This document shows positions 1 to 62,033 of a DNA stretch of 62,033 nucleotides, one piece after another. The position numbers were made by a program, and so were the translations under genes. The stretch covers positions 1 to 62,033 of the IMG/VR virus record IMGVR_UViG_3300043777_000073. One strand, given 5' to 3'. Every line of letters starts with the position of its first letter. The first letter of the stretch is position 1. Below the pieces are notes generated by a model, which did not search any database, was not told the origin of the DNA, and saw nothing but the letters and a program-made list of their open reading frames with translations. This DNA is from a virus. Its lineage: Duplodnaviria > Caudoviricetes.

Positions 1-126
1 GGCGCCGCTCGCGCCGTGGGCGCCGCTCGCGCCGTGGGCGCCGCTCGCGCCGTGGGCGCCGCTCGCGCCGTGGGCGCCGCTCGCGCCGTGGGCGCCGCTC
101 GCGCCGTGGGCGCCGCTCGCGCCGTG
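1..126. repeat. 18-bp tandem repeat GGCGCCGCTCGCGCCGTG x7, truncated by the window edge
   Basis: Seven perfect copies; they encode (HGASGA)n in the methyltransferase frame. Confidence 0.95.
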
Positions 127-2055
127 GAGTTGGCCCGGTGCATCTCGATCGCGGCCAGTCAGTTCACTCCCGTCCACAAGGTCGAAACCATCAAGCCCGA
201 AGTCTCGTTCCCCGCGCGACGGCTTCGCGCAGAAGAAGAAGCGTGCAGCGCCTCCGACATCGCTGCGCGCAGTACCTGGCGAGTCGATGCCACCGAACAT
301 GCCGCCGCCATAATCTGCCCGATGCTCGCCGCCGCCGCTCATACCAGGACGGTCGCCAGATTGTTCGTTTAGGAGCTTGACAGGACAGCTTTCCACGCAA
401 GAGTAGACTTCGCCGACTTCGCCGCGCTTCGTCTGCGCGAGGCTGCCGCGCGTAAAGCCAATCGACTTGACCGGCTGATCGGGTGTGGCGCCTAGAATGG
501 GCCGCACACCGACAACCTCTCCAGTCTTGCGGCATCCGTCCGCATGGCTCAGTGCGATGTGAGCCGGCCAGCGGCCATTCGCCTGCGATTCGAGATACTC
601 CGGCAGCGAGCCAGCCGCGCGCTCGGTATGCAGACCAAAGTCGCCGATGCCGGCCCCGTGACTTGGGTGGCCCAGTCTTTGCGCCACCGCCGCCGCCGCC
701 GCCGCCGCCTTATCCTCTTCGCTGACGTAACCGATCCGGCACGCATCGATGTTGAGCGCGCCAGTTCCATGGCGCAAGACGTTCGCCGCTAGCGTCGGCT
801 CAGAGAGCGGCGCGCGCGCTAGCCACCAGTCCTCGCAGGCCGGCTTGAGCGCAGAGCCCCAGCCGTCCCAGGCCGCCGAGGCCGCCGAGGCCGCCGAGGT
901 AATGGCGTGCCCCGGTTCGCGCATGTCAAGTCCGTAAACATCCGTTTGCACACCGTTCGGACGTCTCGCGGCATATTGGCCTTGCCCGAGCACCGGCCGC
1001 TCATTCGCTTCCGCCAGTGCTTGATATTCACTTGCGAGCGTACCGACCGTGAATGAGATTAGGCTTGCCGCCATGAACTCCGTAGTAGTGGCACTCGTGG
1101 CAGAGGCATTGTCCGTTTCGTGTGTCATGCCTGAGTTCTGGATGTGTTCGGATCGGCTTGATGTGATGAGCTTCCAGTCTTCGAGTAGAGCCGCATATAG
1201 CGCATCGCTTGCCGCCGCCATCGATGACGGCTCGCTTCCAAGCCAGATCTTCAGGGCTGCGGCGCCCCTGAGTCTGTCCGGCGTGACGCCGCTTGGCAAG
1301 TCCAGAGCATCGTTGGGAGCAGTAGAAGTGTCCGTGCGGTCTGCCGCTGTGATTGTCGATGAGCCAACTTTTATATTTTTGACTGATTCTTCCGCATCCG
1401 TCGCATCTGCGCTCCACCATGTGGAAGGCTCGCTTGCATCCGGTGGAGCAGAACATTGCTCCGCTTCGCACGTGTGATGGGCTTCGGTTACCAACGGTCC
1501 CGCACTGGACGCATCGCACGGCAACTTTTCTGGATTGATTCGCTGCGCTGCACGCTCGCGAGCAGAACGGGCCGCGTCTAGCTGGTCCGCCGCAACGCCG
1601 GCACGCGCCGCGTATTCGCCAAACGCGCGGCAGAGCGCCGGTTGATCTACCTCGCGAACCCGCTGCTGCAACCGCACCCACTTGTCCCGCTCCTGTTTAT
1701 CTATATGCTTTGATATGTTAGCGCTTTTCGGAAACCCGCTCGCAAAAAAATGCGCCACTCGATCACGCACATCCCATCCCGCATTCTCGATGGCCATTGC
1801 GGTCCAGTGCGACGTCCTAGGCAGCGCCCACACGAGCGCGTGCGCGCCAGGCTTTGCGACGCGTCGCAACTCCACGAACACTTCGGCTAGCCACGCGATC
1901 CACTGATCGCGTCCGCCTTTATCCTTGTCCCATTCGGCATTCATGAAGGCGATGCCGCTCGGCGGATCGGTCACGATGGCGTCCACGCTCGCGGTGTCCA
2001 TCGTTCGCAGGACTTCGAGCGCGTCGCCGTGGTGGAGAGTCCAGCGAGCGGTCAT
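1..2055 (-). CDS. DNA methyltransferase (N4/N6 beta-class, phage type), 3' end runs off the window
   Basis: Not in the ORF track because it has no stop in the window. I read the frame by hand from ATG 2055 to base 1 and found no stop. It reads MTARWTLHHGDALEVLRTMDTASVDAIVTDPPSGIAFM...LRRVAKPGAH...SGFPKS...WDGWGSALKPACE...GTGALNIDACRI...GRWPAH...GGAARFFFCAKPSRGERD, blocks typical of this family. Motif IV is DPPS. Confidence 0.9.
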   Translation of the reverse strand, partial: MTARWTLHHGDALEVLRTMDTASVDAIVTDPPSGIAFMNAEWDKDKGGRDQWIAWLAEVFVELRRVAKPGAHALVWALPRTSHWTAMAIENAGWDVRDRVAHFFASGFPKSANISKHIDKQERDKWVRLQQRVREVDQPALCRAFGEYAARAGVAADQLDAARSARERAAQRINPEKLPCDASSAGPLVTEAHHTCEAEQCSAPPDASEPSTWWSADATDAEESVKNIKVGSSTITAADRTDTSTAPNDALDLPSGVTPDRLRGAAALKIWLGSEPSSMAAASDALYAALLEDWKLITSSRSEHIQNSGMTHETDNASATSATTTEFMAASLISFTVGTLASEYQALAEANERPVLGQGQYAARRPNGVQTDVYGLDMREPGHAITSAASAASAAWDGWGSALKPACEDWWLARAPLSEPTLAANVLRHGTGALNIDACRIGYVSEEDKAAAAAAAVAQRLGHPSHGAGIGDFGLHTERAAGSLPEYLESQANGRWPAHIALSHADGCRKTGEVVGVRPILGATPDQPVKSIGFTRGSLAQTKRGEVGEVYSCVESCPVKLLNEQSGDRPGMSGGGEHRADYGGGMFGGIDSPGTARSDVGGAARFFFCAKPSRGERDFGLDGFDLVDGSELTGRDRDAPGQLHGASGAHGASGAHGASGAHGASGAHGASGAHGASGAHGASGA
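1028..1681 (-). CDS. HNH endonuclease with N-terminal CxxC...FCSxxC zinc-finger repeats, nested in an alternative frame inside the methyltransferase gene
   Basis: CAICGSTRRLEAHHIKP...NGQCLCHECH HNH core and three FCS/YCS repeats. AGGAG lies 8 nt upstream of the GTG. Confidence 0.88.
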   Translation of the reverse strand: MGAVAAAGSRGRSTGALPRVWRIRGACRRCGGPARRGPFCSRACSAANQSRKVAVRCVQCGTVGNRSPSHVRSGAMFCSTGCKRAFHMVERRCDGCGRISQKYKSWLIDNHSGRPHGHFYCSQRCSGLAKRRHAGQTQGRRSPEDLAWKRAVIDGGGKRCAICGSTRRLEAHHIKPIRTHPELRHDTRNGQCLCHECHYYGVHGGKPNLIHGRYARK

Positions 2056-2444
2056 CCTTCGAAGTCCTCCGAGGGCTTGCCTGCGAGGAAGTGGTCCAGT
2101 GCGCGCTCGGCTTCGGTCGCCGCAGGCTCCGGGTGCGCTGCGGCCTCGCCGTCGAGCCCCATGCCGCCGCGCAGCAGGAGCAGCGCCCAGCCGCGACGGT
2201 GCTCGGCGCAGAGCGTCGACATGAGGGTGTCGAGGCGCTCGAGCGGGTCCAGCACCGGACGCATGGTCTGCTGGCAGAGCGCCACCATGCAAGCGGTCGC
2301 AATGGCCGGCTCGACCTCGCCTCGGCGCGCGAGCGCCGAGCAGTCGCAGATGACGCAGCGGCAGGTCACGGCGACACCTGGAGCGGGGGCGGCCCGAAAC
2401 GCTTGGGCAAGCGCACCACGCGAAGAGCCATCGTTGACCGGCAA
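2052..2444 (-). CDS. hypothetical protein (start uncertain)
   Basis: ORF whose stop overlaps the methyltransferase start (ATGA). Confidence 0.45.
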   Translation of the reverse strand: MPVNDGSSRGALAQAFRAAPAPGVAVTCRCVICDCSALARRGEVEPAIATACMVALCQQTMRPVLDPLERLDTLMSTLCAEHRRGWALLLLRGGMGLDGEAAAHPEPAATEAERALDHFLAGKPSEDFEG

Positions 2445-2556
2445 ACGCAGTTGCGAAGCTCGAGCCAGTTGAACGGGCCGTCTTGGTGCCAGCCGACGAA
2501 GCGAAGCGCGCGGTACTCGGCGACGGTGTACCGGCGGGAGCAGGAGCAGGGAACGC

Positions 2557-3024
2557 TCACGACGTGTGCTCCTTCACGAATCGACGGATGTGCTCGGCGA
2601 CCTCGTGCGCGGAGGCTTTCGCGAGCGGCCGGCCGGTATCCGCACAGGCCGTGCATTCTGACCCGTCCTCGTTGTAGTGGTCGCCGCGGCAGTCCGGGTC
2701 GTCTTGATCGCACGGCGTGAACAGGTACTCGGTTGCACCCTCCGAGAGGTCAAAGAGAAGCTCGGACGCGCGCACGTATGCGGCGTGGTACCTGAGGTCG
2801 GAGCCGATAGGGGCGGGCACGAAGGCGTTACTGATCGAGCGAATCTCGACGCCGCACTCCTTGCCCCAGAGCGCGGTCGCGTGCCCGAGCGCGCAGGCCG
2901 GCGCGCCGCATTCGGCGAGCGGTCTGCCGTCCCAGCTTGCGGCCACCCACGAGCGGAAGTTGAACCGCTTGGGCGGCAGCGTGTCCAGATGGTCGGCGAG
3001 GGCCAACAGGCGGGCGGCGTTCAT
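2557..3024 (-). CDS. hypothetical phage protein
   Basis: MNAARLLALADHLDTLPPKRFNFRSW...CGAPACALGHA; start overlaps the upstream stop. Confidence 0.65.
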   Translation of the reverse strand: MNAARLLALADHLDTLPPKRFNFRSWVAASWDGRPLAECGAPACALGHATALWGKECGVEIRSISNAFVPAPIGSDLRYHAAYVRASELLFDLSEGATEYLFTPCDQDDPDCRGDHYNEDGSECTACADTGRPLAKASAHEVAEHIRRFVKEHTS

Positions 3025-3236
3025 GGCGACACCGCTCCCGTCTGCACGAGCCCAGCGACCTCGCGTCCGGCGTCCGTCAACCCGAGCCGCGCCCAGCCGT
3101 GGCCGATGGGCTCGTGATACATGAGACCAAGCCGGATGAGAATCGTCGGCGTCTCGCCCAGGTGCTCGTCCGCGGGCCGCTCGATGGGCCACGGGCAGCG
3201 AAGGTAGGAGATCGCGCGAGGCGTCAGGCGAATCAT
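3021..3236 (-). CDS. hypothetical protein
   Basis: ATGA-coupled small ORF in the leftward operon. Confidence 0.5.
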   Translation of the reverse strand: MIRLTPRAISYLRCPWPIERPADEHLGETPTILIRLGLMYHEPIGHGWARLGLTDAGREVAGLVQTGAVSP

Positions 3237-3532
3237 GACTGCACCCAGAACGGTACGGGCGGCAACGCCTCGAAGTGCCAGCGGTACCAGCAGACTTCCG
3301 AGGCGCCCTGCTCGTCGATGGCCACGCATCCGTCGCAGATGGGGCCAGGCGAGTGGACGGCAGGCCGGTCAACGCGCGCGGCTTCGGCGACGGTGAGCTG
3401 CATGTCGCAGTAGCCGCAGCGCACGGCGCCGTCGCCGCCGCACTTGTAGCAGACGGCCGCGCTCCCGTGGTCGTCGTAGATGAAGCACTCAGCGTCGCAT
3501 TCGGGGCATCGGGCAATATCGGTCGGGTGCAT
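3233..3532 (-). CDS. Cys-rich putative zinc-binding protein
   Basis: Four CxxC pairs; AGGAGG upstream. Confidence 0.6.
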   Translation of the reverse strand: MHPTDIARCPECDAECFIYDDHGSAAVCYKCGGDGAVRCGYCDMQLTVAEAARVDRPAVHSPGPICDGCVAIDEQGASEVCWYRWHFEALPPVPFWVQS

Positions 3533-3886
3533 GGTCGTGGCCCTCCTACAGGCTTCTAGGCGAGAATGTGTTTGCCGTGCTGGCGAGCCAGCGAGCGGGC
3601 GAGTTGTCCTTCGAGGTCGGCCGACGTGTCCGGGCGCGCAGCGCGGGCGAGGTCGCAGGCTTCGAGCCAGGTTGGGGCCATGCCGAGTTTGAGGAATCGG
3701 CGGGCCATGCGGCGCTGAATCGCGGTGAGGGTCACGACAACCTCGCAGCCGGCCGAACCGTGGCCGTCATGGTCGAGTACATGATCCAGCGGGCCGCGGT
3801 GTCGATGGTCTGCGAGACCTCGAAGGCGCGGAACTGGGCGACGGACACGGGCGCGACGGGAGCGGCGGGCGGAAGGATTGTTGCGT

Positions 3887-4087
3887 TCACGACTGCGCCG
3901 TCTTCCAGCCCGAGATGGGGCACCAGTACATGAGGGCGCGGCCCTCGTAGCAGATGACCGCGGAGAAGCCGCGGCGCCGCACCGCGTCCTTCGCGGCCGC
4001 TAGGCTGGTGCAGTCTTCGTCCGCCGAGCAGACGTAGAGTGACTTGACCGTCCAGAGAGCCGAGCTGTTTTGCGTTGCGTTGTTCAT
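3887..4087 (-). CDS. hypothetical protein, probably leaderless
   Basis: ATG 6 nt downstream of a -10-like box (MNNATQNSSALW...). Confidence 0.5.
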   Translation of the reverse strand: MNNATQNSSALWTVKSLYVCSADEDCTSLAAAKDAVRRRGFSAVICYEGRALMYWCPISGWKTAQS

Positions 4088-4093
4088 GGGAGT

Positions 4094-4122
4094 AGTATGC
4101 ATCCTAGCATTGCATGGCGCAA
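4094..4122 (-). promoter_or_regulatory. putative sigma70-type promoter TTGCGC-17-CATACT containing the CATGCAATGCTA motif
   Basis: 17-nt spacer in an AT-richer intergenic region. Confidence 0.45.
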
Positions 4123-4148
4123 GACAATAAACGCATGCCCATGTCGAT

Positions 4149-4367
4149 TTATCTTTCGGCCACTTTGACGTGTGGGACCTTGTAGCCGAGTCGTTCCGCG
4201 TAGGTCGAAAGCGCCTGGTAGTGCCAGCGGGATATCTCGACCTTGCCCTCAGACCAGCGCCACACAGTCGAGGCGGACACCCCGAGCGCTTTGCCGAGTT
4301 CCGTGACCCCACCCGCGGCCTTTGCGAGCTTTAGCCATGCCCCGGACAGCTTCGTCGTGCGATTCAT
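4149..4367 (-). CDS. Cro-like helix-turn-helix regulator
   Basis: GGVTELGKALGVSASTVWRWSEG HTH; ATG 4367 is coupled to the upstream stop. Confidence 0.8.
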   Translation of the reverse strand: MNRTTKLSGAWLKLAKAAGGVTELGKALGVSASTVWRWSEGKVEISRWHYQALSTYAERLGYKVPHVKVAER

Positions 4368-5476
4368 CGGATGGGCTCCTGGGTCATTTCGCCGTAGGCT
4401 TTGGGGAAGTCTCGCACGCACAAGTCCGCGGGCCACTCGGCCATGTTGCCGCCGTGGCCGTCGCGGAGCGGCATGATGACACCGCGCTCGCGGTCGCCTT
4501 GCGTCGGCCGGAAATCCTCGCCGCCAGCGCCAAGGGCGCAAGCGTAATCCTCGAATACGTCGTCGTCGCGCGCGTCATCGGTAAACACCGGCTGTCGGCC
4601 AAGTTGCTTGACGAATACACGCGCCGTTGCGGCGGCGGGATCCCGAGCCGCATCGAGCAGCTTGCGCGCCCAGGATACGTGGAATGGTCTCGCGTCGTGT
4701 CCACTCTCTCCGCCTACGATGACCCAGTCGAGCCCGCGCTCCCATGTGCCGCCAGCGCGCGCGATGTCTGGGCGGGGGTGCTGGAGTCGGTGTCCGTCCG
4801 TCGTGCGGAGCGTCCACTTGAGAAACGGCAAGAAGTCGACCGGGCCGAGCGCTGGCTCATAGCTCACGAATCGAACGGCGGCTGGCGAGGCCAGCAGAGC
4901 AGGTATCCGCTCGTCGGCATACTTTTGACTCTCGACGCTGACGCCGAGCCAAACGTTCGGGAGCGGCCACGGCATCTCGAAGCGCACCTTGTCGTGCCAG
5001 GCGTCGCCGTCTTGCATCATCTGACCGGCGAGCACAGCTAGCCGCTCGTGCATCTCCGTGCGGTTCGTGGCCATGTAGCGAGCGAGCCTGTCGGCGCGCT
5101 TGGTGAGAATCTGGAACGTGTGGCCGTAGTTCCGGTCGTGCATCGCGCACACGGCCATGACGGCGAACACGCGATCGATATCATGGTCCGCGAGGCCCTC
5201 GTGGAATAGGTCGCTCATGCTATTGACGAAGATGCGCCGACCGCGACGCCAGCGGATAGGGTCTAGCAGATGCGCCGGCACGAGCGCGACCTTGCGCGTC
5301 CAGCGCGGCCCGTGTTCCGTTCGCTCCGCGAAGCCATAGTATGGCAGGCCCGGCTTGGAGAATCGCGCGGCCTGCGACTCGGCGTAGCACGACTCGCAAC
5401 CCGGCGAGACGCGCGAGCAACCGCGAATCGGATTCCAGCTCGCGTCGGTCCACTGGATCTCGGACTTGGCGCCCAT
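4364..5476 (-). CDS. phage Gp37/Gp68 family (DUF5131) protein
   Basis: IQWTDASWNPIRGCSRVSPGCESCYAE, FVNSMSDLFHE, FQILTKR, NVWLGVSVE, RFVSYEP, DWVIVGGESG, FVKQLG. Confidence 0.93.
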   Translation of the reverse strand: MGAKSEIQWTDASWNPIRGCSRVSPGCESCYAESQAARFSKPGLPYYGFAERTEHGPRWTRKVALVPAHLLDPIRWRRGRRIFVNSMSDLFHEGLADHDIDRVFAVMAVCAMHDRNYGHTFQILTKRADRLARYMATNRTEMHERLAVLAGQMMQDGDAWHDKVRFEMPWPLPNVWLGVSVESQKYADERIPALLASPAAVRFVSYEPALGPVDFLPFLKWTLRTTDGHRLQHPRPDIARAGGTWERGLDWVIVGGESGHDARPFHVSWARKLLDAARDPAAATARVFVKQLGRQPVFTDDARDDDVFEDYACALGAGGEDFRPTQGDRERGVIMPLRDGHGGNMAEWPADLCVRDFPKAYGEMTQEPIR

Positions 5477-5857
5477 CTAGGACACCGCTTCCCAGCGAAC
5501 ATCCGCCAGACGCACGACGTACGGAGCACCGTTGCCAGCCGCCGAGTAGTCGGGGAAGCACGCGACGCAGCCGGGCTCGGGCGCATAGAGCCCGTGCGTG
5601 CGACCGTTCGCTAGAAGCCGCGAGGCGACATCGAGCTGCGCGATGGTCGAGAGAAAGCCGCCAGCGCCGCTCACGGGGCCTGTCACGCTGCCTGAGCCGT
5701 CTAGGAATGTGAAGCGGACCCGTAACGCGCCCTCGCGATGACGCGGACAGGCACCTCCGCCCGTGCGCCATAGGCACCGCGCGTGCGGGCAGAAGTCCTC
5801 CGGGTGCGACTCCTTCGAGCGAGCCACGGAAGCGGCCACAGAACGGCGCGACGTCAT
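5477..5857 (-). CDS. hypothetical protein
   Basis: ORF abutting its neighbours in the leftward operon. Confidence 0.5.
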   Translation of the reverse strand: MTSRRSVAASVARSKESHPEDFCPHARCLWRTGGGACPRHREGALRVRFTFLDGSGSVTGPVSGAGGFLSTIAQLDVASRLLANGRTHGLYAPEPGCVACFPDYSAAGNGAPYVVRLADVRWEAVS

Positions 5858-6123
5858 CGGCCGGCTCCGCTCTCCTCTTCGGACTCGAAGTCGTCATCAT
5901 CCAGCGCGGGCCGATCGGGAATCTTGCCCGCGAGCATCCAGCCGCGCTCCTCTTGCCACTTCCACGGCTTCTCGAGGAAGTCGGCCGTGTTCTCGACGGT
6001 CGCGCTCTCGTCCTCGCCCTCAAGCATGCCGGTCTCGCATAGGAAGCGATACAGGCGCGCGAGTTCGGTGTGGTCGGCCCACCATGCGGTCATCTGGTCT
6101 GTCGTCGCCATCAGTCCCTCCAC
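5854..6123 (-). CDS. hypothetical acidic protein
   Basis: Coupled ORF with plausible composition. Confidence 0.55.
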   Translation of the reverse strand: MEGLMATTDQMTAWWADHTELARLYRFLCETGMLEGEDESATVENTADFLEKPWKWQEERGWMLAGKIPDRPALDDDDFESEEESGAGR

Positions 6124-6596
6124 TCGGTGTTATTCTTGAAGATGTACTCCGGGTCGTAGTCGTGATTGAGGCGATCGAAGTCGTAGAGCGACAAGCGATG
6201 CTTGTGGCCCTCGTGGTCGTCTTCGGCGATGGTGACGGTCTCGGCTCCGATGGCCACGATGGGGCCCGTGAAGATGAGGTTGTAGGTGTGGTAGACGGCG
6301 CGGTCGCCGAGTTTGAACGACTGCGCGAAGAGGCGCGAGCGCTTCGTGATCTTGCCGTCCGCGTAGTCGTGGCTCGTCTCGATGCCGTGGAGCAGGACGC
6401 TCTCGCCGGGAACAATAACGGCGTGGTGGCCTTCCGAGACGCGGCCCTCGTGCTTGTGGCCGAAGCGGACCCAGTCGCGGGACTTGATGACGTCGACCGT
6501 GATGGGTGCGGAAGCCTTGCGAGCGCGCTTGGCGCGTGCCGGCTGGGCGGTATCGTTGGCGGGCATCGTCTCGGCGGTGTTGGCTGCGCTGTTCAT
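6111..6596 (-). CDS. hypothetical protein, first gene of the leftward operon
   Basis: High GC3 coding pattern; ATG 6 nt after TATAGT. Confidence 0.7.
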   Translation of the reverse strand: MNSAANTAETMPANDTAQPARAKRARKASAPITVDVIKSRDWVRFGHKHEGRVSEGHHAVIVPGESVLLHGIETSHDYADGKITKRSRLFAQSFKLGDRAVYHTYNLIFTGPIVAIGAETVTIAEDDHEGHKHRLSLYDFDRLNHDYDPEYIFKNNTEWRD

Positions 6597-6602
6597 GAAG
6601 AT

Positions 6603-6636
6603 ACTATACGGTCAGGCGTTGCGGCATGCAATGCTA
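6603..6636 (-). promoter_or_regulatory. leftward sigma70-type promoter TTGCAT-17-TATAGT in the divergent control region
   Basis: Near-consensus boxes with a 17-nt spacer; a TTGACA at 6679-6684 faces right. Confidence 0.6.
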
Positions 6637-6734
6637 AAAGCACACCGCTCGGTCGATTTCTGGCCGCCGCTTTTCCCCTTGACATCCGGCCAGGCCAGGC
6701 GTCACCCTGACGACGCACGCTGGAGGGCGAGGCC

Positions 6735-6968
6735 ATGACCGACATCCCGCAGACCGAACCCGTCGACACCCTCGGCGACGCCCTCCCTCGTGAGATGTCG
6801 CGCGTGCGCGACCACGTGCTACCAGCGTACGTGGACATCGGCGAGGCCGGGCGGTTCGCGGCGACAATGATTCGCAACACGCTCGACGTCGCAACGAAGG
6901 CGCTGGCGGAGGGCGACGTCGTCATGATGCTGCGGGCTTACCAAGAGCTGAAAGGATTCGCCGAATGA
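6735..6968 (+). CDS. hypothetical phage protein
   Basis: GGAGG RBS; LGDALPREMSRVR...GDVVMMLRAYQELK. Confidence 0.75.
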   Translation: MTDIPQTEPVDTLGDALPREMSRVRDHVLPAYVDIGEAGRFAATMIRNTLDVATKALAEGDVVMMLRAYQELKGFAE

Positions 6969-7480
6969 CCTCCCCTCTCAACGGCGCATCCCTCTCGCCC
7001 ATCGGCGACTGGGTCATCGCGATCACGAACGGCAAGGACTTCATCGGCAAGCCGGTCTACGCCGGCCGTCCCATCCGCGCAGTGGGCGGCAGGGTCGTCG
7101 GGCAAGCAGCCGACCCGGTTCGCATCGAGCGCCTCTCGCCCGTCTTCGAGCTACAGATCAAGCTCGAGGTCATGCAGGTCATGGACGCGCGCACGCGCCA
7201 GCCAGCGCGCGACGCGCAGGGCAATCCGATCATCCAGCAGCGGACAAACTACGGAGGCGTCCCGGTCTGCCTGCTCGCTTCCGTGCGAGAGGTCGAACTG
7301 CCGGATGGCGCCATCATCATCGAGGTAGCGTCGCTGTCTCCCGAGGACAGAAAGCGGATGGCCGCGTGCGTCGCGATGGCGGAGCAGATGGCGCAGAACA
7401 TGCGCGCGGCCGACAGCAACCTCACGCTCGTGCCCGCGCTCCCGCAAGGCCTGCCGAAGCCGCCGGGGCAGCAGCCGTGA
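6965..7480 (+). CDS. hypothetical protein
   Basis: ATGA-coupled ORF. Confidence 0.7.
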   Translation: MTSPLNGASLSPIGDWVIAITNGKDFIGKPVYAGRPIRAVGGRVVGQAADPVRIERLSPVFELQIKLEVMQVMDARTRQPARDAQGNPIIQQRTNYGGVPVCLLASVREVELPDGAIIIEVASLSPEDRKRMAACVAMAEQMAQNMRAADSNLTLVPALPQGLPKPPGQQP

Positions 7481-7695
7481 CGAGCGCGCCGCATATCGCT
7501 GGCTGCAACGGCAACGGGGGTGTCGACTGTTGGGACTGCGACCACGAGGGCTCCGTCGAACGCCAGTTGAGCGATGACCCGTACGACGTCGAGATAGTCG
7601 CGTGCCATACTTGTGCCGGTACAGGATTCATTGTCTGCGGCGCGTGCGAGCCCGATGAGAGCGCGCGCCAGCAGGAAGCGGGGCAGCTGCCGTGA
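7477..7695 (+). CDS. small DnaJ-like zinc-finger protein
   Basis: CxxCxxxG repeats (CWDCDHEG, CHTCAGTG). Confidence 0.55.
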   Translation: MTSAPHIAGCNGNGGVDCWDCDHEGSVERQLSDDPYDVEIVACHTCAGTGFIVCGACEPDESARQQEAGQLP

Positions 7696-7925
7696 CCTAC
7701 GCCGAAAAAGTCGGCTTCTTTCGCAAGGCCTTCGAGAGCGTCCCGCTCGCGGAGTTCGACGGGCCCCAAGCCTTCGTCGAGTTTCGTAGCATGTCGGCCT
7801 ATGCGGTACGGATCGCGGGCCATCCGTACGATGACGAGTGGCCGCTCGCCGCACTGGAAGTCTTGTGCGAGGGCTCGCCGGCGGCGAAAGAGTATTACGG
7901 GCGGACCAAGGAGCAGATCTCGTGA
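7692..7925 (+). CDS. hypothetical protein
   Basis: GTGA-coupled ORF. Confidence 0.55.
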   Translation: MTYAEKVGFFRKAFESVPLAEFDGPQAFVEFRSMSAYAVRIAGHPYDDEWPLAALEVLCEGSPAAKEYYGRTKEQIS

Positions 7926-8161
7926 GCCGCCCACTGGTCGTCTTCAACGCGAACCTCGCGCGGCAGATTGCGCCGGATGAGGACGAGGTCGACCGCATGG
8001 TCGAGGACATCGCGAAGATCGCCCGCGACGCCGACTTCGACTTCAAAGTGACCGACGAGCCCCCGGTCGCGTTCGACACCGTCGTCACGGTGCGCGTTGC
8101 TGGGCCGGGCCGGTTCGAACGGATGCGCGAGCGCGTCGCGCGCTGGCTGGGGCTGCGATGA
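7922..8161 (+). CDS. hypothetical protein
   Basis: GTGA-coupled ORF. Confidence 0.55.
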   Translation: MSRPLVVFNANLARQIAPDEDEVDRMVEDIAKIARDADFDFKVTDEPPVAFDTVVTVRVAGPGRFERMRERVARWLGLR

Positions 8162-8613
8162 GCGGCATCTTCAATCCGCCCAAGCCCGTCGACCCTGCGG
8201 CCATCCGCCAGCGAGCCGAACGCGCGACCGCAGCCCCATGGGTCTCGCGCGGCCTGCACGGCTCTCTCATCCTGCCGGGCGCGATGGGCGAGAACGCCAT
8301 GGGCTTCGAGGCGACGCACGCCGACTTCAACTTCATTGGCCACGCTCGCGAAGACGTGCCCGAGCTGCTCGACGTCGTCGACGCGCTCGCGCGGCTTCTG
8401 CTCAACGCCGAGGGCCAGATCGGAATCCCGCCTGCGGCGCCGCGCGAAGGCGTGGACGACCACGACATCCTGCTCACGTATCGCTGCGACGAGGTCGTCG
8501 ACGCACTGGCGCTTCTGGGCCTGGACACGAAAGAGAAGAGGGACGAGGCGCGGCGCAAGCTCTCGTGGGCGGGCGGCGGGACACTCGGCAAGGTAAAGGA
8601 GCAAGGACCATGA
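8158..8613 (+). CDS. hypothetical phage protein
   Basis: AIRQRAERATAAPW...ADFNFIGHAREDVPELL, a motif common in phage early genes. Confidence 0.7.
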   Translation: MSGIFNPPKPVDPAAIRQRAERATAAPWVSRGLHGSLILPGAMGENAMGFEATHADFNFIGHAREDVPELLDVVDALARLLLNAEGQIGIPPAAPREGVDDHDILLTYRCDEVVDALALLGLDTKEKRDEARRKLSWAGGGTLGKVKEQGP

Positions 8614-8927
8614 AAAAGCTGGATCTGGGATGGCAGAAAAGCGAAACGGGCCGCGGCATGATACGAGCGCGGGAATTTGTCGACCACAACGGGACGCTCG
8701 TTCCCGTCAGCGCCTCGACTCGAACGGCGGCAAGTGTGCCGGGCTTCATCGGGACGGTCTCGATCGCGGGTGAGATGATCCACATGTCCGAGCACGGCTC
8801 GATGCGCGAGGCCACGCGAGCATGCGACTCGGCGTTCAGCCGAGCGCGGGAACTGCGGACGCTGCCTGGGCAGCGCGACGTGGAAGACGACGAGGACGAT
8901 GACGAAGCGGACGAGTCGGAAAACTGA
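8610..8927 (+). CDS. hypothetical protein
   Basis: ATGA-coupled ORF with RBS. Confidence 0.6.
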   Translation: MKKLDLGWQKSETGRGMIRAREFVDHNGTLVPVSASTRTAASVPGFIGTVSIAGEMIHMSEHGSMREATRACDSAFSRARELRTLPGQRDVEDDEDDDEADESEN

Positions 8928-8954
8928 CACGCAAACCAGTAGGAGGCTAAACCA

Positions 8955-9251
8955 ATGGGATTCAAGTATTCTCTCGGCGATCATCTCAGAGACCGCATCT
9001 CGGGCTTCGACGGCATCGTCATGTGCCGCACGGAGTACCTGCACAACTGCAACCGCTACGGCCTGGCGCCGAGGAACGTCGACAAGGACGGCAAGCCGAA
9101 GGACAGCATCTACTTCGACGAGGACCAGGTCGAGCCGATGCCGAAGAAGAAAGCGCAGCCGTACGTCGCGAGGCCCGGCACGCAGCTCGCGCCCGACCAC
9201 GGAGGCCCAGCGCCGGCTCCGCAGCGGCGAGCGGATCCGGGCAGGCGGTGA
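8955..9251 (+). CDS. hypothetical phage protein
   Basis: AGGAGG RBS; LGDHLRDRISGFDGIV...YLHNCNRY...FDE. Confidence 0.75.
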   Translation: MGFKYSLGDHLRDRISGFDGIVMCRTEYLHNCNRYGLAPRNVDKDGKPKDSIYFDEDQVEPMPKKKAQPYVARPGTQLAPDHGGPAPAPQRRADPGRR

Positions 9252-9363
9252 CGTCGAAGCGCTTCAACCTCGCGGCCGTCGACTGGACGGCGCTCTGCGT
9301 GTACGCGACGCTCGCGCTGACGGCGATCGGCTGCATCTGGGGCGCGTGCTGCCCGGAGGCGAG

Positions 9364-9681
9364 ATGAAAGACTACCACTCGTCGCACGCGGTCAGCTACG
9401 AGCAGCCGGCGCAGTATGGCTTCACGGTCGTCGACGTGCTGCCGTTCCTCCGCGGTCGCAAGTGGGACGAGCGCGCGCTTGGGTTCGTGCACACACTGCG
9501 GCCGTCCTACATCCGGGTGACCCGAGGTGAGGTCAAGACCGACGCGCGGACGTGGCGCGTCACGGTCTACGTCGATCATGCGGACACCATTCTGTCGATC
9601 AAGCAAGAGGTCGAGATCGGACTGACCGGCACCGACTGGGAGAACGGTTACGACGCGAGCCTGTGGGTTGACGGCCGATGA
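9364..9681 (+). CDS. hypothetical protein
   Basis: GGAGG RBS; coupled to the next gene. Confidence 0.65.
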   Translation: MKDYHSSHAVSYEQPAQYGFTVVDVLPFLRGRKWDERALGFVHTLRPSYIRVTRGEVKTDARTWRVTVYVDHADTILSIKQEVEIGLTGTDWENGYDASLWVDGR

Positions 9682-10136
9682 GCCGCTGGGAGGTCACACT
9701 CATCGTCGACGCGGACCGCAGCCCCGACACGTCGATGTTCCCGACGCCGCTGGTCGTGCACTCGTTCAAGGTCGTCGAGGTCTACGAGCCCATCGTCATC
9801 TTCGAGCTTCCCCTGCGGCTCGTGTCGCTCGCCAACGAGCACACACACTGGCGCATGAGGCAGAAGCGTGCGAAGGAGCATCGAAGCCTCGTGGGCCTTC
9901 GCACGGGCGCGGCGCTCGCATGGGCCGGAGTGCACGGGACGGTTGTGCGCCGTGTGCGCCTCACGCGGCTGGCTCCGCGGCGTCTCGACAGCGACAACGC
10001 CGTCATCGCGGCAAAAGAATGCCGAGATGGCGTGGCGCGAGCGCTTGGCGTCGACGACCACGATGAGCGCGTCACGTGGGAGGTCGCGCAGGAGAAGACC
10101 AGCGGCTACGGCCTTCGCGTGGAGCTTTGGAGATGA
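9678..10136 (+). CDS. RusA-like endodeoxyribonuclease / Holliday junction resolvase
   Basis: RRLDSDNAVIAAKECRDGVARALGVDD fits the DxDNxxxxxKxxxD pattern. Confidence 0.7.
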   Translation: MSRWEVTLIVDADRSPDTSMFPTPLVVHSFKVVEVYEPIVIFELPLRLVSLANEHTHWRMRQKRAKEHRSLVGLRTGAALAWAGVHGTVVRRVRLTRLAPRRLDSDNAVIAAKECRDGVARALGVDDHDERVTWEVAQEKTSGYGLRVELWR

Positions 10137-10399
10137 CCGAGCACGACCACGACTGGAAAGAGACCGACCGCGACGACAACGCCGAACGCATTCGCACGCG
10201 AGACGAGTGCACGGGATGCGGGGCCAGGCGCTACGGCTGCTACGCGAAGTGGCTCGGGGAACTCTGCGAAGGGCAAACCGACTACGATCGGATGGCGGAC
10301 GGCACGCGGCTCGGAGCCTGGGGGCCCGTCGGTCGCTGGACGCATTCAATCGAGCCTTCTGGCGAATTGCCTCTTGCGAAGGCAGATCGCCAAGCGTAA
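10133..10399 (+). CDS. hypothetical protein
   Basis: ATGA-coupled ORF. Confidence 0.5.
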   Translation: MTEHDHDWKETDRDDNAERIRTRDECTGCGARRYGCYAKWLGELCEGQTDYDRMADGTRLGAWGPVGRWTHSIEPSGELPLAKADRQA

Positions 10400-10430
10400 A
10401 GATACCGGCAAGCTCAGGAGGGCTACGCGC

Positions 10431-11243
10431 ATGACCGAAGGGTACAGGCTGCCGCCGGACCTACAAGGTGACCTCACGTGGTACTGGACGGAAGCCGAGA
10501 GCGCCCTGGGGGTCCGCAGCACTACCGGATCGCAAGTCGCTCTTTTGCAGGCCAGGGCGATGCCTGAAAAAGAGCGTATCGACCCGGGGCTGGCCCTAGA
10601 ACGCTGGCGCCTGGGCGGGCCGGAGGAACGTAAGGCCATGCGGGCGGAGCGCTGGGAGCGCGAGGACCAGGCGGCGCGCGACGTCTTCCAGACGCTCTCG
10701 GTCGGCAAGGGCTCGGCCGGCGACTGCACGCGCTACAAGCGAGCCTTTGCGACCTCGTCGATCGATGGTGTACCCATCGAGCTTTCAGAGATAACGTATG
10801 AGCCCGATTGGTCGAGGATTTCTGGCGCAGCGGCTCAGGTCCGGCAGAGAAGCCGACGAGTGTGGAGAAACTTGCATCGAATGAAGGGCCAGCCTGTGGG
10901 CGTCCGCCACGAGTTTATCCTGTTCCGTGCGTTTGGCCCGCAAGTGAACGTGCTTCAAGAGTCGAAGACCATCGCCAAAGAACGAGAAGCCAGGGAGCTT
11001 GAGCCGCTCTACGAGTTTACGCCGGAGATTTCGCGGCGGCTGGACGGGAGCATTTCGCGTCGGCGCGTTCTCGAGTTGGCTCTGCGCAAGCCCTCTCCGT
11101 CCCTGCAGCGCGTGCTTCGGGAGCAGGCGCGCACCGTCTTGTGTGACGCAAGCTGGGCGTACAGCAAAGCAGCTGAGCATGAGACGTTGGGCCAGAGGGA
11201 TCGCGGACGTGGGCGAGTTCTGCGACTGATGGCGGCGGCATAG
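10431..11243 (+). CDS. hypothetical protein
   Basis: AGGAGG RBS before ATG 10431; 270 aa. Confidence 0.75.
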   Translation: MTEGYRLPPDLQGDLTWYWTEAESALGVRSTTGSQVALLQARAMPEKERIDPGLALERWRLGGPEERKAMRAERWEREDQAARDVFQTLSVGKGSAGDCTRYKRAFATSSIDGVPIELSEITYEPDWSRISGAAAQVRQRSRRVWRNLHRMKGQPVGVRHEFILFRAFGPQVNVLQESKTIAKEREARELEPLYEFTPEISRRLDGSISRRRVLELALRKPSPSLQRVLREQARTVLCDASWAYSKAAEHETLGQRDRGRGRVLRLMAAA

Positions 11244-11251
11244 ACGTACGA

Positions 11252-11325
11252 TGTCCGACTAGGCGCTTCCGGGCTAGGCAGTGCACGTCAACGTTCGGTG
11301 ACGCAAGGCAAGGGCCCTTCGGGGC
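11252..11325 (+). ncRNA. orphan 5-nt-periodic unit (putative guide RNA) ending GGCAAG plus a TTCG hairpin
   Basis: tgtcc gacta ggcgc ttccg ggcta ggcag tgcac gtcaa cgttc ggtga cgcaa ggcaa, then gccc-ttcg-gggc; intergenic. Confidence 0.65.
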
Positions 11326-11338
11326 GTAGGAGCGAACG

Positions 11339-11644
11339 ATGAAAATTGTAAAGCTGAGCGACGAGACGTGCAGGCTGATTGAGGAGGCGAACGAGATAGA
11401 TCGTGCGGCTCGCGAATTGGACGCCGAGTTCAAGCGCCTGCCGGAGTACGCAGCGTTCCAAGCAGCCGCGGTGGATGGCGGTGTGCCTGCGTATTGTCCG
11501 GCTGCAGTCGCCCTGCAGATGCTGGAGATAACGTCCAGATGTCGTCGGGCGGATGGAGACCGCGACGCGGCCGTGAAACGCGCGTGGGCCGCTTTGAGAG
11601 CAGACATAGGCGTAGTCTGGAGCATGTATTATGAGCATTACTAG
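11339..11644 (+). CDS. hypothetical protein
   Basis: AGGAG RBS. Confidence 0.6.
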   Translation: MKIVKLSDETCRLIEEANEIDRAARELDAEFKRLPEYAAFQAAAVDGGVPAYCPAAVALQMLEITSRCRRADGDRDAAVKRAWAALRADIGVVWSMYYEHY

Positions 11645-12392
11645 ACGCAACGCAATCATCGGGGCCGCCGCGTGCGCGGTGGGGCCCGTTCCGGCGATGG
11701 CCGGCACTTCGCATCGCGACAAGTACGGCAAGCTTTGGGAAGAGGGACCGTATGCGTCGCCAGCGCGGCAGGAACTGGCAGAGATACTGCTCGCGGTGCC
11801 GGGGGTGGCGCGGGTGGCGACAACGAGTCCGAACCAAGAGACCAACGCGTGCGGCATACGGTGCACGACGGAGGCCGGTCGCGATTGGTATACCGGCTGC
11901 CTGCAATTCAAGGACGAAGCCCCACGCCCGCAAGAGGCTCTCTGGGAAGAGTTGCGCGACACGACGGCGATGGACGTCGTCATCCGTGGCGATAGCGCGG
12001 AGACGCTTCTCTGCGAAGCTACGGGTGAGCAGAACCGAGCGTTGATTGACGCCAGCAATCTGAATTGGGAGGCGAAGAAGTGGCCGATTGAGGCGCTGGA
12101 GGCGTCGATGCTGGAGCGTCTGCGAGCGACGCCTGGCGTCAGATACGCTCGGGCGCCACGGACGGAACATCTCGGGCGTCGTGCCGACTTCGTCCACGTT
12201 TGCATGTCGGATGGGTGGCACCTTGAATGGGACAAGGACACCAAGCCGTTTTGGCCCACGAGAGAAAGGCTGCTGCGTCGCGTGCTCACGACTGGGCCGT
12301 ACGAGATACAACGCTTCACGGAACGGCGGCGTGCGATAAAAGCGAGGTCTAGAACCCACCAGCGAAACGTGGTAACGAGAGAGAGCCTGTAG
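11631..12392 (+). CDS. hypothetical protein with a twin-arginine-like N-terminus
   Basis: MSITRRNAIIGAAACAVGPVPAMA. Confidence 0.55.
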   Translation: MSITRRNAIIGAAACAVGPVPAMAGTSHRDKYGKLWEEGPYASPARQELAEILLAVPGVARVATTSPNQETNACGIRCTTEAGRDWYTGCLQFKDEAPRPQEALWEELRDTTAMDVVIRGDSAETLLCEATGEQNRALIDASNLNWEAKKWPIEALEASMLERLRATPGVRYARAPRTEHLGRRADFVHVCMSDGWHLEWDKDTKPFWPTRERLLRRVLTTGPYEIQRFTERRRAIKARSRTHQRNVVTRESL

Positions 12393-12404
12393 GAGGGCAC
12401 AATC

Positions 12405-13223
12405 ATGGCATTCGGAAAAAAGAAGGTCGAGATCAACTACAATCAAGCCAATGTCGCGATGCTCGCGGCGGATGCACTCAAGAAGTCTAGAGCGGTGCGT
12501 GTCCGCCTGGCACTGCGGCTGACGTTCGATACGCCGCTTCTCATGCAGCGGTGGACGACGAAAGCGGTGCGGCAGATGCTCGGGAAGATGGTGGGCATGC
12601 CCGAGCCGAAGGTCTCGAAGGATCTAACGAAAGACTTCGAGGAGTCGTACTACCGGAACACGAACGGCGAGCCGGTTATCCCGTGCCGCGTCATCAAGGC
12701 GGCAATCGTCTCCGGGGCCATCGCAACGGGAGATGTCGTCACGAAGGCGGACCTCAAGCGAAGCTTGCGGGTCATCGGCTGGACGGCCCCAGTCGTGTTC
12801 AAAGGCGCGAAGACCATGAGCACCATGATCGTTCGCAACAGCGGCGGCCAGCCTGACGTTCGTGCACGCGCGGAGTTCCCTGTCGGTTCAACCGTCGACA
12901 TCCTTGTCGAGTTTGGCGTGCCGCTCACGCCGGACAAGGTGATGGCCGCCATCGAAGCCTCAGGCGTCGCTATCGGCATTGGCGAGTGGCGACCTGAGAA
13001 CGGCGGCGAGCTTGGGACGTTCCACGTCGACATCTTGAAGAACGACAAGGCGGCGCACGACCGAATCATCAAGGCGACGAGCGTGCCGGAGGACGAGTTC
13101 GTGATTCCGCCCGAGATGCTTCGGACGCTGGAGAGCATTCCAGTGGAGAAGCTAAGCGACTCCGCGCGCAAGGTTCGGTCGTTGGCGGATCACATCGGAA
13201 AGCAGAAAAGAACCGGGACTTGA
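12405..13223 (+). CDS. solitary Cas7/RAMP-like protein (Vipr-like), copy 1
   Basis: N-terminal strand plus TPLLM, IPCRVIKAAIVS helix, VRARAEF, and C-terminal Gly-rich loop GVAIGIGEWRPENGGELGTFHV. AGGAGG RBS. Confidence 0.8.
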   Translation: MAFGKKKVEINYNQANVAMLAADALKKSRAVRVRLALRLTFDTPLLMQRWTTKAVRQMLGKMVGMPEPKVSKDLTKDFEESYYRNTNGEPVIPCRVIKAAIVSGAIATGDVVTKADLKRSLRVIGWTAPVVFKGAKTMSTMIVRNSGGQPDVRARAEFPVGSTVDILVEFGVPLTPDKVMAAIEASGVAIGIGEWRPENGGELGTFHVDILKNDKAAHDRIIKATSVPEDEFVIPPEMLRTLESIPVEKLSDSARKVRSLADHIGKQKRTGT

Positions 13224-13224
13224 A

Positions 13225-13473
13225 ATGACTCGAGACAAGCAGATCAATTTCCGCGTTTCCGAGGACGAGGCGGCCCGATTCGATCGTGTCGCCGAGCACT
13301 ATGGGCTGGCGATGGCAGCGATGATTCGGATGCTCGTGAAGGAGAAGGGACGATACCATACGGGGACGTCGAGGCAGGCATGGTCTCCACCGGATTGGAG
13401 CGGCAAGGACGGGTTAGGCATGGCAGGCAAGGTTTCCACCGGATCGGAAAGTCCAGCACCGGCATCGGACTAA
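13225..13473 (+). CDS. ribbon-helix-helix (CopG-like) regulator whose C-terminus reads into the periodic array
   Basis: KQINFRVSEDEAARFDRVAEHYGLAMAAMIRMLV. Confidence 0.7.
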   Translation: MTRDKQINFRVSEDEAARFDRVAEHYGLAMAAMIRMLVKEKGRYHTGTSRQAWSPPDWSGKDGLGMAGKVSTGSESPAPASD

Positions 13474-13756
13474 ACTCCGAACGCATAGGAAGTCAACGGC
13501 TTGGCGAGGCAGGAGTGTCTAGGAGCGGCTTCGTGGGTTCACGAACGGATGGGACCGGCGTGGCAAGGCAGGCAAGGCAGCGATCGAATCGGCGTCGCAT
13601 GGATTGGATCGGCACGTAGGGGTCAGGTATGGCAGGAACGGATAGGATAGGCGCGGATAGGATACGGAATGGATTGGCAAGGCAGGCGTCGATTGAAGCG
13701 TAGAGGATAGGAGCGGCACGTATCGGTCATCACCTGATTGGACCGGCATGGCAGGC
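13373..13756 (+). ncRNA. 5-nt-periodic array (GGH-NN)n, six units delimited by GGCAGG (putative guide-RNA array 1)
   Basis: Units 13377-13425, 13426-13511, 13512-13570, 13571-13634, 13635-13684 and 13685-13753. Each is a run of pentamers closed by a 4-nt GGCA. Confidence 0.8.
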
Positions 13757-13780
13757 ACTGAAAACATGTAGGAGGACAAC

Positions 13781-14362
13781 ATGAAAAGAGCACCGACGAA
13801 AACGAAGTACAGGTTCAGGCTCATCCAAGACGAGTCACTCGCGCAGCTTGCGGGAGTCGAACTGACGAAGCTGGCAGAACAGCTGAAGGTCAACGACATC
13901 CGGCAGCTAGACGCCGCGACGGTCTGTGACATCGTTCTCAACGACAAGAAGCACCCGCTGAGAAAGCTCCCGATCTGGGGAGACTTCGATACCAAGACAG
14001 CGGCCCGCAAGCACTGGATCGAAACGACGCGTCGGCTCATTTCTGGGATTCAGATCGTGACGTACCATGTCGGCAAACGAGAGCACGTGAGCCCGATGTT
14101 TGTGAGCGCCGAGGCCCCAACGAAGAAAGAAGGGTCGAGGGCGACACGGCGATCGCACGTGATGACGGCCGACAGCTTGGCGCATGACCCGGTATTCATG
14201 TCGGCGGTCGGGACCAAACTGCGGACGATTTTTCATACGCTGCAGAGTTTGGAGCAGTACACGAGCGCGAGGCAGGTCCCCGAGAACCTGAGTGAACTTC
14301 TGGCTACTATCCGAGAGGCGGTGGACGCGTACAACGGAACGATGGCGAGCGAGGCAGCGTAG
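13781..14362 (+). CDS. conserved phage protein downstream of array 1 (putative accessory protein)
   Basis: AGGAGG RBS. AQLAGVEL...HPLRK..IWGDFDTKTAARKHWIETTRRLISGI resembles the PLH..FEWDD..AA..YR..QAR.LI phage family. Confidence 0.75.
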   Translation: MKRAPTKTKYRFRLIQDESLAQLAGVELTKLAEQLKVNDIRQLDAATVCDIVLNDKKHPLRKLPIWGDFDTKTAARKHWIETTRRLISGIQIVTYHVGKREHVSPMFVSAEAPTKKEGSRATRRSHVMTADSLAHDPVFMSAVGTKLRTIFHTLQSLEQYTSARQVPENLSELLATIREAVDAYNGTMASEAA

Positions 14363-14364
14363 GA

Positions 14365-14441
14365 GTCCAGACATCGCACGTCCCGATGCGGTTCGGTAAC
14401 GCTAGTATGGGCAACGCTAGACAAGGCAAGAGGCTTCGGTC
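14365..14441 (+). ncRNA. 5-nt-periodic unit ending GGCAAG plus a TTCG hairpin (putative guide)
   Basis: gtcca gacat cgcac gtccc gatgc ggttc ggtaa cgcta gtatg ggcaa cgcta gacaa ggcaa, then aggc-ttcg-gtct. Confidence 0.55.
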
Positions 14442-14449
14442 TGAGCACG

Positions 14450-14848
14450 ATGAGCAAACCGAAAGCACCACGAATCCCGACGGGACTGAGCAAGCACGTC
14501 AGCATGCGTGGCTTGGCCGTTCGAGTCGCGAAGGCCAGTGGGGAGCCAGCCCACAACGTGGAGATGAAAATTCGCAGGCAACTTCTCAAGTGGCTTGCTC
14601 ATGACGTCCAGCAAGGGCTCAACCCCACTTGGATGTACCGCGCTCCGCACTCACGGACGTGGCGGATCAACCTCAGCGCTCTGCGGGCGGCGCACAAGGA
14701 ATTTTTCGAAGATCCATTGCCTCAAGACTTGGAAGCCAGGATCGAAGCGCTCGAGACCGAGGTCGACGAACTCAAGTGGGCGCGCGACACGATGGCGACC
14801 GAGATCGGAAAGCTCAGGGGCGCGGTCGAGGGGAGGGCCGGGGCGTGA
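14450..14848 (+). CDS. hypothetical protein with C-terminal coiled coil
   Basis: LEARIEALETEVDELK heptads. Confidence 0.65.
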   Translation: MSKPKAPRIPTGLSKHVSMRGLAVRVAKASGEPAHNVEMKIRRQLLKWLAHDVQQGLNPTWMYRAPHSRTWRINLSALRAAHKEFFEDPLPQDLEARIEALETEVDELKWARDTMATEIGKLRGAVEGRAGA

Positions 14849-14964
14849 GGCAGACAGGCGATCTGCGAAGCGCTAGAACAGTGAACGCGCGCTCACGCTT
14901 ATCCCACATGAAAAATGTGCGTGTCAAGTGGGACCTTTTGCATGGTATAAGGCAGCGTAACTCA

Positions 14965-15384
14965 ATGGGAAATATCCAAACGAAATCGAAGCTACTGAAG
15001 CTCATCAGGAAAGAGGAGCAGGTTTGCCGTTCGCCAGAGCCACGGGTCGGTGCGGCGCAAATCATGAAGCGCGTCAATCGCTCCGAGGGCGAGTTCGTGA
15101 AGCACGCAGCGGAGAACCACGACGTTCGCATCTGGCGCCACGGGTGGCCGGACTTCTTGCTGCAAGACAGGTCGACCGGGAAGACCTACGCCGTCGAGGT
15201 CAAGCGCGGTAAGGACGTTGTGCGGGAGAGCCAGGCGGCGATGTTCGTTGCACTTGAGGCGGCGGGCATCCCGGTCTACGTGTGGAACCCGGCCGTGCCG
15301 AATCGACTGAGGCATTGGCGGAGCTACGCCGAGTGGAAGCCGGAGCCGCCACGGGAGTGGTATGAGCGCTGGGGAAAGAAGTAA
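14965..15384 (+). CDS. VRR-NUC / PD-(D/E)xK nuclease
   Basis: GWPDFL...AVEVKRGKDVVRESQ...LEAAGIPVYVW; start uncertain. Confidence 0.8.
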   Translation: MGNIQTKSKLLKLIRKEEQVCRSPEPRVGAAQIMKRVNRSEGEFVKHAAENHDVRIWRHGWPDFLLQDRSTGKTYAVEVKRGKDVVRESQAAMFVALEAAGIPVYVWNPAVPNRLRHWRSYAEWKPEPPREWYERWGKK

Positions 15385-15389
15385 TCTAC

Positions 15390-15635
15390 ATGGCCAGATC
15401 GTTCACGCTCCAGAACGGCGACATCCTCGTGATTCCAGAGGGCATTCATACGGAGACGGTGAGCCCGTGGCACCCGTCGGTCACTGGCGGCCGCGCCGTG
15501 GTCGAGGTCCAGCGGATCGAAGCCTTCGCGGCCAGCCTCAAGCGGGCGGCGGAGTCCGTCGACTTCGACTTCGTCGCGCGGTTCTCGCGCAGGCCCGAGC
15601 CCAGCGCGGAAGCTGAACCACAGTCGCGAACTTGA
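15390..15635 (+). CDS. hypothetical protein
   Basis: ORF following the nuclease gene. Confidence 0.55.
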   Translation: MARSFTLQNGDILVIPEGIHTETVSPWHPSVTGGRAVVEVQRIEAFAASLKRAAESVDFDFVARFSRRPEPSAEAEPQSRT

Positions 15636-15851
15636 CCTATGTCGGTGGCCACGTATCGTCACGCGATGCCATGCATCGCGCATCAAGTTAGTAGGAGTCG
15701 CGCGCTGGACCAGGCCTCCCTTCGGCTCGGCCCTCCTACTCGTTTCGTTTGGTGCGCTCACCCAGCCCGACTCCGCTAACGCATTGCGTAGGTTGCACGT
15801 GGAAACGTAGTAATCACACATGCTTGCGTAATTGACGCACGCAATTTCATC

Positions 15852-16361
15852 TTGACCCCACCCGCCAAGCCTCGCCGCAAAGCCAGATACGCAAAAGACG
15901 ACGCCCGGGCGGTAGACGCCCTAGAGCGCCAGCGCAAGGTGCTTGAGCTTCGGATCAAGGGCTTCGGCCACCGGGAGATCGCCAAGGAGCTTGGCATCGC
16001 GGTGGGGACCTCCCACAAGGACACCGAGCTTGGCCTCAAGGCCCTGCAACCGCTCGAAGAGGCGGAGGTCTTGCTCGGCATCGAGCTTGCGCGCCTGGAC
16101 CGCTACCAGAAGGCGCTCGACGACGGCGCGGAGTCTGGGGACGCCCGGAGCGTGCTGGCCGCGCTGAAGATCATGGATCGGCGGGCCAAGTACCTCGGCC
16201 TGGATGCCCCGGCGCAGCTCGAGCACTCGGGCACCCTGAAGCACATCAACGTTGACCCTTCCAAGCTCAGCGACACCGAACTTCGAGACCTTGCGTCAGG
16301 AGCTTGGCCCCAGGCCCCCGGCGGCGATGGTGGCAGCGGCGGAGCTGGAGCGGCGGCGTAG
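15852..16361 (+). CDS. terminase small subunit (HTH)
   Basis: LELRIKGFGHREIAKELGI; LKIMDRRAKYLGLDAP; overlaps the large subunit. Confidence 0.8.
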   Translation: MTPPAKPRRKARYAKDDARAVDALERQRKVLELRIKGFGHREIAKELGIAVGTSHKDTELGLKALQPLEEAEVLLGIELARLDRYQKALDDGAESGDARSVLAALKIMDRRAKYLGLDAPAQLEHSGTLKHINVDPSKLSDTELRDLASGAWPQAPGGDGGSGGAGAAA

Positions 16362-17733
16362 GCTTCGCACGACGGGCCTGCTCGACTTCGTTCCGCTGCT
16401 CAGCCCGCAGTGGGATAGTCCGAAGCACCTTGAGCCGCTCACGTCGCGCTTCGAGCGCGCGCTGATCGAACCGATTCGCTTTCTCTTCAGCGTCCCGCCG
16501 CAGCACGGCAAGACGGAGACGGTCGCCCACGGCATCGTCTGGACGATGCTGCGCGACCCTACTCGGTCGCACATCTACGTCACCTACCAGACCAAGCGAA
16601 CGCGCGAGGTCAGCATCCGAACCCGCCAGCTCGCTGAGCGCGCAGGGCTCCGGCCGGAAGGCACGCAAGACCTCTGGCGCCTGCCGGAGGGCGGGCAGAT
16701 AAGCTTCACCTCCTTCGACGGGCAGCTGGGCGGTACGCCCGCGTCCGGTCTCATCATCGTCGACGACCCGCACAAGAACCGGCAAGAGGCCGAGTCGTCA
16801 ATCGTACGAGAGCACGTCTGGAGCGAGTTCAACTCGTCGGTCATGACTCGTATGCACAATACGACATCGGTCGTGGTCATCCACACGCGCTGGACGACCG
16901 ACGACCTCATAGCGCGGCTCGAGAAAATCGACGACCCGATTGAGCCAGAGCGCAAGCTCTGGCCCTACACGAACCTGCCGGCCATAAGCGAGGCGGGCGA
17001 GCTACTTTGGCCCGAGCACAAGTCGCGGCGTCTCATCGAAGAGGCCCGGGCGCGAAACGAATACGCGTGGTGGTCGCTCTTCATGGGGCAGCCGAGACCC
17101 CCAGGCGGCACGGTCTTTCACGACGTGCAGTTCTATGACGAACTGCCCAAGACCTACCGCGTCGCCTTTGGCCTGGACCTCGCGTACACGGCGAAGACAC
17201 GCAGCGACTACTCGTGCGCGGTCGTGCTCGCCGAGAGCGGCGGCAACTACTACGTACTAGACGTCAAGCGGGCGCAGTGCCCGACGCCGGAGTTCGCCCC
17301 CAAGCTTCGGGAGATCAAGGCGTCGTACCCGGGCGCGCAAGGTCTCTGGCACACGTCGACGACGGAGCCGGGAACCGCGGACTTGCTCCGCGAAGTCCTC
17401 GGATTCCACATCCGCAGCGAGCTTGCGCGCGGTGACCCCTTCCAGCGCGCTCAGCCCGTCGCGGCAGCCTGGAACACACGCGAGGGGCATCCGGGCCGCG
17501 TTTTCCTTCCCCGCGACAGGCCGTGGGTCGAGGCGTTCGTGTCCGAGCTTGTGAACTTCACCGGGGACCCGAAGCGCCACGATGACCAGGTGGTCGCGCT
17601 GGCGTCCGCGTATCAACTGCTCTCGATGGGGCATGCGGAAGTGCCCCGAGCCTTCCCGACCAAGTTCACGAAGCAGACGGGCGGCGGCCCCGTGTTCCCC
17701 GAAGGCGGCAAGGGCGGAGGATTCGTCTGGTGA
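16327..17733 (+). CDS. terL: terminase large subunit
   Basis: Walker A PPQHGKT, Walker B LIIVDDP, HTRW, nuclease GLDLA...SDYS and HDDQV. The ORF is open from 16252; ATG 16327 chosen. Confidence 0.95.
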   Translation: MVAAAELERRRRLRTTGLLDFVPLLSPQWDSPKHLEPLTSRFERALIEPIRFLFSVPPQHGKTETVAHGIVWTMLRDPTRSHIYVTYQTKRTREVSIRTRQLAERAGLRPEGTQDLWRLPEGGQISFTSFDGQLGGTPASGLIIVDDPHKNRQEAESSIVREHVWSEFNSSVMTRMHNTTSVVVIHTRWTTDDLIARLEKIDDPIEPERKLWPYTNLPAISEAGELLWPEHKSRRLIEEARARNEYAWWSLFMGQPRPPGGTVFHDVQFYDELPKTYRVAFGLDLAYTAKTRSDYSCAVVLAESGGNYYVLDVKRAQCPTPEFAPKLREIKASYPGAQGLWHTSTTEPGTADLLREVLGFHIRSELARGDPFQRAQPVAAAWNTREGHPGRVFLPRDRPWVEAFVSELVNFTGDPKRHDDQVVALASAYQLLSMGHAEVPRAFPTKFTKQTGGGPVFPEGGKGGGFVW

Positions 17734-17930
17734 ATGACGTTCAGCTCGTGTGCACATGCGGTCGGCACTTCTACCACTACGCCACCAAGGCGTACGTCGC
17801 GCGCCTGTCCTCGGGCCTTGTCGTGCTCAAGCCTCACTCGTGGCCGCCGTGCGTGCAGAAGCTCGACGCCGAGCGGCTCGAGCGCGCCGAGGAGATCACG
17901 CGAGACGATCTGCCCGCGGTGCTCAAGTGA
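17730..17930 (+). CDS. hypothetical protein
   Basis: GTGA-coupled to terL. Confidence 0.55.
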   Translation: MNDVQLVCTCGRHFYHYATKAYVARLSSGLVVLKPHSWPPCVQKLDAERLERAEEITRDDLPAVLK

Positions 17931-18436
17931 GCAACCTCGCGCCGTACTCGCCGCAGTTCCGTGTCCGAACGGATGCGTGGGGAAAAGATGAGACGAAGCC
18001 GGCGACCCCCGTGGTCGCGAGGCAGCCGGTCATAGATTGGATCAGGGCGAACGCGCCGGACCTTCGGCTTGGAAAACTCGCCAGCTGTGAGCATTGGAAC
18101 GAGACTGAGAAACGCAGCGAGCGCTTCGAGCATCGCCGCTGCATTGCGGCGTTCACATTCGACGGAGAGCGTTTCAACCTGGTCTCGTGCGCTGGCGTAG
18201 CCGAGGATCCAGACGATCACGTCATCCGACTTTGCGAGGATGCGCTGCGCAAGGCGATGAAGATCGAGGCCGCCCAGGGCCGGCCGCGTGAGCCCGGACT
18301 CGAGCAGCAGGTCATCGAAGCGGAACTCCAAGGCGACGCTTCCGAAGTGGCCAGACTGACGCAGCTTCTCATCGGCGGCCAACCCCGCGATCCAGATCGG
18401 TTTCGACCGATACCAATTCGACAGCGACAAGTGTGA
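17927..18436 (+). CDS. hypothetical protein
   Basis: GTGA-coupled ORF. Confidence 0.6.
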   Translation: MSNLAPYSPQFRVRTDAWGKDETKPATPVVARQPVIDWIRANAPDLRLGKLASCEHWNETEKRSERFEHRRCIAAFTFDGERFNLVSCAGVAEDPDDHVIRLCEDALRKAMKIEAAQGRPREPGLEQQVIEAELQGDASEVARLTQLLIGGQPRDPDRFRPIPIRQRQV

Positions 18437-18473
18437 AAACTAGAAGGCCCCAGCCCATCGCTGGGCCAGGGCC
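18436..18473 (-). terminator. hairpin with T-rich tail closing array 2
   Basis: Minus strand ggccctggcccagcgatgggctggggcc-ttctagtttt, at a convergent junction. Confidence 0.55.
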
Positions 18474-18476
18474 GTC

Positions 18477-18786
18477 TCCTTGCATCACGTCGCGCTACCA
18501 CGCTCAGCAGAGCACTGGCATAGGACGCAGGACCGTGCCACACGAGAACCAGCCACGCCGTGCGCGACCCCGCGCTGCCGGAGCTTGCGCCTGATTGATA
18601 GTTCCCGCCCGAGCCTTCCGACGCGAACGGGAATCCTTGGATTGCATTGCCTGGCCGGACCCGACGACGGCCCAGGGCGCAAGGCCGCACGCGGCGTCGA
18701 CCCGCCACGCAGTGCCGAACCTCGGATGGCATCTCATTGCCGAGCGCCGCGAAACGACACCTGGCGAAGCCCGGCACAGCGCTGCC
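18477..18786 (-). ncRNA. 5-nt-periodic array (NGY-NN)n downstream of RAMP-like gene 2 (putative guide-RNA array 2)
   Basis: 30 in-register pentamers 18786-18637 and 20 in-register pentamers 18579-18480; each run ends CAAGGA. Confidence 0.8.
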
Positions 18787-18791
18787 CTAAT

Positions 18792-19409
18792 TTATTCAGC
18801 CGCCGCCGAATGCTCGACGCGGTCCCACCGCTCGACGACGAACTTCCCGAAGACCCCCTTGCGGGCAGGGCGAAAGTCGCAGAGGCCGACTCGTTTCCCA
18901 GCGAGGTCCCATAGCTGCCGGATCGTATTCTCGCCGATCTCGGCATCGTCTAGTTCGATGCGTACGTGGAACGCCCAGCGGTCAAACCGAGGGCGCACGA
19001 TGCAGACCGCTTCGTTGCCGTTCGGGTTGACCCCCTTACGGACGTCGGGCTCCCAGGCGACCGCCTTTTTATCGTTGTCGGGGTCAACGAGCGGCAGCGC
19101 GAAATCCAGCATCGACATGAGTCCCGGCAGGATGGTCGACTTGCCAGTGCTGATCTGCCGCTTCGCGTCGAGGCGCACGAACACGCCTGCCGCAATGAGG
19201 CACGCCATCAGATTCTCACCGGGCAGCATCGGCTTCCCGTCGTGCAAATATAGCTTCGGCTCCGCATCTTCGCGCGGCGTGCGGACATGTCCAATGTCCT
19301 TCGCCTTTGGCTCCTTGACCTTCGTCCTAAGTTTTTCGAGGACGTTGTCACCGACTCGGTTCATGAGTAGTGGCGACGTTCCTCTGCACTTCACTCGAAT
19401 CAACAACAT
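18792..19409 (-). CDS. solitary Cas7/RAMP-like protein (Vipr-like), copy 2
   Basis: IRVKCRGTSPLLMN, LPGENLMACLIAAG, VRPRFDRW, AGKRVGLCDFRPARKGVFGKFVV. Confidence 0.82.
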   Translation of the reverse strand: MLLIRVKCRGTSPLLMNRVGDNVLEKLRTKVKEPKAKDIGHVRTPREDAEPKLYLHDGKPMLPGENLMACLIAAGVFVRLDAKRQISTGKSTILPGLMSMLDFALPLVDPDNDKKAVAWEPDVRKGVNPNGNEAVCIVRPRFDRWAFHVRIELDDAEIGENTIRQLWDLAGKRVGLCDFRPARKGVFGKFVVERWDRVEHSAAAE

Positions 19410-19423
19410 GACGAGCCCTTCTC

Positions 19424-19491
19424 CCCATATTTCGGGGTGCCGTGGATAACGATGCGCTGAACTACAATGCCAAGCCGTGCGAAGGCTGGCC
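19424..19491 (-). ncRNA. leader 5-nt-periodic unit upstream of RAMP-like gene 2
   Basis: ggcca gcctt cgcac ggctt ggcat tgtag ttcag cgcat cgtta tccac, then a cccc-gaaatat-gggg hairpin. Confidence 0.65.
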
Positions 19492-19667
19492 TACTCGTCT
19501 TTGACTTTTCCCTCCCCATGCCGCCTCCGATACTCCGCACGGACCATCCGTCGGAGCACGTCGGCCTTCTCAGTGCCGTCGATATCCGCCAGTAACGCCA
19601 GCATTCGCGTCTCATCCGTGGAAAGACAGAGCGTGAATCTGAAGGGGCGGCGGGCGATGCGAGGCAT
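19491..19667 (-). CDS. ribbon-helix-helix-like small regulator (58 aa, below the ORF-track cutoff)
   Basis: Hand translation: MPRIARRPFRFTLCLSTDETRMLALLADIDGTEKADVLRRMVRAEYRRRHGEGKVKDE. Confidence 0.65.
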   Translation of the reverse strand: MPRIARRPFRFTLCLSTDETRMLALLADIDGTEKADVLRRMVRAEYRRRHGEGKVKDE

Positions 19668-19885
19668 GCGGATTAGCTACGCCAACACATGCGGACAGTC
19701 AACGGAAAAGAGATGAAACAGCAAGACAAGCCGGCGCCATCGCGCAGGCCACGACATGGCACGCGTCGCGGACCGGCCCCCGAGGTCATCATCCGGCCGC
19801 GCCGGCACTACACGGGCGCGACGGGAGCGAGCATCGGGGACCTTCCCGAGCGCGCCGAGTTCGATCGCGGGAGCCGCGTCATCAA

Positions 19886-20083
19886 GTGACCCAGCCGACG
19901 CAGGCGCAGCTCGACTACGTCGAATGGGCGTCGCTCTGGCCGCTCGACAAGCCCGAGCCGCATCTCCCCTACGGCACCCGCTGGCGCTACTTCCGCAGCC
20001 TCTACAACGCGCCCACCCTGACGGGCCTCTTGCTCGGCGTCTTCCGTACGCCCTGGATGCAGGAGCGCCTCGCCGCCACATGA
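19886..20083 (+). CDS. hypothetical protein
   Basis: Coupled small ORF. Confidence 0.5.
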   Translation: MTQPTQAQLDYVEWASLWPLDKPEPHLPYGTRWRYFRSLYNAPTLTGLLLGVFRTPWMQERLAAT

Positions 20084-20316
20084 CTGCCGAACAGAAGCTC
20101 GCCCTCATCAAGCGGCACGCACCGAGCTTCAAGCTCGAGCCCTACCAGTACGGTGGCTCGCACGGATGGTGCGCGACCGTCAAGATCAACGGCAAGCCCT
20201 ACGAACTCAGCGAAGTCGGGCCGGCGAAGTTCTCGGACAGAATGCGAAGCAACATCATCCAGTGCGTCTTCGAGGACGACCGGGTCGTACCTCGCCACGC
20301 GAGGCTGAGCGCCTGA
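20080..20316 (+). CDS. hypothetical protein
   Basis: ATGA-coupled, high GC3. Confidence 0.6.
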   Translation: MTAEQKLALIKRHAPSFKLEPYQYGGSHGWCATVKINGKPYELSEVGPAKFSDRMRSNIIQCVFEDDRVVPRHARLSA

Positions 20317-20684
20317 TGCGTCCAAGCTTCCACAAGTCGTCTGGCTTCAGTGGCACCATCCCCGTTCGTCTCGAGGGCGCACCGGACGGGCCTCTCGCAA
20401 ATCAGACGATGTTCCGAGGCGTCAAGGACTTCGAGCACGCGACCCTGTCGCGGGCATTCGGACTGGACCCAGCAACTTTCTGGTTCGACGTGGCGTCGAC
20501 GGCGCGGGGCATCGGCTCGAACACGGGCTCACATTCGGGACGCCGTGGGACGATCGACGGCTTCGTCTTCTGGGGCGAGTACGGACGCCCGGTCGCCAAG
20601 CTGCGTGTCATCTGGCCAGGCGAGAAGCTCTGGGACTCCGACCCCGGCAGCCGCGCAGACTTCGAGAGGCTCGACCACTCCTGA
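20316..20684 (+). CDS. hypothetical protein
   Basis: TGATG-coupled. Confidence 0.55.
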   Translation: MRPSFHKSSGFSGTIPVRLEGAPDGPLANQTMFRGVKDFEHATLSRAFGLDPATFWFDVASTARGIGSNTGSHSGRRGTIDGFVFWGEYGRPVAKLRVIWPGEKLWDSDPGSRADFERLDHS

Positions 20685-20875
20685 TGTGTGAGCGCGCGAC
20701 GGAGCAGCAGCGCAACGAATTTGCGGAGGCGCTCAAGCGATTGGGAACCGAGAGCGTCATACCTCTTGACGAGGTCGACGCCACCGCACCAACGACGTCC
20801 ACGAAGGATCACGAGGCAGGCACGCCATAACCGGCGGCCCGCCCACCTGGGGCCGCGCACCAGGGAGATGTTTCG

Positions 20876-21325
20876 ATGAACTCGTCAATCGCAGCAGCCA
20901 ACAAGCACAACGCGACGCAGTACCTCACCAAGTACGGCTGCATTGCGGCCCGCATCGGCACCAACCACATGGTCAAGCTTCGGGTCGATTGGACCTCGGA
21001 GCAGGGCCGGTCGTTCCGCAAGGGCACCAACGTCCAGCTGACGTGCCTGGACATCACGCGCCACCCCGAGCTGACGAAGACCAAGGGCCTGGTCACGTGG
21101 CACTGCGTCTACTGCCGGCAGGACTGGGAGTCGAAAGAGGAACTCATCGCCGCGCATCCCGACAACCGAATCCTCGCCAAGCAGCTCGAGACGCACCTCT
21201 ACTACGCGACGGCGCAGCGGGCCGCGAGCGCAGGCAAGCCGGCCAAGCACGATGGCAACAAGGTCGTCGCCGAGGCCGTCGAGGCGGTCGAGTCGGTCTG
21301 CGCGCTATTGAGCGATGAGGAGTGA
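20876..21325 (+). CDS. hypothetical protein
   Basis: High GC3 ORF with a CxxC...H motif. Confidence 0.65.
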   Translation: MNSSIAAANKHNATQYLTKYGCIAARIGTNHMVKLRVDWTSEQGRSFRKGTNVQLTCLDITRHPELTKTKGLVTWHCVYCRQDWESKEELIAAHPDNRILAKQLETHLYYATAQRAASAGKPAKHDGNKVVAEAVEAVESVCALLSDEE

Positions 21326-21360
21326 AAGAAGACTTTTTCGATAGGTAGGGCGCACCCGAT

Positions 21361-23289
21361 ATGGCAAACGTAGGTGCACCCAACGGAGGCGGCTGGACGA
21401 ATGGCCCTCAGCCTAACGGCGCGGCCGTTGGGCCGGCGCGCGGCGCGCAGGGTGCCGGAGGCAATCTCCTCATTGACCAGTTTGGCAACTGGCTGCCGCC
21501 GACCAATGACCCAGCGTTTCAGCCGCCAGGCAACCCGCTAAGGGACATCGAAGCCGCCAAGGGGCGCGCGAAGGTCATCCACCGGGAGATCCCCAACGTC
21601 GTCGTCGAGACGGGCTGGAGCCCGGGCTCGATCCGTTCGGCGCTCATGGATCTGGTCGTCGGCGTCTTCGACCGACCGAGCCAACTTCACGAGAGCATCA
21701 TGGCGGACTCGCGCGTGCAAAGCGCGATGAAGTCTCGGAGCGGCGGGCTTCTGGGCCGCGCCATTCGGTTCAAGGTCCCCAAGCGGTTCAAGGACGACCA
21801 GCGCGCGATCGACTGCCACGGCTCGTGGGAGCGGCACTGGCCCGCCATGCACGCGGAGCCCGCGCTCCTGCAGCTGCTCGAGACCGCGCACTCGCTCGGG
21901 TTCTCCTACTCGCAGATCCTATGGGACACGAGCAAGCGCGTCTGGAAGCCGTACCTCGTTCCGTTCAACGCGCGCTACTGCTACTACCACTGGACGCTGC
22001 GCACGCACGTCGCGGTCACGCTCGACGGGCAGATGCCCATCACCGGCGGCGACGCCCACTGGGTGCTGCACGCTCCCTACGGCAGCTACCGCGGCTGGAT
22101 GTTCGGGGCGCTTCGCGCCATCGCGCAGTGGTATCTCGCGCGAAACTACGCGCTCAGGGACTGGGCTCGGTACTGCGAGCGCCACGGCTTCCCCATCCCG
22201 CTGGCCGACACGCCGTTCGGAGCAGACCCGCAAGACATCCTCGCGTATCAGCTTCAGCTCGCAAACCTCGGACAAGAGTCCGTCATGCAGCTGCCGGGCT
22301 CGGTCGACGTCAACAAGTACGGCAAGTACGACCTCCGGTACCTCGAGCCCAAAGACGACAACTGGCAGGCGTTCAAGGCGCTCATCGAGCAGTGCAACGA
22401 CGAGATCACTCTCTCGCTGCTCGCCCAGAACCTCACGACTCAGGTCAAAGAGGGAAGCTTCGCGGCCGCCCGCGTGCACGCCGACGTGCGCCAGGCGCTG
22501 CTCGAAGCCGACGCTCGGGCGCTCGCCAAGACGCTTTACGTCCAGGTCGCACGCCCGTTTGCGGCGCTCAACTTCGGCGACGCCAACCTCGCTCCCGAGA
22601 TCACGTGGGACGTCCGGCCGCCGGAAGACCTCAAGACCAAGGCGGAGACGTTCGAATCGCTCTGCGTGGCCATCGCGCAGATGCGCATGGCCGGCATCAG
22701 GCTCACGGACGTCGAGCGCTTCGCACGTCGCTTTGGCATCATCGGCATGCAGGTCGAGGACATCAACCCACTGCAGGTCGAAGCCAAGCTCGCGCAAGCC
22801 ACGGGCAAGGTCGAAGCTGGCGGCGACGCCGAGCCAGTCGCAGACGACGAAAAGAAGAAAAGCAAGAAGTCCGACAAGCAGAACGAGGGCGAAGAAGGCA
22901 AGGGCGAAGAGGCTGTGGCATCTCGCTCGGAGCAGCGCCGCGTCGAACGCCGTCGCACAGCGCGCATGGTCACCAAGGCCACGCGCCGTGCGGCCCGCTC
23001 GGTGATTGCCCCCGCTCTCGAAGTCGTCGAGGCCCAGACGCGAGAGACCGCCGAGCGCCTCGCAGCCTTCGGTGCGCAGCTCGCAGAGCTTGCCGCGAAA
23101 GAGCCGCCTCCTCCCCCGCCGGCGCCAGAGCCACCACGTGAGCCGGAATTGACCTTTGCCCAGCGTAACGCCGCATTCCTCGCCGACCTCAAAGAGATGC
23201 GCGACCTCGGACTCAAGACCGACAGACTAGCCATCGAAGCCCTCGCCGAGCAGCATGGCGTGCCTGCGCCCGAATCTGAGGACGACTGA
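21361..23289 (+). CDS. portal protein (Mu gp29 / DUF935-like) with long C-terminal extension
   Basis: DWARYCERHGFP, LIEQCNDEITLSLLAQNLTT..GSFAAARVHADVR. Confidence 0.9.
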   Translation: MANVGAPNGGGWTNGPQPNGAAVGPARGAQGAGGNLLIDQFGNWLPPTNDPAFQPPGNPLRDIEAAKGRAKVIHREIPNVVVETGWSPGSIRSALMDLVVGVFDRPSQLHESIMADSRVQSAMKSRSGGLLGRAIRFKVPKRFKDDQRAIDCHGSWERHWPAMHAEPALLQLLETAHSLGFSYSQILWDTSKRVWKPYLVPFNARYCYYHWTLRTHVAVTLDGQMPITGGDAHWVLHAPYGSYRGWMFGALRAIAQWYLARNYALRDWARYCERHGFPIPLADTPFGADPQDILAYQLQLANLGQESVMQLPGSVDVNKYGKYDLRYLEPKDDNWQAFKALIEQCNDEITLSLLAQNLTTQVKEGSFAAARVHADVRQALLEADARALAKTLYVQVARPFAALNFGDANLAPEITWDVRPPEDLKTKAETFESLCVAIAQMRMAGIRLTDVERFARRFGIIGMQVEDINPLQVEAKLAQATGKVEAGGDAEPVADDEKKKSKKSDKQNEGEEGKGEEAVASRSEQRRVERRRTARMVTKATRRAARSVIAPALEVVEAQTRETAERLAAFGAQLAELAAKEPPPPPPAPEPPREPELTFAQRNAAFLADLKEMRDLGLKTDRLAIEALAEQHGVPAPESEDD

Positions 23290-23723
23290 TGGGTGGCGTC
23301 ATCTTCAACTGCACCAAGGCCATGTTCGCGGGTGACACCGACTGGTCATCGCCCGCGCAGACGTACAAGGCGCTGCTCGCGACCGACGACTACGTCCCGA
23401 AGGCGTCACATCGTCGAGTGACCGACGTCGAAGGCGAGCTGTCCGGCAAAGGCTACGAGCGGCAGACGCTGCACGGTCGAAGCATCATCGCGAACGAAAA
23501 GGACGGTCGCGCGGACTGTCACGCGGAGGCGTTGACCTTTGGCAAGCTCTCGACCAAGGAGTCGTATCGCTGGCTGGTCGTCTACCGCGAGCGCGACAGC
23601 GACGCGCGCTCGGAACTCGTGTGCGCCGTCGACATGGACGGCGTCTCGCTCGCCGGCATCAGCGAGCACACCATCCGGTGGGACGGCGAAGAGAAACAAG
23701 GACGAGTCTTCTCGCTCCGATAG
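23289..23723 (+). CDS. putative virion protein
   Basis: TGATG-coupled to the portal; YKALL...ELSGKGYERQTL. Confidence 0.65.
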   Translation: MGGVIFNCTKAMFAGDTDWSSPAQTYKALLATDDYVPKASHRRVTDVEGELSGKGYERQTLHGRSIIANEKDGRADCHAEALTFGKLSTKESYRWLVVYRERDSDARSELVCAVDMDGVSLAGISEHTIRWDGEEKQGRVFSLR

Positions 23724-23737
23724 GAAACACCCGCACA

Positions 23738-24595
23738 ATGAGCAACTGCCTCTTCGGTCTAGGTCGCAACGACTTTCTGACCAAGCAACTCAACTGGACC
23801 AGCGACACCAACAAGGCGACGCTGCTCTCGATGGCCACGCAGGCCGGCAAGATCTACCTCGTGACCGGCGCGACCAATGCGTCGCCCATCGTGCTCAGCC
23901 TCACGTCGACGACCGGGATCACGACGGGCGACATCGTGGTGGTCGGCGGCGTCGGCGGAAACCTCGCAGCGAACGGGACCTGGCAGGTCGGCACCGTCGT
24001 CGCCAACACGTCGATTCAGCTTCTCACGCGCCTCGACGGGAATAACTCGACCGGCAGCGGCGCCTGGACATCCGGCGGATGGATCATCGACGTCTCGAGC
24101 GCAGCGGTGCTGTCGGACGTCTCAGGCAACACTATTGGGACCGACGTCTCGCTCTCGGGCGAAAGCGCCACGCTGGGCGTCGCCAACGCGAGCGCCTGGA
24201 CGTGGACTGGCCTCACGGCGACCCAAGCATGGGCCGTGGCCGTCTACAGCAGCACGGCGTCGAACGACCTCATCGCATTCTACGACGGGACCTATCAGGT
24301 GTACGTCATCACGCAGGCAGCCGCGAGCGCGACCGCCATCGCCGTCGCGCGGCTGTCGGTCCAGATCCCGACGGGATCCACGCTCGTCTTCTCGGACGGC
24401 TCGAGCGCCACCCTGTCGGCACAGGCCAACGTGGGGGACACATCGCTTGCGGTCACTTCGCTTGCGGCAATCGTGCATCGGCAGGCCACCGCCGACGTCA
24501 CGACGCTGGCGGCTGGCTTGCCGGTGACGCCGGCCTCTGGCGGTTCGCTGCAATTCACGCCTTCGAGCGGTGTCAACAAGCTCTTCGCGCTGTAG
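23738..24595 (+). CDS. putative virion protein with an E1-FCCH-like beta module
   Basis: VTGATNASPIVL...TGDIVVVGGVGGNLAANGTWQV. Confidence 0.7.
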   Translation: MSNCLFGLGRNDFLTKQLNWTSDTNKATLLSMATQAGKIYLVTGATNASPIVLSLTSTTGITTGDIVVVGGVGGNLAANGTWQVGTVVANTSIQLLTRLDGNNSTGSGAWTSGGWIIDVSSAAVLSDVSGNTIGTDVSLSGESATLGVANASAWTWTGLTATQAWAVAVYSSTASNDLIAFYDGTYQVYVITQAAASATAIAVARLSVQIPTGSTLVFSDGSSATLSAQANVGDTSLAVTSLAAIVHRQATADVTTLAAGLPVTPASGGSLQFTPSSGVNKLFAL

Positions 24596-24600
24596 CCGCA

Positions 24601-25728
24601 ATGAGCAATCAGATCGTCCCGCTCTCGACCTCGCCGAACGCAGCCGACGGCAGCTTCTCGGTATCGGGCGTCTTCTGGCTCGCGGTGCCGGCCAACAACG
24701 TCGTGCCGTTTCCCGGTTTCGTGAGCCGCGTTCCGTTTATTGACCAGGCGACGCTCACGGCTCTGCGTGCCGGGACGCTCGTCGAACAGGGATTCACGTC
24801 GCAGCTCTTTGCGTCCGGCACGAGCCTCGCGACCGTGCAGGCCGCGCTCGTCACGGCGTACGGCACGGCACAGGCAGCACTGACGGCCACGGCTTCGCCG
24901 CTCTCTGGACTCGTCGCGAGCGAGTACACTGGCTCGGCCTGGGTCGCGGTCGCTTCGGGCCTGGTCGTCTTCGACCCGACGCAGAAGCTCATCGCGGACA
25001 TCTCGTGGGCGGCGGCGGCCGGACTCGTCCCGGGCGTCACGTCCGGGCGAGCCACCGGCTACTGCTCGACGTCGGCCATTGCGAACAAAATGATCAACGC
25101 GACGACCTACACGCCGCAGGGGACCAACGCGCAGCGCAGTCTTGTCTCGACGAATGCGAACGATTCGGCCTCCGGGACCGGCGCGCAAGAGGTCACCATC
25201 ACGTACCTCGACGCCGCCTTCGCGGTCCACACCGAGGTCGTGACGCTCAACGGCACGACGCCCGTCAACACGGTCGGGACCAACTACGCTTACGTCGAGA
25301 GCATGGTCGTCACGCAGTGCGGCTCGGCCGGCTCGAATCAGGGGACCGTGGAGCTTTTCACCGGGCTCGCCGGAGCCGGGACCGCGTGGTGCTCGATCGC
25401 GTTCAATTCTCCGTCGGGCGACAATCAGACCTTCCTCTGCCACCACTACGTCCCGGCCGGCGTCACTTGCTATATCCTGTCGATGGAATGCGCCGGCTAC
25501 TCGGTGCTCGCGACCCAGTATCTCGCGCACATGGGCAACCCGTCCGCGACCAACCTGCCGTGGGTGCAGATCGGCCCGACGGTGCTGCACCCCGCTGGCG
25601 ACTATCGCGAGCACGACTTCGACGTGGCGCTCGCGGTCCCAGGGCCGGACCTGATCCAGCTCTGGACGCGGCCGGTCTCTGCTACGGCCAACACCGAACT
25701 CGGCAACTTCGAGTACATCCAGTTCTGA
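24601..25728 (+). CDS. putative virion protein
   Basis: T/S/G/A-rich ORF in the late operon. Confidence 0.7.
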   Translation: MSNQIVPLSTSPNAADGSFSVSGVFWLAVPANNVVPFPGFVSRVPFIDQATLTALRAGTLVEQGFTSQLFASGTSLATVQAALVTAYGTAQAALTATASPLSGLVASEYTGSAWVAVASGLVVFDPTQKLIADISWAAAAGLVPGVTSGRATGYCSTSAIANKMINATTYTPQGTNAQRSLVSTNANDSASGTGAQEVTITYLDAAFAVHTEVVTLNGTTPVNTVGTNYAYVESMVVTQCGSAGSNQGTVELFTGLAGAGTAWCSIAFNSPSGDNQTFLCHHYVPAGVTCYILSMECAGYSVLATQYLAHMGNPSATNLPWVQIGPTVLHPAGDYREHDFDVALAVPGPDLIQLWTRPVSATANTELGNFEYIQF

Positions 25729-25738
25729 GGGCCCCTCG

Positions 25739-26131
25739 ATGAGCGTCCCCGCAGGTACCCGGCAGATCATCCCGATCGATCAATCGCTCTCGGGCGGCAA
25801 CCTGCTCGTGCGGGTCGTCTTCTGGATCGTCCCGCCGAGCAACCGCATCACGCTCCCGTCCTCCAGCGTCGCGAGCAGCGTGCCGTCGGTCAACGCCGTC
25901 CCGGCGTGGGGCATCACGGCGGCGGAACTTCAGCTACTCCAGAGCGGGCAGCTCGTCGAGCAGGTCACGCAGGTCCAGATGGCCGCCGCGGGGCAGACGC
26001 AGGCGAGCGTCTGGGCGACGCTGCTCACGGCCTACAACGCGGCTCAGGCGGCGTATTCGGCGGCGGTCTCGTCAATCGCCGGCATCGTCGGGTCGAACTA
26101 CAACGGCACGGCGTGGACCGCGGGGCCGTAG
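25739..26131 (+). CDS. putative virion protein, paralog of the N-terminus of 24601-25728
   Basis: Shared VFW...S.VP...L..G.LVEQ...L.TAY..AQAA...Y.G.AW. Confidence 0.7.
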   Translation: MSVPAGTRQIIPIDQSLSGGNLLVRVVFWIVPPSNRITLPSSSVASSVPSVNAVPAWGITAAELQLLQSGQLVEQVTQVQMAAAGQTQASVWATLLTAYNAAQAAYSAAVSSIAGIVGSNYNGTAWTAGP

Positions 26132-26932
26132 ATGGCCCTCTCGATCGCGCAGCAGGCCTACAGCGGATCCATCTTCCCTAGTGGGACCATTGCATTCCCG
26201 AACCCAATGGGAGCAGGGAATTTGGTCCTTGTGATGGCATACGACGGTTCTAGCGACACGCTGCCATCCAGTCTTGGTGACAGCGCCGGGAACACATACT
26301 CGCTTTCGGTCGAGGCGGATGACACGGCCGATGGTGCCGTCTCGTTCATCTACTCTTGCCTGAGCGGCGCCACTTACGCCGGCACCAACACCGTTACTTT
26401 TGGTGCGAGTCACATGCCGGGGCCGTGCTTCATCCTGGAAGTCACGGGCGCGTCGTCGTGGACAAGCGGGCCGACGGCCAACAAAACCAACCCTTATTCT
26501 GGGAACAACAGCACACTCTCAATCGGTCCGGTCAACGTCGCGTCACAACCGGCATTCTTGCTGTCCGGTGTGTGGGTAACCGGAAACGTCACGACCGTCA
26601 GCGCGGGCGGCAGCTTCGCCTACTTGGCTAACTCGCCCAGTTCTTTGAGTGGGTATGCAAGCCTGTCCGGCACATACGACATCGTCACGAGCAACGGCAA
26701 CGTCACCTCCGCGCAGACGGTCTCCGCGTCCACGGGCTGGTCGGGCGTACTTGCGTCCTTCTACGGCGCTCCGCTGACCAAGTCCGATACCGTCCCGATG
26801 ACGGGCGGCGGGCGAGGAACGCGCAACGCGAGCTACATCAAGATGGCTCCGAAAGACCTCCGTGACGGCGCGCGGGCTCAGGAGTATCTTAGAGCCCAGC
26901 GGGATCGCTACCGCGCGAGAGAGGCAGCATGA
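26132..26932 (+). CDS. putative virion / fibre-like protein
   Basis: S/T/G-rich; AGNLVLV...DSAGNTY. Confidence 0.65.
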   Translation: MALSIAQQAYSGSIFPSGTIAFPNPMGAGNLVLVMAYDGSSDTLPSSLGDSAGNTYSLSVEADDTADGAVSFIYSCLSGATYAGTNTVTFGASHMPGPCFILEVTGASSWTSGPTANKTNPYSGNNSTLSIGPVNVASQPAFLLSGVWVTGNVTTVSAGGSFAYLANSPSSLSGYASLSGTYDIVTSNGNVTSAQTVSASTGWSGVLASFYGAPLTKSDTVPMTGGGRGTRNASYIKMAPKDLRDGARAQEYLRAQRDRYRAREAA

Positions 26933-27423
26933 GCCAGATTTATTCGGCGTGTTTCATCGGGCAAACTGTAACGACGGCGACCCTCTACGAAGTCTTCTCG
27001 CTCAAGCTCGCCACCGGGTGCACGGCGCGGCTTCTGGCGCTCTATCTCTCCCAGAACGCGGTCGCGCAGGACGCGAACGACGCGCAGATCGCCTACTCGA
27101 TCAAGACGGGGTACGCGACGCAAGTCACGACGGGCGGCACGTCGGTCACGCCGAACGCCGGCTCGCGCGAGGGCACGGGCTCGAACGTCACCGCGTATTA
27201 CATGACGACCGCGACCAGCACGGGCGGCACGGCCGTCATCCGCCACCAGGACGCCTTCAACGACCGGAGCGGGCTCGTCTTCATCCCGACTCCCGAGATG
27301 CAGGAGGCCCTCCAGTGGGGCCAAGCCGGAGCCGCGGATGTGCTGCAGGTCGAGTTTCCGACGTCGAACGCCAAGACGTACACGAGCGGATTCAACGGGA
27401 CGATCTACTGGGCTGAAGACTAG
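26929..27423 (+). CDS. putative virion protein
   Basis: ATGA-coupled, with RBS. Confidence 0.65.
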   Translation: MSQIYSACFIGQTVTTATLYEVFSLKLATGCTARLLALYLSQNAVAQDANDAQIAYSIKTGYATQVTTGGTSVTPNAGSREGTGSNVTAYYMTTATSTGGTAVIRHQDAFNDRSGLVFIPTPEMQEALQWGQAGAADVLQVEFPTSNAKTYTSGFNGTIYWAED

Positions 27424-27443
27424 TAATTACGAGGGCTTAGGCC

Positions 27444-27788
27444 ATGTCGAGCCCCGGACACTTTTCCAGGCGGTACCACCGCAAGCAGAACGTCTTCCGG
27501 CACCCGCACCGCTACCAGCTCGCCCGCAGCATCGTCTTCCCGCTCTCGGCGCCGGTCTACCAGGTGGCCGGCACGGTCTCCGGCTACCCTTCGGGCAACG
27601 GCTCGGGCATCACGGTGCAGCTCGTCAACTGGACTACGAACAAGATCGTTGCGACGACGACGACCGCAGTGGGCGGCGGCTTCTCGTTTCTCGTCTACGA
27701 CAGCGTGAGCGAGTTCGTATGCGTAGCGCTCTTTAGCGCGACCGTCACGGGCTCGTCCCAAGAGGGCACCGCAGTTTACGCTGGGTGA
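27444..27788 (+). CDS. hypothetical protein
   Basis: ORF in the late operon. Confidence 0.6.
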   Translation: MSSPGHFSRRYHRKQNVFRHPHRYQLARSIVFPLSAPVYQVAGTVSGYPSGNGSGITVQLVNWTTNKIVATTTTAVGGGFSFLVYDSVSEFVCVALFSATVTGSSQEGTAVYAG

Positions 27789-27791
27789 ACC

Positions 27792-29621
27792 ATGGGCACG
27801 TTCGACGTCACCCTAAAGACCGGAGCGACGCCGCTCTTCAACATCGGGCTATCGGGCTCGGCGTCTGTCGTATCACCGTTCGGCATCGAGTCTGGCGAGT
27901 TCGTCGGCGCAGCCTCCATCGTCGCGCTAGTAGGACCCTATGGTGTCCCGTCCGGTGAGGCGCTAGGCCCTCCGGCCGTCGCCGTAGTCGTATCGCCGCA
28001 AGGCGTCCCGTCCTTCGAGACGGCCGGGGCATCGTCGGTCGCCACGGTCGTCACTGCGTCGGGCATCGAGACAGGCGAGGCGGCAGGCGCACCTTCGCTT
28101 CTCCCATACGCGAAACCGGCCGGCATCGATCCGGGGGAGTTTGCTGGGCCTCCGTCGCTCGCGCTCGTCCTGAATCCGTACGGGGTTGACTCCGGCGAGG
28201 CGGCAGGCGCATCAGCCATCGCTGTCGCGGTCTCGCCGTACGGTGTTGATTCTGGGGAGACTCCAGGCGCACCGAGCCTCGTCCCCAAAGTCAGCCCTGC
28301 AGGGCCAGACACCGGAGAAGCACTAGGGCCTCCAACTGCTGCGCTGTCGCTCCAGCCGAGCGGCATACAATCAGGCGAGAGCGTCGGCGCACCGACTACG
28401 CTTCTCATTGTTACGCTGGCTCCGGCTGGCGTCGACTCCGGGGAAAGCCTCGGAGCCCCAACACTTCTGCCGACGGCGAACCCCGCCGGCATCGAGACTG
28501 GCGAGAGCGCCGGACCCCCAGCGCTGGCCCTCGTCGCGAAAGCGACGGGGATCGAGTCGGGCGAGGCACTCGGGCCCGCGTCCATCGCCGTTGCAGTCGC
28601 GCCGGCTGGCATTGACAGCGGCGAGCAAGCGGGCGCACCGACGGCGCTGCCCACGCTGTCGCTATCCGGCATCGAGCCTGGCGAGCAGACCGGCGCTCCC
28701 GACGTTGCGCTCGTGGTCTCGGCCTCGGGCGTCGAGTCGCAGGAGATCGCAGGCGCACCGAGCCTCAAGCCGACGATCGGGGCCTCGGGCATCGACAGCG
28801 GCGAAGGCGTAGGCCCAGCTTCACTCACCCCGCAGATTCTTGCGAGCGGCATCGAGAGCGGCGAAGCCATCGGGCAGACGCTCATCATCTCGGCTTTCGG
28901 GCCTCTGCCTGCAGGGATCGAGAGCGGCGAGGAGGTCGGTGCTCCGAGCATCATCTCGATCGTCTCGGTCTTCGGCATCGAGTCGAGCGAAGCTGTTGGC
29001 GCTGCGACACTCACGCCGATCGTCTATCTGACGCCGGAAGGCGTCGAGAGCGGCGAGGATGTTGGGGCCCCTTCGGTCGCTGTTTCGACACCGACCGCGC
29101 TGCCGCGCACGGGCGGCGACTTCGTTGGCTTCGGTATCTTCGATCGTACGCGGCGCGCGAGCGTAGCCAGCGCGAAGGCCCTTCTTGCCGTCGACTTCGA
29201 TCTGGCCGAGCCGACGTTCGTTTCGGTCCGCGCCAAGAAGATCAAGCCGAAGGCGACGGTACACGGGCCCGTCGACCAGGCGCGACCGCTCAGCGACTCT
29301 GACGCAGCTCGGCTGGCCGACGCGATCGGCCGAGTGGCCGATGTCCGAAGCTACGCGAGCGCGTCCGCTCAGTCGCTCACCTTCGATCTCATAGAACCTG
29401 CTGCCACGTCGGCGTCCAGCGGGCACGCGGTCATCGGCGAATCGCGCGAGGCCACACTGGCGAAGGCCAGTGCGGTTAGCGCATCGTCGGCTACCGCCGG
29501 TACCATCGTCAAGAAGTCGCCTCCGAGTGAGCGAGAACGCGCGGTCGCGGAGATGCGGCTCGGGTGGCGCACGGCGGCGGTCGCGAGCCGGACGAGCCAT
29601 CGCCACAAGTGGGCAGCGTGA
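27792..29621 (+). CDS. tandem-repeat protein (about 19-aa G[IV][ED]SGE.. repeats)
   Basis: About 20 repeats of P.G(I/V)(E/D)(S/T/P)GE..G.P(S/T). Confidence 0.8.
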   Translation: MGTFDVTLKTGATPLFNIGLSGSASVVSPFGIESGEFVGAASIVALVGPYGVPSGEALGPPAVAVVVSPQGVPSFETAGASSVATVVTASGIETGEAAGAPSLLPYAKPAGIDPGEFAGPPSLALVLNPYGVDSGEAAGASAIAVAVSPYGVDSGETPGAPSLVPKVSPAGPDTGEALGPPTAALSLQPSGIQSGESVGAPTTLLIVTLAPAGVDSGESLGAPTLLPTANPAGIETGESAGPPALALVAKATGIESGEALGPASIAVAVAPAGIDSGEQAGAPTALPTLSLSGIEPGEQTGAPDVALVVSASGVESQEIAGAPSLKPTIGASGIDSGEGVGPASLTPQILASGIESGEAIGQTLIISAFGPLPAGIESGEEVGAPSIISIVSVFGIESSEAVGAATLTPIVYLTPEGVESGEDVGAPSVAVSTPTALPRTGGDFVGFGIFDRTRRASVASAKALLAVDFDLAEPTFVSVRAKKIKPKATVHGPVDQARPLSDSDAARLADAIGRVADVRSYASASAQSLTFDLIEPAATSASSGHAVIGESREATLAKASAVSASSATAGTIVKKSPPSERERAVAEMRLGWRTAAVASRTSHRHKWAA

Positions 29622-29628
29622 GGCGGAG

Positions 29629-30015
29629 ATGCACCGGACGTTGGTATGCGGGGGCCCCCGTGTCGGCAAAAGCTTTCTCTCCGCTCGCCTCGCTGCCGAG
29701 TCAGGCCTCTTCGCTCGCGGCACCGACGAACTCATCGCCCAGGGCGTGAAGTTTCAAGACGGTCCAGCGGTTGTCGCGGGCTGGCTCGATGCCCCGTCCC
29801 ACTGGATCGTGGAAGGCGTGCACACGACGCGCGCTCTCCGCATCTGGCTCGCGGAGCACGACGAGGGTCTGCCGTTCGATCGGATCTTCTGGGGTCAGGA
29901 GCCGAAGGTCGAGCGCACCAAGTGGCAAGAGACCTGCGCCAAAGGGATCAACACGGTATGGCAACAAATCGAGACGAAGCTCATCGAGAGAGGGGCCGTC
30001 ATTCAGAGATTCTGA
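29629..30015 (+). CDS. small P-loop kinase-like protein
   Basis: LVCGGPRVGKS Walker A and WIVEGV. Confidence 0.7.
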   Translation: MHRTLVCGGPRVGKSFLSARLAAESGLFARGTDELIAQGVKFQDGPAVVAGWLDAPSHWIVEGVHTTRALRIWLAEHDEGLPFDRIFWGQEPKVERTKWQETCAKGINTVWQQIETKLIERGAVIQRF

Positions 30016-30068
30016 GTGCACGCGCCGAGGTCCTCTCGAAGCCGCGCCTCTTTCGTCCCGAGCCGCGC

Positions 30069-30908
30069 ATGGGCGAATGCCTGGCGATGCGGCCCGAGGC
30101 TGCCGACTTCTCGTTTCTCTGGACCGGCATCAAGCCGAACGATCGCACCAAGGACAACATCGCGATCGTCGACATCAACGGGCCCCTCGAACACCACGCC
30201 ACCTGGATGTGGGACTCGTACGAGGCCATCATCGCCCGGATCGAAGCCGCGCTCTCCGGCGAAGACATAGTCCAAGACTGGGAGCGGCGGAACTACTGGA
30301 GCGGCACCGACGAGAAGCCGCCCGAGCCGATCCCCGCGAGCGCCGTCGTGCTTTGCATCGACTCGCCTGGCGGCGAGGCTGCCGGCGCGACCTGGTGCCA
30401 CCGCAAGATTCAAGCGCTCAAGAAGCGATACGGGACGCCCGTCTACACGTACGCCAACGAGATGGCGTGCAGCGCGGCCTACGAGATCGCGTGCGCCTGC
30501 GACGAGATCTGGCTGCCGGACACCGGAGCTGTCGGGAGCATTGGCGTCATCGCGACGCTCTTCGACCGCACGCGCCAGAACGAAAAGATGGGACTCAACG
30601 TCGAGCTGATTACGTCCGGCGAGTTCAAGGCCGACGGTCACGCCGACCGTCCCATCACGGACGAGATCCGTGAGCGGATGCAGGACAAGGTCGACATCCT
30701 CGCGAACATCTTCTGGAAGACGGTCGCCAAGGCCCTCGGCACGAGCCCGAAGGCCATCGCCGAACTCGAGGCGGGCGTCTTCATCGGGCAAGACGCCGTG
30801 GACGTGGGGATTGCGACAAACGTTTCTGGCTACGGGACATTTCTCAAGACCATTGCGAAGACTTTGGACAACGAAACGGACAACGCAGACGCCGACGCGG
30901 CTGCATAG
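30069..30908 (+). CDS. S49 (SppA/ClpP-fold) prohead protease
   Basis: IDSPGG, MACSAAYEIA, VGSIGV, SGEFKADG; start uncertain. Confidence 0.9.
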   Translation: MGECLAMRPEAADFSFLWTGIKPNDRTKDNIAIVDINGPLEHHATWMWDSYEAIIARIEAALSGEDIVQDWERRNYWSGTDEKPPEPIPASAVVLCIDSPGGEAAGATWCHRKIQALKKRYGTPVYTYANEMACSAAYEIACACDEIWLPDTGAVGSIGVIATLFDRTRQNEKMGLNVELITSGEFKADGHADRPITDEIRERMQDKVDILANIFWKTVAKALGTSPKAIAELEAGVFIGQDAVDVGIATNVSGYGTFLKTIAKTLDNETDNADADAAA

Positions 30909-30919
30909 AGGAACCGATC

Positions 30920-32122
30920 ATGAAGACCCTTCTGTCACTCACCAAGGACCGCGACGACGCTCTCAAGGCCGTGGCTTCGGCTACGAGCGCGGGTGCGCGC
31001 AAGAAGTCGCTTGCCTCGCTCGAGGCCGCGTCGCTCGCTCTGGCCAAGTTCCAGGCTCAGCTCGCATCCAAGGCGGCAGCTCGCAAGCCGGTCGCCGCCG
31101 TCGACGCCGACGAGGAGGATAGCGACGACGAGGAAGAGGAGAGCGAAGAGGAAGAAGAGGAGTCGACCGACTCATCGGACGACGAGCCCAAGAAGCCGAT
31201 GGAGAAGAAGTCCAAGAAGGCGAAGGCCAAGTCGAAAGACAAGGACGACGACTCCGACGACGATGACGGGGACGACGACGACGACGAAGACGAAGAGGAA
31301 GAAGACGAGGAGGAAGAGGACGACGAAGAGGAGACCTCCGACTCCGAGGACGACGACGAGGAGGAAGAGGACGAGGAGGACGACGAAGAGGAAGAGGAAG
31401 AGCGCGCCGCAAGCGCGTCGGCCCTCGCGTCCGCTCGCTCGGTGCTTTCGGCGGCCAAGAAGGCAAACGACCGCCGCGCCATCACCTCGGCCCGCGCCCA
31501 CTTCAAGTCCGTCAAGTCGGCCGTCGCCGCCATGAGCAAGACCTCGGCGCGCTACCACAAGCTCAAGGCCGTCTGCGCCGCTGTCACCGGCAAGAAGGGC
31601 CTGCAGAGCATCCTCGGCGGCATCCAGGGTCTCGCGGTCAAGGCCGCGCAGGAAGAGGCCAACACGCGCGACATCGCCAAGATGAAGGCGGCCTCGAAGG
31701 CCAAGCGCGTGAACGACATGCTCGCGCAAGCGGTCGCCGACGGCAAGATCACACAGAAGACCGTGCCCATCCTGCGCGACGGCATGACCAACACCAAGAC
31801 GCTGCGCGCGTACCTCGGCGCTCTGCCGAAGCTCGTGCGAAGCACCAAGGATCCCGAGCTTGTCGGGCGCACGCTTCGTGGCAGCACGGACGCAACGGCC
31901 GACAAGGACCGCCAGGAAATCCTCGACTTCCAGGCGCTCAGCCCCGACCTGCAGAAGTACGTCACGCAGGAAGCCGCTGCGCAGGGCAAATCGATCGACG
32001 ACTTCATGAAGTCGATGCAGGCCGTGTCGGCGAAGGCTGGCGGCGGCGTGTCTCCCATCGCGGTCAAGCGGGCCGAAGCGGACTTCATTCCCCACCGTTC
32101 GAACGGTGCAGCAGGTCAGTAA
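30920..32122 (+). CDS. putative capsid scaffolding protein with a long Asp/Glu tract
   Basis: Lies between protease and capsid genes; LAQAVADGKIT motif. Confidence 0.65.
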   Translation: MKTLLSLTKDRDDALKAVASATSAGARKKSLASLEAASLALAKFQAQLASKAAARKPVAAVDADEEDSDDEEEESEEEEEESTDSSDDEPKKPMEKKSKKAKAKSKDKDDDSDDDDGDDDDDEDEEEEDEEEEDDEEETSDSEDDDEEEEDEEDDEEEEEERAASASALASARSVLSAAKKANDRRAITSARAHFKSVKSAVAAMSKTSARYHKLKAVCAAVTGKKGLQSILGGIQGLAVKAAQEEANTRDIAKMKAASKAKRVNDMLAQAVADGKITQKTVPILRDGMTNTKTLRAYLGALPKLVRSTKDPELVGRTLRGSTDATADKDRQEILDFQALSPDLQKYVTQEAAAQGKSIDDFMKSMQAVSAKAGGGVSPIAVKRAEADFIPHRSNGAAGQ

Positions 32123-32186
32123 TCGGGGCGCGCAAGCCGAGCCCGCACACGCACTCCACTCTCAAAGAAGGACATAGGTAATTCCC

Positions 32187-33071
32187 ATGACGGCAGCGAC
32201 CCAGGACATCAAAACCCCCAAGCTCGGTACCGAGGAAATCCCGCCGCCCACGCTGCTCGGTTTGCCGGTCGAGACCAACACGCAGATCTTCGGCGGCACG
32301 ATGGTCGCGAGCAACGCCGCGGGCAACGCTGTCCCGGCGAAGATCAGCACCGCGCTCATCGTCTGGGGACGCTGCGAGCGCGGCATCAACAACCTGAACA
32401 CCAACACGCCTTACGGCGCGGCCGGCGCTCAGAACGTCACGGTTCGGCCCGGCGCCTACTACTGGGCGTCGGACGGATCGGTCACCGCGGGCATGGTCGG
32501 TCAGCCCGTCTTCGCGCTCGACGACGAGACGGTCACGACCAACCCGGCGGTCGCCGGCGCGACGTACTGGCTCCCGTACGCGGGAACGGTGCAGCCGCCT
32601 GGCGTCGGCGAGGCGGGCATCTTCCTCGCGAGCAACACGAAGATCCCCGTGCTCGTTGGCGAGGCGCCCTCGCTCGTGCTGCACGGCACGATCGACATCC
32701 CGCTTGCGACCCTGCAGGCGAAGACGTCCACAACGGCCTTCAACATCGGGCCCGCTCTTCCGGCGAACATCATCATCCTCGCGTCGGACATCAACGTCGT
32801 CACCGTGCTCGCTGGCGGTGGAACGTCGGCGTCGGTCGCTCAAGTGCAGAACACGGGCGAGACGGCAGGGAGCTTCCTCGGCGGAACGGCCGGAACCAAC
32901 GTATTCACGGGCGCTCCGCTCGGACCCGTGCAGGAGCCGGTCGGCCTCAACCCGTACGGTCGTCGCGGCACGCAGCAGCTGCAGATGACGGTGACCAACA
33001 CCGGCGCTGCCATGTCGGCTCTCACCACGGGCCACCTCCAGGTCGACATCTACTACTCGATTCTCCAGTAA
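32187..33071 (+). CDS. putative head decoration / cement protein
   Basis: IFGGTMVA.NAAG.AVP...VGQPVFALDDETV; directly before the capsid gene. Confidence 0.7.
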   Translation: MTAATQDIKTPKLGTEEIPPPTLLGLPVETNTQIFGGTMVASNAAGNAVPAKISTALIVWGRCERGINNLNTNTPYGAAGAQNVTVRPGAYYWASDGSVTAGMVGQPVFALDDETVTTNPAVAGATYWLPYAGTVQPPGVGEAGIFLASNTKIPVLVGEAPSLVLHGTIDIPLATLQAKTSTTAFNIGPALPANIIILASDINVVTVLAGGGTSASVAQVQNTGETAGSFLGGTAGTNVFTGAPLGPVQEPVGLNPYGRRGTQQLQMTVTNTGAAMSALTTGHLQVDIYYSILQ

Positions 33072-33137
33072 GGCGCTGCGCGTCTACGCCGCCGATCACC
33101 AAAGGCCAAAGCACTCCACAACAAGAGGACCACGTAA

Positions 33138-34187
33138 ATGCTCGTTACCCCTAGCAACATCAACTTCTACTTCACGGGCCTGGAGACGCGGTTCTGGACC
33201 GCGTACGGGATCGAACCGATCGCGTACACCAAACTCTCGACGGTCTACCCCGTGGCCACCGAGCAGTGGGTGTCCGGCTGGATCGGGATGCTCGACAAGA
33301 TGCGCGAGTGGATTGGTCCCCGCATCACGAACACCCCGGCGCCGCAGACGTACCTCGTCCCTATCCAGAACTTCGAGCTGACCGAGGGCATCGACCTCTT
33401 CAAGCTCGAAGACGACACCTACGGGATCTACAACCCGGTCGTGGCGTTCATGGGCATGCAGGCCGCCAAGTGGCCCGACTACCAGTTCCGCGACATGCTG
33501 CAGAACCAGTCGTCGCAGACGGGCGCGCGGCAGCTCGGCATCGACAACCTCACCTTCTTCAACACCGCGCACCCCGTCGATTTCTGGGACGCCTCCAAGG
33601 GGACGTTCTGCAACGACTACACGGGCGGCGGCGTGTCCGTGAACGGGATCCTCATCGGTGGAGCCCTCGCGTCAAACGCGTTCGCAACAGTCTGGGAAGA
33701 CATGGCAACGCGCAAGACAGAGTCGGGCGAGTCCTGGGGCCTTCAGCCGGACCTGGCGTTCAACGGTCCGAAGCTGAAGCACGCCATGAGCACCATCCTG
33801 CAGGCGCAGTTCATCGGCCTGCCGGTCATCGGCTCGATCGGCACCCAGGTCACGCAGACCGCTGGGTCCACGGCCCTGCCCAACTCGCCGCTCATCGGAG
33901 CAAGCGAGAACATGGTCAAGGGCTGGAGCGACCAGCTCACCTGGAGCGATCTCGGCGGCTCAGCGACTGTCGGCGGCGGGACGTACGACCAGGTGTGGTA
34001 CCTCGCGGCCACAACGCGGCCCGTGCGCGCTCTCTCGTGGCTGCTCCGTCAGGCCCCGGACTTCATCGTGCGCAACCGTCCCGACGACCCCGTCGTCTTC
34101 GACACGCACACGATCCAGTACGGCAGCAAGGCTCGAGGCGCTCCTGCATGGGGCTTCGCCCAGCTCATGTCCCGCTCGGGCGCGTAA
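33138..34187 (+). CDS. major capsid protein (Mu gpT-like)
   Basis: WIGMLDKMREWIGPR, FELTEGID..KLEDDTYGIY, FFNTAHP, YGSKARGAPAWGFAQL. Confidence 0.93.
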   Translation: MLVTPSNINFYFTGLETRFWTAYGIEPIAYTKLSTVYPVATEQWVSGWIGMLDKMREWIGPRITNTPAPQTYLVPIQNFELTEGIDLFKLEDDTYGIYNPVVAFMGMQAAKWPDYQFRDMLQNQSSQTGARQLGIDNLTFFNTAHPVDFWDASKGTFCNDYTGGGVSVNGILIGGALASNAFATVWEDMATRKTESGESWGLQPDLAFNGPKLKHAMSTILQAQFIGLPVIGSIGTQVTQTAGSTALPNSPLIGASENMVKGWSDQLTWSDLGGSATVGGGTYDQVWYLAATTRPVRALSWLLRQAPDFIVRNRPDDPVVFDTHTIQYGSKARGAPAWGFAQLMSRSGA

Positions 34188-34209
34188 GCCGAGCCGAGTC
34201 CGAACGCCC

Positions 34210-34497
34210 ATGTGGCATAACCTAGTAGGCACGCTCGCGTCGTTTGCTGGCTCGTCGGGGACAGTCACCCTGCGTGCAGGCTCGATCGTGCTCCAGGTAG
34301 TTGCGCACGCCTCGGTCGGAAGCGCGACGCTCGTCATCCTTGGCGGACCGGCGATTCCCATCATCAGCGGAGCGGCCGCGCTCGTCCTGCAGAACTACCA
34401 CACGCTGCAGAAGGCGGACGCGAGCAACTCGGGGACCATCGTCTTCACGAACACCGACTCGTACTACGTGCAGTGCCTCGTGGAGGGGAACTACTAG
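34210..34497 (+). CDS. hypothetical protein
   Basis: ORF in the head operon. Confidence 0.6.
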   Translation: MWHNLVGTLASFAGSSGTVTLRAGSIVLQVVAHASVGSATLVILGGPAIPIISGAAALVLQNYHTLQKADASNSGTIVFTNTDSYYVQCLVEGNY

Positions 34498-34503
34498 GAC
34501 GGC

Positions 34504-34944
34504 ATGACCCTGTACGCCCAGGTCTCCGACGTCGTGAGCGTGGGGATGCAGGCGAACGTCGTCTCACGCCTGCAGCCTTCCCAGCAGCAGGCGTGCCTCG
34601 CGGACGCAAGCTCGGAGGCCGACGCGCACTTTCGTGGCCGCTGGGGCTACGACATGGTGCCGCTTCTGGCGTGGGATCCGGTCATCACGGGCGCCGTCGC
34701 GCGCGTGGCGGCCTACCGGATGGTGCTCGTTGCCGGCGTCAACGTCGACAGCGCGGACTACAAGCTCGCGGAAAAGCTCTACGCGAGCGGCCGAGAGACG
34801 TTCGACGCCATCCAGCGCCAGCAGCTCCACCCGATCGTGACGCTCGCGAACGGGGCTCTGCCGGGGCAGCAGCAACCGAGGGTCATCTCGTTTTCGGTGG
34901 TCAACCTGGCGACGGGGGCTGTCGCCCGAAGACGGGGCTGGTGA
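34504..34944 (+). CDS. head-tail adaptor (Mu gp36 / DUF1320-like)
   Basis: YA...D...LADASSEADAHFRGRW...PL...IT.AVARVAAY; position. Confidence 0.75.
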   Translation: MTLYAQVSDVVSVGMQANVVSRLQPSQQQACLADASSEADAHFRGRWGYDMVPLLAWDPVITGAVARVAAYRMVLVAGVNVDSADYKLAEKLYASGRETFDAIQRQQLHPIVTLANGALPGQQQPRVISFSVVNLATGAVARRRGW

Positions 34945-34947
34945 AGC

Positions 34948-35403
34948 ATGTCGTCGCCCGAAGCCGCAGCCGTCGAGATGCAGCGGATCGCGAGCGCCAT
35001 CCGTGCGCTCACCCACGTGCCAAGTCGCGCGAGCCGCGGTGCGGCCACAACGATCGGCAGGCTCATCGATCGCCAGTTTGAGACGGGGACCGACCCGTAC
35101 GGTCGCCGGTGGAAGGCGCTCAAGCCGAGCACCATCAAGCGCAAGGGTCACGCGCAGATTGGCGTGGACTCCCATCGCATGCGCGACTCGATCGACGTTC
35201 GTCCCATGAGCGGGGCGGGTGTGCAGATCACGGTCGGCCCCGACTACGCGGCTTACTTTGCGAAGCGGCGGCCGCTCTTCCCAACGCACGGCCTGCCTCG
35301 AGCGTGGCGCAACGCGGTGACTGACGCGCTCACGCAGGAGGCCAAGGCGACGCTCTCTGGGACCGGGGCGACGGGCGCAATCCTCGACGCCGCAGCGGAG
35401 TAG
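34948..35403 (+). CDS. virion morphogenesis / neck protein (Mu gpG, P2 gpS-like)
   Basis: QFETGTDPYGRRWKALKPSTIKRK...MRDSI...YAAY...RPLFP. Confidence 0.8.
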   Translation: MSSPEAAAVEMQRIASAIRALTHVPSRASRGAATTIGRLIDRQFETGTDPYGRRWKALKPSTIKRKGHAQIGVDSHRMRDSIDVRPMSGAGVQITVGPDYAAYFAKRRPLFPTHGLPRAWRNAVTDALTQEAKATLSGTGATGAILDAAAE

Positions 35404-35406
35404 CGT

Positions 35407-36009
35407 GTGACCGGGGTCATCACGCAGATCGTCTCGGCACTGGGCGACGCGCTCAACGTGCTTCTGACGAACGCCCAGCAGCGGCCGCTTCAAGACGGCA
35501 AGATCCTGATCGGGCGTGAACACGTGGCGGACGGCTCGGCCGCTCCGCGCGTTGTCGTGATCCCGATGACGTCGCGCTACGAGGTCGCGCGGCACTCCCC
35601 GTCGACGTTCCTCCCGGTGGACGCCAACGGACGTGCGATGCGCCTTCGCGCTCGGCCACTCTGGTCTGAGGCGCTCACGCTGCAGTGCCACTGCTGGGGC
35701 GACACCGAGAGCTTCTCGGCCACTGACCCGGCGCGCGGCTTCAACGCGGCGCAAGCGCTGACCCACCGGCTCTTCACCGCGGCCTACCTCATCATGACGG
35801 CCAACGGCTGTCGACCGACGACGGGCCTCTGGGGCGACCAAGCGACCGACAAGCCCGACCTGCTCGTATCGGGTCACTACACGGTCGTAGGGCTCGAGGT
35901 CGACATCCCCATCACGGACCAGGCGCTGCGATTCGTGCCGCCTGGGACCATCATGCAGCCGCTCGATCCAGCGCGCACGCCAAGCTTCACCGCGCCAGCG
36001 GGCGACTAG
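35407..36009 (+). CDS. putative tail terminator / completion protein
   Basis: Position immediately before the sheath gene. Confidence 0.55.
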   Translation: MTGVITQIVSALGDALNVLLTNAQQRPLQDGKILIGREHVADGSAAPRVVVIPMTSRYEVARHSPSTFLPVDANGRAMRLRARPLWSEALTLQCHCWGDTESFSATDPARGFNAAQALTHRLFTAAYLIMTANGCRPTTGLWGDQATDKPDLLVSGHYTVVGLEVDIPITDQALRFVPPGTIMQPLDPARTPSFTAPAGD

Positions 36010-36048
36010 CCACACAACCATCGCATCCAGCGAGAGGCAGATAACTAA

Positions 36049-37617
36049 ATGGGTACTCCCGGGTACGCAACAATTTCGCTCGTCGACAACGGGGGCGCGG
36101 CCATCGTTGTGCCGAGCACGCAGGTCCAGGTCGTCATGGGCATTGCGTCTAGCGGCACGGTCGGCACCATCACCGCGACCAAGAGCCCGGCCACGCTTGC
36201 GAGCACCTTCGGATGGGGACCGCTACCTGAAGCCGCGGCATTGACGTGCCTCGCTGGCGGCACCGTGCTTGCGATCCCTCTGACGGCGGCCACCGCCGGC
36301 GCGCTTAGCGCGGTCACGACATCGCAAGGCAGTGGCGCATCGACGGGCACGTCGGTCACGACCGTCACTGGCACGCCGTACGACACCTACTTCGTCCAAG
36401 TCACGTACACGACGGGCGGCACGGTCGCGACCGGACCGATTGCCTTCACCATCTCGCTCGACGCGGGACGTACGGTCTCGCCGATCGTTCAGATCACGAC
36501 GGCCACTACCTATCTCATCCCTGGCACGGACATCACGCTCAACTTCGCGGCAGGAACGAAGATCGCGGGCAACTACGACCAGTTCTGCTCGACCGAGCCG
36601 CTCTGGAACGACGCAGGCGTGCTCGTCGCACTCAACGCGCTCAAGGCGAGCCCCTACGGCCAGCAGGGCTTCGGTTCGATGCACCTCGTCGGCGGGTCGA
36701 CCTCTCCCGGCTTCGGCACGAGCGGTGCGGCGGGCACCGACGCGACGACGATCGCTGGCGATTCGAGCGGATACATCACCGCGTGGTCGACCAACGTGCA
36801 GCCGATCTACGGCGAAGTCATCATGTCGGCTCGCGACGCCGAGGCTCCGACAGCCTGGGGCGGAAGCGGCGGCGAGACGGATTCGCAGTGGGCGACGTCG
36901 ATTCTCACGAGCTACAGCGCGGTCGCGGCGCGGCGCGCAAGCGTGTGCGCCGCCTACTACAACATGCCGTCTGCGCTCATCAACCCGCTCGGGATGGTGC
37001 CGCGCTTCCGCCGCTCGATCGCGTACTCGGTCGCTCAGCGCACGGTCCTCATGTCCGGTCCGCAGCGTAGTTGGGGCCGCGTCAAGGACGGGCCGCTCGG
37101 CAACATCGTCATCAACCCGCTCTCGGACCCGACCGACGGGTTCAACTACCACAACGAGGCGATCAACCCGGGTCTCAACGCGGGCCGGTTCGTCACGACG
37201 ACGACCCGCGCGTACCTGCAGGGAGTCTACGTGCTGCAGGCCAACAACATGGCCAGCACCGGGAGCCAGATCAACTCGCGGCCTCTCATGGCCGTGTGGA
37301 ACGTGGCGGCGACCATCCTCGTGCAGTTGGGGCAAGACCTCATCAACGACAACGTGCGCCTGCTTCCGGCGGGCACGCTCGACCCGCGCGACGCGGCCAC
37401 CATCGCGTCGAACCTTCTGAGCGGTCTCAACTCGAACATGACCGCGCAGCAGATGATCTCGAGCGCCACGGTCGTCGTCGACCCGACGGCGAACGTTGGC
37501 CAGAACGGCGTCGTGCCTGTCACGGCCACGCTCACGGCGCGCGGCATCGTGCTCCAGGTCAATGTCAACCTCCAGTACAGCGACTCGAGCCAGGCTGGCC
37601 CGGGCCAGCTCGGCTAG
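36049..37617 (+). CDS. tail sheath protein (DUF2586-like)
   Basis: STFGWGPL.EA, GRVKDGPL, LNAGRFVTTTT..LQGVYV; 522 aa, upstream of the tube gene. Confidence 0.8.
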   Translation: MGTPGYATISLVDNGGAAIVVPSTQVQVVMGIASSGTVGTITATKSPATLASTFGWGPLPEAAALTCLAGGTVLAIPLTAATAGALSAVTTSQGSGASTGTSVTTVTGTPYDTYFVQVTYTTGGTVATGPIAFTISLDAGRTVSPIVQITTATTYLIPGTDITLNFAAGTKIAGNYDQFCSTEPLWNDAGVLVALNALKASPYGQQGFGSMHLVGGSTSPGFGTSGAAGTDATTIAGDSSGYITAWSTNVQPIYGEVIMSARDAEAPTAWGGSGGETDSQWATSILTSYSAVAARRASVCAAYYNMPSALINPLGMVPRFRRSIAYSVAQRTVLMSGPQRSWGRVKDGPLGNIVINPLSDPTDGFNYHNEAINPGLNAGRFVTTTTRAYLQGVYVLQANNMASTGSQINSRPLMAVWNVAATILVQLGQDLINDNVRLLPAGTLDPRDAATIASNLLSGLNSNMTAQQMISSATVVVDPTANVGQNGVVPVTATLTARGIVLQVNVNLQYSDSSQAGPGQLG

Positions 37618-37641
37618 CCCGCGTAGGAGAACAGCAAGCCC

Positions 37642-38175
37642 ATGGCAAACGTAGGCGTAAACCTCGGAGTCTCGATCGGTGGCTTCGGTCTGCCGCTCCA
37701 GTATCCGCTCATCAACGGCGTCAGCTACTCGTGGGCGTCGATCGAGTTCAAGTTCGCCGGGGGCCCGGGCATCACCGCCGTGCTCTCGACCGACTACAAG
37801 ATCACGCGCGAGCGCAAGAAGACCTACGGCACAAACGTCAACCCGCTGCGAAAGACGCGCGGGAAGATCGACTACTCGGCCAAGTGGAAGATGGCGCTGC
37901 CGGAAGCGTACAACCTCATCGGGGCTCTCGGCGCCCAAGACCCGACTGGGCAGAATGCTTACGGTGACGTCTTCTGGGTCGCGACGATCACGTACTCGGA
38001 GAACGGCTTCTCGACGATCAACGTCGTCATCGAGGGTAACACCCTCGACACGTGGGAGAACTCGCACGCCGAAGGCGTCGAGGAGCCCGTGGTCGAGTTC
38101 GAAAGCAATCCACTCCGCATCCTCGTGAACGGTCAGCCGATGAGCAGCATCCCGCTCTCGGCTCCGCAGTTCTAG
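37642..38175 (+). CDS. tail tube protein
   Basis: INGVSYSWASIE...YG...P...TRG; follows the sheath gene. Confidence 0.8.
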   Translation: MANVGVNLGVSIGGFGLPLQYPLINGVSYSWASIEFKFAGGPGITAVLSTDYKITRERKKTYGTNVNPLRKTRGKIDYSAKWKMALPEAYNLIGALGAQDPTGQNAYGDVFWVATITYSENGFSTINVVIEGNTLDTWENSHAEGVEEPVVEFESNPLRILVNGQPMSSIPLSAPQF

Positions 38176-38274
38176 TCCACGTCAGCATCGTTTACGGCAG
38201 GGGCCACCTTGCCCGGAGCGCCAAGCGGGTCACCGCCGGTGCGCTCCACCTTTCACCCAAAGGAGGCCCAGCCC

Positions 38275-38613
38275 ATGTCCGTCGACGAAAGTGTAATCCC
38301 GCAAGCGAAACTCGAAGCCCTCGAAGCGCAGTGGAAGCGCATCGGTGTCGTCACCCACCCGGACGGAAAGTCCTGGGCGGTCGTGCTGCGCAAGCCGACG
38401 CGCTCCGAGTACAAGCTCTTCAAGGCGAACGCGAACAATCCAGCAACGACGCCGGAGGCCCAAGAGAAGCTCTTCAAGGCCACGTGCGTGCTGCCCGAAG
38501 GACAGCCGGCGATCGAGGCGCTGCTCGAAGAGTGGCCCGGGATCCCCGAGGCCTGCGGCAAAACCTTCCAGATGCTCGCCGGCATGTCGGGTGTCGAAGA
38601 GGGAAAATCCTAG
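38275..38613 (+). CDS. tail assembly chaperone (G-like)
   Basis: AGGAGG RBS; VLRKPTRSEY; ends at a slippery site. Confidence 0.8.
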   Translation: MSVDESVIPQAKLEALEAQWKRIGVVTHPDGKSWAVVLRKPTRSEYKLFKANANNPATTPEAQEKLFKATCVLPEGQPAIEALLEEWPGIPEACGKTFQMLAGMSGVEEGKS

Positions 38614-38780
38614 AGCGCCTCATCTTCAAGATGCGGCGCAGCCCAGAAGCATTTGCTGAGGGACTAGATCAATGGGCGCTGCACACGGACAGCCTCGAAG
38701 CGGAAGCTGCGAGGCTGAATGTGGCAGCGCTTTTTTTGCTAGCCGGCAACTACATGACCGATGGTAAGTTCAGCAAGTGA
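38601..38780 (+). other. programmed -1 frameshift site G GGA AAA (38601-38607) and GT-like extension to 38780
   Basis: X XXY YYZ heptamer in the correct phase just before the stop; the -1 frame is open to 38780. Confidence 0.75.
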
Positions 38781-39310
38781 ACCTAGCCAACGTCGCGCGC
38801 GGCCCGCGACCCAAGGGAGAGCCGCTATGCTGCAAGGGATGCTCCACTAGAGATCCGTCGCGGTTCCGTAGTCAGCATGACTGGTTCTGTATCGCGTGCC
38901 GAAAGACGCGCAACAAAGCGAAGCTCAATAGACCGTACTATCGCAAGTACGCGAAGCGAAGGCAACGTGACCCGAACTTGCGTTCGCGCGACCGAGCGCA
39001 GAAGCGAAAGCGCGAACGTGAACGACATGAGACCGAGCCGGGATACACCGATGAGGTTCGTGCGCGCTATATCGCGTGGAAGTACGGTGTCACGAGAACT
39101 GAGGCCAGGAAGCTTCTAGCGGCAAAGCGTAGGCGCTGTCCGATATGCCGCAGGAAGCTGACACAGCGACAGATGGTGATCGACCACCACCACAAGAAAA
39201 AACGCGTGCGGAAAGTCATCTGCACGTCCTGCAACACGGGAATCGGATATTTCCGAGAGGACGTCAAAGCCATGGCGCGCGCGATCGATCATCTGAAAGA
39301 GCACGAGTAG
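38777..39310 (+). CDS. endonuclease VII-like (HNH-superfamily) putative homing endonuclease
   Basis: CPIC...IDHHH...VRKVICTSCNTGIGYFRED. Confidence 0.85.
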   Translation: MNLANVARGPRPKGEPLCCKGCSTRDPSRFRSQHDWFCIACRKTRNKAKLNRPYYRKYAKRRQRDPNLRSRDRAQKRKRERERHETEPGYTDEVRARYIAWKYGVTRTEARKLLAAKRRRCPICRRKLTQRQMVIDHHHKKKRVRKVICTSCNTGIGYFREDVKAMARAIDHLKEHE

Positions 39311-39311
39311 C

Positions 39312-39575
39312 ATGGCGCGCATCCGAATCGTGACGCGCGTCGTGCGTCCACCGCCCACGCCTCCAGGCGCCGGGTATCCGCTCATAAACGGGTGCTGCGC
39401 CGCCCTTCCCGACTGCTACGTGTCGCTCATCAAAGACGACGGCACGGAGGTCCCGCTCGATGGCGGGATGATTACGGCGATCGAGTGGGTGGCCAGCGGC
39501 TCGGATGCGTGCACGGCGCGCATCACGTTCGCGAACACCGAGGTCGACGTCGAAGCAGAGTGGGAGTCAGGATAA
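39312..39575 (+). CDS. small protein resembling part of the tail tube
   Basis: YPLING is shared with 37642-38175. Confidence 0.5.
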   Translation: MARIRIVTRVVRPPPTPPGAGYPLINGCCAALPDCYVSLIKDDGTEVPLDGGMITAIEWVASGSDACTARITFANTEVDVEAEWESG

Positions 39576-41399
39576 GTGGCGATCGTCTGGGGCCTCGAAA
39601 TCCGCGACACGGTCTCCGCTCCGGCGAACGCGGCCGCGTCAGCGATGGGGGACGCGGCTCAGCAGGCCAAGGCTCTTACGTCGGCGATGAAGTCCGCGCA
39701 GTCGGCGCTCGCCAAGGCGCAGGCACTTGGCGACGTGAAAGGCGTCAAACAGGCGGCCGCCAACTTCCACCTGTTCAATGAGGCACTGAGCGCGCTACCG
39801 CCGCCGGCTGCCGCAGCAGCTGAGGGAACGAAGCACCTCACTGAGTCAATGACCGAATCCGTCTTCAAGGCGGAGCTGCTCAAGGACGCGGTCGAAGAGC
39901 TTGCCAAGAAGGGACTCGAAGCCCTCAAAGAGGGGTTCATGTTCGCCATCGAGGCGAGCGAGAACCTCAAGCGCATGACCGCGCAGTTCGACGCGCTCGG
40001 GCCGGCGGGGCAGCACGCGGGCGCGCAGACGATCGCCGCCATCCGCGGCATCGCCAAAGAGGTCCCGCAGTCCGAGGCGCAGATCGCCGCGTGGGCCAGG
40101 TCGCTGCAGGCGACCGGCACGATCAAGCTCGACAAGCTCAAGGACCAGATCAAAGCCATCGCGGGGGCCGACGCGCTCGGTGCGGTCGAGGGCGCGGGAG
40201 ACAACGTTCGTTCGATGCTCGCCAAGCTCAACGAGCAAGGGGCGGGGGCCGGCAAGGTCAAGTTCTCGCTCGCGCAGCTCGCGCCCACCGGCATCAGTGA
40301 GCCGGAGTTTCTCCATGCGCTCGGCATGACGCCGCAAAACTTCGCGGCTGCCAAGAAGGCCGGCACGCTCAGCGGTCAGCAGATCTCCGACGCGATCGTC
40401 AAAGCCATCAACATCAAGTCCGGCGGCGCGCTCGAAGCGCAGATGGACGAACTCGGAACACTCGCGACCAAGGCGAAAGACTCGCTCACGCATCTCTTCG
40501 AGGACGTGGACGTCTCGCCGCTCACCGACGGGCTCAAAGAGTTCTTCTCGATCTTCGACGCGGCCACGCCGAGCGGCGCCACGCTCAAGCGAGGCATCAC
40601 CGCGGTCTTCAAGGAGATCGTCCAGATCCTGCTCAAGGTGCGCGACGGATTCCTGCACGTCGTCATTGCGTTCCTGCAGGGTGCGCTCTTCATCAAGAAG
40701 CACGGCGAGGGGATCAAGGCCGTCATCCTTGGGGTCGGCGCTGCGTTGCTCTTCGCCTTTGGCCCGGCGGCTCTCGTCGCCATAGGCGCGTACACGGTCG
40801 CCATGATCGGTGCGGCCATCGCGACGATCGCAGCGAACCTGCCGCTCATTCTCATCGCGGCGGCCATCGGTCTCATCACCGCGGCCGTCATCTACTTCTG
40901 GCCCCAGATCAAAAAGGCCATCGCGGCCATCGCGGAGTTCGCGACCAAAGGCTGGAACATGGCCGTCGACTTCGTCGCTGGTCTGGTCGGCGGCTTCATG
41001 AGCGGCGTCAAGAAGGTCGAGGACGCCGCGTCGAACGTCGCGCACGCGGCTATCGACGCCGTCAAGAACATCTTCAAGAGCCACTCGCCCTCGCAGGTGA
41101 TGATGGACGTCGGGGCCAGCATCCCAGAGGGGCTCGCTGGCGGCATCGACGCCGGCACTGGCAAGGCCGTAGGCGCCTCGCAGGACATGGCCAGCGACGT
41201 CGTGGGCGCGGCGGGACCACGCGGCGCAGCTGGCGCTGGCGGGGGAGGCGGCGGTGTCAACATCACGATCGAAAGCTTCGTCATCGAGGCGGGCCACGCG
41301 GCCACGCCGGCGGAACTGAAGGACCTGGTCGAAGAGGGCTTCTCGACGCTGGCCGATCGGCTCGCGCTCATGGTGGGCGCGGGTCCGAGCCCGGCATAG
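39576..41399 (+). CDS. tape measure protein
   Basis: Ala-rich helical 607 aa with a hydrophobic stretch and HSPSQVM motif; follows the chaperones. Confidence 0.9.
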   Translation: MAIVWGLEIRDTVSAPANAAASAMGDAAQQAKALTSAMKSAQSALAKAQALGDVKGVKQAAANFHLFNEALSALPPPAAAAAEGTKHLTESMTESVFKAELLKDAVEELAKKGLEALKEGFMFAIEASENLKRMTAQFDALGPAGQHAGAQTIAAIRGIAKEVPQSEAQIAAWARSLQATGTIKLDKLKDQIKAIAGADALGAVEGAGDNVRSMLAKLNEQGAGAGKVKFSLAQLAPTGISEPEFLHALGMTPQNFAAAKKAGTLSGQQISDAIVKAINIKSGGALEAQMDELGTLATKAKDSLTHLFEDVDVSPLTDGLKEFFSIFDAATPSGATLKRGITAVFKEIVQILLKVRDGFLHVVIAFLQGALFIKKHGEGIKAVILGVGAALLFAFGPAALVAIGAYTVAMIGAAIATIAANLPLILIAAAIGLITAAVIYFWPQIKKAIAAIAEFATKGWNMAVDFVAGLVGGFMSGVKKVEDAASNVAHAAIDAVKNIFKSHSPSQVMMDVGASIPEGLAGGIDAGTGKAVGASQDMASDVVGAAGPRGAAGAGGGGGGVNITIESFVIEAGHAATPAELKDLVEEGFSTLADRLALMVGAGPSPA

Positions 41400-41406
41400 G
41401 GACAAG

Positions 41407-41973
41407 ATGGGACTCGGTCAGAACTCCCCCATCAGCAAGCCGTCGTCGTGGGACTACTGCCTGGTCGCTGGCACCGAGTGCCCAGGATGGTGCGAGGTCT
41501 CAGGCTGGACGCGCGACTGGGGCTGGCAGGAAAAGCGCGGCAAGGGCGTGCAGGGCACGACCCTCACGTACACCGGCAAGCCGAGCGCCAAGGGCACCAT
41601 CAAGTTCTACCTGACGACTGACCAAGACTTCGCCGACTGGGACACGTTCTACCCGCTCTTCAAGTACGATCCGACGCGCAAGACCATCGAGGGCGTCGAC
41701 ATCAAGCATCCAGCGCTGCAGGCGATTGGCGTCAAGGCGTGCGTGTGCGAAACCATTGGACAGCCGGAGCACGAGGGCCTGTCGCTCTGGTCGATCACCG
41801 TCAAGCTCATCGAGTACGCGCCTCCACCGAAGGCCGCAGCGGTCGCAACCCCGGCAGGGGCGGACAACGGAAAGAACGGAGTCAACGCGGGCGTGGGCCC
41901 AGCGCCGCCAGCGCCGACCAACCCGCTCATCGCCAAGGTCGCCTCACTCATCACGGAACTCGGGGCCCCGTAG
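41407..41973 (+). CDS. putative tail tube initiator protein
   Basis: Position after the tape measure gene; PGWCEV...KGVQGTTLTY...IKHPAL. Confidence 0.6.
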   Translation: MGLGQNSPISKPSSWDYCLVAGTECPGWCEVSGWTRDWGWQEKRGKGVQGTTLTYTGKPSAKGTIKFYLTTDQDFADWDTFYPLFKYDPTRKTIEGVDIKHPALQAIGVKACVCETIGQPEHEGLSLWSITVKLIEYAPPPKAAAVATPAGADNGKNGVNAGVGPAPPAPTNPLIAKVASLITELGAP

Positions 41974-41977
41974 CACC

Positions 41978-42631
41978 ATGGCGGCTTTCGCCAACGTCAA
42001 CGGGCAAGGCACGGTGTCGCTCAACCTGGCGATCCCGCTCTACGGCCTCTGGGTCGCGGACGTCGCGCTCGCGCTCGGTACGGCTATCGCCACCGGGCCG
42101 GTCACGCTCACGCTCGGCAACATGACGCTCACGGGCGCCGTGTATCGCCAGAACGTTTTCGCAGGGCAAGTCAAGGCGCGCATCGTCGGAGGCGCGGGCG
42201 GCTGGAACCAGAAGGTCGAGGCACGCGGATACAATAACCCGAGCGGCGTGCTGCTCTCGATGGTCGTCGGCGACGCCGCGAGCGAGGTCGGCGAGTCCGT
42301 CTCGATCGCGCAAGACCAAGTGATCGGAAACTTCTACGCGCGCTTCGCCGACAAGGCCTCGCGCGTGCTCGCCGCGGTCGGCGGCCCTTCGTGGTGGGTC
42401 GATAGCTCGGGCGTGACGCACATCGGGCCGAGGCCGACACCGACCATCATGAGCGCCTTCGTCGTCGAGGACTACCGGCCGAACACGGGCGAGCTTGTCA
42501 TCTCGACTGAGGACTACGCCAGCTGGCAGCCTGGCGCGAGCTTCACGAGCGCGACGACTGGCACGCAGACCGTCGCCAGCGTGCGCCACGAGATGCACGA
42601 GAAGGCGACCATGAAGATCCTTGCGGCATGA
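41978..42631 (+). CDS. putative baseplate hub protein
   Basis: IPLYGLWVADV...RIVGGAGGW...WWVDSSGVTHIG; position. Confidence 0.6.
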   Translation: MAAFANVNGQGTVSLNLAIPLYGLWVADVALALGTAIATGPVTLTLGNMTLTGAVYRQNVFAGQVKARIVGGAGGWNQKVEARGYNNPSGVLLSMVVGDAASEVGESVSIAQDQVIGNFYARFADKASRVLAAVGGPSWWVDSSGVTHIGPRPTPTIMSAFVVEDYRPNTGELVISTEDYASWQPGASFTSATTGTQTVASVRHEMHEKATMKILAA

Positions 42632-43221
42632 GTAACGCCACTCCCGAGACCGACCGATGGCTTGCGTCGATGCGGGAGATCGTCCGGCAGGAACTCGCGC
42701 GGCGGCTGCTCGGCGAGTACGACTACGTCGTAGCCAGCGCAAACGGCACGACGATCGACGCAACACCGGCCGACCCGCAAGACACTGGGGCTCCGAACAT
42801 CTCTGGCCTTTCCGTCTGGATGGGCGTGCCGGGCGGTTCGTGCCAGCCCGCTGAGGGTTCGCACATCACGGTCGTCTTCCTTGACGGCAATCGGACCAAG
42901 CCGAGAGTGCGCGGGTACGACGGCACGCTCGGCGTATCGGTCACGATTGCCGACGCGACGGTCAACCTCGGTCCGACGCCAGCGCGTCAAGGCGTCGTGC
43001 TCAACGAAGAACTGCTGACACTTCTAGGGTTGCTCGACACAGCGCTCCAAGCCCTCCAAGCGCTTACGGTGACCATGACGGCGCCGACGGGCACGGTGGT
43101 ATCCTCCGACGTCGGAGGGGCATTCACTTTGCTGACGGCCGCCATCACGACGGCCGTCGAGGCGTTCACGAACGGGCTCGCTCAGCCCATTGCATCAACG
43201 ACAGTCCAGGCCTCCCCATGA
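42628..43221 (+). CDS. putative baseplate spike (gpV-like OB fold)
   Basis: PAEGSHITVVFLDGNRTKPRV. Confidence 0.65.
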   Translation: MSNATPETDRWLASMREIVRQELARRLLGEYDYVVASANGTTIDATPADPQDTGAPNISGLSVWMGVPGGSCQPAEGSHITVVFLDGNRTKPRVRGYDGTLGVSVTIADATVNLGPTPARQGVVLNEELLTLLGLLDTALQALQALTVTMTAPTGTVVSSDVGGAFTLLTAAITTAVEAFTNGLAQPIASTTVQASP

Positions 43222-44693
43222 AAGACAAGCCCATGAAAAGCGTTCGCCTCATCATCCTCGCCTCGATGGCCCTTCTCGTGGCCTGCTCCGGCGTCAAGCA
43301 GAAGCCGACGCACTACAGCGCGGTCTACGTGCCTCCGTCGTCGCTCACCGTGCCGCAGTGGTACATCGACGTGCAGAACACGAGCACGTGCGCCAGCGAC
43401 CAGAATAACGGCACGACATCGACGTGTGGCGGGAGCGATTCGACGGGCACGCCCAACGGCCCGATGCTCACGGCCTACGGCCTTGTCTCCGGTCGGTGGA
43501 ACTGCCAGTCGGCTGTGCAAGGATGCCCGCGGTTGCCGCAGAACACGACGGTCACCTTCCTCAGCGAGTACGCGACGGCGGCAGCAGCAGCAGCGGACCT
43601 CGTGTACCTGAGTCCGTCGCTCGAAGGCGGCTCGTACCTCAGCATCGTGTGCAACCTGCCAGCTCCGCTCGCGACTGGAGCGCTCGGCACGGTCACGGCG
43701 CTCAATGCGGCTCAGGGCGTGCTCCTGCAGTTCAGCAGCGTGCCAGGCTCGCCAGCAGTCGGGCAGCTCGTCGTCAACACGACGCACCCTGGCTACGCGT
43801 GGGTCCAGACGGCGTCCAACCCCGACGGAGGATCGCCAACCGGGACCACTCTAACGCAGCCGATGCTTGCGCAAGCTGTCCCGCTGACGAACGGTACGCC
43901 ACCGGCCGAAGTGACCGGGTGGACGACCAGCGACGCGGTCTCCGTGTACCAGCCGGGTTACGTGGCCTTCGCTTCCATCAACCCGATTGCCGAGAACATC
44001 GGCTCAAGCTCCAACGCCGGGCGCGTTTACGTCACTGGCTGCGCGAATGCGGCCGAGGTCGGCAATGCCCAGACGACGCTCAACGGCAACGTGCACTTCA
44101 TTCAATCCTCTAGCGCACGCATGCTCGTCATGTCGGCGGCCGGCGGCGGCACGGCGACGCAATACTTCATCAACGATTACCTGAGCGCCACCGTCTCCCT
44201 TGGAAGCCTGCAGCGCAGCACGCAGACGGTCTTTGCAGGAGGGCTCGCGACAGCCATCAACGGTGGCAGCGTCGTGCTCGATGGCGACCTCGTCGTGACC
44301 AGCGCGACCATCGGAAACGGCTCGGTGCTCGGCCGCGTGTATGTCGGTACCGCCATCACGGCGCCAGACGGTTTCGACAAGGTCGCGATCGCCAACTACG
44401 GGAACCCGGCGGTGTACGGGCCAGGCAACGTCAACACGCTTGCGGCCCACGTGTCCTACTCGTCGGACGCCGCCGCGCCGGATCCGGGGCTCATATTCCT
44501 CAACGTGGACGCCGGAGGCGCGCTGCAGATCAACGGGCAGACCAAGGCCTGCATCTGCATCCCTGGCTACGCAGCCATGGGAGCGTGCAACCAGGTGGTC
44601 TCGCCGGGGCTTCTCAAGTCGACGCTGAACGCGGACGCCGGCACGCCAGGCACGCTCTGTTACCCGGCCGGCGGCGCGTTCGGGAACCTGTAG
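43218..44693 (+). CDS. predicted lipoprotein-like protein within the baseplate cluster
   Basis: MKSVRLIILASMALLVAC lipobox; WYID...ASDQNNG. Confidence 0.65.
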   Translation: MKDKPMKSVRLIILASMALLVACSGVKQKPTHYSAVYVPPSSLTVPQWYIDVQNTSTCASDQNNGTTSTCGGSDSTGTPNGPMLTAYGLVSGRWNCQSAVQGCPRLPQNTTVTFLSEYATAAAAAADLVYLSPSLEGGSYLSIVCNLPAPLATGALGTVTALNAAQGVLLQFSSVPGSPAVGQLVVNTTHPGYAWVQTASNPDGGSPTGTTLTQPMLAQAVPLTNGTPPAEVTGWTTSDAVSVYQPGYVAFASINPIAENIGSSSNAGRVYVTGCANAAEVGNAQTTLNGNVHFIQSSSARMLVMSAAGGGTATQYFINDYLSATVSLGSLQRSTQTVFAGGLATAINGGSVVLDGDLVVTSATIGNGSVLGRVYVGTAITAPDGFDKVAIANYGNPAVYGPGNVNTLAAHVSYSSDAAAPDPGLIFLNVDAGGALQINGQTKACICIPGYAAMGACNQVVSPGLLKSTLNADAGTPGTLCYPAGGAFGNL

Positions 44694-44714
44694 GCGAATC
44701 ACTCGGACTCGCCC

Positions 44715-45122
44715 ATGAACTCGACGACCACCGACTACGGCTCGGACATGAGCCTTCTGATGGATCTCGATCCCATGGGCACGACCGTGCGCGGCCGGCT
44801 TCTGCTCGCGCAAGCGCTCATCCGTCGATGGACGACGCCGCGCGGTCGCCTGCTCGACGACCCAAACTACGGCTACGCGGTGACCGACGAACTCAACGAC
44901 GATCTCAGCCCAGCGGACGTGAGTGACATCGCCGACAACATGGACGCTGAGGCCATCAAAGACGAGCGCGTCGTCTCGAGCCAGACGCAAGTGCAGTTCA
45001 ACAAGGCGAATGGCTACCTCATCACGACGACCATCATCGACGATGGCGCCGGGCCCTTCCCGCTCGTGCTGCAGATCAGCGACGTGACCGTGACCATCCT
45101 CTCGCAGCAGCTTCTGGTCTGA
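44715..45122 (+). CDS. baseplate wedge protein (gp25 / Mu gp46-like)
   Basis: LAQALIRRWTTPRGRL..DPNYG...EAIKDERV. Confidence 0.8.
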   Translation: MNSTTTDYGSDMSLLMDLDPMGTTVRGRLLLAQALIRRWTTPRGRLLDDPNYGYAVTDELNDDLSPADVSDIADNMDAEAIKDERVVSSQTQVQFNKANGYLITTTIIDDGAGPFPLVLQISDVTVTILSQQLLV

Positions 45123-46993
45123 TGTCGGCTCCCCTCAGTATCTCCGAGCTATTCCAGCCATCACCTCCTGGGATCAACTCCCAGAACCCAGCGGGAACGA
45201 TCGCGCCTGGCTCATGGCTCGCGACGCTCCTCGCTGACGGTACGACCCTCGGCCTGCCGACGAGCGCCTGGGAGCCAGGTCAAGTCGTCCGCACCATCCA
45301 GGCCATCCAGGCCGTAGAGCTGTCGAAAGAAGACACCTTTATCTCGCAGCAGGCGCAGGGAGGCTTCCTCGACTTCGCAGCGACCGGCACGGTCACCTTC
45401 ACGGATCTCGACGGCACGACGGCGACAGTTCCCGTCAGCCCCGACCCGAGCATCCCAGGTCAGAACCCGAGCGCGACGCTCACGTGGCTCGACCTTCTCG
45501 CCAGCAGCGTCTACAACGTCTTACGCTCGCCAGCCACGGCCGCAGCGGGGCTTCTCTACTTTGCGAACCTGTCGGGCTCGACATCGGGCACGTACGCCGC
45601 GGGCACGTTCCACACGCAGAACACGCTCACTCAGGCGACGTACGCGAATCAGGCTGGCTTCACGGGTACGGCCTCAAGCGTGCTTGGTACGAGCGTGACT
45701 GCGGCGAGCGCGAGCCAGCCGGTCCAGATCATCACGTCGAGCGCGCACGGCCTCTCGAGCGGAGCCGTCATCTACGGCAAAAGCCTTACGGTCACGCCGG
45801 ACGGCTTTTACCAAGTCACCGTCGTCAACTCGACGACCTTCACGCTCAACGGCTCGAACGGTACCGGAGCACCGCCCTATCCAGGGGGCGGAAACGTCTA
45901 CTCGACGCAGGCCATATCGACGGCGGCCGACCTCGTGGGCACGGGTGGCAACGCGGCGCCTGGAGCCGTCACGCAGCTTATCACGAGCGCCCCGAATTGT
46001 TTCGTCACTAACCTCGTGTCCTTCGGCGGCGCCAACTGGCAGAGCAACGTTTCGCTCGCGGCCCAGTGCCGCGCGAAGCTCGCGACGCTGTCGCCCAACG
46101 GACCAAACGGCGCGTACCTCTTCTACGCACTTGCGGCGTGGCTCATCCTGAACGGAGAGAGCATCGGTTCGTCGCCGCCGAACGTCACCGTCGCGGTTGC
46201 CAATTACCTTGCCGCGACCGGCATGGTGCTTCCGTCGCCACTGCCGACGCTCATAAACCTTGACGGCGGGCCGATCACTCGGGCGCTCGTCCAGGCGAAC
46301 AAGAGCACGGGGGTCGTCACTGTCACGCTCGCGAACTCGAGCGGGCCAGTAGCCGGGTGCATCAATAACAGCGTGACGGCTGCCACGGCAACGAGCCCGA
46401 TCGCCATCACGACAAGCTCGCCTCACAACCTGGCCACTGGCGACTACGTGCAGGTCAACCTCGTGCAGGGCCTATCCGGCGCGAACGGCACATTCGTATG
46501 CACGGTCACCGGCGGCAGCACGCTCACTCTGAATGGCTCGACCGGCACCGGATCGTATACTGGGGGCACGGGGCAGCTCTCCGGCGGAGACCTCTACGCG
46601 GTCAACGCGGTCATCCAAGCGTACTGCACGCCGAACGCGACAACGGCGATCACGCAGTCGTCCGTTGGGCTCGCGCCGCCAATCGTCGGGACGGTGTACG
46701 TCCCGCTGGCCATGGTCTCGACCTATCAGTCGAACCTCACCAACCTGTTCAACGCGTACTTCGCGAGCTTCCCCATCGGTGGACTCAACGTCGACAACGC
46801 GAGCAACGTGCTGCCGCTCGGGGCCGTCGAGGGACTCCTGTACGCCGCTGGCGCGAACGGCACTGGCGGATATTTCACGCGCAGCGTGGCTGGCGTGACG
46901 ATCAACGGTCTCGCGCAGGACTACTACATGGGCGCGAGCGGCGTCATCGACTACCCGGTGCCGACGAGCGGCATCATCGTGATCGGCCAGTAG
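45122..46993 (+). CDS. baseplate J-like protein with two inserted FCCH-like modules
   Basis: WLDLLA..VY.V.R..AT.A.G; GTGGNA.PG; CRAKLATLSPNGPNGAY. Confidence 0.75.
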   Translation: MSAPLSISELFQPSPPGINSQNPAGTIAPGSWLATLLADGTTLGLPTSAWEPGQVVRTIQAIQAVELSKEDTFISQQAQGGFLDFAATGTVTFTDLDGTTATVPVSPDPSIPGQNPSATLTWLDLLASSVYNVLRSPATAAAGLLYFANLSGSTSGTYAAGTFHTQNTLTQATYANQAGFTGTASSVLGTSVTAASASQPVQIITSSAHGLSSGAVIYGKSLTVTPDGFYQVTVVNSTTFTLNGSNGTGAPPYPGGGNVYSTQAISTAADLVGTGGNAAPGAVTQLITSAPNCFVTNLVSFGGANWQSNVSLAAQCRAKLATLSPNGPNGAYLFYALAAWLILNGESIGSSPPNVTVAVANYLAATGMVLPSPLPTLINLDGGPITRALVQANKSTGVVTVTLANSSGPVAGCINNSVTAATATSPIAITTSSPHNLATGDYVQVNLVQGLSGANGTFVCTVTGGSTLTLNGSTGTGSYTGGTGQLSGGDLYAVNAVIQAYCTPNATTAITQSSVGLAPPIVGTVYVPLAMVSTYQSNLTNLFNAYFASFPIGGLNVDNASNVLPLGAVEGLLYAAGANGTGGYFTRSVAGVTINGLAQDYYMGASGVIDYPVPTSGIIVIGQ

Positions 46994-46994
46994 C

Positions 46995-48383
46995 ATGGGC
47001 TTCAAGAACCTCGGCACCCAATTCCAAACCGACATCGTCAGCGATCAGGTCGCGCCGCCGTGGCTGCAGAATCCAGTCGGAAGCGCGTACCTGCAGACGA
47101 TGGGCAAAGGCCTCGACCTCATCAGGTTCCGAAGCGCCCAGGCATCGCTGCTTCACATGCCAGGGCAGGGCGACACGAGCGCCGACTACTACATCGGTCT
47201 TGACCGGCTGCTCACGCAGGGACAGAGCGAGCCTTACCTAACGTTCGAAGCAAGGCTGTCGAAGGCCTTCGATACGTGGCAGCACGCCGGCAACGACTGG
47301 TCGGTGCTTGAGCAAGTGCTCTCGCAGCTTCTCCCATTGCAGCCGGCCGCCCGCACGATAAGCGAGACTGGACGCTGGAGCTACTACCCGGAAGCGGGGA
47401 ACACGGCGCTGCCCCCGAGCGAGTTTCTGGCCAAGACATCGAACTGGAACTGGGACAACGCTTCGTCGTTCTGGCACCCACTCAGCCCGACGGCGTGGTG
47501 GCGCTTCTGGCTCGTCGTGAACGCCGGCATGACCGTGGTCGGCACGAGCATCAACGGCGCGACATTCGCGAGCCCCATAGAGTTTTCGACGACGACGCCT
47601 CACGGGCTCGTGACCAACGCCCAGGTCTACATCGACCAGGTGAGCGGAAACCTCGGCGCGAACGGCGGTCCTTTCATGGTCGTCGTCGATAGCCCGACTA
47701 CATTCTATATTCCAGGCCTCAACGGTACTGGCATCTGGTCCGGCGGAGGCTACGTCTATCGAGCGGACCAGCAAGGATGGGCGGCGCCGTTTCCGTGTCT
47801 CGGGACTCCGGGCTCGCCGTGTCTTGGAGTGAGCACGTACGGCATCCCCATCTCTGGGGCCACGGACGCGTCGCAGATCGAGATTTCGACCTCAGTGCCG
47901 CACGGACTCTTCTCCGGCTACCAGGTCTATATCAACGAGGTCGGTGGCAACACGGCAGCGAACACCAAGGGACTGCCGTGGACCGTGACCGTGGACGCCC
48001 CGACGGCCTTCCGCATCCGAAACTCGCAGACGAACGCGTTCATCGCGGGCAACGGCGCTTACTCAGGCGGCGGCTACGTCTTTCTCGCCGGCGACCCAGT
48101 GGCCATTCCGCCTACGTCGAGCCTCGGGTTCCTAAGCTCTGGCGACGTCACACTGTCGACAGACTTCTGGAATGGCCTGCGCGCGCTGCTGAGCACGTAC
48201 AAGACGGCGCACGCGAGCCTCTGGAACATCATCGTGACCTTCGACCAGTCGCTCTTCGTTCAGGACACGCCGCTCGGAGCGGACCAGCCGGACGGAACGT
48301 ACGCGTGGCCGGCGAAGCTGGTCGCTGGCGTGTACGTCCCCGCGCGGGCCACCAATGCGCGATTCGTAGCGGGGATCACGTGA
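46995..48383 (+). CDS. baseplate wedge / tail protein I-like with two FCCH-like modules
   Basis: YIGLDRLLTQGQSE...RL..AFDTWQHAG; follows the J-like gene. Confidence 0.65.
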   Translation: MGFKNLGTQFQTDIVSDQVAPPWLQNPVGSAYLQTMGKGLDLIRFRSAQASLLHMPGQGDTSADYYIGLDRLLTQGQSEPYLTFEARLSKAFDTWQHAGNDWSVLEQVLSQLLPLQPAARTISETGRWSYYPEAGNTALPPSEFLAKTSNWNWDNASSFWHPLSPTAWWRFWLVVNAGMTVVGTSINGATFASPIEFSTTTPHGLVTNAQVYIDQVSGNLGANGGPFMVVVDSPTTFYIPGLNGTGIWSGGGYVYRADQQGWAAPFPCLGTPGSPCLGVSTYGIPISGATDASQIEISTSVPHGLFSGYQVYINEVGGNTAANTKGLPWTVTVDAPTAFRIRNSQTNAFIAGNGAYSGGGYVFLAGDPVAIPPTSSLGFLSSGDVTLSTDFWNGLRALLSTYKTAHASLWNIIVTFDQSLFVQDTPLGADQPDGTYAWPAKLVAGVYVPARATNARFVAGIT

Positions 48384-48398
48384 GAGGAATGCGATAGC

Positions 48399-49412
48399 AT
48401 GGGTTTCACCTATGGGGGTCTCGTCAGCAATATCACGGTGCCTGTCGGCATCTCGATCCTGTCGACTGTCAAGGGTAGCCCAACTGTCGTCAACACGGCC
48501 ACGCCGCACAACCTACTGAACGGCGACATCGTCGACATCACCGATCACCAGACCTGCACGGGCGTCAACGGTATCGGACTCACCGTCACGGTCACCAGCA
48601 GCACGCAGTTCACGGTGCCGATCAACACAAGCACGTACACGAGCGGCGGAGCGACTGGGTTCGTATGGCCTCGCGTCTATACGCAGAACCGCACGACGAT
48701 CCCGGTCGACGGTGACCCGAACGACGCGGCAACTTACGCGCCCGGCTTCATGTCGAACGCCGACGAGAACACGTTTGCCTTCGCGTACATGCCGCTCTAT
48801 TACTTGGGGAACGGAAACCTTAGTGCCACTGCGGTGCACACCGACAACTTATTCGGAACGCCGTGGGCTTGGGTCAAGGCGACGGCGCCAGGAGGATCGG
48901 CCAGTGCTCCGGTACAGGCTACGAGCCCAACGAGCGGGACGGCATTCGGCAGCCTGCTGCATGCTGGAGCAATTCCGGTTGCAGGAGCGGACATCATCGA
49001 GTTGCAGCTCGACTTCTCGTACGGCTGGACAACCCCGCTCGGAAGCGACCCGGATCAGTCGATCTTCTTCGCGCTCAACTGCGCCTACTATGTTCCTGGC
49101 ACGGCCACGCCGACCTTCACGCAGGAGATTCCACAGTCCTCCAAGAAGGTCAACAGTCAAATACTCACGATTTCGGCAGTCAACTATCAAGTACCGCAGA
49201 GTGGTGGACTTTCGCTACACGGATGCTTCAACGTAGCGGGCAACTTGACCCTGCAGGGCGCCGGAGCGGTCGACACAGCTGGCATGTTCGACGTTCAGCT
49301 CTATGCGGGAGCGAAGCACGGATCGTCCGGCGACAGCGTCGGCTTTGTCTTTGGGGATGCGCACTTCACGTGCAAGGTCTGGCGACCGACCAGTATCACG
49401 CAGGAGACATAG
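48399..49412 (+). CDS. putative tail fibre / baseplate protein
   Basis: FCCH-like N-terminus; position. Confidence 0.6.
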   Translation: MGFTYGGLVSNITVPVGISILSTVKGSPTVVNTATPHNLLNGDIVDITDHQTCTGVNGIGLTVTVTSSTQFTVPINTSTYTSGGATGFVWPRVYTQNRTTIPVDGDPNDAATYAPGFMSNADENTFAFAYMPLYYLGNGNLSATAVHTDNLFGTPWAWVKATAPGGSASAPVQATSPTSGTAFGSLLHAGAIPVAGADIIELQLDFSYGWTTPLGSDPDQSIFFALNCAYYVPGTATPTFTQEIPQSSKKVNSQILTISAVNYQVPQSGGLSLHGCFNVAGNLTLQGAGAVDTAGMFDVQLYAGAKHGSSGDSVGFVFGDAHFTCKVWRPTSITQET

Positions 49413-49421
49413 CGCCGTCTA

Positions 49422-50057
49422 CTACGGAAGGACGAGGCTCCGATCGGGCTGAGGATTGTCGACGCATTTGGTCACGCTCGCGATCAAGAACTCTTGGCGC
49501 TTGATCGGCATGCACGTCTGAATGACGACAGGGACCTGGGTTCCAGGTGGCACGTTGTCGAGAACGAAGTGTCCCGTAGCGTCCGTTGTCGTGATTCCGT
49601 AGAGTGGCGGGTATAGCGCATCGCACGAGACGCCTGGAGTAAGCATCGTTGGCAAGGCCGGCAGGGTTGCCGACTTCGGAGCGAAGACGGTGACAGCGGC
49701 GGCGGGGACGCCGCTCACCTGGTCGTAGACGGTCCCGCTGACGGTCGTGTGGGCGCCGACCGGGCAATTCGGGTCCGGCAGTACGGTCAGCCCGTTTGGC
49801 GCGTCCTGAGCAGCGTCCGGGTCCGCAAGAGCGCCAGCGTCGGCCTCCACGGCGGCCTCAGGTGCGCTTGCTTCGGCCATTGCCTCCGGCACGACTGCTG
49901 CGGCCTCCTCTGGCGGGTCCGGCGGCGTTCCAGCGTCCGTGCCTGCCTCCGCCCGTAGCGCGTCGCCCGCGCTCCCGACCGCGAAGGACGAGCCGCCACA
50001 ACCGCAGCCGCCGCATATCGCAGACCAAGCCAGAATCCAACCGATTGCGTTTCTCAT
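49422..50057 (-). CDS. antisense-oriented secreted/lipoprotein with carboxypeptidase-regulatory-like domain (myxobacterial type)
   Basis: Signal peptide with Cys; DAG/PEA linker; TTVSGTVYD...GVSCD...TTDATGHFVLDNVPPG..VPVVIQ...CVDNP. Confidence 0.7.
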   Translation of the reverse strand: MRNAIGWILAWSAICGGCGCGGSSFAVGSAGDALRAEAGTDAGTPPDPPEEAAAVVPEAMAEASAPEAAVEADAGALADPDAAQDAPNGLTVLPDPNCPVGAHTTVSGTVYDQVSGVPAAAVTVFAPKSATLPALPTMLTPGVSCDALYPPLYGITTTDATGHFVLDNVPPGTQVPVVIQTCMPIKRQEFLIASVTKCVDNPQPDRSLVLP

Positions 50058-50141
50058 TGTCGACCCCATGCGAGAGAGCGGAATGCCCATACTATATCAT
50101 ACGGCCGAGCCGCTCATTTTCAATAGGGGACCGGGTGTCCA

Positions 50142-50540
50142 GTGAGCAGCCCTCTCGCGCTCAACCTGCTTCTGCGTGCTGGCTGCGCGGAGACCGGCTG
50201 CCTTCGCTGGCAGACTGGAGCCCCACCGCCATCGGCCGCCACCGACGTCAGCCTCGCGGGCTGCACCGCCATCGCGACCGTCTGGGCGCCGCAGCAGTGG
50301 AACTCGCCGCTCCTGACCATCACGACGACGCCGAGCGCGGACGGCTCGATCTCGATCAGCACCTTCTCGAGCGCCCAGGTCCCGAGCCTGGTCACGTGGC
50401 TCTTCAGCGCGGCCGGCGTGGCGCTTCTACTGCCAGCCGTTCCGCTCGACGAGGCGCGACTCGAGTGGGGGCTCAACATTATCTTCCCGAGCACCGGGCC
50501 GTGGCCGCTCATCCGCGGTCGCGTCACGGTAAAGCCATGA
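50142..50540 (+). CDS. hypothetical virion protein
   Basis: ORF resuming the + strand operon. Confidence 0.55.
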   Translation: MSSPLALNLLLRAGCAETGCLRWQTGAPPPSAATDVSLAGCTAIATVWAPQQWNSPLLTITTTPSADGSISISTFSSAQVPSLVTWLFSAAGVALLLPAVPLDEARLEWGLNIIFPSTGPWPLIRGRVTVKP

Positions 50541-50541
50541 C

Positions 50542-51114
50542 ATGGGAGCACCGAACCTTGGCAACCTCAATCTCCTCAACGTCATCCTGCCGTTCGGGCC
50601 TGCGGCCCAGAGCGGCATCACGGCGTACTATCCGAGCATCGGCACGGCGCTGCCGCGCATGTCCGGCGGGTCGGTGGGGCCGATAGTGGGAAACTATCAG
50701 ACGGTCCAGACCGACTTCGTGGGGCTCCCGGGCCAGCCGATACTAAACTTCGTGCCGCCGCTCATTGGCTCCAACGACGCAGGCAACACCAGCACCGACG
50801 TCACGATCTGGACTGAGCAGATTGTCTCAGGCGCCGGCTACACGGTCACCTCCGCGCTGACCAATGTCTTCAGCGGCTTCAAGGCGCTGACGGGCAACGT
50901 CAACGTGCTCTTGCCAGCCTCCCCGTTCCCGAATCAGATGGTCTACGTGGCTGACCTCGACGGCTCGCTCGCGAATCACAACGTGACGATCGAGGGCAAC
51001 GGCAACAATATCGATAACGCCTCGGCGAACATCGTGGCGAGTAACACACTCGGGGGCCCCAAGGCGGTGTTTGGATTTTTCTTCCTGACGGCCTACGGCT
51101 GGAAGCAGGTCTAA
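50542..51114 (+). CDS. putative tail-fibre-associated protein
   Basis: VLLPASP...VADLDGS...NVTIEGNGNNID fibre-type module. Confidence 0.65.
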   Translation: MGAPNLGNLNLLNVILPFGPAAQSGITAYYPSIGTALPRMSGGSVGPIVGNYQTVQTDFVGLPGQPILNFVPPLIGSNDAGNTSTDVTIWTEQIVSGAGYTVTSALTNVFSGFKALTGNVNVLLPASPFPNQMVYVADLDGSLANHNVTIEGNGNNIDNASANIVASNTLGGPKAVFGFFFLTAYGWKQV

Positions 51115-51115
51115 C

Positions 51116-52150
51116 GTGACGCGCAATTTCAAAGCCGTCCTCGCGGGCTTCGCCGCTTTTATGCTCACGCTCGGCGCGGCCGAGGGCTGCAAGAAGAGCA
51201 AGACGCCGCCACCCGTGCACTACGGCGAGTACGCGCCGGGACAGCTATTGCCAGCGAACCCGAGCCTAGGGTCGGTGCCGTACTTCGGCGATTCCGGGGC
51301 CGGCGCCTGGGCGAACAGCCCGGCGCCCGCAGCCGGTCAGTGTCTACAAGCCTACGGCGTATGGGGCAGCTGCGGCGGCGTCCTGCCGGATGCCGGTGCC
51401 GGAGGCCTCTGGTACCAGAACGACGCGGGAGCGATTACCGCGCTGCCGGGCAGCACCACCGGGCAGTTTTTGCAGACGCAGGGCACGAGCGGCGCCCCGC
51501 CGCTCTGGGCCGTCCCAAACTCCTCGGGCGACGAAGGCACGATTGTCGCGCCACCGACGATTGCCAGCTCGACGTGGACCGACATCAATTTCGGCAGCGG
51601 CACGACGGCCGTCGATTCAGGCCGGGCCGGATTCACGACCGTTTACCTTTCGGACTTCACGACCGGCGGCGCCGAGGTCATCCGTGGGATCTCGCAACCC
51701 CTAAGTTCCGCCGTCTACACGTTCACGGCGCGAGTTCGACCGCTCCTCTACCCGGCGAACAACTCGAGCGCCGGCATCGGGATCACCGATGGGACGAAGC
51801 ACATCGTCATCCAGCTCACGTTCGTCTCCGGTGGCGTGGACATCCAGGTCGTCAAGTTCACCAACTCGACGACCTTCTCGGCTAACTACTACGCGAACCC
51901 GTGGAACATCGGGCAGAACGCTCCCTTCTGGCTTCGGATCAAGAACGACGGCACGCACCGGAACATGAACTACTCGAGCGACGGCGTGAACTACTTCCCG
52001 GCGACGATTGGTTCCTCGAGCACGTGGCCGACCTACACGAGCGCGACCGACTTCATCACGACCGAGACGGCCGCCTCGCTCATCATCGACCCGCTCAACG
52101 GCACCGGCTCCGGCGTCACCGTCGAGAGCTGGCAGATCACCTACCCATGA
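51116..52150 (+). CDS. putative receptor-binding protein with lectin-like C-terminus and signal-peptide-like N-terminus
   Basis: GQFLQTQG...PLW fibre motif; WLRIKNDG...YSSDGVNY. Confidence 0.6.
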   Translation: MTRNFKAVLAGFAAFMLTLGAAEGCKKSKTPPPVHYGEYAPGQLLPANPSLGSVPYFGDSGAGAWANSPAPAAGQCLQAYGVWGSCGGVLPDAGAGGLWYQNDAGAITALPGSTTGQFLQTQGTSGAPPLWAVPNSSGDEGTIVAPPTIASSTWTDINFGSGTTAVDSGRAGFTTVYLSDFTTGGAEVIRGISQPLSSAVYTFTARVRPLLYPANNSSAGIGITDGTKHIVIQLTFVSGGVDIQVVKFTNSTTFSANYYANPWNIGQNAPFWLRIKNDGTHRNMNYSSDGVNYFPATIGSSSTWPTYTSATDFITTETAASLIIDPLNGTGSGVTVESWQITYP

Positions 52151-52551
52151 GCGACCCGAACGATCCCCAAGTCGTCTACACGATTGGCCTGCAAGGCCCT
52201 TCAGGTCTGCCGATGCTCTGGCAAGGCGCGCTCGCGATCACGCCATCGCAGTCGCCCTACTCGGCGAAGGTCCTGCAGCCGGTGCCAGTCGACTGCCGCA
52301 CGGGCGCGGTGACGGTGCAGCTCCCGGCGCTCACGGACTCGTCGACGTGCGTTGTCGCCATCAAGGATCTCTACGGGGCGAGCGCCACGAACAACATCAC
52401 GGTGCTGCCGGTGTCGGGACTCGGAACGGAGGTCGAGGTCCCGGGCTCTCCCGGCACGTACGCGAGCACGACGGTCATCGCGAGCAACGGCGCGGTCGTC
52501 TGGTACGTCGCGATGTTTTCGATCAATGCGTGGATCATCTGGGTGCATTGA
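52147..52551 (+). CDS. putative tail-fibre-associated protein
   Basis: VDC.TGAVTVQLPA...IKD..GAS.TNNITV; similar to the C-terminus of 50542-51114. Confidence 0.6.
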   Translation: MSDPNDPQVVYTIGLQGPSGLPMLWQGALAITPSQSPYSAKVLQPVPVDCRTGAVTVQLPALTDSSTCVVAIKDLYGASATNNITVLPVSGLGTEVEVPGSPGTYASTTVIASNGAVVWYVAMFSINAWIIWVH

Positions 52552-52955
52552 TGCCCATCTCCGATGGCGGCATCCCAGTCATCGAGGCGGCGGCTCCAGC
52601 GACGTGTGATGACGTCATCGAAGCACTTCGAGTGCAGCGCGAAGCGACGAGACGGCTCTTTGATACTCTCAACGCCAAGATTGACACCAAGTTGCGCGAA
52701 CTGCAGGACCGGACAGACGCGATCTCAGACGAGAGTCATCAGACATACGCAATCGTATGCGAGTTGCGCACGGCGGAGATCAACCGGCACCAGGTTATGT
52801 CTGACGCGCGGTTCATGGACAAATTCCGCCGCGCCGCTGCCGAGACCGAGGCCGATGAAGCGCTCGCGGAAGAGATCGCCCAGAGCGAGCGGCCGACGGG
52901 TGACTTGCCACGAGACCATGACACCGAGCCACCACACGGAAACGGAGAGGGCTAG
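52551..52955 (+). CDS. hypothetical coiled-coil protein
   Basis: TGATG-coupled. Confidence 0.55.
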   Translation: MPISDGGIPVIEAAAPATCDDVIEALRVQREATRRLFDTLNAKIDTKLRELQDRTDAISDESHQTYAIVCELRTAEINRHQVMSDARFMDKFRRAAAETEADEALAEEIAQSERPTGDLPRDHDTEPPHGNGEG

Positions 52956-53308
52956 TGCCGGAAGTCCCGAGCAACCCGATCGTCGTAGGTCCGGCGGCCG
53001 TATGGCTGCTGGGGGTCATCGGTGCGATCATCCTTTGGATCGGTCGGTGGATGATCGTGGAGATCCGCGAGCACCGTGTCAAGACCGAAGCGGCACTCGC
53101 CGGCAAGGTGGGACACGTCGAGTTCAAGGACCATCGACGCGAGATGGGCGAGCGGCTCGACAAACAGGACTCGGCGCTCGCAACAACCATGGGTATGTCG
53201 TCGCGCGCGCTCGGGATTCTTGAGGGGATGAAGAGAGAGCACGAGGAAGAGAAGCGCCACTCGTCGCCTCCCCCATGGCCACCGAAGATCCCACCCATAA
53301 AGCGTTGA
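52955..53308 (+). CDS. membrane protein (one TM plus coiled coil), possible lysis gene
   Basis: AAVWLLGVIGAIILWIG TM segment. Confidence 0.55.
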   Translation: MPEVPSNPIVVGPAAVWLLGVIGAIILWIGRWMIVEIREHRVKTEAALAGKVGHVEFKDHRREMGERLDKQDSALATTMGMSSRALGILEGMKREHEEEKRHSSPPPWPPKIPPIKR

Positions 53309-53362
53309 CTCACGGGCTCGCCTCGTGCGAGCCTCCCAAGGCAAACGAAAGGACCGACGACC

Positions 53363-53653
53363 ATGCAGCTCAAAGCAGTCCACTACAAGGGCATCTCGCT
53401 CGCGGGAGCCGGGCCGATCCTCGGCATCCTCGTGACCGGCATCGGCTGGTTCACGAACAACGTGACGGCGACCGGCCAGCAGGTTTGCGTCAACGGTCTG
53501 CCGACCGCGATCGTCGCGGGCGTCGCCGGGCTCCTGACGATCGGCGGAGTCGTCGGCGGCATCCTGGTGCTGCTCAAGTCGCCGTCGACCGTGCCGGCCG
53601 TCAACATCGCGGCTGCCAATGAGTCGATGAAGGCGGGAGAGGTGAAACCATGA
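53363..53653 (+). CDS. two-TM membrane protein, holin candidate
   Basis: Two hydrophobic segments in 96 aa. Confidence 0.5.
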   Translation: MQLKAVHYKGISLAGAGPILGILVTGIGWFTNNVTATGQQVCVNGLPTAIVAGVAGLLTIGGVVGGILVLLKSPSTVPAVNIAAANESMKAGEVKP

Positions 53654-54120
53654 GGACGGCAGCCGGGCGTCTCGGCGCCATAGCTCTCATCGCCTCGTGT
53701 CTCGGGGGAACCGCAACGGTTACGAGCTGCACGCCTGCACAAGCCGCGAACGTTATCTCGACGATCGAAGGCTATCTGCAATACGTGACGACGTTCATCC
53801 AGGTCGCGGAAGGCGTCTGGTCGGTCATCTCGCCCCTGCTTGGGGCCTCGGTGGCGCCCACTGCCAACGCGCAGTTCGCCAAGGCCATCAACGACGTGAC
53901 CGACGCATGTGCTGCGCTCGAAGACGCGCTGGCGGCGGCTCAGGCAGCCAACAACCCGAGCCCGAACCTCTCGGCGCTCGTCGCCAACTGCGTCTCGGCG
54001 GTCAACGAAGTCGTGGCGGCCATCTCGCAGTACAACACGCCTGCGACGCCCAGCACCAAGAGCGGCGCGAGCCTGTCGACGTTGCAGCACATGCAGAGCG
54101 TCATCGGGAGCTGGCACTGA
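53650..54120 (+). CDS. predicted secreted/membrane helical protein
   Basis: Hydrophobic N-terminus with Cys; coupled. Confidence 0.55.
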   Translation: MRTAAGRLGAIALIASCLGGTATVTSCTPAQAANVISTIEGYLQYVTTFIQVAEGVWSVISPLLGASVAPTANAQFAKAINDVTDACAALEDALAAAQAANNPSPNLSALVANCVSAVNEVVAAISQYNTPATPSTKSGASLSTLQHMQSVIGSWH

Positions 54121-55031
54121 TGTTCAACGCAGCAGCGCACGCGGCGTGCACGGCCGCCACTCGTCGCGACCGGCTCGGGTACATCCCAGACAAGACGCAT
54201 GACCAACGGCCGCACGTACTCAGCCTCGGGCTCACAACGACGAGCGCGGCCGCCTCCAAGGTCGAGTGGAACGGCACGAGCTTCAATCAAGGCGGGTTCG
54301 GGAGCTGCGGTGGTCACGGTACCGCGAAGGCGCAACGGCAAGCGTACCTGTCGGCCGGTTTCCCATGGCCGTTCGCTGGAGACAACCAGGACTTCTCGCC
54401 GTGCTGGTTCTACAAGCTCGCGCGTCGGATCTCGATGCCGGCGACGTCGGCCAGTGGGCCGCCGCTCACAGACTCGGGAATCGATCCGACCTCGCTGCTC
54501 TCGGTCACGCCGCTCGGTCTCGTTCCCATCGGCACCGACGGACAGTGTCCAGCGCCCGACGGGACGTACACGGACTGCTACGCGGCGACCGTCAACGTCG
54601 ACGTGCAGCTTGACGCGGAGATTGAAGGCCGTAGCAACATCGACATCAGCGCCTACAACGTCGACGCGTCATCCGGCGATGCCGACGCCATCGCGGCGCA
54701 GGTCACGCCGATCTTGCAGACGCCAGGACTCTCGAACGCGTTCGGCATCTTCGTCGACAGCGCGTTTGAGAATTGGGACCCGTCGCAAGGTCCCCTCGCG
54801 AGCGCATGCAACCTGAACGACCCATCTGGTGGTGGCCACTGGATCGACCAGGACGAGATCACGATGACGTACGTCAACGGAACACGCTGCTGGGGATTCC
54901 TCAACTCGTGGGGATCGTGGGGCCTCAACGGTCGCATCTACGTCACCGACACGCGTCTTGTCACGATGACGTCGCAGATCATCGCGTTCAAGGCCAATTC
55001 GGCGGCGACGCCGTGGAAGGCGGCAGCATGA
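54120..55031 (+). CDS. papain-like (C1 family) cysteine protease
   Basis: NQGGFGSCGGH, GGGHW and NSWGSWGLNG give the Gln/Cys, His and Asn motifs. Confidence 0.85.
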   Translation: MFNAAAHAACTAATRRDRLGYIPDKTHDQRPHVLSLGLTTTSAAASKVEWNGTSFNQGGFGSCGGHGTAKAQRQAYLSAGFPWPFAGDNQDFSPCWFYKLARRISMPATSASGPPLTDSGIDPTSLLSVTPLGLVPIGTDGQCPAPDGTYTDCYAATVNVDVQLDAEIEGRSNIDISAYNVDASSGDADAIAAQVTPILQTPGLSNAFGIFVDSAFENWDPSQGPLASACNLNDPSGGGHWIDQDEITMTYVNGTRCWGFLNSWGSWGLNGRIYVTDTRLVTMTSQIIAFKANSAATPWKAAA

Positions 55032-55345
55032 GCAGGGAGATTGTTTTCCTAGTCGCTTTCGGGCTCACGGTTGTTGGCTGCCCGTCGACGCCGCCGCCGG
55101 TCACTCCGGGCAACGACGCTTCGGACAGCGCGCCGCCTCCGCCTCCTGCGGTCGACGGCGGGCCGGTGTCCTTCGAGCAAGGCGTCTGCAACGCCCTCGC
55201 GGCCAGTGGCTGCAAGGTCGGGGCGTCGCCGACCTGCGCGGCCGCCATCGCGGCGACGAAGATTCCAGGCGGATTCATCGCCCCATGGGCGGCATGTGTC
55301 TACTCGGGCGCGAACCCGACGACCTGCAGCGTCCCGTGCCGATGA
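55028..55345 (+). CDS. Pro/Cys-rich lipoprotein
   Basis: FLVAFGLTVVGC lipobox. Confidence 0.65.
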   Translation: MSREIVFLVAFGLTVVGCPSTPPPVTPGNDASDSAPPPPPAVDGGPVSFEQGVCNALAASGCKVGASPTCAAAIAATKIPGGFIAPWAACVYSGANPTTCSVPCR

Positions 55346-55464
55346 CGTACGAAGCCATCGCCGAGAAGCTCGGCTGCTCGATGCAGCTCGTGCAGCAGAT
55401 CGAAAAGCGGGCGCTCAAGAAGCTGCGCAAGGTCTGGCTCGCGCGCTATGGGTCGCCGCGGTGA
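55342..55464 (+). CDS. 40-aa stand-alone sigma70 region 4-like HTH
   Basis: Hand translation MTYEAIAEKLGCSMQLVQQIEKRALKKLRKVWLARYGSPR; coupled on both sides. Confidence 0.65.
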   Translation: MTYEAIAEKLGCSMQLVQQIEKRALKKLRKVWLARYGSPR

Positions 55465-55652
55465 TCTCGCCCATCGTCGCCGTCTGCTCGGACCCGGAGT
55501 GCGTGAACAACGCAAACTCGAAGCAGACGCCTTGCTGCGTGGTCTGCGGCAAATGCGGCGATCACTCCCACGCGTCGTGCGAATCGCTCGACAACACGGT
55601 GCACGGAAACCCGAACTGGAGTCCGCAGTAGCCTGCTGCTAGGGTCGGCCGA

Positions 55653-56414
55653 ATGCTAGCTGCCGCCAGGATGCTCGTCGCCTCGCTCTCGCTGCACCTC
55701 GGGGTCGTCCCCGCGCCATCGGTCGCGGAGGCCATCGCGCGGACGGTCGCCGCCGAGGTCGCGCCGGTCCTGGGTTCGCACGCGCTCGACGCGGCGCTCC
55801 TTCTCACGTACTGCAAGGGCGAGACACGGTGTGCCGACGTCACCCCCGCCGGCGACGGCGGCCAGGCGCAAGGCCCCTGGCAGCTTCACGGCCCGTGCAA
55901 CACCGAGCCCATCGCCAAGCAGGCCGTCTGCTGGCTCAGGATTGCCGCCTGGAGCGTCAAGGCCTGCGCCGCCCTGCCGGAGCCAGAGCGGCTCGCCGCG
56001 CTTGCCTCGGGCAACTGCGGGCACGGGCACGTCATCAGCCGCACCCGCTGGCATGAGGCCGTGGCCGCGCTAAAAAACGTACTCGGTAGGAGGGATCGCG
56101 AGATGTGCACGTTCTCAATGGTGGTCGATCAGATTGGGCCATTCATCCCCGATATCGACCCGACGTGGCGGCCGCCGCCGACCATTCCGGTCTTTACGCC
56201 GAACAGCGTCTCGCCATACTCGATCGAACAGATCGAAGAGTGGCGCAGGTTCTTCGAGGACGCGAAGGCCAAGCTAGAAGCAGCCAAGGCGGAAGACGCG
56301 GCCGCCGGGACGCCGGACTGCACGGACCCGAGCAAGGCGCCCATCCTCGAGCGGCTCGCGGAAATGGAACGCCGACTCGCAGCAATCGAAAAGGCCGTAG
56401 GCCTGAAAGGATGA
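55653..56414 (+). CDS. hypothetical protein (lysozyme-like N-terminus possible; may be two fused genes, second start 56103)
   Basis: ET...GDGGQAQGPWQLH; internal AGGAGG before MCTFSMVVD. Confidence 0.5.
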   Translation: MLAAARMLVASLSLHLGVVPAPSVAEAIARTVAAEVAPVLGSHALDAALLLTYCKGETRCADVTPAGDGGQAQGPWQLHGPCNTEPIAKQAVCWLRIAAWSVKACAALPEPERLAALASGNCGHGHVISRTRWHEAVAALKNVLGRRDREMCTFSMVVDQIGPFIPDIDPTWRPPPTIPVFTPNSVSPYSIEQIEEWRRFFEDAKAKLEAAKAEDAAAGTPDCTDPSKAPILERLAEMERRLAAIEKAVGLKG

Positions 56415-56417
56415 CCC

Positions 56418-56660
56418 ATGCACTATCGAAACGGACGTGAAGCCAAGAACGGGGACCAGATCGTTTCACTCGGACCCGACGGCAAGGTGCTCGGTGTCGG
56501 TATTCTCTACAACGCCGTGGCCGGCAACGACTACTGCAATGGGGCACTGGCGCTGATTCCGGGTCCCACGTACGCCTGCCTGGTCGACGCGTTGCACGTG
56601 GACGACCTCGCAGCGCTGCTCGCCGAAAAGGGACTCGACAAGCGACCTGCCGGAAAGTGA
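56418..56660 (+). CDS. hypothetical protein
   Basis: MHYRNGREAKNGD...GNDYCNG; AGGA RBS. Confidence 0.7.
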   Translation: MHYRNGREAKNGDQIVSLGPDGKVLGVGILYNAVAGNDYCNGALALIPGPTYACLVDALHVDDLAALLAEKGLDKRPAGK

Positions 56661-56817
56661 TCCTCACGCACGGCCAAGATTGTCCACGCTGCGGAGGCAA
56701 GGCGGCGATCATCGTCGTCTTGCGCCGGGCGTGGTGCATCCAGCGGATCGCCTTCGGCGGCTGCGGCTCCTTCTGGCAGAACGGCAGACTCATTCGAGAC
56801 GACCGGAGGGACTACGC

Positions 56818-57483
56818 ATGACCGACTACAGCGCAGGGCCAGCGCCCGAAGGCCTCTGGATTGACGTCGACTTCGTGCTGACGCCTCCGAAGCTCACGGC
56901 GCTCAAGGCCTACGTACACCCGCAGCACGGGCCTGTGCTCGGTATCTTCGGCTACTCGGAGCTGCCGAGCGAGACGGTCGACGGCACCGTGTGGACCGCG
57001 CAAAGCCTGGCCGACGCGACCGGCGAAGGTTTCGCGTGCGGCTGGATACAGCACCCGCTCTATCCCAACTGGGTTCCGTCGGAGAACCTTGGGGCCATCC
57101 ACGAGGAGCACGCGAGCGCCTACGCGGCCTCGGTGGGCTTCCCTGGCTCGATGCATGGTGGTCTCGACGTCGAGGGCGCAGGCGCACCATCGTATGGCTA
57201 CGCGGTCACGTGGGCGACCAATCGGGTCCAGCGCGGGGGAGGGTGCCTCGGATACCACGGCTACAAGCTCGGGATGTCCCTGGAGCAATTCGCAGCCATG
57301 GCGAACGTCACCAGCTACTGGCGCGCGCTCAACTCGCCGCCGCTACCTGGCCTGCGAGGGGATGCTGTCATCCAGCTTTACCCGAGCGTTACGATCCCTG
57401 GCGTGGGCGAAGTGGACCTCGACCTCGTTGCGAAAGACGCAAGAGGCGAGCTGCCGCTCGTCTGCTCGAAGCTCGCCGCCTAG
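56818..57483 (+). CDS. putative endolysin (DUF1906 / GH25-like glycoside hydrolase)
   Basis: GGAGG RBS; IDVD...A..VGFP.....LDVEG...GYHG...YW...IQ pattern. Confidence 0.55.
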   Translation: MTDYSAGPAPEGLWIDVDFVLTPPKLTALKAYVHPQHGPVLGIFGYSELPSETVDGTVWTAQSLADATGEGFACGWIQHPLYPNWVPSENLGAIHEEHASAYAASVGFPGSMHGGLDVEGAGAPSYGYAVTWATNRVQRGGGCLGYHGYKLGMSLEQFAAMANVTSYWRALNSPPLPGLRGDAVIQLYPSVTIPGVGEVDLDLVAKDARGELPLVCSKLAA

Positions 57484-57494
57484 CTCACCACACC

Positions 57495-57546
57495 CGAAAC
57501 GACAGCGCCGCTGGCCCTCACCGGGTCGGCGGCGATTCGTCGTTTG
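57495..57546. terminator. long imperfect hairpin between convergent operons
   Basis: aaacgac..cgccgctggccc-tcacc-gggtcggcggcg..gtcgttt. Confidence 0.65.
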
Positions 57547-57591
57547 TGGGCGCCAGCTGGAGCCTGGCGCGCAGCGTGTCGCGCAGCGTCC

Positions 57592-57963
57592 CTACACACT
57601 GCGCAGCGAGAGACTGTCGTAACCGCTCAAGAGATTGAGGCTCACCGCATCGAGAACGTTGCTCGGGTAGTCCTTCTCCTGCTTATTGAAAATACGATTC
57701 GCCTCCTTTGACAGAGCTTCGCGAATCAGTTTTCGCTCATACTCCCGACCAGCCAGAAACATCGGGTCGTGGTCGCGTTCCCACGTCTGACACGTTGGGC
57801 AAATAAGCTCTGGGGGAGGCGGCATGGGCCCCACGTATGTGGTGCGCGGGAACTTGTCGTCGGCCGACCGCTTCGACTCCTTGTCTCCACACACCGGGAA
57901 CGCAGCGTGACCGTCGTAGACATGCAGCAGTTTGCCAGCGTAAATCTGTTCCCATCCAAGCAT
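57592..57963 (-). CDS. hypothetical protein
   Basis: AAGGA upstream; MLGWEQIYAG... Confidence 0.6.
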   Translation of the reverse strand: MLGWEQIYAGKLLHVYDGHAAFPVCGDKESKRSADDKFPRTTYVGPMPPPPELICPTCQTWERDHDPMFLAGREYERKLIREALSKEANRIFNKQEKDYPSNVLDAVSLNLLSGYDSLSLRSV

Positions 57964-58021
57964 CGTCGTCACCATTCCTTCGGTCCGCGGCCACAAGCGC
58001 GCAGCGTCGCGCCGTTGTTCC

Positions 58022-58252
58022 CTACCATCTATGACCGTTGTTTCCGTCCAGATGCTGACCTTCGTGGCCACGGAGCAGTGAGCATTCCCACACTCCGTCC
58101 GGGTCATCCGGGATGCCGTTCAGGACAGAATCGCACCCTCCGTGCGCCTTCGCGGCAGCGGCCCACTCGTGGGCGCACGGATGGCACATGCCGTCATCGT
58201 CGTAGCCGTCATCCACTTCGTAATATTCTCCGCAATCTTCACACTCGGGCAT
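58022..58252 (-). CDS. small Cys/His-rich protein
   Basis: GGAGG RBS; CxxC pairs and C...GHEGQH. Confidence 0.65.
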   Translation of the reverse strand: MPECEDCGEYYEVDDGYDDDGMCHPCAHEWAAAAKAHGGCDSVLNGIPDDPDGVWECSLLRGHEGQHLDGNNGHRW

Positions 58253-58307
58253 CGGGGACCTCCGTCCACAAGCAGGACGCGCGCACTCCCGCGCGTTTCG
58301 TCCTTAC

Positions 58308-59519
58308 TCAACCCTTCACGCAGACGACGCCCTTGAGCGTGTGCACGACCTCCACGAGGTCGGCCTGGGCCGCCATGACGTCGTCCACGTTCTTGTAGGC
58401 GCGCGGGCTCTCGTCGATGACGTCGGCATCCTTCCGACAGACTACGCCAGCGGTGTCCGCCTCGTGCATCGCGAGCGTGATTTGCTTCTTGGCCGCACCG
58501 CGGCTCATTACCCGCCCTGCGCCGTGGCTGCACGTGTGGAAGCTGTCCGCGTTGCCCTTACCGCGCACGATGAACGACTTGGCGCCCATGCTCCCAGGGA
58601 TAATGCCCAACTGTCCAGCGCGAGCGCTCACGGCCCCTTTGCGCGTGATCCAAAGGCTCTCGCCGAAGTGGGCCTCGCGGCTCACGTAGTTGTGATGGCA
58701 TTCAACCGCTTCGGGGCCGACCACGGCGAACCTCGTCTCGCCAAAGAGCCTAGACATTACGGCGACGGCCGATGCCATCATCGATCGCCGGTTCTCGTGC
58801 GCATACTCCTGAGCCCAGGCGACCGCATCGACGTAGGCCGAAAACTCCGGCGTGCTTTCAGGGAGCCACGCGAGGTCACGATTCGGGAGCGTGATGCCGT
58901 CCGACTCGCACCGCTTCTTGGCGAGCGCGATGAAGTGCGACCCGATCGCGTTCCCGACGCCACGCGAGCCCGAGTGCAACATGAGCCAAACGCGGTCCGT
59001 CTCGTCCAGACAGACCTCGACGAAGTGATTGCCTGTCCCGAGCGTCCCGAGCTGCCTGGGCGCCCTGTCGGCCGCTCGCGGCATGCCGATGCGCTCGAAG
59101 CCGGGAGCCATCGTAGCCCAGCGTGCGGCCACTTCGGTGGGAACAGTACCCCACGCACCGCGGTCGTTCGCGCCACCATTGTCGGATCGCCCGTGCGGAA
59201 TGGCCTCTTCCAGCGCCTCGAAGACGGCCCGCGCATCGTCGCCCAGGTCCGTGCTCGTGAGCGTGGTCGGAGACGCCGCCATGCCGCACCCAAGGTCGAC
59301 GCCTACGCAAGCCGGCACGATGGCCCCTCGCGTCGGCACGACACTGCCTACGGTCGCACCCATGCCCCAGTGCACGTCGGGCATGACCGCGACGTGCGGC
59401 CACACAATCGGGAGGCTAGCCGTTTCGATGAGCTGTTTACGCGCGACGTCTTCGACTGGCACGCCACGCACCCATGCCTTCACCGGCACCATTCCTCCGT
59501 CGATGGTCTCATACGTCAT
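58308..59519 (-). CDS. rtcB: RtcB RNA ligase
   Basis: MPDVHWGMGATVG, VGVDLGCG, LGTLGTGNHF, HSGSRG, CHHNY, RKGA, PGSMG, SHGAGR, DESPRAYK; AGGAG RBS. Confidence 0.96.
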   Translation of the reverse strand: MTYETIDGGMVPVKAWVRGVPVEDVARKQLIETASLPIVWPHVAVMPDVHWGMGATVGSVVPTRGAIVPACVGVDLGCGMAASPTTLTSTDLGDDARAVFEALEEAIPHGRSDNGGANDRGAWGTVPTEVAARWATMAPGFERIGMPRAADRAPRQLGTLGTGNHFVEVCLDETDRVWLMLHSGSRGVGNAIGSHFIALAKKRCESDGITLPNRDLAWLPESTPEFSAYVDAVAWAQEYAHENRRSMMASAVAVMSRLFGETRFAVVGPEAVECHHNYVSREAHFGESLWITRKGAVSARAGQLGIIPGSMGAKSFIVRGKGNADSFHTCSHGAGRVMSRGAAKKQITLAMHEADTAGVVCRKDADVIDESPRAYKNVDDVMAAQADLVEVVHTLKGVVCVKG

Positions 59520-59586
59520 CGCAGTCCGCTCCTTTCGGTCATGTCGAAATGCCTCGCGCGCAGCGTAGGCGCGATTGTGACTACCT

Positions 59587-59844
59587 TCACGCCCTCGCGT
59601 CGTCATGAATGCGACGCAGGCGCCCTAGCGCGGCAAGGCTCGCTCGACCGAGTTTGACAGCCAGGTCCACCGTCGCCTCTTCGGCGCTCTTGCCCTTGCC
59701 GACCGCAATGGGCGACTCAGACCGAGGCGACAGCTCGGCTCGATAGAACTCGCTCGTCTCGTCTGGCACCGACACGAGCACGCTCGTCGGGAGCCTGCAC
59801 ACGCCATCGTATCCGTCGTTTTCGCACGCCTCTTGAGTGTTCAT
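59587..59844 (-). CDS. hypothetical protein
   Basis: AAGGAG RBS. Confidence 0.6.
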   Translation of the reverse strand: MNTQEACENDGYDGVCRLPTSVLVSVPDETSEFYRAELSPRSESPIAVGKGKSAEEATVDLAVKLGRASLAALGRLRRIHDDARA

Positions 59845-60066
59845 TGTCTTCGTCTCCTTCTGTTTCGGTTGATTGCTAGAAGTCCGCGCGCACTCCCGCG
59901 CCGTTGTTGTCTACGTTGAGCGACACCGAAAGCGACCGGCGAGGCCGAGCACCCTCGCATCCACCGGGTTCAAAGTCCCGATGCTCCGGCTCCCGATTCG
60001 CCAGCCCACCGACGTCATCGTGGGTCCAGACCCTCAGACTTGAGCTACGGCCGCTTTCGATGCCGC

Positions 60067-60330
60067 TCACTTGCTTGGCTCCTCATCCCCGAGCCCATCG
60101 GTCGCGTTGCGCAATGTTGCTTCGTCTGGTGGCGGGAACCAACAGAAGTCGCACGCATCGGGGAGATTGTCGTACGCGCCAAGACACCGCCCTCGAACAC
60201 GCCAGCAGATGGCACACCGGAAACGATGAACGACTTTGCATTTGCAGTCGTGCGCATGGGGCACGGGTCGACCTTGGTGAAACCGTATCGGCTGCACTCG
60301 GTCTGCTGGTCTGATTGCCTCAAGGTTCAT
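60067..60330 (-). CDS. Cys-rich hypothetical protein
   Basis: GGAGG RBS in the junction arm. Confidence 0.55.
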   Translation of the reverse strand: MNLEAIRPADRVQPIRFHQGRPVPHAHDCKCKVVHRFRCAICWRVRGRCLGAYDNLPDACDFCWFPPPDEATLRNATDGLGDEEPSK

Positions 60331-60574
60331 GTGCCCCGTCCTCCCTCGCGCGCATCACTTCGGGGATGCTCCGTACCTTCGATGCCGTTCTCGGTCCGCG
60401 TCGCGGCACATGCGGTCAAGTCGCTTCACGGCCGCCCGATACTTCTTCCCACCCTTGTAGTGGAGCATCGTGCGCCAAAGCACACGAACGCGGTACGCGC
60501 GCTCCGGCCTGGGCAAGCTCCACTCATTCACGGCGTTCCGTTCTCCCTCGCGCGCACTCCCGCGCGTTTCGTCC

Positions 60575-60781
60575 TTACTTTTCACCACGTGCAATCAAGA
60601 TGACGTCGGCAACGAGTAGCGGTCGCTGCCACTTTCCTTTTTGGCCGAGTCCGTTCTCGCGTGTGAATCGGTAGCTGCCGCAATTCGAGCAGTCTTCGCG
60701 CGCCATACTGCCGAAGCCGAACGCGACCATGGGCTTCGGGTGACGACATCGCGCGAGACGCAGCACGGCGGTATGAATCAT
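60575..60781 (-). CDS. hypothetical protein
   Basis: ATGA-coupled; CxH and CxxC. Confidence 0.5.
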   Translation of the reverse strand: MIHTAVLRLARCRHPKPMVAFGFGSMAREDCSNCGSYRFTRENGLGQKGKWQRPLLVADVILIARGEK

Positions 60782-61212
60782 CGGCGTCCCATCACGTCGA
60801 GCGACGAAGCCTCATCGAAAACGCCCGCAGAAGTGTTTGGCTCCGTCTTCGCTTCCGAAAGCCTCCGCGCCTCATTCACAAGGCTGTAGGTCTTGTCGCA
60901 CTCGGCACAATGCTCGACGCACGAGACGCCGGGGCATGTGCATCCGAGCGCGTACTGGTCGAGTCGTGCAATTGTCCGCGCGAGCATCGTACGCAAGGCG
61001 TCGCCGTACTGTTTCTGCGCGTCGGCAATCACCGTCCAGCGGTTCCGAGCCTTCGTCATCTCTTCGAGATCGGCTTCCGCCCTAGCGAGCCTTGCGCGAC
61101 TCTCGATTAGCCGCGTCTCGGTGCCGGCTAGAAGCTCTGGGCAGAACGCCTGGTGTTCGACGCCGAGCGCTGTCTTACGCCCGCCGCACGCATCGCAAAC
61201 GAGGTAGCTCAT
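60778..61212 (-). CDS. hypothetical zinc-finger / coiled-coil protein
   Basis: ATGA-coupled. Confidence 0.55.
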   Translation of the reverse strand: MSYLVCDACGGRKTALGVEHQAFCPELLAGTETRLIESRARLARAEADLEEMTKARNRWTVIADAQKQYGDALRTMLARTIARLDQYALGCTCPGVSCVEHCAECDKTYSLVNEARRLSEAKTEPNTSAGVFDEASSLDVMGRR

Positions 61213-61460
61213 GGCAACGGCTCCCATCGTCCAGGCAGCCAGTGAAGCGCCTCTCCGATGCCCCAATTCTTCCAATGCTCATCGCACCTGAGCGAGCGAA
61301 CTATCACGCGACCGCTTCGCGTTCGACGATGCCTCGTAGGCCTCTGAGGGCAACGTCCGCCGCCACTCTCATGCTGGCATCGGCGGTGCTCAGTTTCGGT
61401 ATGCGGGGTATCGACGCCGCACACGGGGCATGAAAACGTACCTGTCGGAACTGCACTCAT
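61209..61460 (-). CDS. hypothetical protein
   Basis: GGAGG RBS; CPVCG.DTPH. Confidence 0.55.
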   Translation of the reverse strand: MSAVPTGTFSCPVCGVDTPHTETEHRRCQHESGGGRCPQRPTRHRRTRSGRVIVRSLRCDEHWKNWGIGEALHWLPGRWEPLP

Positions 61461-61519
61461 GTCGCCTCCGTTTGCCATTGTCCTATCACCCCTCGCGCGC
61501 AGCGTATCGTCGATCATTC

Positions 61520-61981
61520 CTACGTCTTCGCTGGAAAATACACATGTCCGCTATGGTGTGCTTCGCCAGTTCGTTCGCATTCTCCGCACGAAATGTGCTC
61601 GCCATTTTTGACAGCATCGGCCAACGCGCGAGGATGCTGCATCGCAGGTTGTTCACGAAGCCACTCAACAATGCGTAAGCGTTCGGCCCGCAGCCTCACC
61701 ACTTCATCGCGAAGCTCCTCGGCGAGCGCGTCCCATTCGATTCCGCGCCGGTCGTCCAACGCGAGACATCGGTCAGCCATCTCGACGCAATCGAGAATTT
61801 CGACGATCCCGCCTTCGCACTCGTCGCACCCGTCGCCCATACATTCGGGGCACTCGGAGGCGATGGCGTCGCAGTGCTTGCACTGAAGGTGCTCGCCGTC
61901 GTCCGTGCGAATCTCGGTACACCAGTGGTGCTTCTGGCCCACGCACTCAGAGCATCGCTTGCAATCGGTCATTTCCTTCAC
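61520..61981 (-). CDS. Cys-rich hypothetical protein
   Basis: Multiple CxxC; GGAGGTG/AAGGA RBS. Confidence 0.6.
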   Translation of the reverse strand: MKEMTDCKRCSECVGQKHHWCTEIRTDDGEHLQCKHCDAIASECPECMGDGCDECEGGIVEILDCVEMADRCLALDDRRGIEWDALAEELRDEVVRLRAERLRIVEWLREQPAMQHPRALADAVKNGEHISCGECERTGEAHHSGHVYFPAKT

Positions 61982-62033
61982 CTCCTAGAAGTCCGCGCGC
62001 ATCACTTCGGGCTTGAATCCGACATTGACGCCT

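Follow-up and report, generated by a model that had tools for sequence, protein, structure and literature searches.

In a 62,033-nucleotide stretch of a Caudoviricetes virus (IMG/VR record IMGVR_UViG_3300043777_000073, analysed in full and hereafter called the window), bases 1033-1722 are, with a probability that we put at roughly 0.8, a mobile homing-endonuclease cassette that is read through in the frame of the DNA methyltransferase gene around it, with the nuclease made separately. A first-pass annotation of the sequence had proposed a homing endonuclease that spares its host by overprinting, and this is now supported by the observed anatomy of the cassette, its invariance among relatives, the depletion of stop codons, lateral movement as a discrete unit, conflict between gene trees, alleles with an empty site and the absence of intron or intein signatures. 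Both proteins are probably made and the methylase is probably still active; where transcription starts and where the nuclease cuts, as given below, are predictions. Insertions of this kind have been published as the ShiLan domain (PMC11855218), and the one described here belongs to a second, widespread family outside the actinophages, with a different frame offset.

The methylase frame and the nested nuclease gene

The first-pass annotation had reported a methyltransferase frame without stops from 2055 to base 1, and the ORF list places its opening further upstream, the minus-strand frame being stop-free from 2292 to base 1 (764 codons), where it exits the window edge. The methylase starts with the ATG at 2055, which shares an ATGA with the stop codon of the upstream ORF, and the DNA methyltransferase frame (128..2055, minus strand; PF01555 family, 3' end missing) is continuous across the insert, as judged from the open frame, the ATGA junction, Pfam, PHROGs and alignment with relatives. 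Residues 24-112 of the long frame match Pfam N6_N4_Mtase with 31.4 bits, above the gathering cut-off of 26.7 and in the N-terminal part only, and PHROG DNA methyltransferase families match residues 4-120 and 413-506. A PHROGs search of ten neighbouring ORFs gave one match, to a family of unknown function.

Alignment with relatives divides the methylase into an N-terminal segment (1723..2055, minus strand) that ends at the GFPKS motif (1737..1723) and a segment 3' of the insert (128..1032, minus strand) that runs from SEYQALAEANER, the host counterpart of SKAIDKAAGAERE, through WDGWGSALKP (870..841) to ARFFFCAKPSRGER, with these downstream blocks still in frame. Motif IV reads DPPS (1968..1957) instead of DPPY and departs from the (D/N/S)PP(Y/F/W) pattern. 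The relatives L009, L010, L021, L171 and L136 have DPPA at the same place, and DPPS/DPPA appears to be a conserved subfamily variant of motif IV, empty alleles included. The window record ends in a repeat before motif I (the AdoMet-binding FxGxG, after the HPTVKP block), which is present in complete relatives. This repeat, a perfect 18-nt tandem array of 7.1 copies found by TRF at the contig end (1..127, no strand), is an assembly break outside the biology of the cassette: in the likely source run, the Logan contig stops at base 98 and the depth is 66 on a 45-nt unitig covering 83-127, versus 11.6. The openness of the frame to base 1 is therefore uninformative on the methylase 3' end.

On the same strand and in another frame lies an HNH endonuclease ORF of 217 aa (1028..1681, minus strand) with a GTG start, three CxxC...CxxxC zinc-ribbon modules and an HNH domain; methylase codon position 1 is HNH codon position 2, and the TGA stop of the HNH ORF spans methylase codons S-E. 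The ORF list, Pfam and PHROGs agree here with the first-pass annotation, which had also noted a ribosome-binding AGGAG; this lies at 1694..1690, 8 nt ahead of the GTG at 1681. Residues 160-198 (1204..1088) match Pfam HNH_2 (26.6, cut-off 21) and HNH (22.5, cut-off 21.4), and PHROGs agrees with Pfam. Across 20 HNH sequences, that of the window included, no Cys, His or Asn column varies; H172, H173, N189, H195, H198 and every Cys pair are among these. In the window protein the HNH part was modelled with low confidence (pLDDT 47-66), a Foldseek search of the HNH model against the PDB gave nothing at E<=0.001, and a profile search of PDB sequences with the HNH protein gave chance-level matches to zinc proteins only, so that the HNH assignment rests on Pfam, PHROGs and motifs.

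The inserted cassette, comprising leader and HNH gene, measures 690 nt or 230 methylase-frame codons (1033..1722, minus strand) and lies between GFPKS and WDGWGSALKP. Its borders follow from its length, composition and GC and from alignment with insertion-free homologs, an approach put forward in the first-pass annotation, in which the closest empty alleles, L171 and L136, are without bases 1033..1722. The length is divisible by three and there are zero stops in the methylase frame. Because the HNH ORF accounts for 654 nt, with a 5-nt overlap beyond the insert, only 41 nt of the 690 are non-ORF; these form an A+T-rich leader (1682..1722, minus strand), delimited by sequence and by comparison with relatives, that holds the AGGAG and is nearly identical in nucleotides to the start of the L006 leader. 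The methylase-frame reading of this leader, ANISKHIDKQERDK, mimics host residues beyond the insertion site (ANISKHIDKQE versus SKAIDKAAGAERE, or SEYQALAEANER in the window). Of the host blocks that the first-pass annotation had taken to flank a variable region, GFPKS and WDGWGSALKP stand, while its ISKHIDK block, as part of ANISKHIDKQE, belongs to the insert and not to the host gene. Its remarks on composition were accurate: S+T+A make up 37% of the insert's methylase-frame reading versus 25% of the flanks, and GC is 0.587 in the insert versus 0.648 in the methylase flanks of this phage of ~65% GC.

Conservation of the arrangement among relatives

We examined 92 loci with HNH relatives, comprising 22 full-length family members (L001, L004-L011 and L020-L032, the window not counted; GC 0.29-0.63, 18 distinct leaders) and 70 loci with only distant HNH genes. 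Other dual-frame cases, and in-frame stops in homologous insertions, had been named in the first-pass annotation as things to look for. In all family loci (22 of 22) the HNH ORF lies inside a GFPKS-bearing methylase frame at the same site and with the same +1 offset, and in none (0 of 22) does the insertion contain an in-frame stop; the enclosing frame is open for 286-823 codons, with 6 of 22 exiting the locus end. None of the 70 distant-HNH loci shows nesting (alternative frames of 8-96 codons, L081 being an artefact). The protein database holds 88 clusters (90% identity) with a methylase-frame reading of the insert and PF01555 in 86 of them, a census biased to open frames, since a broken frame would be annotated as a shorter protein. 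Carriers are non-actinobacterial viral contigs, MAGs and an E. coli phage, spanning 29-65% GC with the window; Escherichia phage BUCT618 is a cultured carrier, and in the E. coli phage GenBank annotates the methylase only.

The empty site reads YGSGFPKSLDVSKAIDKAAGAEREV, with a spacer of 14-85 aa, in 66 of the 73 measurable methylase loci, and the site in the cassette-free allele is GFPKS-LDVSKAIDKAAG. At the same place L096, L099, L100, L111 and L153 carry in-frame inserts of 70-90 aa, and the loop after GFPKS appears to be permissive. Unrelated HNH families are also nested in this methylase gene, namely in L131 (HNH_3 type, +1, GFPKS site), in L006 at a second site and in the ShiLan type. 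The second site lies near FFYCAKAS, with a nested HNH_3 ORF in L006 and a nested ORF of no recognised family in L005. This fits repeated independent origins in one methylase family: the present cassette at +1, ShiLan at +2 and the L131 HNH_3 gene at +1, plus L006/L005 at the second site.

Stop codons in the methylase frame

In the window alone, the open frame could be due to chance (P about 0.04-0.15), and the first-pass annotation was justified in its caution over high GC. Synonymous shuffling of the window HNH gene left the methylase frame stop-free in 4.4% of cases and resampling with window codon usage in 15%, and an open +1 frame was found in 8.5% (18 of 212) of the 218-codon windows of other window genes. 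The significance of the open frame comes instead from the relatives. A within-gene synonymous shuffle is a weak null, since the codons it redraws come from a gene already cleared of stop-prone ones, and codon-usage resampling was used instead, with the HNH protein kept and codons drawn by locus codon usage. The stop-free fraction under this null was 0.015 for L001, 0.007 for L004, 0.0003 for L006 and 0.0008 for L007, and in L005 and L008 it was 0 of 10000 resamplings. Overall, 3-8.5 methylase-frame stops are expected in relatives (P0 from 0.015 down to under 1e-4), and the third frame carries 7-25 stops. Stops are thus depleted relative to locus codon usage, the test for which the first-pass annotation had called, and the stop-free methylase frame is under measurable selection. 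By HNH codon position, differences rank 3 > 1 > 2, with methylase-frame amino-acid changes 1.1-2.2 times as numerous as HNH-frame changes; selection acts mainly on the HNH frame.

These results bear on whether the HNH insertion inactivated the methylase and left a frame open by chance over a dead gene, as could happen in DNA of 60-65% GC that is poor in stops. The window frequencies of 4.4%, 15% and 18/212, the DPPS form of motif IV and a methylase 3' end outside the record would all agree with such a history. We nevertheless consider it very unlikely, since the relatives are stop-free without exception down to 29% GC despite the stops expected there, the insert is a multiple of three with downstream methylase blocks in frame, and DPPA/DPPS is common to the whole subfamily including empty alleles.

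Mobility of the cassette

Close pairs of family loci share a cassette of ~720 nt at 92-97% identity, compared with ~61-70% in the methylase flanks. Nucleotide differences in cassette versus flank were 47/606 versus 334/912 for L004/L022, 30/603 versus 437/1128 for L001/L024 and 19/603 versus 348/1155 for L029/L031, with identity in these relatives changing sharply at both cassette ends, which fall on the GFPKS codons and the HNH stop. In 186 of 190 pairs, identity is higher for the HNH than for the methylase. The tree of the HNH sequences disagrees with that of the methylases: in AU tests, a clade taken from either tree was rejected by the data behind the other (p 2.6e-4 and 8e-6, for groups chosen after the trees were seen). 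On the methylase tree of 83 rows, 10 changes are needed to account for the insert, of which starred branches force at least 5; empty-site alleles are interspersed among carriers, and the window methylase groups (99) with insert-bearing L009 and with the empty L136 and L171. The cassette is also found in methylase alleles only ~50% identical, in both the DPPY and the DPPA subfamilies. For the family, these comparisons show that the cassette moves laterally as a discrete, sharply bounded unit. The window HNH copy is on a long branch and may be old and divergent, possibly a resident that is no longer mobile. A megablast search with the BUCT618 methylase gene found only itself among phages and nothing in E. 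coli genomes, and so yielded no near-identical empty allele.

The first-pass annotation had offered a compact nuclease-methylase pair as another possibility. The HNH protein would attack unmarked DNA or competing phages and the methylase would protect its own, the two forming a restriction-modification or exclusion module kept compact by overprinting. Such a module would agree with an HNH family that was never seen free-standing, the 22 relatives and the window copy all lying inside this methylase family, and with a methylase frame that is kept open, so that the methylase evidently matters. However, the target-site specificity of homing accounts equally well for the association, and the cassette moves between alleles so dissimilar and across both subfamilies. 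Close relatives of carrier methylases are without it, which one would not expect of a co-adapted pair. The nesting of unrelated HNH families in the same gene (L131, L006 and the ShiLan type) likewise argues against it. A functional pair is thus less favoured than a homing endonuclease, and we regard it as unlikely.

Search for splicing signatures

Homing HNH genes usually reside in group I introns, which lends some appeal to an unrecognised self-splicing element, either a degenerate group I or II intron or a non-canonical intein, with an open frame that would be incidental or needed by an intein only. In addition, the first residues of the insert resemble those past the site, a feature that the ShiLan authors liken to intron guide pairing (PMC11855218, section 3.1). 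An Rfam scan of bases 1-3000 at E<=10 found no Intron_gpI or Intron_gpII family and three chance-level matches only (two miRNA families and radC), and the 41 nt outside the ORF leave no room for a ribozyme core. The RNA around the HNH start folds no more stably than shuffles (z 0.51), and an intron would give no reason for open host frames in 22 of 22 relatives. At the protein level, Pfam matches on the 685-aa read-through were limited to PF01555 and a collagen match on the end repeat, with no Hint or intein domain, in line with the first-pass annotation, which had seen neither intein termini nor an obvious intron. An AlphaFold2 model of the L004 methylase with its insert has a core of pLDDT above 90 and a disordered middle of the insert (residues 146-256, below 35), flanked by helices of pLDDT 60-79. 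Contigs from four sequencing runs contain no joint across the insert, which only the likely source run covers, and no RNA run turned up among the runs that match the window. The same negative result was obtained for the analogous element (PMC11855218, sections 3.1, 3.2 and 3.5), and we judge a self-splicing element to be highly improbable.

Expression of the nuclease

The leader is exactly 98 nt long in 19 of 22 family loci, and 13 of the 18 distinct leaders score at least 9/12 for a sigma-70 promoter in the same register, that of L005 (TTGACA-16-TATAAT-6-ATG) matching the consensus at 12/12; BUCT618 has a weaker one (7/12). In most relatives the position of the predicted promoter would put the first transcribed base at the A of the HNH ATG, so that the mRNA would be leaderless. 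The window copy is without the relatives' promoter and ATG, and its HNH protein has a 19-codon N-terminal extension from the GTG at 1681, behind the AGGAG Shine-Dalgarno. It has lost the promoter and probably uses the SD-GTG instead.

We also considered a programmed -1 ribosomal frameshift, by which the nuclease would be made as a fusion with the methylase N-terminal domain. Relative to the methylase, the HNH gene lies in the -1 frame, and -1 is the commonest direction of programmed frameshifts. This fusion was rejected on account of HNH-frame stops just upstream of the ATG in relatives; in L001, L007 and L008 the stop falls one codon before the conserved ATG, with no room for a slippery site. 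Given further that the ATG and the promoter ahead of it are conserved in relatives and that the window has its own SD-GTG, the probability of a frameshift is close to negligible.

Comparison with known systems

The HNH homing endonuclease I-HmuI of phage SPO1 is encoded in an intron, and a group I ribozyme removes the insert from the mRNA. The present cassette resembles it as an HNH homing enzyme that would spread through cleavage of empty alleles in a phage gene while host function is preserved, but no ribozyme was found here and the insert would be translated within the host protein. Free-standing homing endonuclease genes can also split phage genes, as mobE does in nrdA of Aeromonas phage Aeh1. 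That case likewise involves a homing endonuclease gene without intron or intein in a conserved phage gene that retains its function, but with two separate polypeptides instead of the single continuous frame seen here.

The closest known system is the ShiLan domain, an out-of-frame HNH insertion in mycobacteriophage and actinophage methylases (Arsenault, Gosselin and Gogarten 2025, PMC11855218). A ShiLan-type element also appears to be the subject of an earlier paper from 2023 (PMC9957025) and is annotated in StellaBean, Applejack and Molly, the second of which has an announcement of its own (PMC12613952). Like the ShiLan domain, the window cassette is a stop-free insert in a gene of the PF01555 family, placed directly after SGFPKS, with a nested zinc-finger and HNH protein of about 200 aa on the same strand in another frame, first residues that resemble the host sequence past the site, no sign of an intron or intein and a predicted loop; the disjunct distribution and lateral spread are found for the family. 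The two are nonetheless different cassette families. BLASTP gives 31% identity over 93 aa (E 4e-4), tblastn gave no match at 1e-5, and the methylase frame is +1 of HNH here versus +2 in ShiLan, so that the identity and the offset rule out the window cassette as a ShiLan domain proper. The present family also occurs in non-actinobacterial viral contigs, MAGs and an E. coli phage. For ShiLan, no RBS was found and leaderless initiation was proposed without a promoter (PMC11855218), whereas relatives in the present family carry a consensus sigma-70 promoter set for leaderless mRNA. An internal promoter with a leaderless mRNA would be a concrete answer to the published open question of how hidden nucleases are expressed.

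Two further systems share parts of this arrangement. The insertion in the methylase gp60 of Pacc40 holds a hidden HNH-like ORF (PMC11855218, section 3.6), and is thus again an out-of-frame nuclease-like ORF in a methylase gene with an open frame, but the methylase family, site and nuclease are different, and the Pacc40 nuclease has free-standing relatives beside uninvaded methylases, of which there are none in the 22 loci (22/22) studied here. Actinophage inteins with out-of-frame or antisense endonuclease genes are described in a preprint (bioRxiv 10.1101/2025.01.02.630785); the endonuclease there is likewise encoded out of frame within DNA whose host-frame reading is translated too, but the host-frame reading there self-splices, and the present insert has no splicing domain.

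Implications for homing endonuclease genes

Taken together, the cassette would sit in the loop after GFPKS of a phage beta-class (PF01555) DNA methyltransferase, where methylase ribosomes would traverse it and add about 230 partly disordered residues to a surface loop. Because the cassette has a length divisible by three and is free of methylase-frame stops, neither the RNA nor the protein has to be spliced. The nuclease would be made separately, from an internal sigma-70 promoter in most relatives and from the SD-GTG in the window. It would then cut methylase alleles that have no cassette, close to GFPKS, and the cut allele would gain the cassette when repaired from a genome that bears it.

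To our knowledge, homing endonuclease genes are thought to persist inside genes only via self-splicing introns, inteins or gene splitting. A translated-through, out-of-frame cassette would be a different solution, recognised only in 2023-2025 and only in actinophages, and the window with its 22 relatives shows that it is widespread, from contigs and MAGs of 29-65% GC to an E. coli phage. We see the chances as evenly balanced that stop-free overprinting has evolved as a third general means, next to introns and inteins, of placing homing endonuclease genes inside essential or useful genes, with the cassette as a self-contained expression unit. Its internal consensus promoter would then start the leaderless nuclease mRNA precisely at the ATG, and ribosomes on the host mRNA would turn the same DNA, in another frame, into a harmless loop. 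Gene callers overlook such nucleases, and methylase annotations include about 230 meaningless residues. The loop itself may serve as a natural permissive site for engineering.

Nested HNH gene and its host methylase

On the minus strand, the ORF listing contains one frame without a stop from 2292 to base 1, in which the methylase likely starts at ATG 2055; this codon and the preceding ORF's stop overlap as ATGA. The 685-aa read-through protein matches N6_N4_Mtase (PF01555) at residues 24-112 (31.4 bits, Pfam cut-off 26.7), and PHROGs DNA-methyltransferase families match residues 4-120 and 413-506. On the same strand, one base out of register, lies a 217-aa ORF (1681..1028, GTG start), with an AGGAG (1694..1690, minus strand) 8 nt upstream of its GTG. 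Pfam HNH_2 and HNH are both over cut-off, seven of the eight matching PHROG families are annotated as HNH endonuclease, and three zinc-ribbon modules (CxxC...CxxxC) precede the HNH domain. Given the ORF position, ribosome-binding site and HNH matches, the first-pass annotation was therefore correct in describing an HNH gene nested in another frame of an open methylase ORF. Searches against PDB found no structural neighbours of the predicted HNH model. Motif IV of the methylase reads DPPS, not DPPY (1957-1968). The window and relative loci L009, L010, L021, L136 and L171 form a subfamily of putative enzymes whose motif is DPPS or DPPA where the catalytic form is DPPY; the variant is conserved in insert carriers and empty alleles alike.

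The claim that this frame is open to base 1 held in that no stop interrupts it, but the 3′ end of the gene is lost. The window record, a linear viral contig (62,033 nt, completeness estimate 69%), has at its end (bases 1-127) a perfect tandem repeat with an 18-nt unit in 7.1 copies, which the methylase frame reads as GAHGAS. In the likely source run, the Logan contig ends within this repeat, at base 98, and depth is ~6-fold for a 45-nt unitig in the repeat; 1-127 is therefore an assembly break. Because the record and contig break off there, the methylase 3′ end (HPTVKP block, motif I) is absent from the data. For the window copy, whose methylase gene is seen only up to this repeat, we infer the functions of both products. 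Two further repeats occur in the window: a 9-nt repeat (870-899, 3.3 copies) encoding SAASAASAA directly before WDGWGSALKP of the methylase, and a long GAC/GAG-rich region with periods of 3, 12, 15 and 21 (31102-31402) that is presumably an acidic low-complexity protein stretch. Among ten neighbouring ORFs, the sole PHROG match is at 4364-5476 on the minus strand (phrog_2045, function not annotated, E 4.9e-82).

An open frame beyond chance among relatives

When synonymous codons of the window HNH gene were shuffled, the methylase frame was stop-free in 4.4% of 20,000 trials; resampling codons by window usage gave 15%, and the +1 frame was open in 18 of 212 (8.5%) 218-codon windows from other window genes. 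These values justify the earlier caution that high GC favours long open frames: in the window alone, the open methylase frame is not beyond chance. That it exceeds chance follows from the relatives. By tblastn against phage records, the same HNH was located at 57.5% identity in Escherichia phage BUCT618 (L001), under a gene annotated as methyltransferase only. That gene (OM735461.1 36396-38258) is a 620-aa methyltransferase in GenBank, where the nested 201-aa HNH ORF (L001 3390-3995) has no annotation. Further relatives came from pattern scans of IMG/VR and GTDB genomes, and full-length members of the HNH family were present in 22 of the 92 loci examined (locus GC 0.29-0.63); these carriers, some of them near-duplicate contigs, hold 18 distinct leader sequences. 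Each of the 22 has its HNH ORF inside a +1 frame that bears the GFPKS motif and stays open for 286-823 codons (6/22 run off the locus end). No comparable nesting was found in the other 70 loci, where all HNH genes are distant relatives; there, alternative frames on the same strand reach 8-96 codons at most (the match in L081 is split).

With the HNH protein held fixed and codons drawn from each locus's own usage, the probability of no stop in the methylase frame was 0.015 for L001, 0.007 for L004, 0.0003 for L006 and 0.0008 for L007, while L005 and L008 each gave 0/10,000 stop-free resamples. The third frame has 7-25 stops across the HNH genes. In a collection of 5.8 billion proteins, a census biased in favour of open frames found 88 clusters with the methylase-frame reading of the insert (PF01555 in 86), named methylase or hypothetical at source.

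Insertion site

Searching with the C-terminal part brought in 80 additional methylase loci. GFPK-ALKP spacing is 14-85 residues in 66 of the 73 loci where both flanking motifs were found, and these 66 show the empty site YGSGFPKSLDVSKAIDKAAGAEREV. The closest methylases to the window, grouped with support 99, are L009, with insert, and the empty L136 and L171 (L171 50% identical). Alignment with these three places the insert at 1722..1033 on the minus strand (690 nt, 230 codons), directly after GFPKS (1737..1723). At its end, the HNH stop codon spans the S-E codons of SEYQALAEANER, the window version of SKAIDKAAGAERE. In the methylase frame, the first ~10 insert residues mimic host residues downstream of the site; ANISKHIDKQE, initially read as a host-gene block, belongs to the insert instead. 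At the same loop, after SKAIDK, five loci (L096, L099, L100, L111 and L153) have in-frame inserts of 70-90 residues that resemble, by eye, a helix-turn-helix module. Such inserts show that the loop is naturally permissive of extra domains.

Mobility, and no sign of an intron or intein

Between close pairs of carriers, nucleotide differences in the HNH gene against the methylase flanks were 47/606 vs 334/912 (L004/L022), 30/603 vs 437/1128 (L001/L024) and 19/603 vs 348/1155 (L029/L031). Sliding identity rises at the GFPKS codons and falls at the HNH stop, and the mobile unit is therefore ~720 nt. In 186 of 190 pairs, identity was higher for the HNH than for the methylase (means 64% vs 48%). For groups chosen after the trees were seen, AU tests rejected the HNH clade {L021, L020, L024, L001} with methylase data (p 2.6e-4) and the methylase clade {L021, L010, L009, window} with HNH data (p 8e-6). 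On a methylase tree with 20 insert-bearing and 63 empty rows (83 in total, excluding the partial or duplicate L011, L023, L030 and L128), the insert requires 10 changes, at least five of them forced by well-supported branches, against a shuffled mean of 18.1. The insert has a lower GC than its flanks in 22 of 23 rows (21/21 once two near-duplicate contigs are removed, except L021) and nonetheless tracks flank GC (0.32-0.59), which points to repeated cassette transfer followed by amelioration. The window copy, the most divergent (best identity 60%, long branch) and the most GC-rich, is probably an old resident.

No Rfam intron family matched the methylase/insert locus (1-3000), even at E<=10, and only 41 nt of the insert lie outside the ORF; an intron is very unlikely on both grounds. 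An intein is likewise very unlikely, as Pfam found no intein domain in the 685-aa protein. Together with the 22/22 relatives and the mobility data, these results support the initial interpretation of a homing endonuclease that is overprinted, not spliced.

Selection on the two readings

Differences in the overlap rank 3 > 1 > 2 by HNH codon position, and amino-acid changes in the methylase frame are 1.1-2.2 times those in the HNH frame (HNH vs methylase 13 vs 23 for L001/L024, 38 vs 73 for L021/L001). By these counts, the HNH protein is the conserved product and the methylase-frame peptide mostly drifts, with absence of stops as its single hard rule. When the insert-bearing L004 methylase was modelled with AlphaFold2 (alignment of 57 sequences, 11 rows covering the insert), the prediction had a methylase core at pLDDT >90, insert residues 146-256 at <35 and flanking helices at 60-79. 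It resembles the insert model published for ShiLan, an out-of-frame HNH domain in mycobacteriophage methylases (Arsenault et al. 2025, PMC11855218, section 4.1).

Possible expression route of the nuclease

In 19 of 22 relatives, exactly 98 nt separate GFPKS from the HNH ATG, and this leader ends in TTGACA-N16-TATAAT-N6-ATG. The promoter scan gave 12/12 consensus matches in the L005 leader; in the fixed register, 13 of 18 distinct leaders have at least 9/12, and four are perfect. A sigma-70 promoter whose -10 hexamer lies six bases before an ATG has its transcription start at the A of that ATG. Judging from this spacing, an internal sigma-70 promoter may yield a leaderless HNH mRNA, whereby ribosomes would use the methylase frame on the full-length mRNA and the HNH frame on the internal transcript, starting at its 5′-terminal AUG. 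Such a transcript would explain how both same-strand frames are read. The stop found one codon ahead of the ATG in three relatives makes a methylase-HNH fusion by -1 frameshift unlikely. The window has GTT where relatives have the HNH ATG, and the scan found no promoter-like site in 900-2400; its HNH frame extends 19 codons upstream to GTG 1681, behind AGGAG. For ShiLan, section 4.3 of PMC11855218 leaves expression open, proposing leaderless initiation and naming no promoter.

Relation to known elements

Full-text searches found the out-of-frame phenomenon in actinobacteriophages only: the ShiLan domain (PMC9957025, PMC11855218), the Applejack genome announcement (PMC12613952) and inteins with out-of-frame endonucleases, described in a preprint (10.1101/2025.01.02.630785). 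In GenBank, the nested HNH is annotated for StellaBean, Applejack and Molly. The window cassette and ShiLan share host family, exact site, read-through logic and the mimic at the insert start (for ShiLan, PMC11855218, section 3.1). Their HNH proteins are distant (E 4e-4, 31% over 93 aa) and the frame offset is +1 in the window cassette vs +2 in ShiLan; unlike ShiLan, the window's family occurs outside actinophages and brings a promoter. In these searches we found no paper on this family; the supplements and repository of PMC11855218 mention similar elements 'in other phages and prokaryotes'.

L131 has yet another nested nuclease at the GFPKS site, of a third kind: a 175-aa HNH_3 ORF (1998-2522, E 2.2e-11) in the +1 frame. 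The methylase frame around it is open, and the spacer there is 192 aa. In the methylase genes of L006 and L005, a second insert, flanked by ASRFF(Y)CAKAS and HPTVKP, has a nested ORF in +2 of the methylase frame: in L006 (4270-4695) an HNH_3 ORF (E 1.7e-18) across which the methylase frame is open throughout, and in L005 (4177-4626) a zinc-finger ORF with CxxC pairs, an HNH-like end and no Pfam match.

The kind of element is already known, and the cassette here is a distinct family with broad distribution, one that offers a testable expression mechanism for a hidden nuclease.

What the first reader, a model, noticed from the sequence alone, without database searches (positions are those of the whole stretch)
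10911..11325. Orphan guide-like unit decodes to a variant allele of the gene just upstream
Seen: the intergenic unit 11252-11311 has dinucleotides cc ta gc cg ta ag ac aa tc. These decode (antisense, skip 1) to GAn TTn GTn CTn TAn CGn GCn TAn GGn, compatible with E-F-V-L-Y-R-A-Y-G. The upstream ORF at 10911-10937 reads GAG TTT ATC CTG TTC CGT GCG TTT GGC (E-F-I-L-F-R-A-F-G). That is 15 of 18 specified bases, in codon phase, and all three differences are conservative amino-acid changes (I/V, F/Y, F/Y). Inference: the true target is the ortholog in a related competing phage, or an ancestral self allele that has since escaped. This is independent support for the gapped code and suggests guides are lodged beside the gene they discriminate.
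Basis: partly seen in the sequence, partly recalled or inferred. Interest (0 to 1): 0.88.

Follow-up and report, generated by a model that had tools for sequence, protein, structure and literature searches.

The report
Phage VIPR guide RNA beside its target gene

Summary
The dinucleotides at 11255+5i decode, antisense with one base skipped, to GAnTTnGTnCTnTAnCGnGCnTAnGG. That pattern matches 10911-10936 at 15 of 18, in codon phase, and this is the best match in the 62-kb genome.

The unit belongs to a published kind: a vrRNA of VIPR (bioRxiv 10.64898/2026.04.26.720920), made of GGY/NN pentamer repeats read by a RAMP protein under a one-base-skip rule. The genome encodes two Vipr-family genes (phrog_4652). 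The one I modelled has a Cas7/Csm3-like fold.

Orthologues of the upstream gene fit better than self. Three loci reach 16 of 18 at the DNA level. Two protein clusters read EFVLYRVYG, which allows at most 17 of 18. No perfect allele was found.

Sister guides confirm the code. Unit B matches a relative's vipr gene at 17 of 18. A guide at the same position in locus L002 matches another allele of the same gene family at 17 of 18. Shuffled guides never reached these scores (0 of 1000 each).

This is a new member of a known kind. One possibly new point is that guides sit beside their own resistant allele, but my sampling favours finding that.

The parts
11252..11296 (+). Guide tract of unit A: nine 5-nt repeats (TGTcc GACta GGCgc TTCcg GGCta GGCag TGCac GTCaa CGTtc). 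Lower case marks the NN positions that are read.
   Evidence: Period-5 power is 3.6 against a 99th percentile of 2.40. The nine NN decode to the 15 of 18 self match and the 16 of 18 orthologue match.
11297..11311 (+). Three 3' scaffold repeats (GGTga CGCaa GGCaa). They are conserved in sister units and do not match the target.
   Evidence: They score 1 of 6 against the self site. The equivalent repeats of winB, L002a and L002b also fail to match their targets.
11314..11325 (+). Tail hairpin GCCC-UUCG-GGGC: four pairs with a C-G closing pair. AGGAG follows at 11328-11332 and the ATG of the next ORF at 11339.
   Evidence: All 14 units examined keep four pairs. The closing pair is invariant. Pair 2 shows five pair types among 10 distinct stems.
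10911..10937 (+). Near-match site in the phage's own gene (EFILFRAFG): 15 of 18 NN positions, in codon phase.
10431..11243 (+). ORF of unknown function (270 aa). This is the self allele of the gene family read by unit A and, at another site, by guide L002a.
   Evidence: No Pfam or PHROG family. Nine protein clusters including self. The AlphaFold2 model is unusable at pLDDT 48.6.
12405..13223 (+). vipr1: a RAMP (Cas7/Csm3-like) protein of 272 aa in phrog_4652.
   Evidence: E 2e-13. (pLDDT 92.0, pTM 0.84). (top solved-structure matches are type III Csm, type III-B Cmr and type VII effector-complex chains; best E 5.5e-8). (invariant G191, R196, G201, G204).
13225..13473 (+). Small ORF with an N-terminal ribbon-helix-helix-like domain; candidate accessory (vap) gene. 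Its 3' half overlaps the repeat tract.
   Evidence: NikA-like E 2.5e-4 and RelB E 2.5e-3, both below Pfam's cut-offs; phrog_4113.
13340..13780 (+). Long tract with GG every 5 nt, presumably several vrRNAs of vipr1. Unit boundaries were not resolved and no target was found.
   Evidence: (period-5 power 5.2-5.35, the highest in the genome).
14365..14442 (+). Unit B: nine guide repeats (14365-14409), four scaffold repeats (14410-14429) and a UUCG hairpin (14431-14442). It is orthologous to L002b and L003b.
   Evidence: It matches L117 1355-1380 (KYFEAGVMC) at 17 of 18, inside L117 ORF 1079-1699, which is a phrog_4652 member.
18470..18791 (-). Repeat tract downstream of vipr2. The guide at 18490-18539 matches L002 9003-9026 (LTQELMTG) at 16 of 16.
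   Evidence: The phage's own allele, at 18356-18379 (LTQLLIGG), scores 12 of 16.
18792..19409 (-). vipr2: a second phrog_4652 protein of 205 aa.
   Evidence: E 2.7e-22; E 1.8e-20.
19491..19667 (-). 58-aa ORF upstream of vipr2. It looks ribbon-helix-helix-like by eye only.
   Evidence: sequence. No Pfam or PHROG match, so this is inference.
17750..18436 (+). ORF whose L002 homologue carries the target of the 18490-18539 guide. The start codon is uncertain.

Best explanation
Unit A (11252-11325) is a VIPR guide RNA (vrRNA) gene.

Its anatomy is nine guide repeats of the form scaffold-triplet plus NN, then three conserved scaffold repeats, then a 4-bp hairpin with a UUCG loop.

By analogy with the published SUSP1 and P. 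fulva systems, protomers of one of the phage's two Vipr (RAMP) proteins would polymerise on the repeats and hide the scaffold triplets. This leaves the NN dinucleotides exposed. The dinucleotides pair with double-stranded DNA, skipping every third base, so that codon positions 1 and 2 are read and the wobble position is ignored. Binding represses transcription.

The cognate target is the motif HE[FL]VL[FY]R.[FY]G in alleles of the ORF-10431 family carried by related, competing phages. The phage's own allele differs at three amino-acid-determining bases.

What is shown here, by computation only: the architecture, the family of units, the RAMP fold, the skip-1 complementarity, and the better fit of the orthologues.

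What is taken from the papers: filament assembly, triplex/R-loop formation and silencing.

What is not shown: that the unit is transcribed, which Vipr binds it, and whether 15 of 18, 16 of 18 or 17 of 18 suffices for binding.
For: Architecture and family.
- Period-5 power is 3.6, against a 99th percentile of 2.40.
- A pyrimidine stands at the third scaffold position in 12 of 12 units.
- The same 3' end (CAAGGCAAG plus a UUCG hairpin) occurs after long GGCNN arrays in L039 (four such units), L099, L006, L064, L002 and L003.
- The hairpin shows covariation.
- In four contigs (the window, L039, L006, L064) a Vipr-like gene stands within about 120 nt upstream of an array. Three of these are confirmed as phrog_4652 members. 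The L064 gene was recognised by eye only.

Protein.
- There are two phrog_4652 genes in the window.
- The vipr1 model has pLDDT 92 and its best matches are chains of type III Csm/Cmr and type VII CRISPR effector complexes, best E 5.5e-8.

Code.
- Skip 0 / 1 / 2 gives best scores of 14/16/13 for unit A and 13/17/13 for unit B, L002a and L002b.
- None of 1000 shuffles reach the observed score for winA (16), winB (17) or L002a (16).
- An unbiased scan of 8 loci on both strands tested 143 windows chosen only by scaffold score. It gave 19 hits of 16 or more, all from four guide families, and none of the 19 has a stop codon in the pattern's frame.
- At a threshold of 17, 5 real windows pass, against a mean of 0.2 over 20 shuffled replicates.

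Target.
- Self scores 15 of 18. L001, L117 and L120 score 16 of 18 at the orthologous site.
- Protein alleles EFVLYRVYG (P0054, P0055) allow at most 17 of 18.
- A second guide, L002a (also present in L119), sits at the same position after the orthologue. It reads another patch of the same family: L118 17 of 18, its own allele 14 of 18.
Against: - No allele matching 18 of 18 was found: none in IMG/VR, none among 9 protein clusters, and only unrelated out-of-frame hits in GTDB genomes.
- The best DNA-level match has two scattered mismatches. Sister guides show 7 to 8 consecutive perfect repeats.
- The margin between self (15) and the best foreign allele seen (16) is one base.
- Counted over all 12 repeats, as the published scorers do, the identities are 0.67 (self) and 0.71 (L001), both below the papers' 0.8 cut-off.
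- Only 5 of 12 scaffold triplets are canonical GGY.
- With free phase, start and strand, a nearby 15 of 18 match is common (14.65%).
- There are no expression data. Only the source DNA run holds the sequence.
Confidence: 0.72

Rival explanations
1. Unit A is a genuine vrRNA, but its match to the upstream gene family is coincidental or a decayed remnant. The real or former target lies elsewhere or is unsampled.
For: - The matches are only 15-16 of 18, with dispersed mismatches.
- No perfect allele was found.
- The free-choice null is 14.65%.
- The shuffled in-phase scan still yields 1-7 hits of 16 or more per 347 windows. These come mostly from GC-rich guides of L039.
Against: - Fixed-phase shuffles: 0 of 1000 reach 15 nearby, and 0 of 1000 reach 16 in the related set.
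- None of 340 shuffles of plus-strand window guides reach 16.
- The hit is the best in the whole genome, it is in codon phase, and it improves in orthologues.
- A second guide at the syntenic position reads the same gene family.
Confidence: 0.15
2. Unit A acts on the phage's own gene. The 15 of 18 match would give weak, tunable self-repression of ORF 10431 (autoregulation) rather than inter-phage attack.
For: - 15 of 18 is 83%, above the 80% NN-match cut-off used for natural targets if only the nine guide repeats are counted.
- The site lies 315 nt upstream on the same strand.
Against: - The papers report no self hits at 80% or more, and self scores lower than non-self scores.
- They also report that disturbing NN pairing abolished silencing.
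- Sister guides score clearly lower on self: 14 against 17, and 12 against 16.
- Foreign alleles fit better than self.
Confidence: 0.08
3. The spacer is not a guide at all. It is an ordinary intergenic region (stem-loop plus ribosome-binding site, or a leader that binds a ring protein at triplets with 2-nt spacers, as TRAP does) whose 5-nt periodicity is unrelated to base pairing.
For: - The hairpin sits just before AGGAG and the ATG.
- The free RNA fold is no more stable than shuffles (z = +0.66).
- The scaffold is degenerate.
Against: - The hairpin has no U-tract, and the terminator scan found only one candidate in 10800-11500, at 10895-10911, not at the unit A hairpin.
- The unit belongs to a family found next to RAMP genes.
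- Skip-1 complementarity to in-frame coding sites recurs in five guides. A pure protein-binding leader would not predict that.
Confidence: 0.05

Closest known systems
VIPR systems of Escherichia phage SUSP1 and a Pseudomonas fulva prophage (bioRxiv 10.64898/2026.04.26.720920; structures in 10.64898/2026.04.26.720927)
   Same: - Small RAMP protein plus RNAs of 9-16 five-base repeats, with a constant triplet and a variable NN.
- An invariant structured 3' tail.
- Targets read with one base skipped, aligned to the wobble position, in genes of competing mobile elements, some of them vipr genes.
- Small DNA-binding-type accessory genes.
   Different: - This is a soil-metagenome phage with 65% G+C, and it carries two vipr genes.
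- vipr1 is 272 aa, with N- and C-terminal extensions that are conserved in its homologues.
- The tail is a 4-bp UUCG hairpin rather than a pseudoknot.
- The last 3-4 repeats are conserved and unpaired in the inferred targets, whereas all 12 SUSP1 repeats pair (passages read).
- The scaffold is looser than GGY.
- The type (I-VII) could not be assigned, because the figures and supplements were not available.
Solo (orphan) vrRNAs of VIPR-null SUSP1-like phages and F5 satellites (bioRxiv 10.64898/2026.10.15.759431; abstract and sections 8, 9 and 17 read)
   Same: - vrRNAs stand apart from a vipr gene.
- Some target relatives' vipr genes.
- Self scores are lower than non-self scores.
- L002 is a complete 90.9-kb genome with two such units and no detectable Vipr, and L002b reads L117's vipr. 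This parallels the published case.
   Different: - Unit A sits in a VIPR-positive phage.
- It targets an allele of its own neighbouring gene, not vipr, a vrRNA, a satellite or a decoy.
- The phage lineage and the tail are different.
Class 1 CRISPR crRNA-Cas7 filaments
   Same: - RAMP backbone protein with periodic interruption of guide-target pairing.
- A variable guide capped by a conserved handle.
   Different: - There are no CRISPR repeats, no contiguous spacers and no cas1/cas2.
- Two of every five guide bases are read, against five of six in class 1 CRISPR.
- The target register is 3 nt.
TRAP-binding leaders of Bacillus trp genes (recalled, not from a call)
   Same: Triplets separated by 2-nt spacers, about 11-13 copies, in an RNA leader just before a hairpin and a ribosome-binding site.
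   Different: In TRAP sites the spacers carry no information. Here the spacers carry the matching information, and the partner is a RAMP, not a TRAP ring.

Membership tests
VIPR vrRNA | Tandem 5-nt repeats with a constant GGY-like triplet and a variable NN, 9-16 units (internal degeneracy allowed) | tested here: met
   There are 12 units at 11252-11311. The third position is a pyrimidine in 12 of 12, and 5 of 12 triplets are canonical GGY. Period-5 power is 3.6 against a 99th percentile of 2.40. The paper itself reports degenerate and alternative repeat forms.
VIPR vrRNA | Invariant, structured 3' tail after the repeat tract | tested here: met
   CAAGGCAAG followed by a 4-bp UUCG hairpin. All 14 units keep four pairs, with covariation at pairs 2-4. 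The shape differs from the SUSP1 pseudoknot.
VIPR system | Vipr protein: a small RAMP with RRM core, glycine-rich loop and thumb, encoded by the same element | tested here: met
   Two phrog_4652 genes. The vipr1 model has pLDDT 92, and its best solved-structure matches are chains of type III Csm/Cmr and type VII CRISPR effector complexes, best E 5.5e-8. Invariant G191, R196, G201 and G204. The thumb was not inspected separately. vipr2 was not modelled.
VIPR system | Accessory (vap) gene next to vipr | tested here: inconclusive
   A ribbon-helix-helix-like ORF at 13225-13473 directly follows vipr1, but its Pfam matches are below the cut-offs. The 58-aa ORF before vipr2 has no family match. The identities of vap families are in figures and supplements I could not see.
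VIPR vrRNA | NN positions complementary to a coding target in another mobile element under the one-base-skip rule, with the skip on the wobble position | tested here: met
   Unit A scores 16 of 18 (89%) on the L001, L117 and L120 orthologues, in frame. Skip 0 and skip 2 controls give 14 and 13. None of 1000 shuffles reach 16. Counted over all 12 repeats the identity is only 0.71.
VIPR vrRNA | No self target at 80% NN match or more | tested here: inconclusive
   The self site scores 15 of 18 (83%) on the nine guide repeats, but 16 of 24 (67%) on all 12 repeats.
VIPR vrRNA | Expressed as an RNA of roughly 100 nt that co-purifies with Vipr | not testable with these tools
   The only run holding the sequence is the likely source DNA run. 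No RNA holder is listed.
CRISPR array | Direct repeats of about 23-50 nt separating contiguous spacers, with cas1/cas2 or other cas genes nearby | tested here: not met
   The tandem-repeat and repeat searches show no such array. Rfam gives no match. The only Cas-like genes found are the two stand-alone RAMPs.
Intrinsic terminator | G+C-rich hairpin followed by a U-tract | tested here: not met
   GTAGGAGCG follows the hairpin, not a T-run. The terminator scan found nothing at 11314-11325.

The most novel reading that the evidence does not exclude
VIPR guides in this phage group may be physically linked to the resistant self allele of the very gene they attack, forming weapon-plus-immune-allele cassettes. 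Recombination between co-infecting relatives then could not separate a guide from the allele that escapes it.

In all three guides that have both an inferred foreign target and a self homologue, the guide lies 111-315 nt from the self copy of the target site:
- unit A, 315 nt;
- L002a, 217 nt;
- the guide at 18490-18539, 111 nt.

The anti-vipr guide (unit B, L002b) stands close to where L117 carries its vipr: in L002, as in L117, directly after the ORF-10431 homologue.

Caveat: my foreign sequences were fetched around these same genes, so targets elsewhere could not have been seen. The many guides at 13340-13780 have no target yet.
Probability: 0.3. Interest if true: 0.7.

Novelty: new member of a known kind. 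Interest (0 to 1): 0.5.

Why it matters
- It shows that the VIPR one-base-skip code, established in enterobacterial and Pseudomonas phages, can be read directly from natural guide-target pairs in an uncultivated high-G+C soil phage group. These pairs include relatives attacking each other's vipr genes.
- It identifies a practical scoring problem. In this clade the last 3-4 repeats are scaffold, so full-length identity scoring with a 0.8 cut-off would miss real pairs. Unit B is an example: its first eight guide repeats are perfect (17 of 18 over nine), yet it scores only 19 of 26 (0.73) overall.
- If the guide-beside-own-allele pattern holds across published VIPR loci, it would say something new about how such guides are kept and exchanged.
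- It would also mark the unannotated ORF-10431 family as a contested gene.

Tried and rejected
- TRAP-like or other protein-binding leader, G-quadruplex, promoter, pac site and partition-site readings of the 5-nt periodicity. I considered these before the literature search. I dropped them once the spacer dinucleotides proved to carry matching information and the RAMP partner was found.
- Rfam: no match at gathering score in the window, and none at E up to 1 in L039, L099 or L006. No tRNA or tmRNA.
- blastn of 10300-14500 against phage records: no match.
- Exact 18 of 18 pattern in IMG/VR: 0 hits.
- Relaxed pattern: 18 viral and 104 GTDB stretches. Only the L001 contig is a homologue. The three 18 of 18 hits have in-frame stops and 48-51% G+C.
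- Pattern for E-F-V-L-Y-R-[AVIT]-Y-G in IMG/VR: one unrelated contig of 36% G+C.
- Homologues of ORF 10431 in GTDB genomes: none.
- Function of ORF 10431: no Pfam, PHROG or PDB-sequence relative. The AlphaFold2 model has pLDDT 48.6, so I ran no fold search on it. The Atlas gave no usable hit.
- Guides of the tract 13340-13780: no in-phase hit of 16 or more in the related set.
- Out-of-phase guide windows give low-complexity artefacts, because GG reads onto CCn proline runs. I filtered these out afterwards.
- Expression: no RNA holder listed.
- Supplementary figures, tables and data of the three VIPR preprints were not seen. They may already list this clade, its type, or guide-position statistics.
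Full report
**The observation**

The window is a complete record of 62,033 bases with about 65% G+C. It is phage-like: it encodes a large terminase and a Mu-type portal.

The 95-nt spacer 11244-11338 lies between ORF 10431-11243 and ORF 11339-11644. Read in fives from 11252 it is TGTcc GACta GGCgc TTCcg GGCta GGCag TGCac GTCaa CGTtc GGTga CGCaa GGCaa. A hairpin GCCC-TTCG-GGGC follows, then AGGAG and the ATG.

So is the 15 of 18 in-frame match to 10911-10937 (EFILFRAFG). This is the single best match on either strand of the genome.

**Chance**

- With the pattern fixed and only the order of its nine dinucleotides shuffled, 24 of 1000 patterns reach 15 anywhere in the genome. None of 1000 do so within 500 nt.
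- If start, phase and strand are free, 293 of 2000 random 95-nt segments find a 15 of 18 partner within 500 nt.
- The match is therefore meaningful only if the reading phase is given independently. It is: the third position of every one of the 12 units is a pyrimidine. The spacer is also one of the four strongest period-5 regions of the genome, with power 3.6 against a 99th percentile of 2.40. The other three are 13346-13480 and 13511-13775 (two parts of one tract) and 14361-14435.

**What the unit is**

The same 3' end, CAAGGCAAG followed by a UUCG hairpin, recurs at 14422 (unit B). It also recurs in other viral contigs after long, clean GGCNN arrays:
- L039, four exact copies within 1.4 kb and further variants;
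- L099, L006, L064, L002 and L003.

The hairpin keeps four pairs in all 14 units examined. Its closing C-G pair is invariant, and the second pair shows five pair types among 10 distinct stems.

In the window, L039, L006 and L064 a Vipr-like gene stands within about 120 nt upstream of an array. Three of these are confirmed phrog_4652 members. The L064 gene I recognised by eye only.

A full-text search then found the explanation: VIPR, bioRxiv 10.64898/2026.04.26.720920. I read its abstract, Results, Discussion and methods sections 18, 20, 26 and 27, and searched it for six terms. It describes:
- a phage-borne ancestral RAMP protein (Vipr);
- vrRNAs of 9-16 YNNGG repeats with an invariant 3' tail;
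- recognition of double-stranded DNA by the NN positions with one target base skipped, usually the wobble base;
- natural targets in competing phages, satellites and other VIPR systems, called at 80% NN match or more;
- no self hits at that level.

Two companion preprints add further context.
- 10.64898/2026.04.26.720927 (abstract, and passages found) gives the filament and triplex mechanism.
- 10.64898/2026.10.15.759431 (abstract and sections 8, 9 and 17) describes solo vrRNAs in VIPR-null phages that target relatives' vipr genes, with self scores lower than non-self scores.

I saw no figures or supplements of any of the three.

**Membership**

- The window has two phrog_4652 genes: 12405-13223 (+) and 18792-19409 (-).
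- A model of the first has pLDDT 92.0 and pTM 0.84. Its best matches among solved structures are chains of type III Csm and Cmr complexes and of type VII effector complexes. The best E-value is 5.5e-8, and 194 matches have E of 0.001 or less.
- Its 50 relatives at E of 0.001 or less carry no Pfam domain and no informative name. G191, R196, G201 and G204 are invariant across the 41 aligned sequences.
- A ribbon-helix-helix-like ORF follows vipr1, but its Pfam matches are below cut-off.
- The tract 13340-13780 after vipr1 and the tract 18470-18791 after vipr2 both carry the 5-nt periodicity.

**Does the code work here?**

I compared the best match out of 18 for five guides against a related set of about 120 kb (both strands), at different skip lengths.

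| Guide | Skip 0 | Skip 1 | Skip 2 |
|---|---|---|---|
| Unit A | 14 | 16 | 13 |
| Unit B | 13 | 17 | 13 |
| L002a | 13 | 17 | 13 |
| L002b | 13 | 17 | 13 |
| 18490-18539 guide | 14 | 17 | 13 |

Skip 3 trivially finds each guide's own gene.

Shuffling the order of the NN gives 0 of 1000 reaching the observed score for winA, winB and L002a.

I ran a scan that chose guide windows by scaffold score alone, over 8 loci and both strands, including the entire window. It tested 143 windows and returned 19 hits of 16 or more. All belong to four guide families, and none of the 19 has a stop codon in the pattern's frame.

A looser in-phase scan of 347 windows gave the following.
- 16 windows scored 16 or more, against 1-7 in five shuffled replicates.
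- 5 windows scored 17 or more, against a mean of 0.2 in 20 replicates.
- The shuffled hits came mainly from G+C-rich guides of L039, and none from plus-strand window guides.

**The guide-target pairs**

| Guide | Inferred target | Match | Score on the guide-carrier's own allele |
|---|---|---|---|
| Unit B (14365-14409) | KYFEAGVMC in L117 ORF 1079-1699, a phrog_4652 member | 17 of 18 | No match above 14 in the window |
| L002b (orthologue of unit B) | Same L117 site | 22 of 24 over 12 repeats | Not applicable |
| L003b (orthologue of unit B) | Same L117 site | 16 of 18 | Not applicable |
| L002a (directly after L002's ORF-10431 homologue; also in L119) | PIFEYCPEI in the L118 homologue | 17 of 18 | 14 of 18 (the window's allele, a third allele, scores 12) |
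| Window guide 18490-18539 (-) | LTQELMTG in L002 ORF 8493-9089 | 16 of 16 | 12 of 16, at 18356-18379 in ORF 17750-18436 |

In each of the four pairs laid out repeat by repeat, the 3'-most 3-5 repeats fail to match. That explains why unit A's last three repeats add only 1 of 6.

**The target of unit A**

DNA-level scores at the orthologous site:

| Locus | Score of 18 |
|---|---|
| Self | 15 |
| L001, L117, L120 (EFVLFRTYG) | 16 |
| L118 | 14 |
| L002, L119 | 13 |

Protein alleles at the site, from the nine clusters including self. The upper bounds assume the best-fitting codons, because I did not see the DNA.

| Cluster | Peptide | Upper bound of 18 |
|---|---|---|
| P0054, P0055 | EFVLYRVYG | 17 |
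| P0052 | EFVLYRIYG | 16 |
| P0053 | EFVLFRAFG | 16 |

The decoded peptide EFVLYRAYG is a mosaic of residues that all occur naturally at these positions. That exact combination was not found.

H, E, L, R, G and P of the motif are invariant across the family, while the other five positions vary conservatively. This fits escape by amino-acid-changing substitutions, but I did not test it.

**Caveats**

- The self-versus-foreign margin seen so far is one base at the DNA level.
- Under the published full-length scoring the identities are 0.67 (self) and 0.71 (L001), below the 0.8 cut-off.
- The scaffold is degenerate.
- Nothing is known about expression.
- Which Vipr loads unit A is unknown.
- The function of ORF 10431 is unknown.

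**The adjacency pattern**

The pattern of guides standing beside their own allele rests on three cases, at distances of 315, 217 and 111 nt. There is also a syntenic fourth: the anti-vipr guide of L002 stands where L117 has its vipr, directly after the ORF-10431 homologue.

My foreign sequences were fetched around the same genes. Targets elsewhere could not have been found, so the pattern needs an unbiased test.

**Verdict**

The feature is a vrRNA of a VIPR system, a kind published in 2026. It is therefore a new member of a known kind, with a clade-specific tail and scaffold, an unusually high self score, and a possible positional rule worth testing.

Noticed in passing
window 18470-19667 (-): A second, separate VIPR-like locus on the minus strand. 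It comprises a 58-aa ORF, vipr2 (205 aa, phrog_4652, E 2.7e-22) and a 5-nt-periodic tract that ends in a terminator-like hairpin with a T-run. One of its guides matches L002 at 16 of 16.
   Followed up: partly
L002 5203-5402 (contig of 90,916 bases with direct terminal repeats): This complete relative carries two vrRNA-like units but has no detectable Vipr by four queries: the L117 Vipr, the phrog_4652 model, the vipr1 profile and vipr2. One of its units reads L117's vipr gene. This resembles the published VIPR-null phages with solo vrRNAs, in a different phage lineage.
   Followed up: partly
window 11297-11311 and 14410-14429; L002 5351-5375: The last 3-4 repeats before the tail (..Caa CGCaa GGCaa) are conserved between units and do not match any of the four targets laid out. 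Full-length identity scoring with a 0.8 cut-off would miss pairs such as unit B, which scores 19 of 26 overall although its first eight guide repeats are perfect.
   Followed up: partly
window 13225-13473 and 13340-13780: The ribbon-helix-helix-like ORF has family matches only over residues 1-41. Its open frame runs on through the start of the 5-nt-periodic tract, so its annotated 3' half may not be coding.
   Followed up: no
L039 1150-3367: At least ten tandem units, each running GAATTCACGCGGC, then 12-14 GGCNN repeats, then GGCAAG, then a GGTC-loop-GACC hairpin. They flank a phrog_4652 gene and a 165-aa ORF. The loops vary (TTCG, GTAC, GTAT, TCCG, TTTT).
   Followed up: partly
L099 850-1310: The internal units of this array end in longer hairpins with GTGAAA loops. 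Only the last unit has the short UUCG hairpin.
   Followed up: no
window 1-127: An 18-bp tandem repeat (GGCGCCGCTCGCGCCGTG), 7.1 perfect copies, at the very left end of the record.
   Followed up: no
window 31244-31402: A long imperfect GAC/GAG/GAA triplet run inside ORF 30920-32122, presumably an acidic low-complexity stretch.
   Followed up: no
L003 673-1000: A noncoding region of about 330 nt upstream of unit L003b. It is rich in GCGAA/AGCGA-type short repeats and has a weaker period-5 signal (power 3.16 at 756-830).
   Followed up: no

What the first reader, a model, noticed from the sequence alone, without database searches (positions are those of the whole stretch)
12405..14441. Candidate RNA-guided system: solitary Cas7/RAMP-like gene + RHH + 5-nt-periodic array + accessory gene (locus 1)
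Seen: a 272-aa ORF with RAMP/Cas7-type motifs and no other cas gene or CRISPR array in the window. It is followed by an RHH gene and about 380 nt of pentamers, each a semi-conserved GGA/GGC/GGT plus a variable dinucleotide (e.g. ggcat ggtct ccacc ggatt ggagc ggcaa ggacg ggtta ggcat ggca). A 4-nt GGCA phase slip cuts it into six units of 49, 86, 59, 64, 50 and 69 nt. Known: Cas7-family proteins polymerise on guide RNA with a fixed nucleotide step. Inference: one subunit binds each pentamer, the triplet is scaffold and the dinucleotides carry target information. This matches my recollection of recently reported phage VIPR systems (GGY/NN repeats), so the class may not be new. The frequent GGA triplets and the GGCAGG delimiter may define a subtype.
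Basis: partly seen in the sequence, partly recalled or inferred. Interest (0 to 1): 0.95.

Follow-up and report, generated by a model that had tools for sequence, protein, structure and literature searches.

The report
Phage VIPR RNA-guided system, adenine-rich repeats
This soil-phage locus is a member of the recently published VIPR family (a small Cas7-like protein plus guide RNAs built from five-base repeats), so it is real but not a new kind of system, although about half of its repeats carry an adenine where the studied systems carry a pyrimidine.

Summary
Window 13373-13756 is a 384-nt tract with 5-nt periodicity: lag-5 autocorrelation is 0.435, against 0.275 in shuffles (z 7.8) and a maximum of 0.343 in 600 other windows.

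Relatives carry the same kind of tract on the vipr strand: 76 of 80 IMG/VR loci do, and the 4 without are cut short by contig ends. The 193-aa gene is a conserved accessory gene. The RHH gene is not conserved.

The 4-nt GGCA slip is family-wide and fits the "staggered arrays" of the VIPR preprint, so it does not mark a subtype. What is unusual is adenine at repeat position 3: a 55% share, the highest of 61 distinct loci. The preprint's YNNGG×4 screen finds nothing in this array. No target was found and no RNA data exist.

A second, divergent VIPR locus lies at about 18450-19667 on the minus strand.

Verdict: a new member of a known kind, of moderate interest.

The parts
12405..13223 (+). vipr gene: 272-aa Vipr-family RAMP protein. 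The core is residues ~30-216. A clade-specific C-terminal helical extension covers ~215-272.
   Evidence: Sequence homology: the ORF is. phrog_4652 (unknown function) hits at E 2e-13. The family profile A4 hits PDB 36pp_D 'SUSP1 Vipr protein' at E 2.3e-15 over residues 4-195 of 202. The clade profile A1 hits the same chain at E 1.9e-5. The single sequence gives no PDB hit.

Kept residues: G-loop E194-W195-R196 and thumb R155.
13225..13473 (+). 82-aa ORF with an N-terminal ribbon-helix-helix-like domain (residues ~2-41). Its last ~100 nt overlap array units 1-2. It is not conserved in related loci.
   Evidence: Family matches are weak and all below the curated cut-offs: Pfam NikA-like E 2.5e-4 and RelB E 2.5e-3; NCBIfam RelB/DinJ E 1.3e-4. 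tblastn against L001-L007 found no homologue; the best hit was E 0.29.
13373..13756 (+). vrRNA array: GG-H-NN pentamers interrupted by seven GGCAGG motifs, each a 4-nt GGCA slip.
   Evidence: Periodicity and background are. HNNGG×>=4 runs on the + strand occur only here in the window. As RNA the tract is no more structured than shuffles (z +0.68). No Rfam family or ribozyme matches in 12000-20000.
13377..13426 (+). unit 1: 10 pentamers, counting the G shared with the next unit
13426..13512 (+). unit 2: 87 nt and irregular, with two internal +1 shifts. It holds the stop codon of the RHH ORF.
13512..13571 (+). unit 3: 12 pentamers
13571..13635 (+). unit 4: 13 pentamers
13635..13685 (+). unit 5: 51 nt, with one internal +1 insertion after GGATA×2-GGCGC-GGATA×2
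13685..13754 (+). unit 6: 14 pentamers
13781..14362 (+). candidate vap (vipr-accessory) gene: 193 aa, no known family, conserved next to vipr in relatives
   Evidence: Conservation: tblastn hits in L001, L002, L004 and L005 at 29-40% identity, E 1e-40 to 2e-15; alignment A3. A homologue is also visible in L006 by eye.

Family and fold: no Pfam, PHROGs, PADLOC or NCBIfam family. The word-based homologue search found only the protein itself. The AF2 model is weak (pLDDT 69.6) and has no PDB fold match at E <= 0.001. The Atlas gives only viral hypothetical clusters and a weak winged-helix/Rep-like lead.

Best explanation
The locus is a VIPR (Viral Interference Programmable Repeat) system carried by a soil phage.

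Inferred mechanism, by homology to SUSP1 VIPR:
- The tract 13373-13756 is transcribed on the + strand. It yields about six guide RNAs (vrRNAs) of about 10-14 pentamers each.
- One 272-aa Vipr protomer binds each pentamer. It holds the GG-H triplet through the G-loop (E194-W195-R196), the thumb (R155) and the beta-sheet (Q48).
- The two variable bases of each pentamer are presented to pair with double-stranded DNA, skipping every third target base.
- The filament then silences transcription of a competing mobile element.

The 4-nt GGCA unit breaks the pentamer register. Neighbouring guides therefore overlap by one G (a staggered array). It most likely sets where one filament ends and the next begins.

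The 193-aa gene is a conserved accessory (vap) gene of unknown activity. The RHH gene is a locus-specific addition, most likely a small transcriptional regulator.

Shown here: family membership of the protein, the fold, the periodic array and its statistics, and conservation of the array and the vap gene in relatives.

Inferred only: transcription and processing of the array, filament assembly, DNA targeting by the 1-nt skip rule, and silencing.
For: Protein:
- The profile of 88 family members (the window protein is the first row) hits the solved SUSP1 Vipr protein at E 2.3e-15, over residues 4-195 of 202.
- Residues reported as functional in SUSP1 align to kept residues. D177/W178/R179 align to E194/W195/R196, and R138 to R155. 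R155 and R196 are invariant in A4 (paper 10.64898/2026.04.26.720927, Results part 1 read).

Array:
- Lag-5 z is 7.8. GG carries high information and NN almost none.
- Counting the shared G, unit lengths are 50, 60, 65 and 70 nt for 4 of the 6 units. That is within the published 9-16 repeats per guide.

Relatives:
- 5 of 7 first-round loci have periodic tracts. L006 shows only one GGCAGG before its contig ends, and L007 has no flank.
- 76 of 80 IMG/VR loci have such a tract, with GG on the vipr strand. The 4 without have at most 546 nt downstream.
- Across the non-redundant tracts, 118 of 187 GGCAGG spacings are 4 mod 5. The median spacing is 59 nt.
- vap is conserved in 4 of 4 loci with enough flank by tblastn.

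Context: the window is an IMG/VR virus record. A terminase large subunit lies 2 kb downstream.
Against: - No expression or RNA-end data exist. The only run that holds the stretch is one soil-metagenome DNA run.
- No target was found under the 1-nt skip rule. In the window itself the best matches equal the shuffled-order controls. In the fetched loci the best match is 78% of NN positions, below the preprint's 80% bar. Four exact-pattern scans of IMG/VR returned nothing. One scan of GTDB genome contigs returned nothing.
- The strict published repeat (YNNGG, at least 4 in a row) is absent from the array. In SUSP1 the position-3 pocket is said to exclude purines. Here half of position 3 is adenine.
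- By my count from the list, 18 of 67 pentamers lack GG. Units 2 and 5 have internal frame breaks, so some guides may be decayed.
- The window protein alone does not hit SUSP1 Vipr. Only the profiles do.
Confidence: 0.88

Rival explanations
1. The locus is a decaying or partly inactive VIPR system. The protein genes are intact, but the array has drifted and few or none of the six units still guide anything.
For: By my count from the list, 18 of 67 pentamers lack GG. Units 2 and 5 have internal +1 shifts. The RHH ORF runs 100 nt into the array. No target was found.
Against: The first preprint states that internal degeneracy of vrRNAs is frequent (methods section). Four of the six units keep exact register and published lengths. 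All three ORFs are open, and vipr and vap have close-to-consensus ribosome-binding sites (GTAGGAGG) ahead of them (read from the sequence). Failing to find a target in the collections searched is weak evidence, because exact matches were required.
Confidence: 0.07
2. The periodic tract acts as DNA, not RNA. It would be an array of binding sites (iteron- or centromere-like) for the adjacent RHH or 193-aa protein, and the RAMP-like gene would be unrelated to it.
For: RHH proteins commonly bind tandem DNA repeats (general knowledge, not tested here). An RHH-like gene abuts the tract. The Atlas gives a weak winged-helix/Rep-like structural lead for the 193-aa protein.
Against: The tract follows vipr relatives in loci that lack any RHH gene. 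The GG runs lie on the vipr coding strand in all 76 loci that have a main tract; only L076 has an extra upstream tract on the other strand. A 5-nt period with two free bases per unit is the published vrRNA format.
Confidence: 0.02
3. It is a working VIPR system whose natural job differs from the SUSP1 model. It might regulate host genes, or target RNA rather than the DNA of rival elements.
For: The structural preprint reports that VIPR can pair with ssRNA, though with incomplete filaments. Targets of this array are unknown. The NN positions are only 40% G+C (54 of 134) in a 64.8% G+C phage.
Against: No self-target stands above shuffled controls in the 62-kb record. In the preprint, predicted targets of 18 of 20 SUSP1-clade and 48 of 66 P. 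fulva-clade vrRNAs map to a phage satellite or to prophages.
Confidence: 0.05

Closest known systems
SUSP1 / Pseudomonas fulva VIPR systems (type II VIPR; bioRxiv 10.64898/2026.04.26.720920 and 10.64898/2026.04.26.720927; PDB 36pp)
   Same: The protein is of the Vipr family (profile E 2.3e-15), with the G-loop [D/E]-W-R and the thumb Arg. The locus is minimal and phage-borne, with vipr plus an accessory gene. The guides are built from GG-x-NN pentamers, 10-14 per unit. There is no CRISPR array.
   Different: - The protein is 272 aa against 202 aa, with an extra ~60-residue C-terminal helical part.
- There is no invariable 3' tail or pseudoknot between guides. Units abut through a 4-nt GGCA slip.
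- Position 3 is A in 34 of 67 pentamers, whereas SUSP1 is reported to exclude purines.
- Residues aligned to the SUSP1 position-3 pocket differ: E71 aligns to R95 and M72 to V96.
- An RHH gene sits between vipr and the array.
- The vap gene has no detectable similarity to any known family.
'Staggered' vrRNA arrays and NNNGG-type repeats mentioned for other VIPR types in the same preprint (fig. S17 and S18 legends, type-classification methods)
   Same: Adjacent guides overlap by 1 nt, which is what a GGCA+G junction gives. The repeat consensus is looser than YNNGG.
   Different: I could not see the figures, the tree (fig. S16) or data S4. So I cannot say which of the seven types this clade is, or whether it is represented among the 667 systems at all. 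A few clade members carry NCBI as a source, so they may be included.
Csm3 / Cas7 backbone subunits of type III (and type VII) CRISPR-Cas effectors
   Different: No Cas7 or RAMP sequence family is matched in Pfam, NCBIfam or PADLOC. There is no CRISPR array and no partner cas gene. The step along the RNA is 5 nt rather than 6, and the guide is non-contiguous.
Unannotated Vipr relatives in cultured actinophages (Gordonia phages Pipp and UmaThurman; Mycobacterium phages Quico, Florinda, Saal and others)
   Same: tblastn gives 32-35% identity over residues 43-213. All are annotated 'hypothetical protein'.
   Different: They are shorter (207 aa in Pipp) and lack the C-terminal part. In Pipp the neighbouring genes are tightly packed, and the one 115-nt upstream gap shows no obvious GG-pentamer tract. 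I did not follow this further.

Membership tests
VIPR system | Vipr protein: homologue of the founding Vipr proteins | tested here: met
   Profile A4 (88 sequences) hits 36pp_D SUSP1 Vipr at E 2.3e-15, over residues 4-195 of 202. Clade profile A1 hits at E 1.9e-5. The single sequence gives no hit.
VIPR system | RAMP hallmarks: RRM core, glycine-rich loop, thumb | tested here: met
VIPR system | Tandem YNNGG (GGY/NN) repeats, at least four in a row (the preprint's primary screen) | tested here: not met
   There are 0 runs of (YNNGG)x>=4 in 13373-13756. The only run in the window lies elsewhere, on the minus strand at 3082-3101. The cause is adenine at position 3 (34 of 67).
VIPR system | Related consensus accepted by the preprint (NNNGG and similar), with conserved GG and hypervariable NN | tested here: met
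   HNNGG x>=4 gives 4 runs on the + strand, all inside the array. Information content by position is 1.33, 1.06, 0.61, 0.06 and 0.04 bits.
VIPR system | Guides of about 9-16 repeats | tested here: met
   Units 1, 3, 4 and 6 are 10, 12, 13 and 14 pentamers. Units 2 and 5 are irregular.
VIPR system | Minimal locus without CRISPR array or other cas genes; vipr plus vap | tested here: met
   TRF finds no CRISPR-like array in the window. There are no Cas families among the 12 neighbouring proteins scanned with Pfam, nor among the 4 scanned with PADLOC and NCBIfam. The conserved 193-aa neighbour is shown. Not every window ORF was scanned.
VIPR system | Periodic tract conserved beside relatives of the protein | tested here: met
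   76 of 80 IMG/VR loci have one, and the 4 misses lack flank. So do L001-L005 of the first 7 loci.
VIPR system | vrRNAs expressed and co-purifying with Vipr | not testable with these tools
   Only one DNA run holds the stretch.
VIPR system | DNA targets matching the NN-x (1-nt skip) code | tested here: inconclusive
   No match stands above controls in the window or the fetched loci. Exact patterns were absent from IMG/VR and from GTDB genome contigs. Mismatch-tolerant searches of large collections were not possible.
VIPR type II (SUSP1-like) | Invariable structured 3' tail (pseudoknot) after each repeat tract | tested here: not met
   Units abut directly. The only conserved element is GGYRW-GGCAGG. 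The array as a whole folds no better than shuffles, z +0.68.
CRISPR-Cas Cas7/Csm3 | Match to a curated Cas7/RAMP sequence family, and a CRISPR array with partner cas genes | tested here: not met
   No hit in Pfam, NCBIfam or PADLOC. No CRISPR array was found. The similarity is at fold level only.

The most novel reading that the evidence does not exclude
This phage lineage carries a Vipr variant whose position-3 pocket accepts adenine (a GG-M/NN code). The SUSP1 structure says that pocket excludes purines. The guides here are tail-less and delimited only by a 4-nt register slip.

The same phage also runs a second, 22%-identical Vipr with a different repeat flavour (roughly N-G-Y-N-N). If both systems work, the two protein-guide pairs would be natural orthogonal partners that do not cross-load. 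That would bear on how repeat recognition evolves and on multiplexed use of VIPR as a tool.
Probability: 0.3. Interest if true: 0.55.

Novelty: new member of a known kind. Interest (0 to 1): 0.35.

Why it matters
VIPR was described only in 2026, and all experiments so far concern two closely related type II systems. This locus adds a well-delimited natural example from an uncultured, high-G+C soil phage. It has three features that bear on open questions for the family:

1. How strict is the position-3 pyrimidine rule? Here A is the commonest base, and the preprint's primary sequence screen would miss the array.
2. How are guide ends defined when there is no structured tail? Here the only delimiter is a 4-nt slip, and I find that slip in many distant Vipr loci.
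3. Can one phage run two divergent VIPR systems side by side?

None of this changes the picture of what VIPR is. It mainly offers test cases and a caution for repeat-based detection pipelines.

Tried and rejected
**Target searches**
- Within the window, for 9 unit blocks and skip lengths 0-3, the best scores equalled the shuffled-order controls.
- 22 in-register units from six arrays were scanned against the window, L001-L007 and L010. The best match was 78% of NN positions.
- Exact NN-x patterns for units 3, 4, 1 and 6 gave 0 hits in IMG/VR.
- The unit 1 pattern gave 0 hits in GTDB genome contigs.
- These scans need perfect matches, so they do not show that targets are absent.

**Position-3 determinant**
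- I suspected that the G-loop pair I192-G193 (against L/V-C in relatives) explains adenine use. This is rejected: IGIGEWR also occurs in loci with 0-2% A.
- Residues aligned to the SUSP1 pocket (R95, V/I96, I190) are shared with GGY-using relatives.
- Only Q48 is unique to the window and L001, and these two are one lineage, so this is not independent evidence.

**vap function**
- The fold model is weak (pLDDT 69.6).
- Foldseek found no PDB match at E <= 0.001.
- The word-based homologue search found only the protein itself.

**Vipr-vap binding**
- The complex prediction gave no verdict, with a score of 0.00 against a mark of 0.32. This is evidence neither for nor against binding.

**Expression**
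- No RNA holder is listed; only one soil-metagenome DNA run holds the stretch. I did not lay reads.

**Host**
- The terminase is at most 32% identical to any cultured phage.
- There are no tRNAs.
- The clade alignment found no relative in GTDB genome contigs.
- The host remains unknown.

**Other**
- No Rfam family or ribozyme matches in 12000-20000.
- No sigma-70 promoter or intrinsic terminator is found in 12000-15000.
- Figures, the tree and the data files of the preprints were not visible, so no VIPR type could be assigned.
Full report
**What is there.** On the + strand the window holds four features:
- a 272-aa ORF at 12405-13223;
- an 82-aa ORF at 13225-13473, starting one base after the first ORF's stop;
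- a 384-nt non-coding-looking tract at 13373-13756;
- a 193-aa ORF at 13781-14362.

The record is an IMG/VR virus contig of 62 kb, 64.8% G+C, with estimated completeness of 69%. A VRR-NUC nuclease gene and a large terminase gene lie just downstream.

- The tract's lag-5 autocorrelation is 0.435, with further peaks at lags 10, 15 and 20. Shuffles give 0.275 (z 7.8). In 600 other 384-nt windows of the record the maximum is 0.343. Lag-3 is depressed (0.199), which argues against coding.
- GGCAGG occurs seven times, against 0.25 expected.
- I read 67 pentamers in register, leaving out the phase-broken stretch 13466-13511. They carry 1.33, 1.06, 0.61, 0.06 and 0.04 bits at positions 1-5. This amounts to GG, then A/C/T but never G, then two free bases.
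- If the G after each GGCA is counted in both neighbours, units 1, 3, 4 and 6 are exactly 10, 12, 13 and 14 pentamers. Units 2 and 5 carry extra one-base insertions.
- Runs of four or more HNNGG on the + strand occur only in this tract.
- As RNA the tract is not unusually structured (z +0.68). It matches no Rfam family or ribozyme.

**The protein is a Vipr.**
- It matches no Pfam, NCBIfam or PADLOC family. Its only family hit is PHROG 4652, of unknown function (E 2e-13).
- An exhaustive search found 1151 cluster representatives at E <= 0.001. Only 24 of them reach E <= 1e-30. Of the listed hits, most at that level align through about residue 260. More distant hits, typically about 200 aa long, mostly stop near residue 210. 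The last ~60 residues are therefore a clade-specific addition.
- A profile of the close clade hits the solved 'SUSP1 Vipr protein' (PDB 36pp) at E 1.9e-5. A profile of 88 diverse family members hits it at E 2.3e-15, over residues 4-195 of 202. The single sequence does not hit it.
- In those alignments the SUSP1 residues reported to hold the two guanines correspond as follows: H17 to Q48, R138 to R155, D177 to E194 and W178 to W195. The neighbouring R179 corresponds to R196. R155 and R196 are invariant across the 88 sequences.

**Relatives carry the same kind of array.**
- Of the first seven related loci, L001-L005 have 5-periodic tracts with z from 3.8 to 11. L006 ends about 40 nt after its first GGCAGG. 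L007 has no flank.
- A wider scan returned 80 IMG/VR loci. 76 of them have such a tract, with the GG runs on the vipr strand. The other four have at most 546 nt of downstream sequence.
- In the non-redundant tracts GGCAGG occurs 346 times. GG follows at +9 (the slipped register) in 214 cases and at +10 (in phase) in 70.
- Of 187 spacings between 30 and 120 nt, 118 are 4 mod 5. The median spacing is 59 nt.
- So the 4-nt GGCA slip is a general way of abutting guides in a large part of the family. It is not a mark of this locus.
- It fits the 'staggered arrays', in which vrRNAs overlap by 1 nt, named in the legend of fig. S18 of the first VIPR preprint. I could not see the figure itself.

**The neighbouring genes.**
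- The 193-aa gene has homologues next to vipr in L001, L002, L004 and L005 (29-40% identity), and in L006 by eye. It lies either before or after the array, so it is a conserved accessory gene.
- Its function stays open. It matches no family, the model is weak, and there is no PDB fold match. The only lead is a weak winged-helix/Rep-like similarity in the Atlas.
- The RHH-like ORF has no counterpart in the related loci. It runs 100 nt into the array before its stop.
- No paper in the library holds both 'vrRNA' and 'ribbon-helix-helix'. The first preprint holds neither 'ribbon' nor 'RHH'.

**How it most likely works.** This is inferred by homology with SUSP1 VIPR. For 10.64898/2026.04.26.720920 I read Results, Discussion and several methods sections. 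For 10.64898/2026.04.26.720927 I read the first part of Results and the Discussion. For 10.64898/2026.10.15.759431 I read the abstract and outline only.
1. The array is transcribed.
2. One Vipr protomer binds each pentamer and buries the GG-H triplet.
3. The free dinucleotides pair with double-stranded DNA while every third target base is skipped.
4. The filament silences a rival mobile element.

The GGCA slip would end one filament and start the next. None of these steps was tested here.

**What speaks against this, or is missing.**
- There are no RNA data and no target was found.
- About a quarter of the pentamers are degenerate.
- Two of the six units have broken register.

**What is unusual.** Three things stand out.
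1. Adenine is the commonest base at position 3.
   - It accounts for 34 of 67 in-register pentamers.
   - Among GGNNNGG matches its share is 0.55. This is the highest of 61 distinct loci, followed by the closest relative L001 at 0.46. Most loci are at or below 0.10.
   - The preprint's primary screen (YNNGG, four in a row) finds nothing in this array. The preprint does say it found NNNGG-type repeats by other means.
   - In SUSP1 the position-3 pocket is reported to exclude purines.
   - I found no residue that explains the difference.
2. An RHH gene is inserted between vipr and the array.
3. The same phage has a second VIPR-like locus.
   - It includes a 205-aa gene at 18792-19409 on the minus strand. 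The clade profile (A1) hits it at E 1e-6. It is 22% identical to the first protein and has a GLCDFRP loop.
   - It is followed by a periodic tract at 18450-18790 (lag-5 0.39, z 4.2) whose pentamers look like N-G-Y-N-N.

**Verdict.** This is a VIPR system, a class published in 2026. It is a new member of a known kind, with an adenine-rich repeat variant that would be worth a bench test. I could not assign one of the seven published types, because the tree, the type figures and the data files were not visible.

Noticed in passing
window 18450-19667, minus strand: A second, divergent VIPR-like locus. It has three parts.
- A 205-aa Vipr-like gene at 18792-19409. The clade profile A1 hits it at E 1e-6 and it is 22% identical to the first protein. 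It has a GLCDFRP G-loop. Its single-sequence hit to SUSP1 Vipr is only E 0.16.
- A 5-periodic tract at 18450-18790 (lag-5 0.39, z 4.2), with pentamers nearer N-G-Y-N-N and no GGCAGG. It ends at a G+C-rich hairpin.
- Upstream, a 58-aa ORF at 19491-19667 that looks RHH-like by eye only. It has no Pfam hit, and its pairwise E to the other RHH is 0.17.

Sources.
   Followed up: partly
window 13377-13450: Units 1 and 2 of the array begin with near-identical stretches: five pentamers that differ at a few positions, including two in position 3. This looks like a duplicated guide that then diverged. Units 4 and 6, and two L001 units, also share a CGAT-containing start after the delimiter.
   Followed up: no
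window 1-127: A perfect 18-nt tandem repeat, 7.1 copies, at the very start of the record (TRF score 254). It may be a terminal or assembly feature.
   Followed up: no
window 31244-31402: A long GAC/GAG-rich (acidic-residue-coding) low-complexity repeat, with periods 3, 12 and 15.
   Followed up: no
L004 5447-5478 and 6704-6735: In this relative the array sits between two terminator-like hairpins followed by T runs. So there it looks like a transcription unit of its own, after vipr-vap. In the window the array lies inside the gene row, between the RHH gene and vap (read).
   Followed up: no
L025, L067, L077, L084-L088; L003; L076 591-870: Some Vipr loci have periodic tracts on both sides of vipr, or only upstream (L003). 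L076 has an extra tract with the repeats on the opposite strand (CC-periodic).
   Followed up: no
GenBank phages, e.g. MN234179.1 32468-33091 (L010 2432-3055): Cultured Gordonia and Mycobacterium phages encode Vipr relatives annotated as hypothetical proteins: 30 records at 32-35% identity. In Gordonia phage Pipp no obvious GG-pentamer tract is seen in the one intergenic gap next to the gene.
   Followed up: partly
window 13373-13756: The variable dinucleotides are only 40% G+C (54 of 134) in a 64.8% G+C phage. G is the rarest base at positions 4 and 5 (12 and 10 of 67). This may reflect avoidance of out-of-register GG, or the composition of the unknown targets.
   Followed up: no
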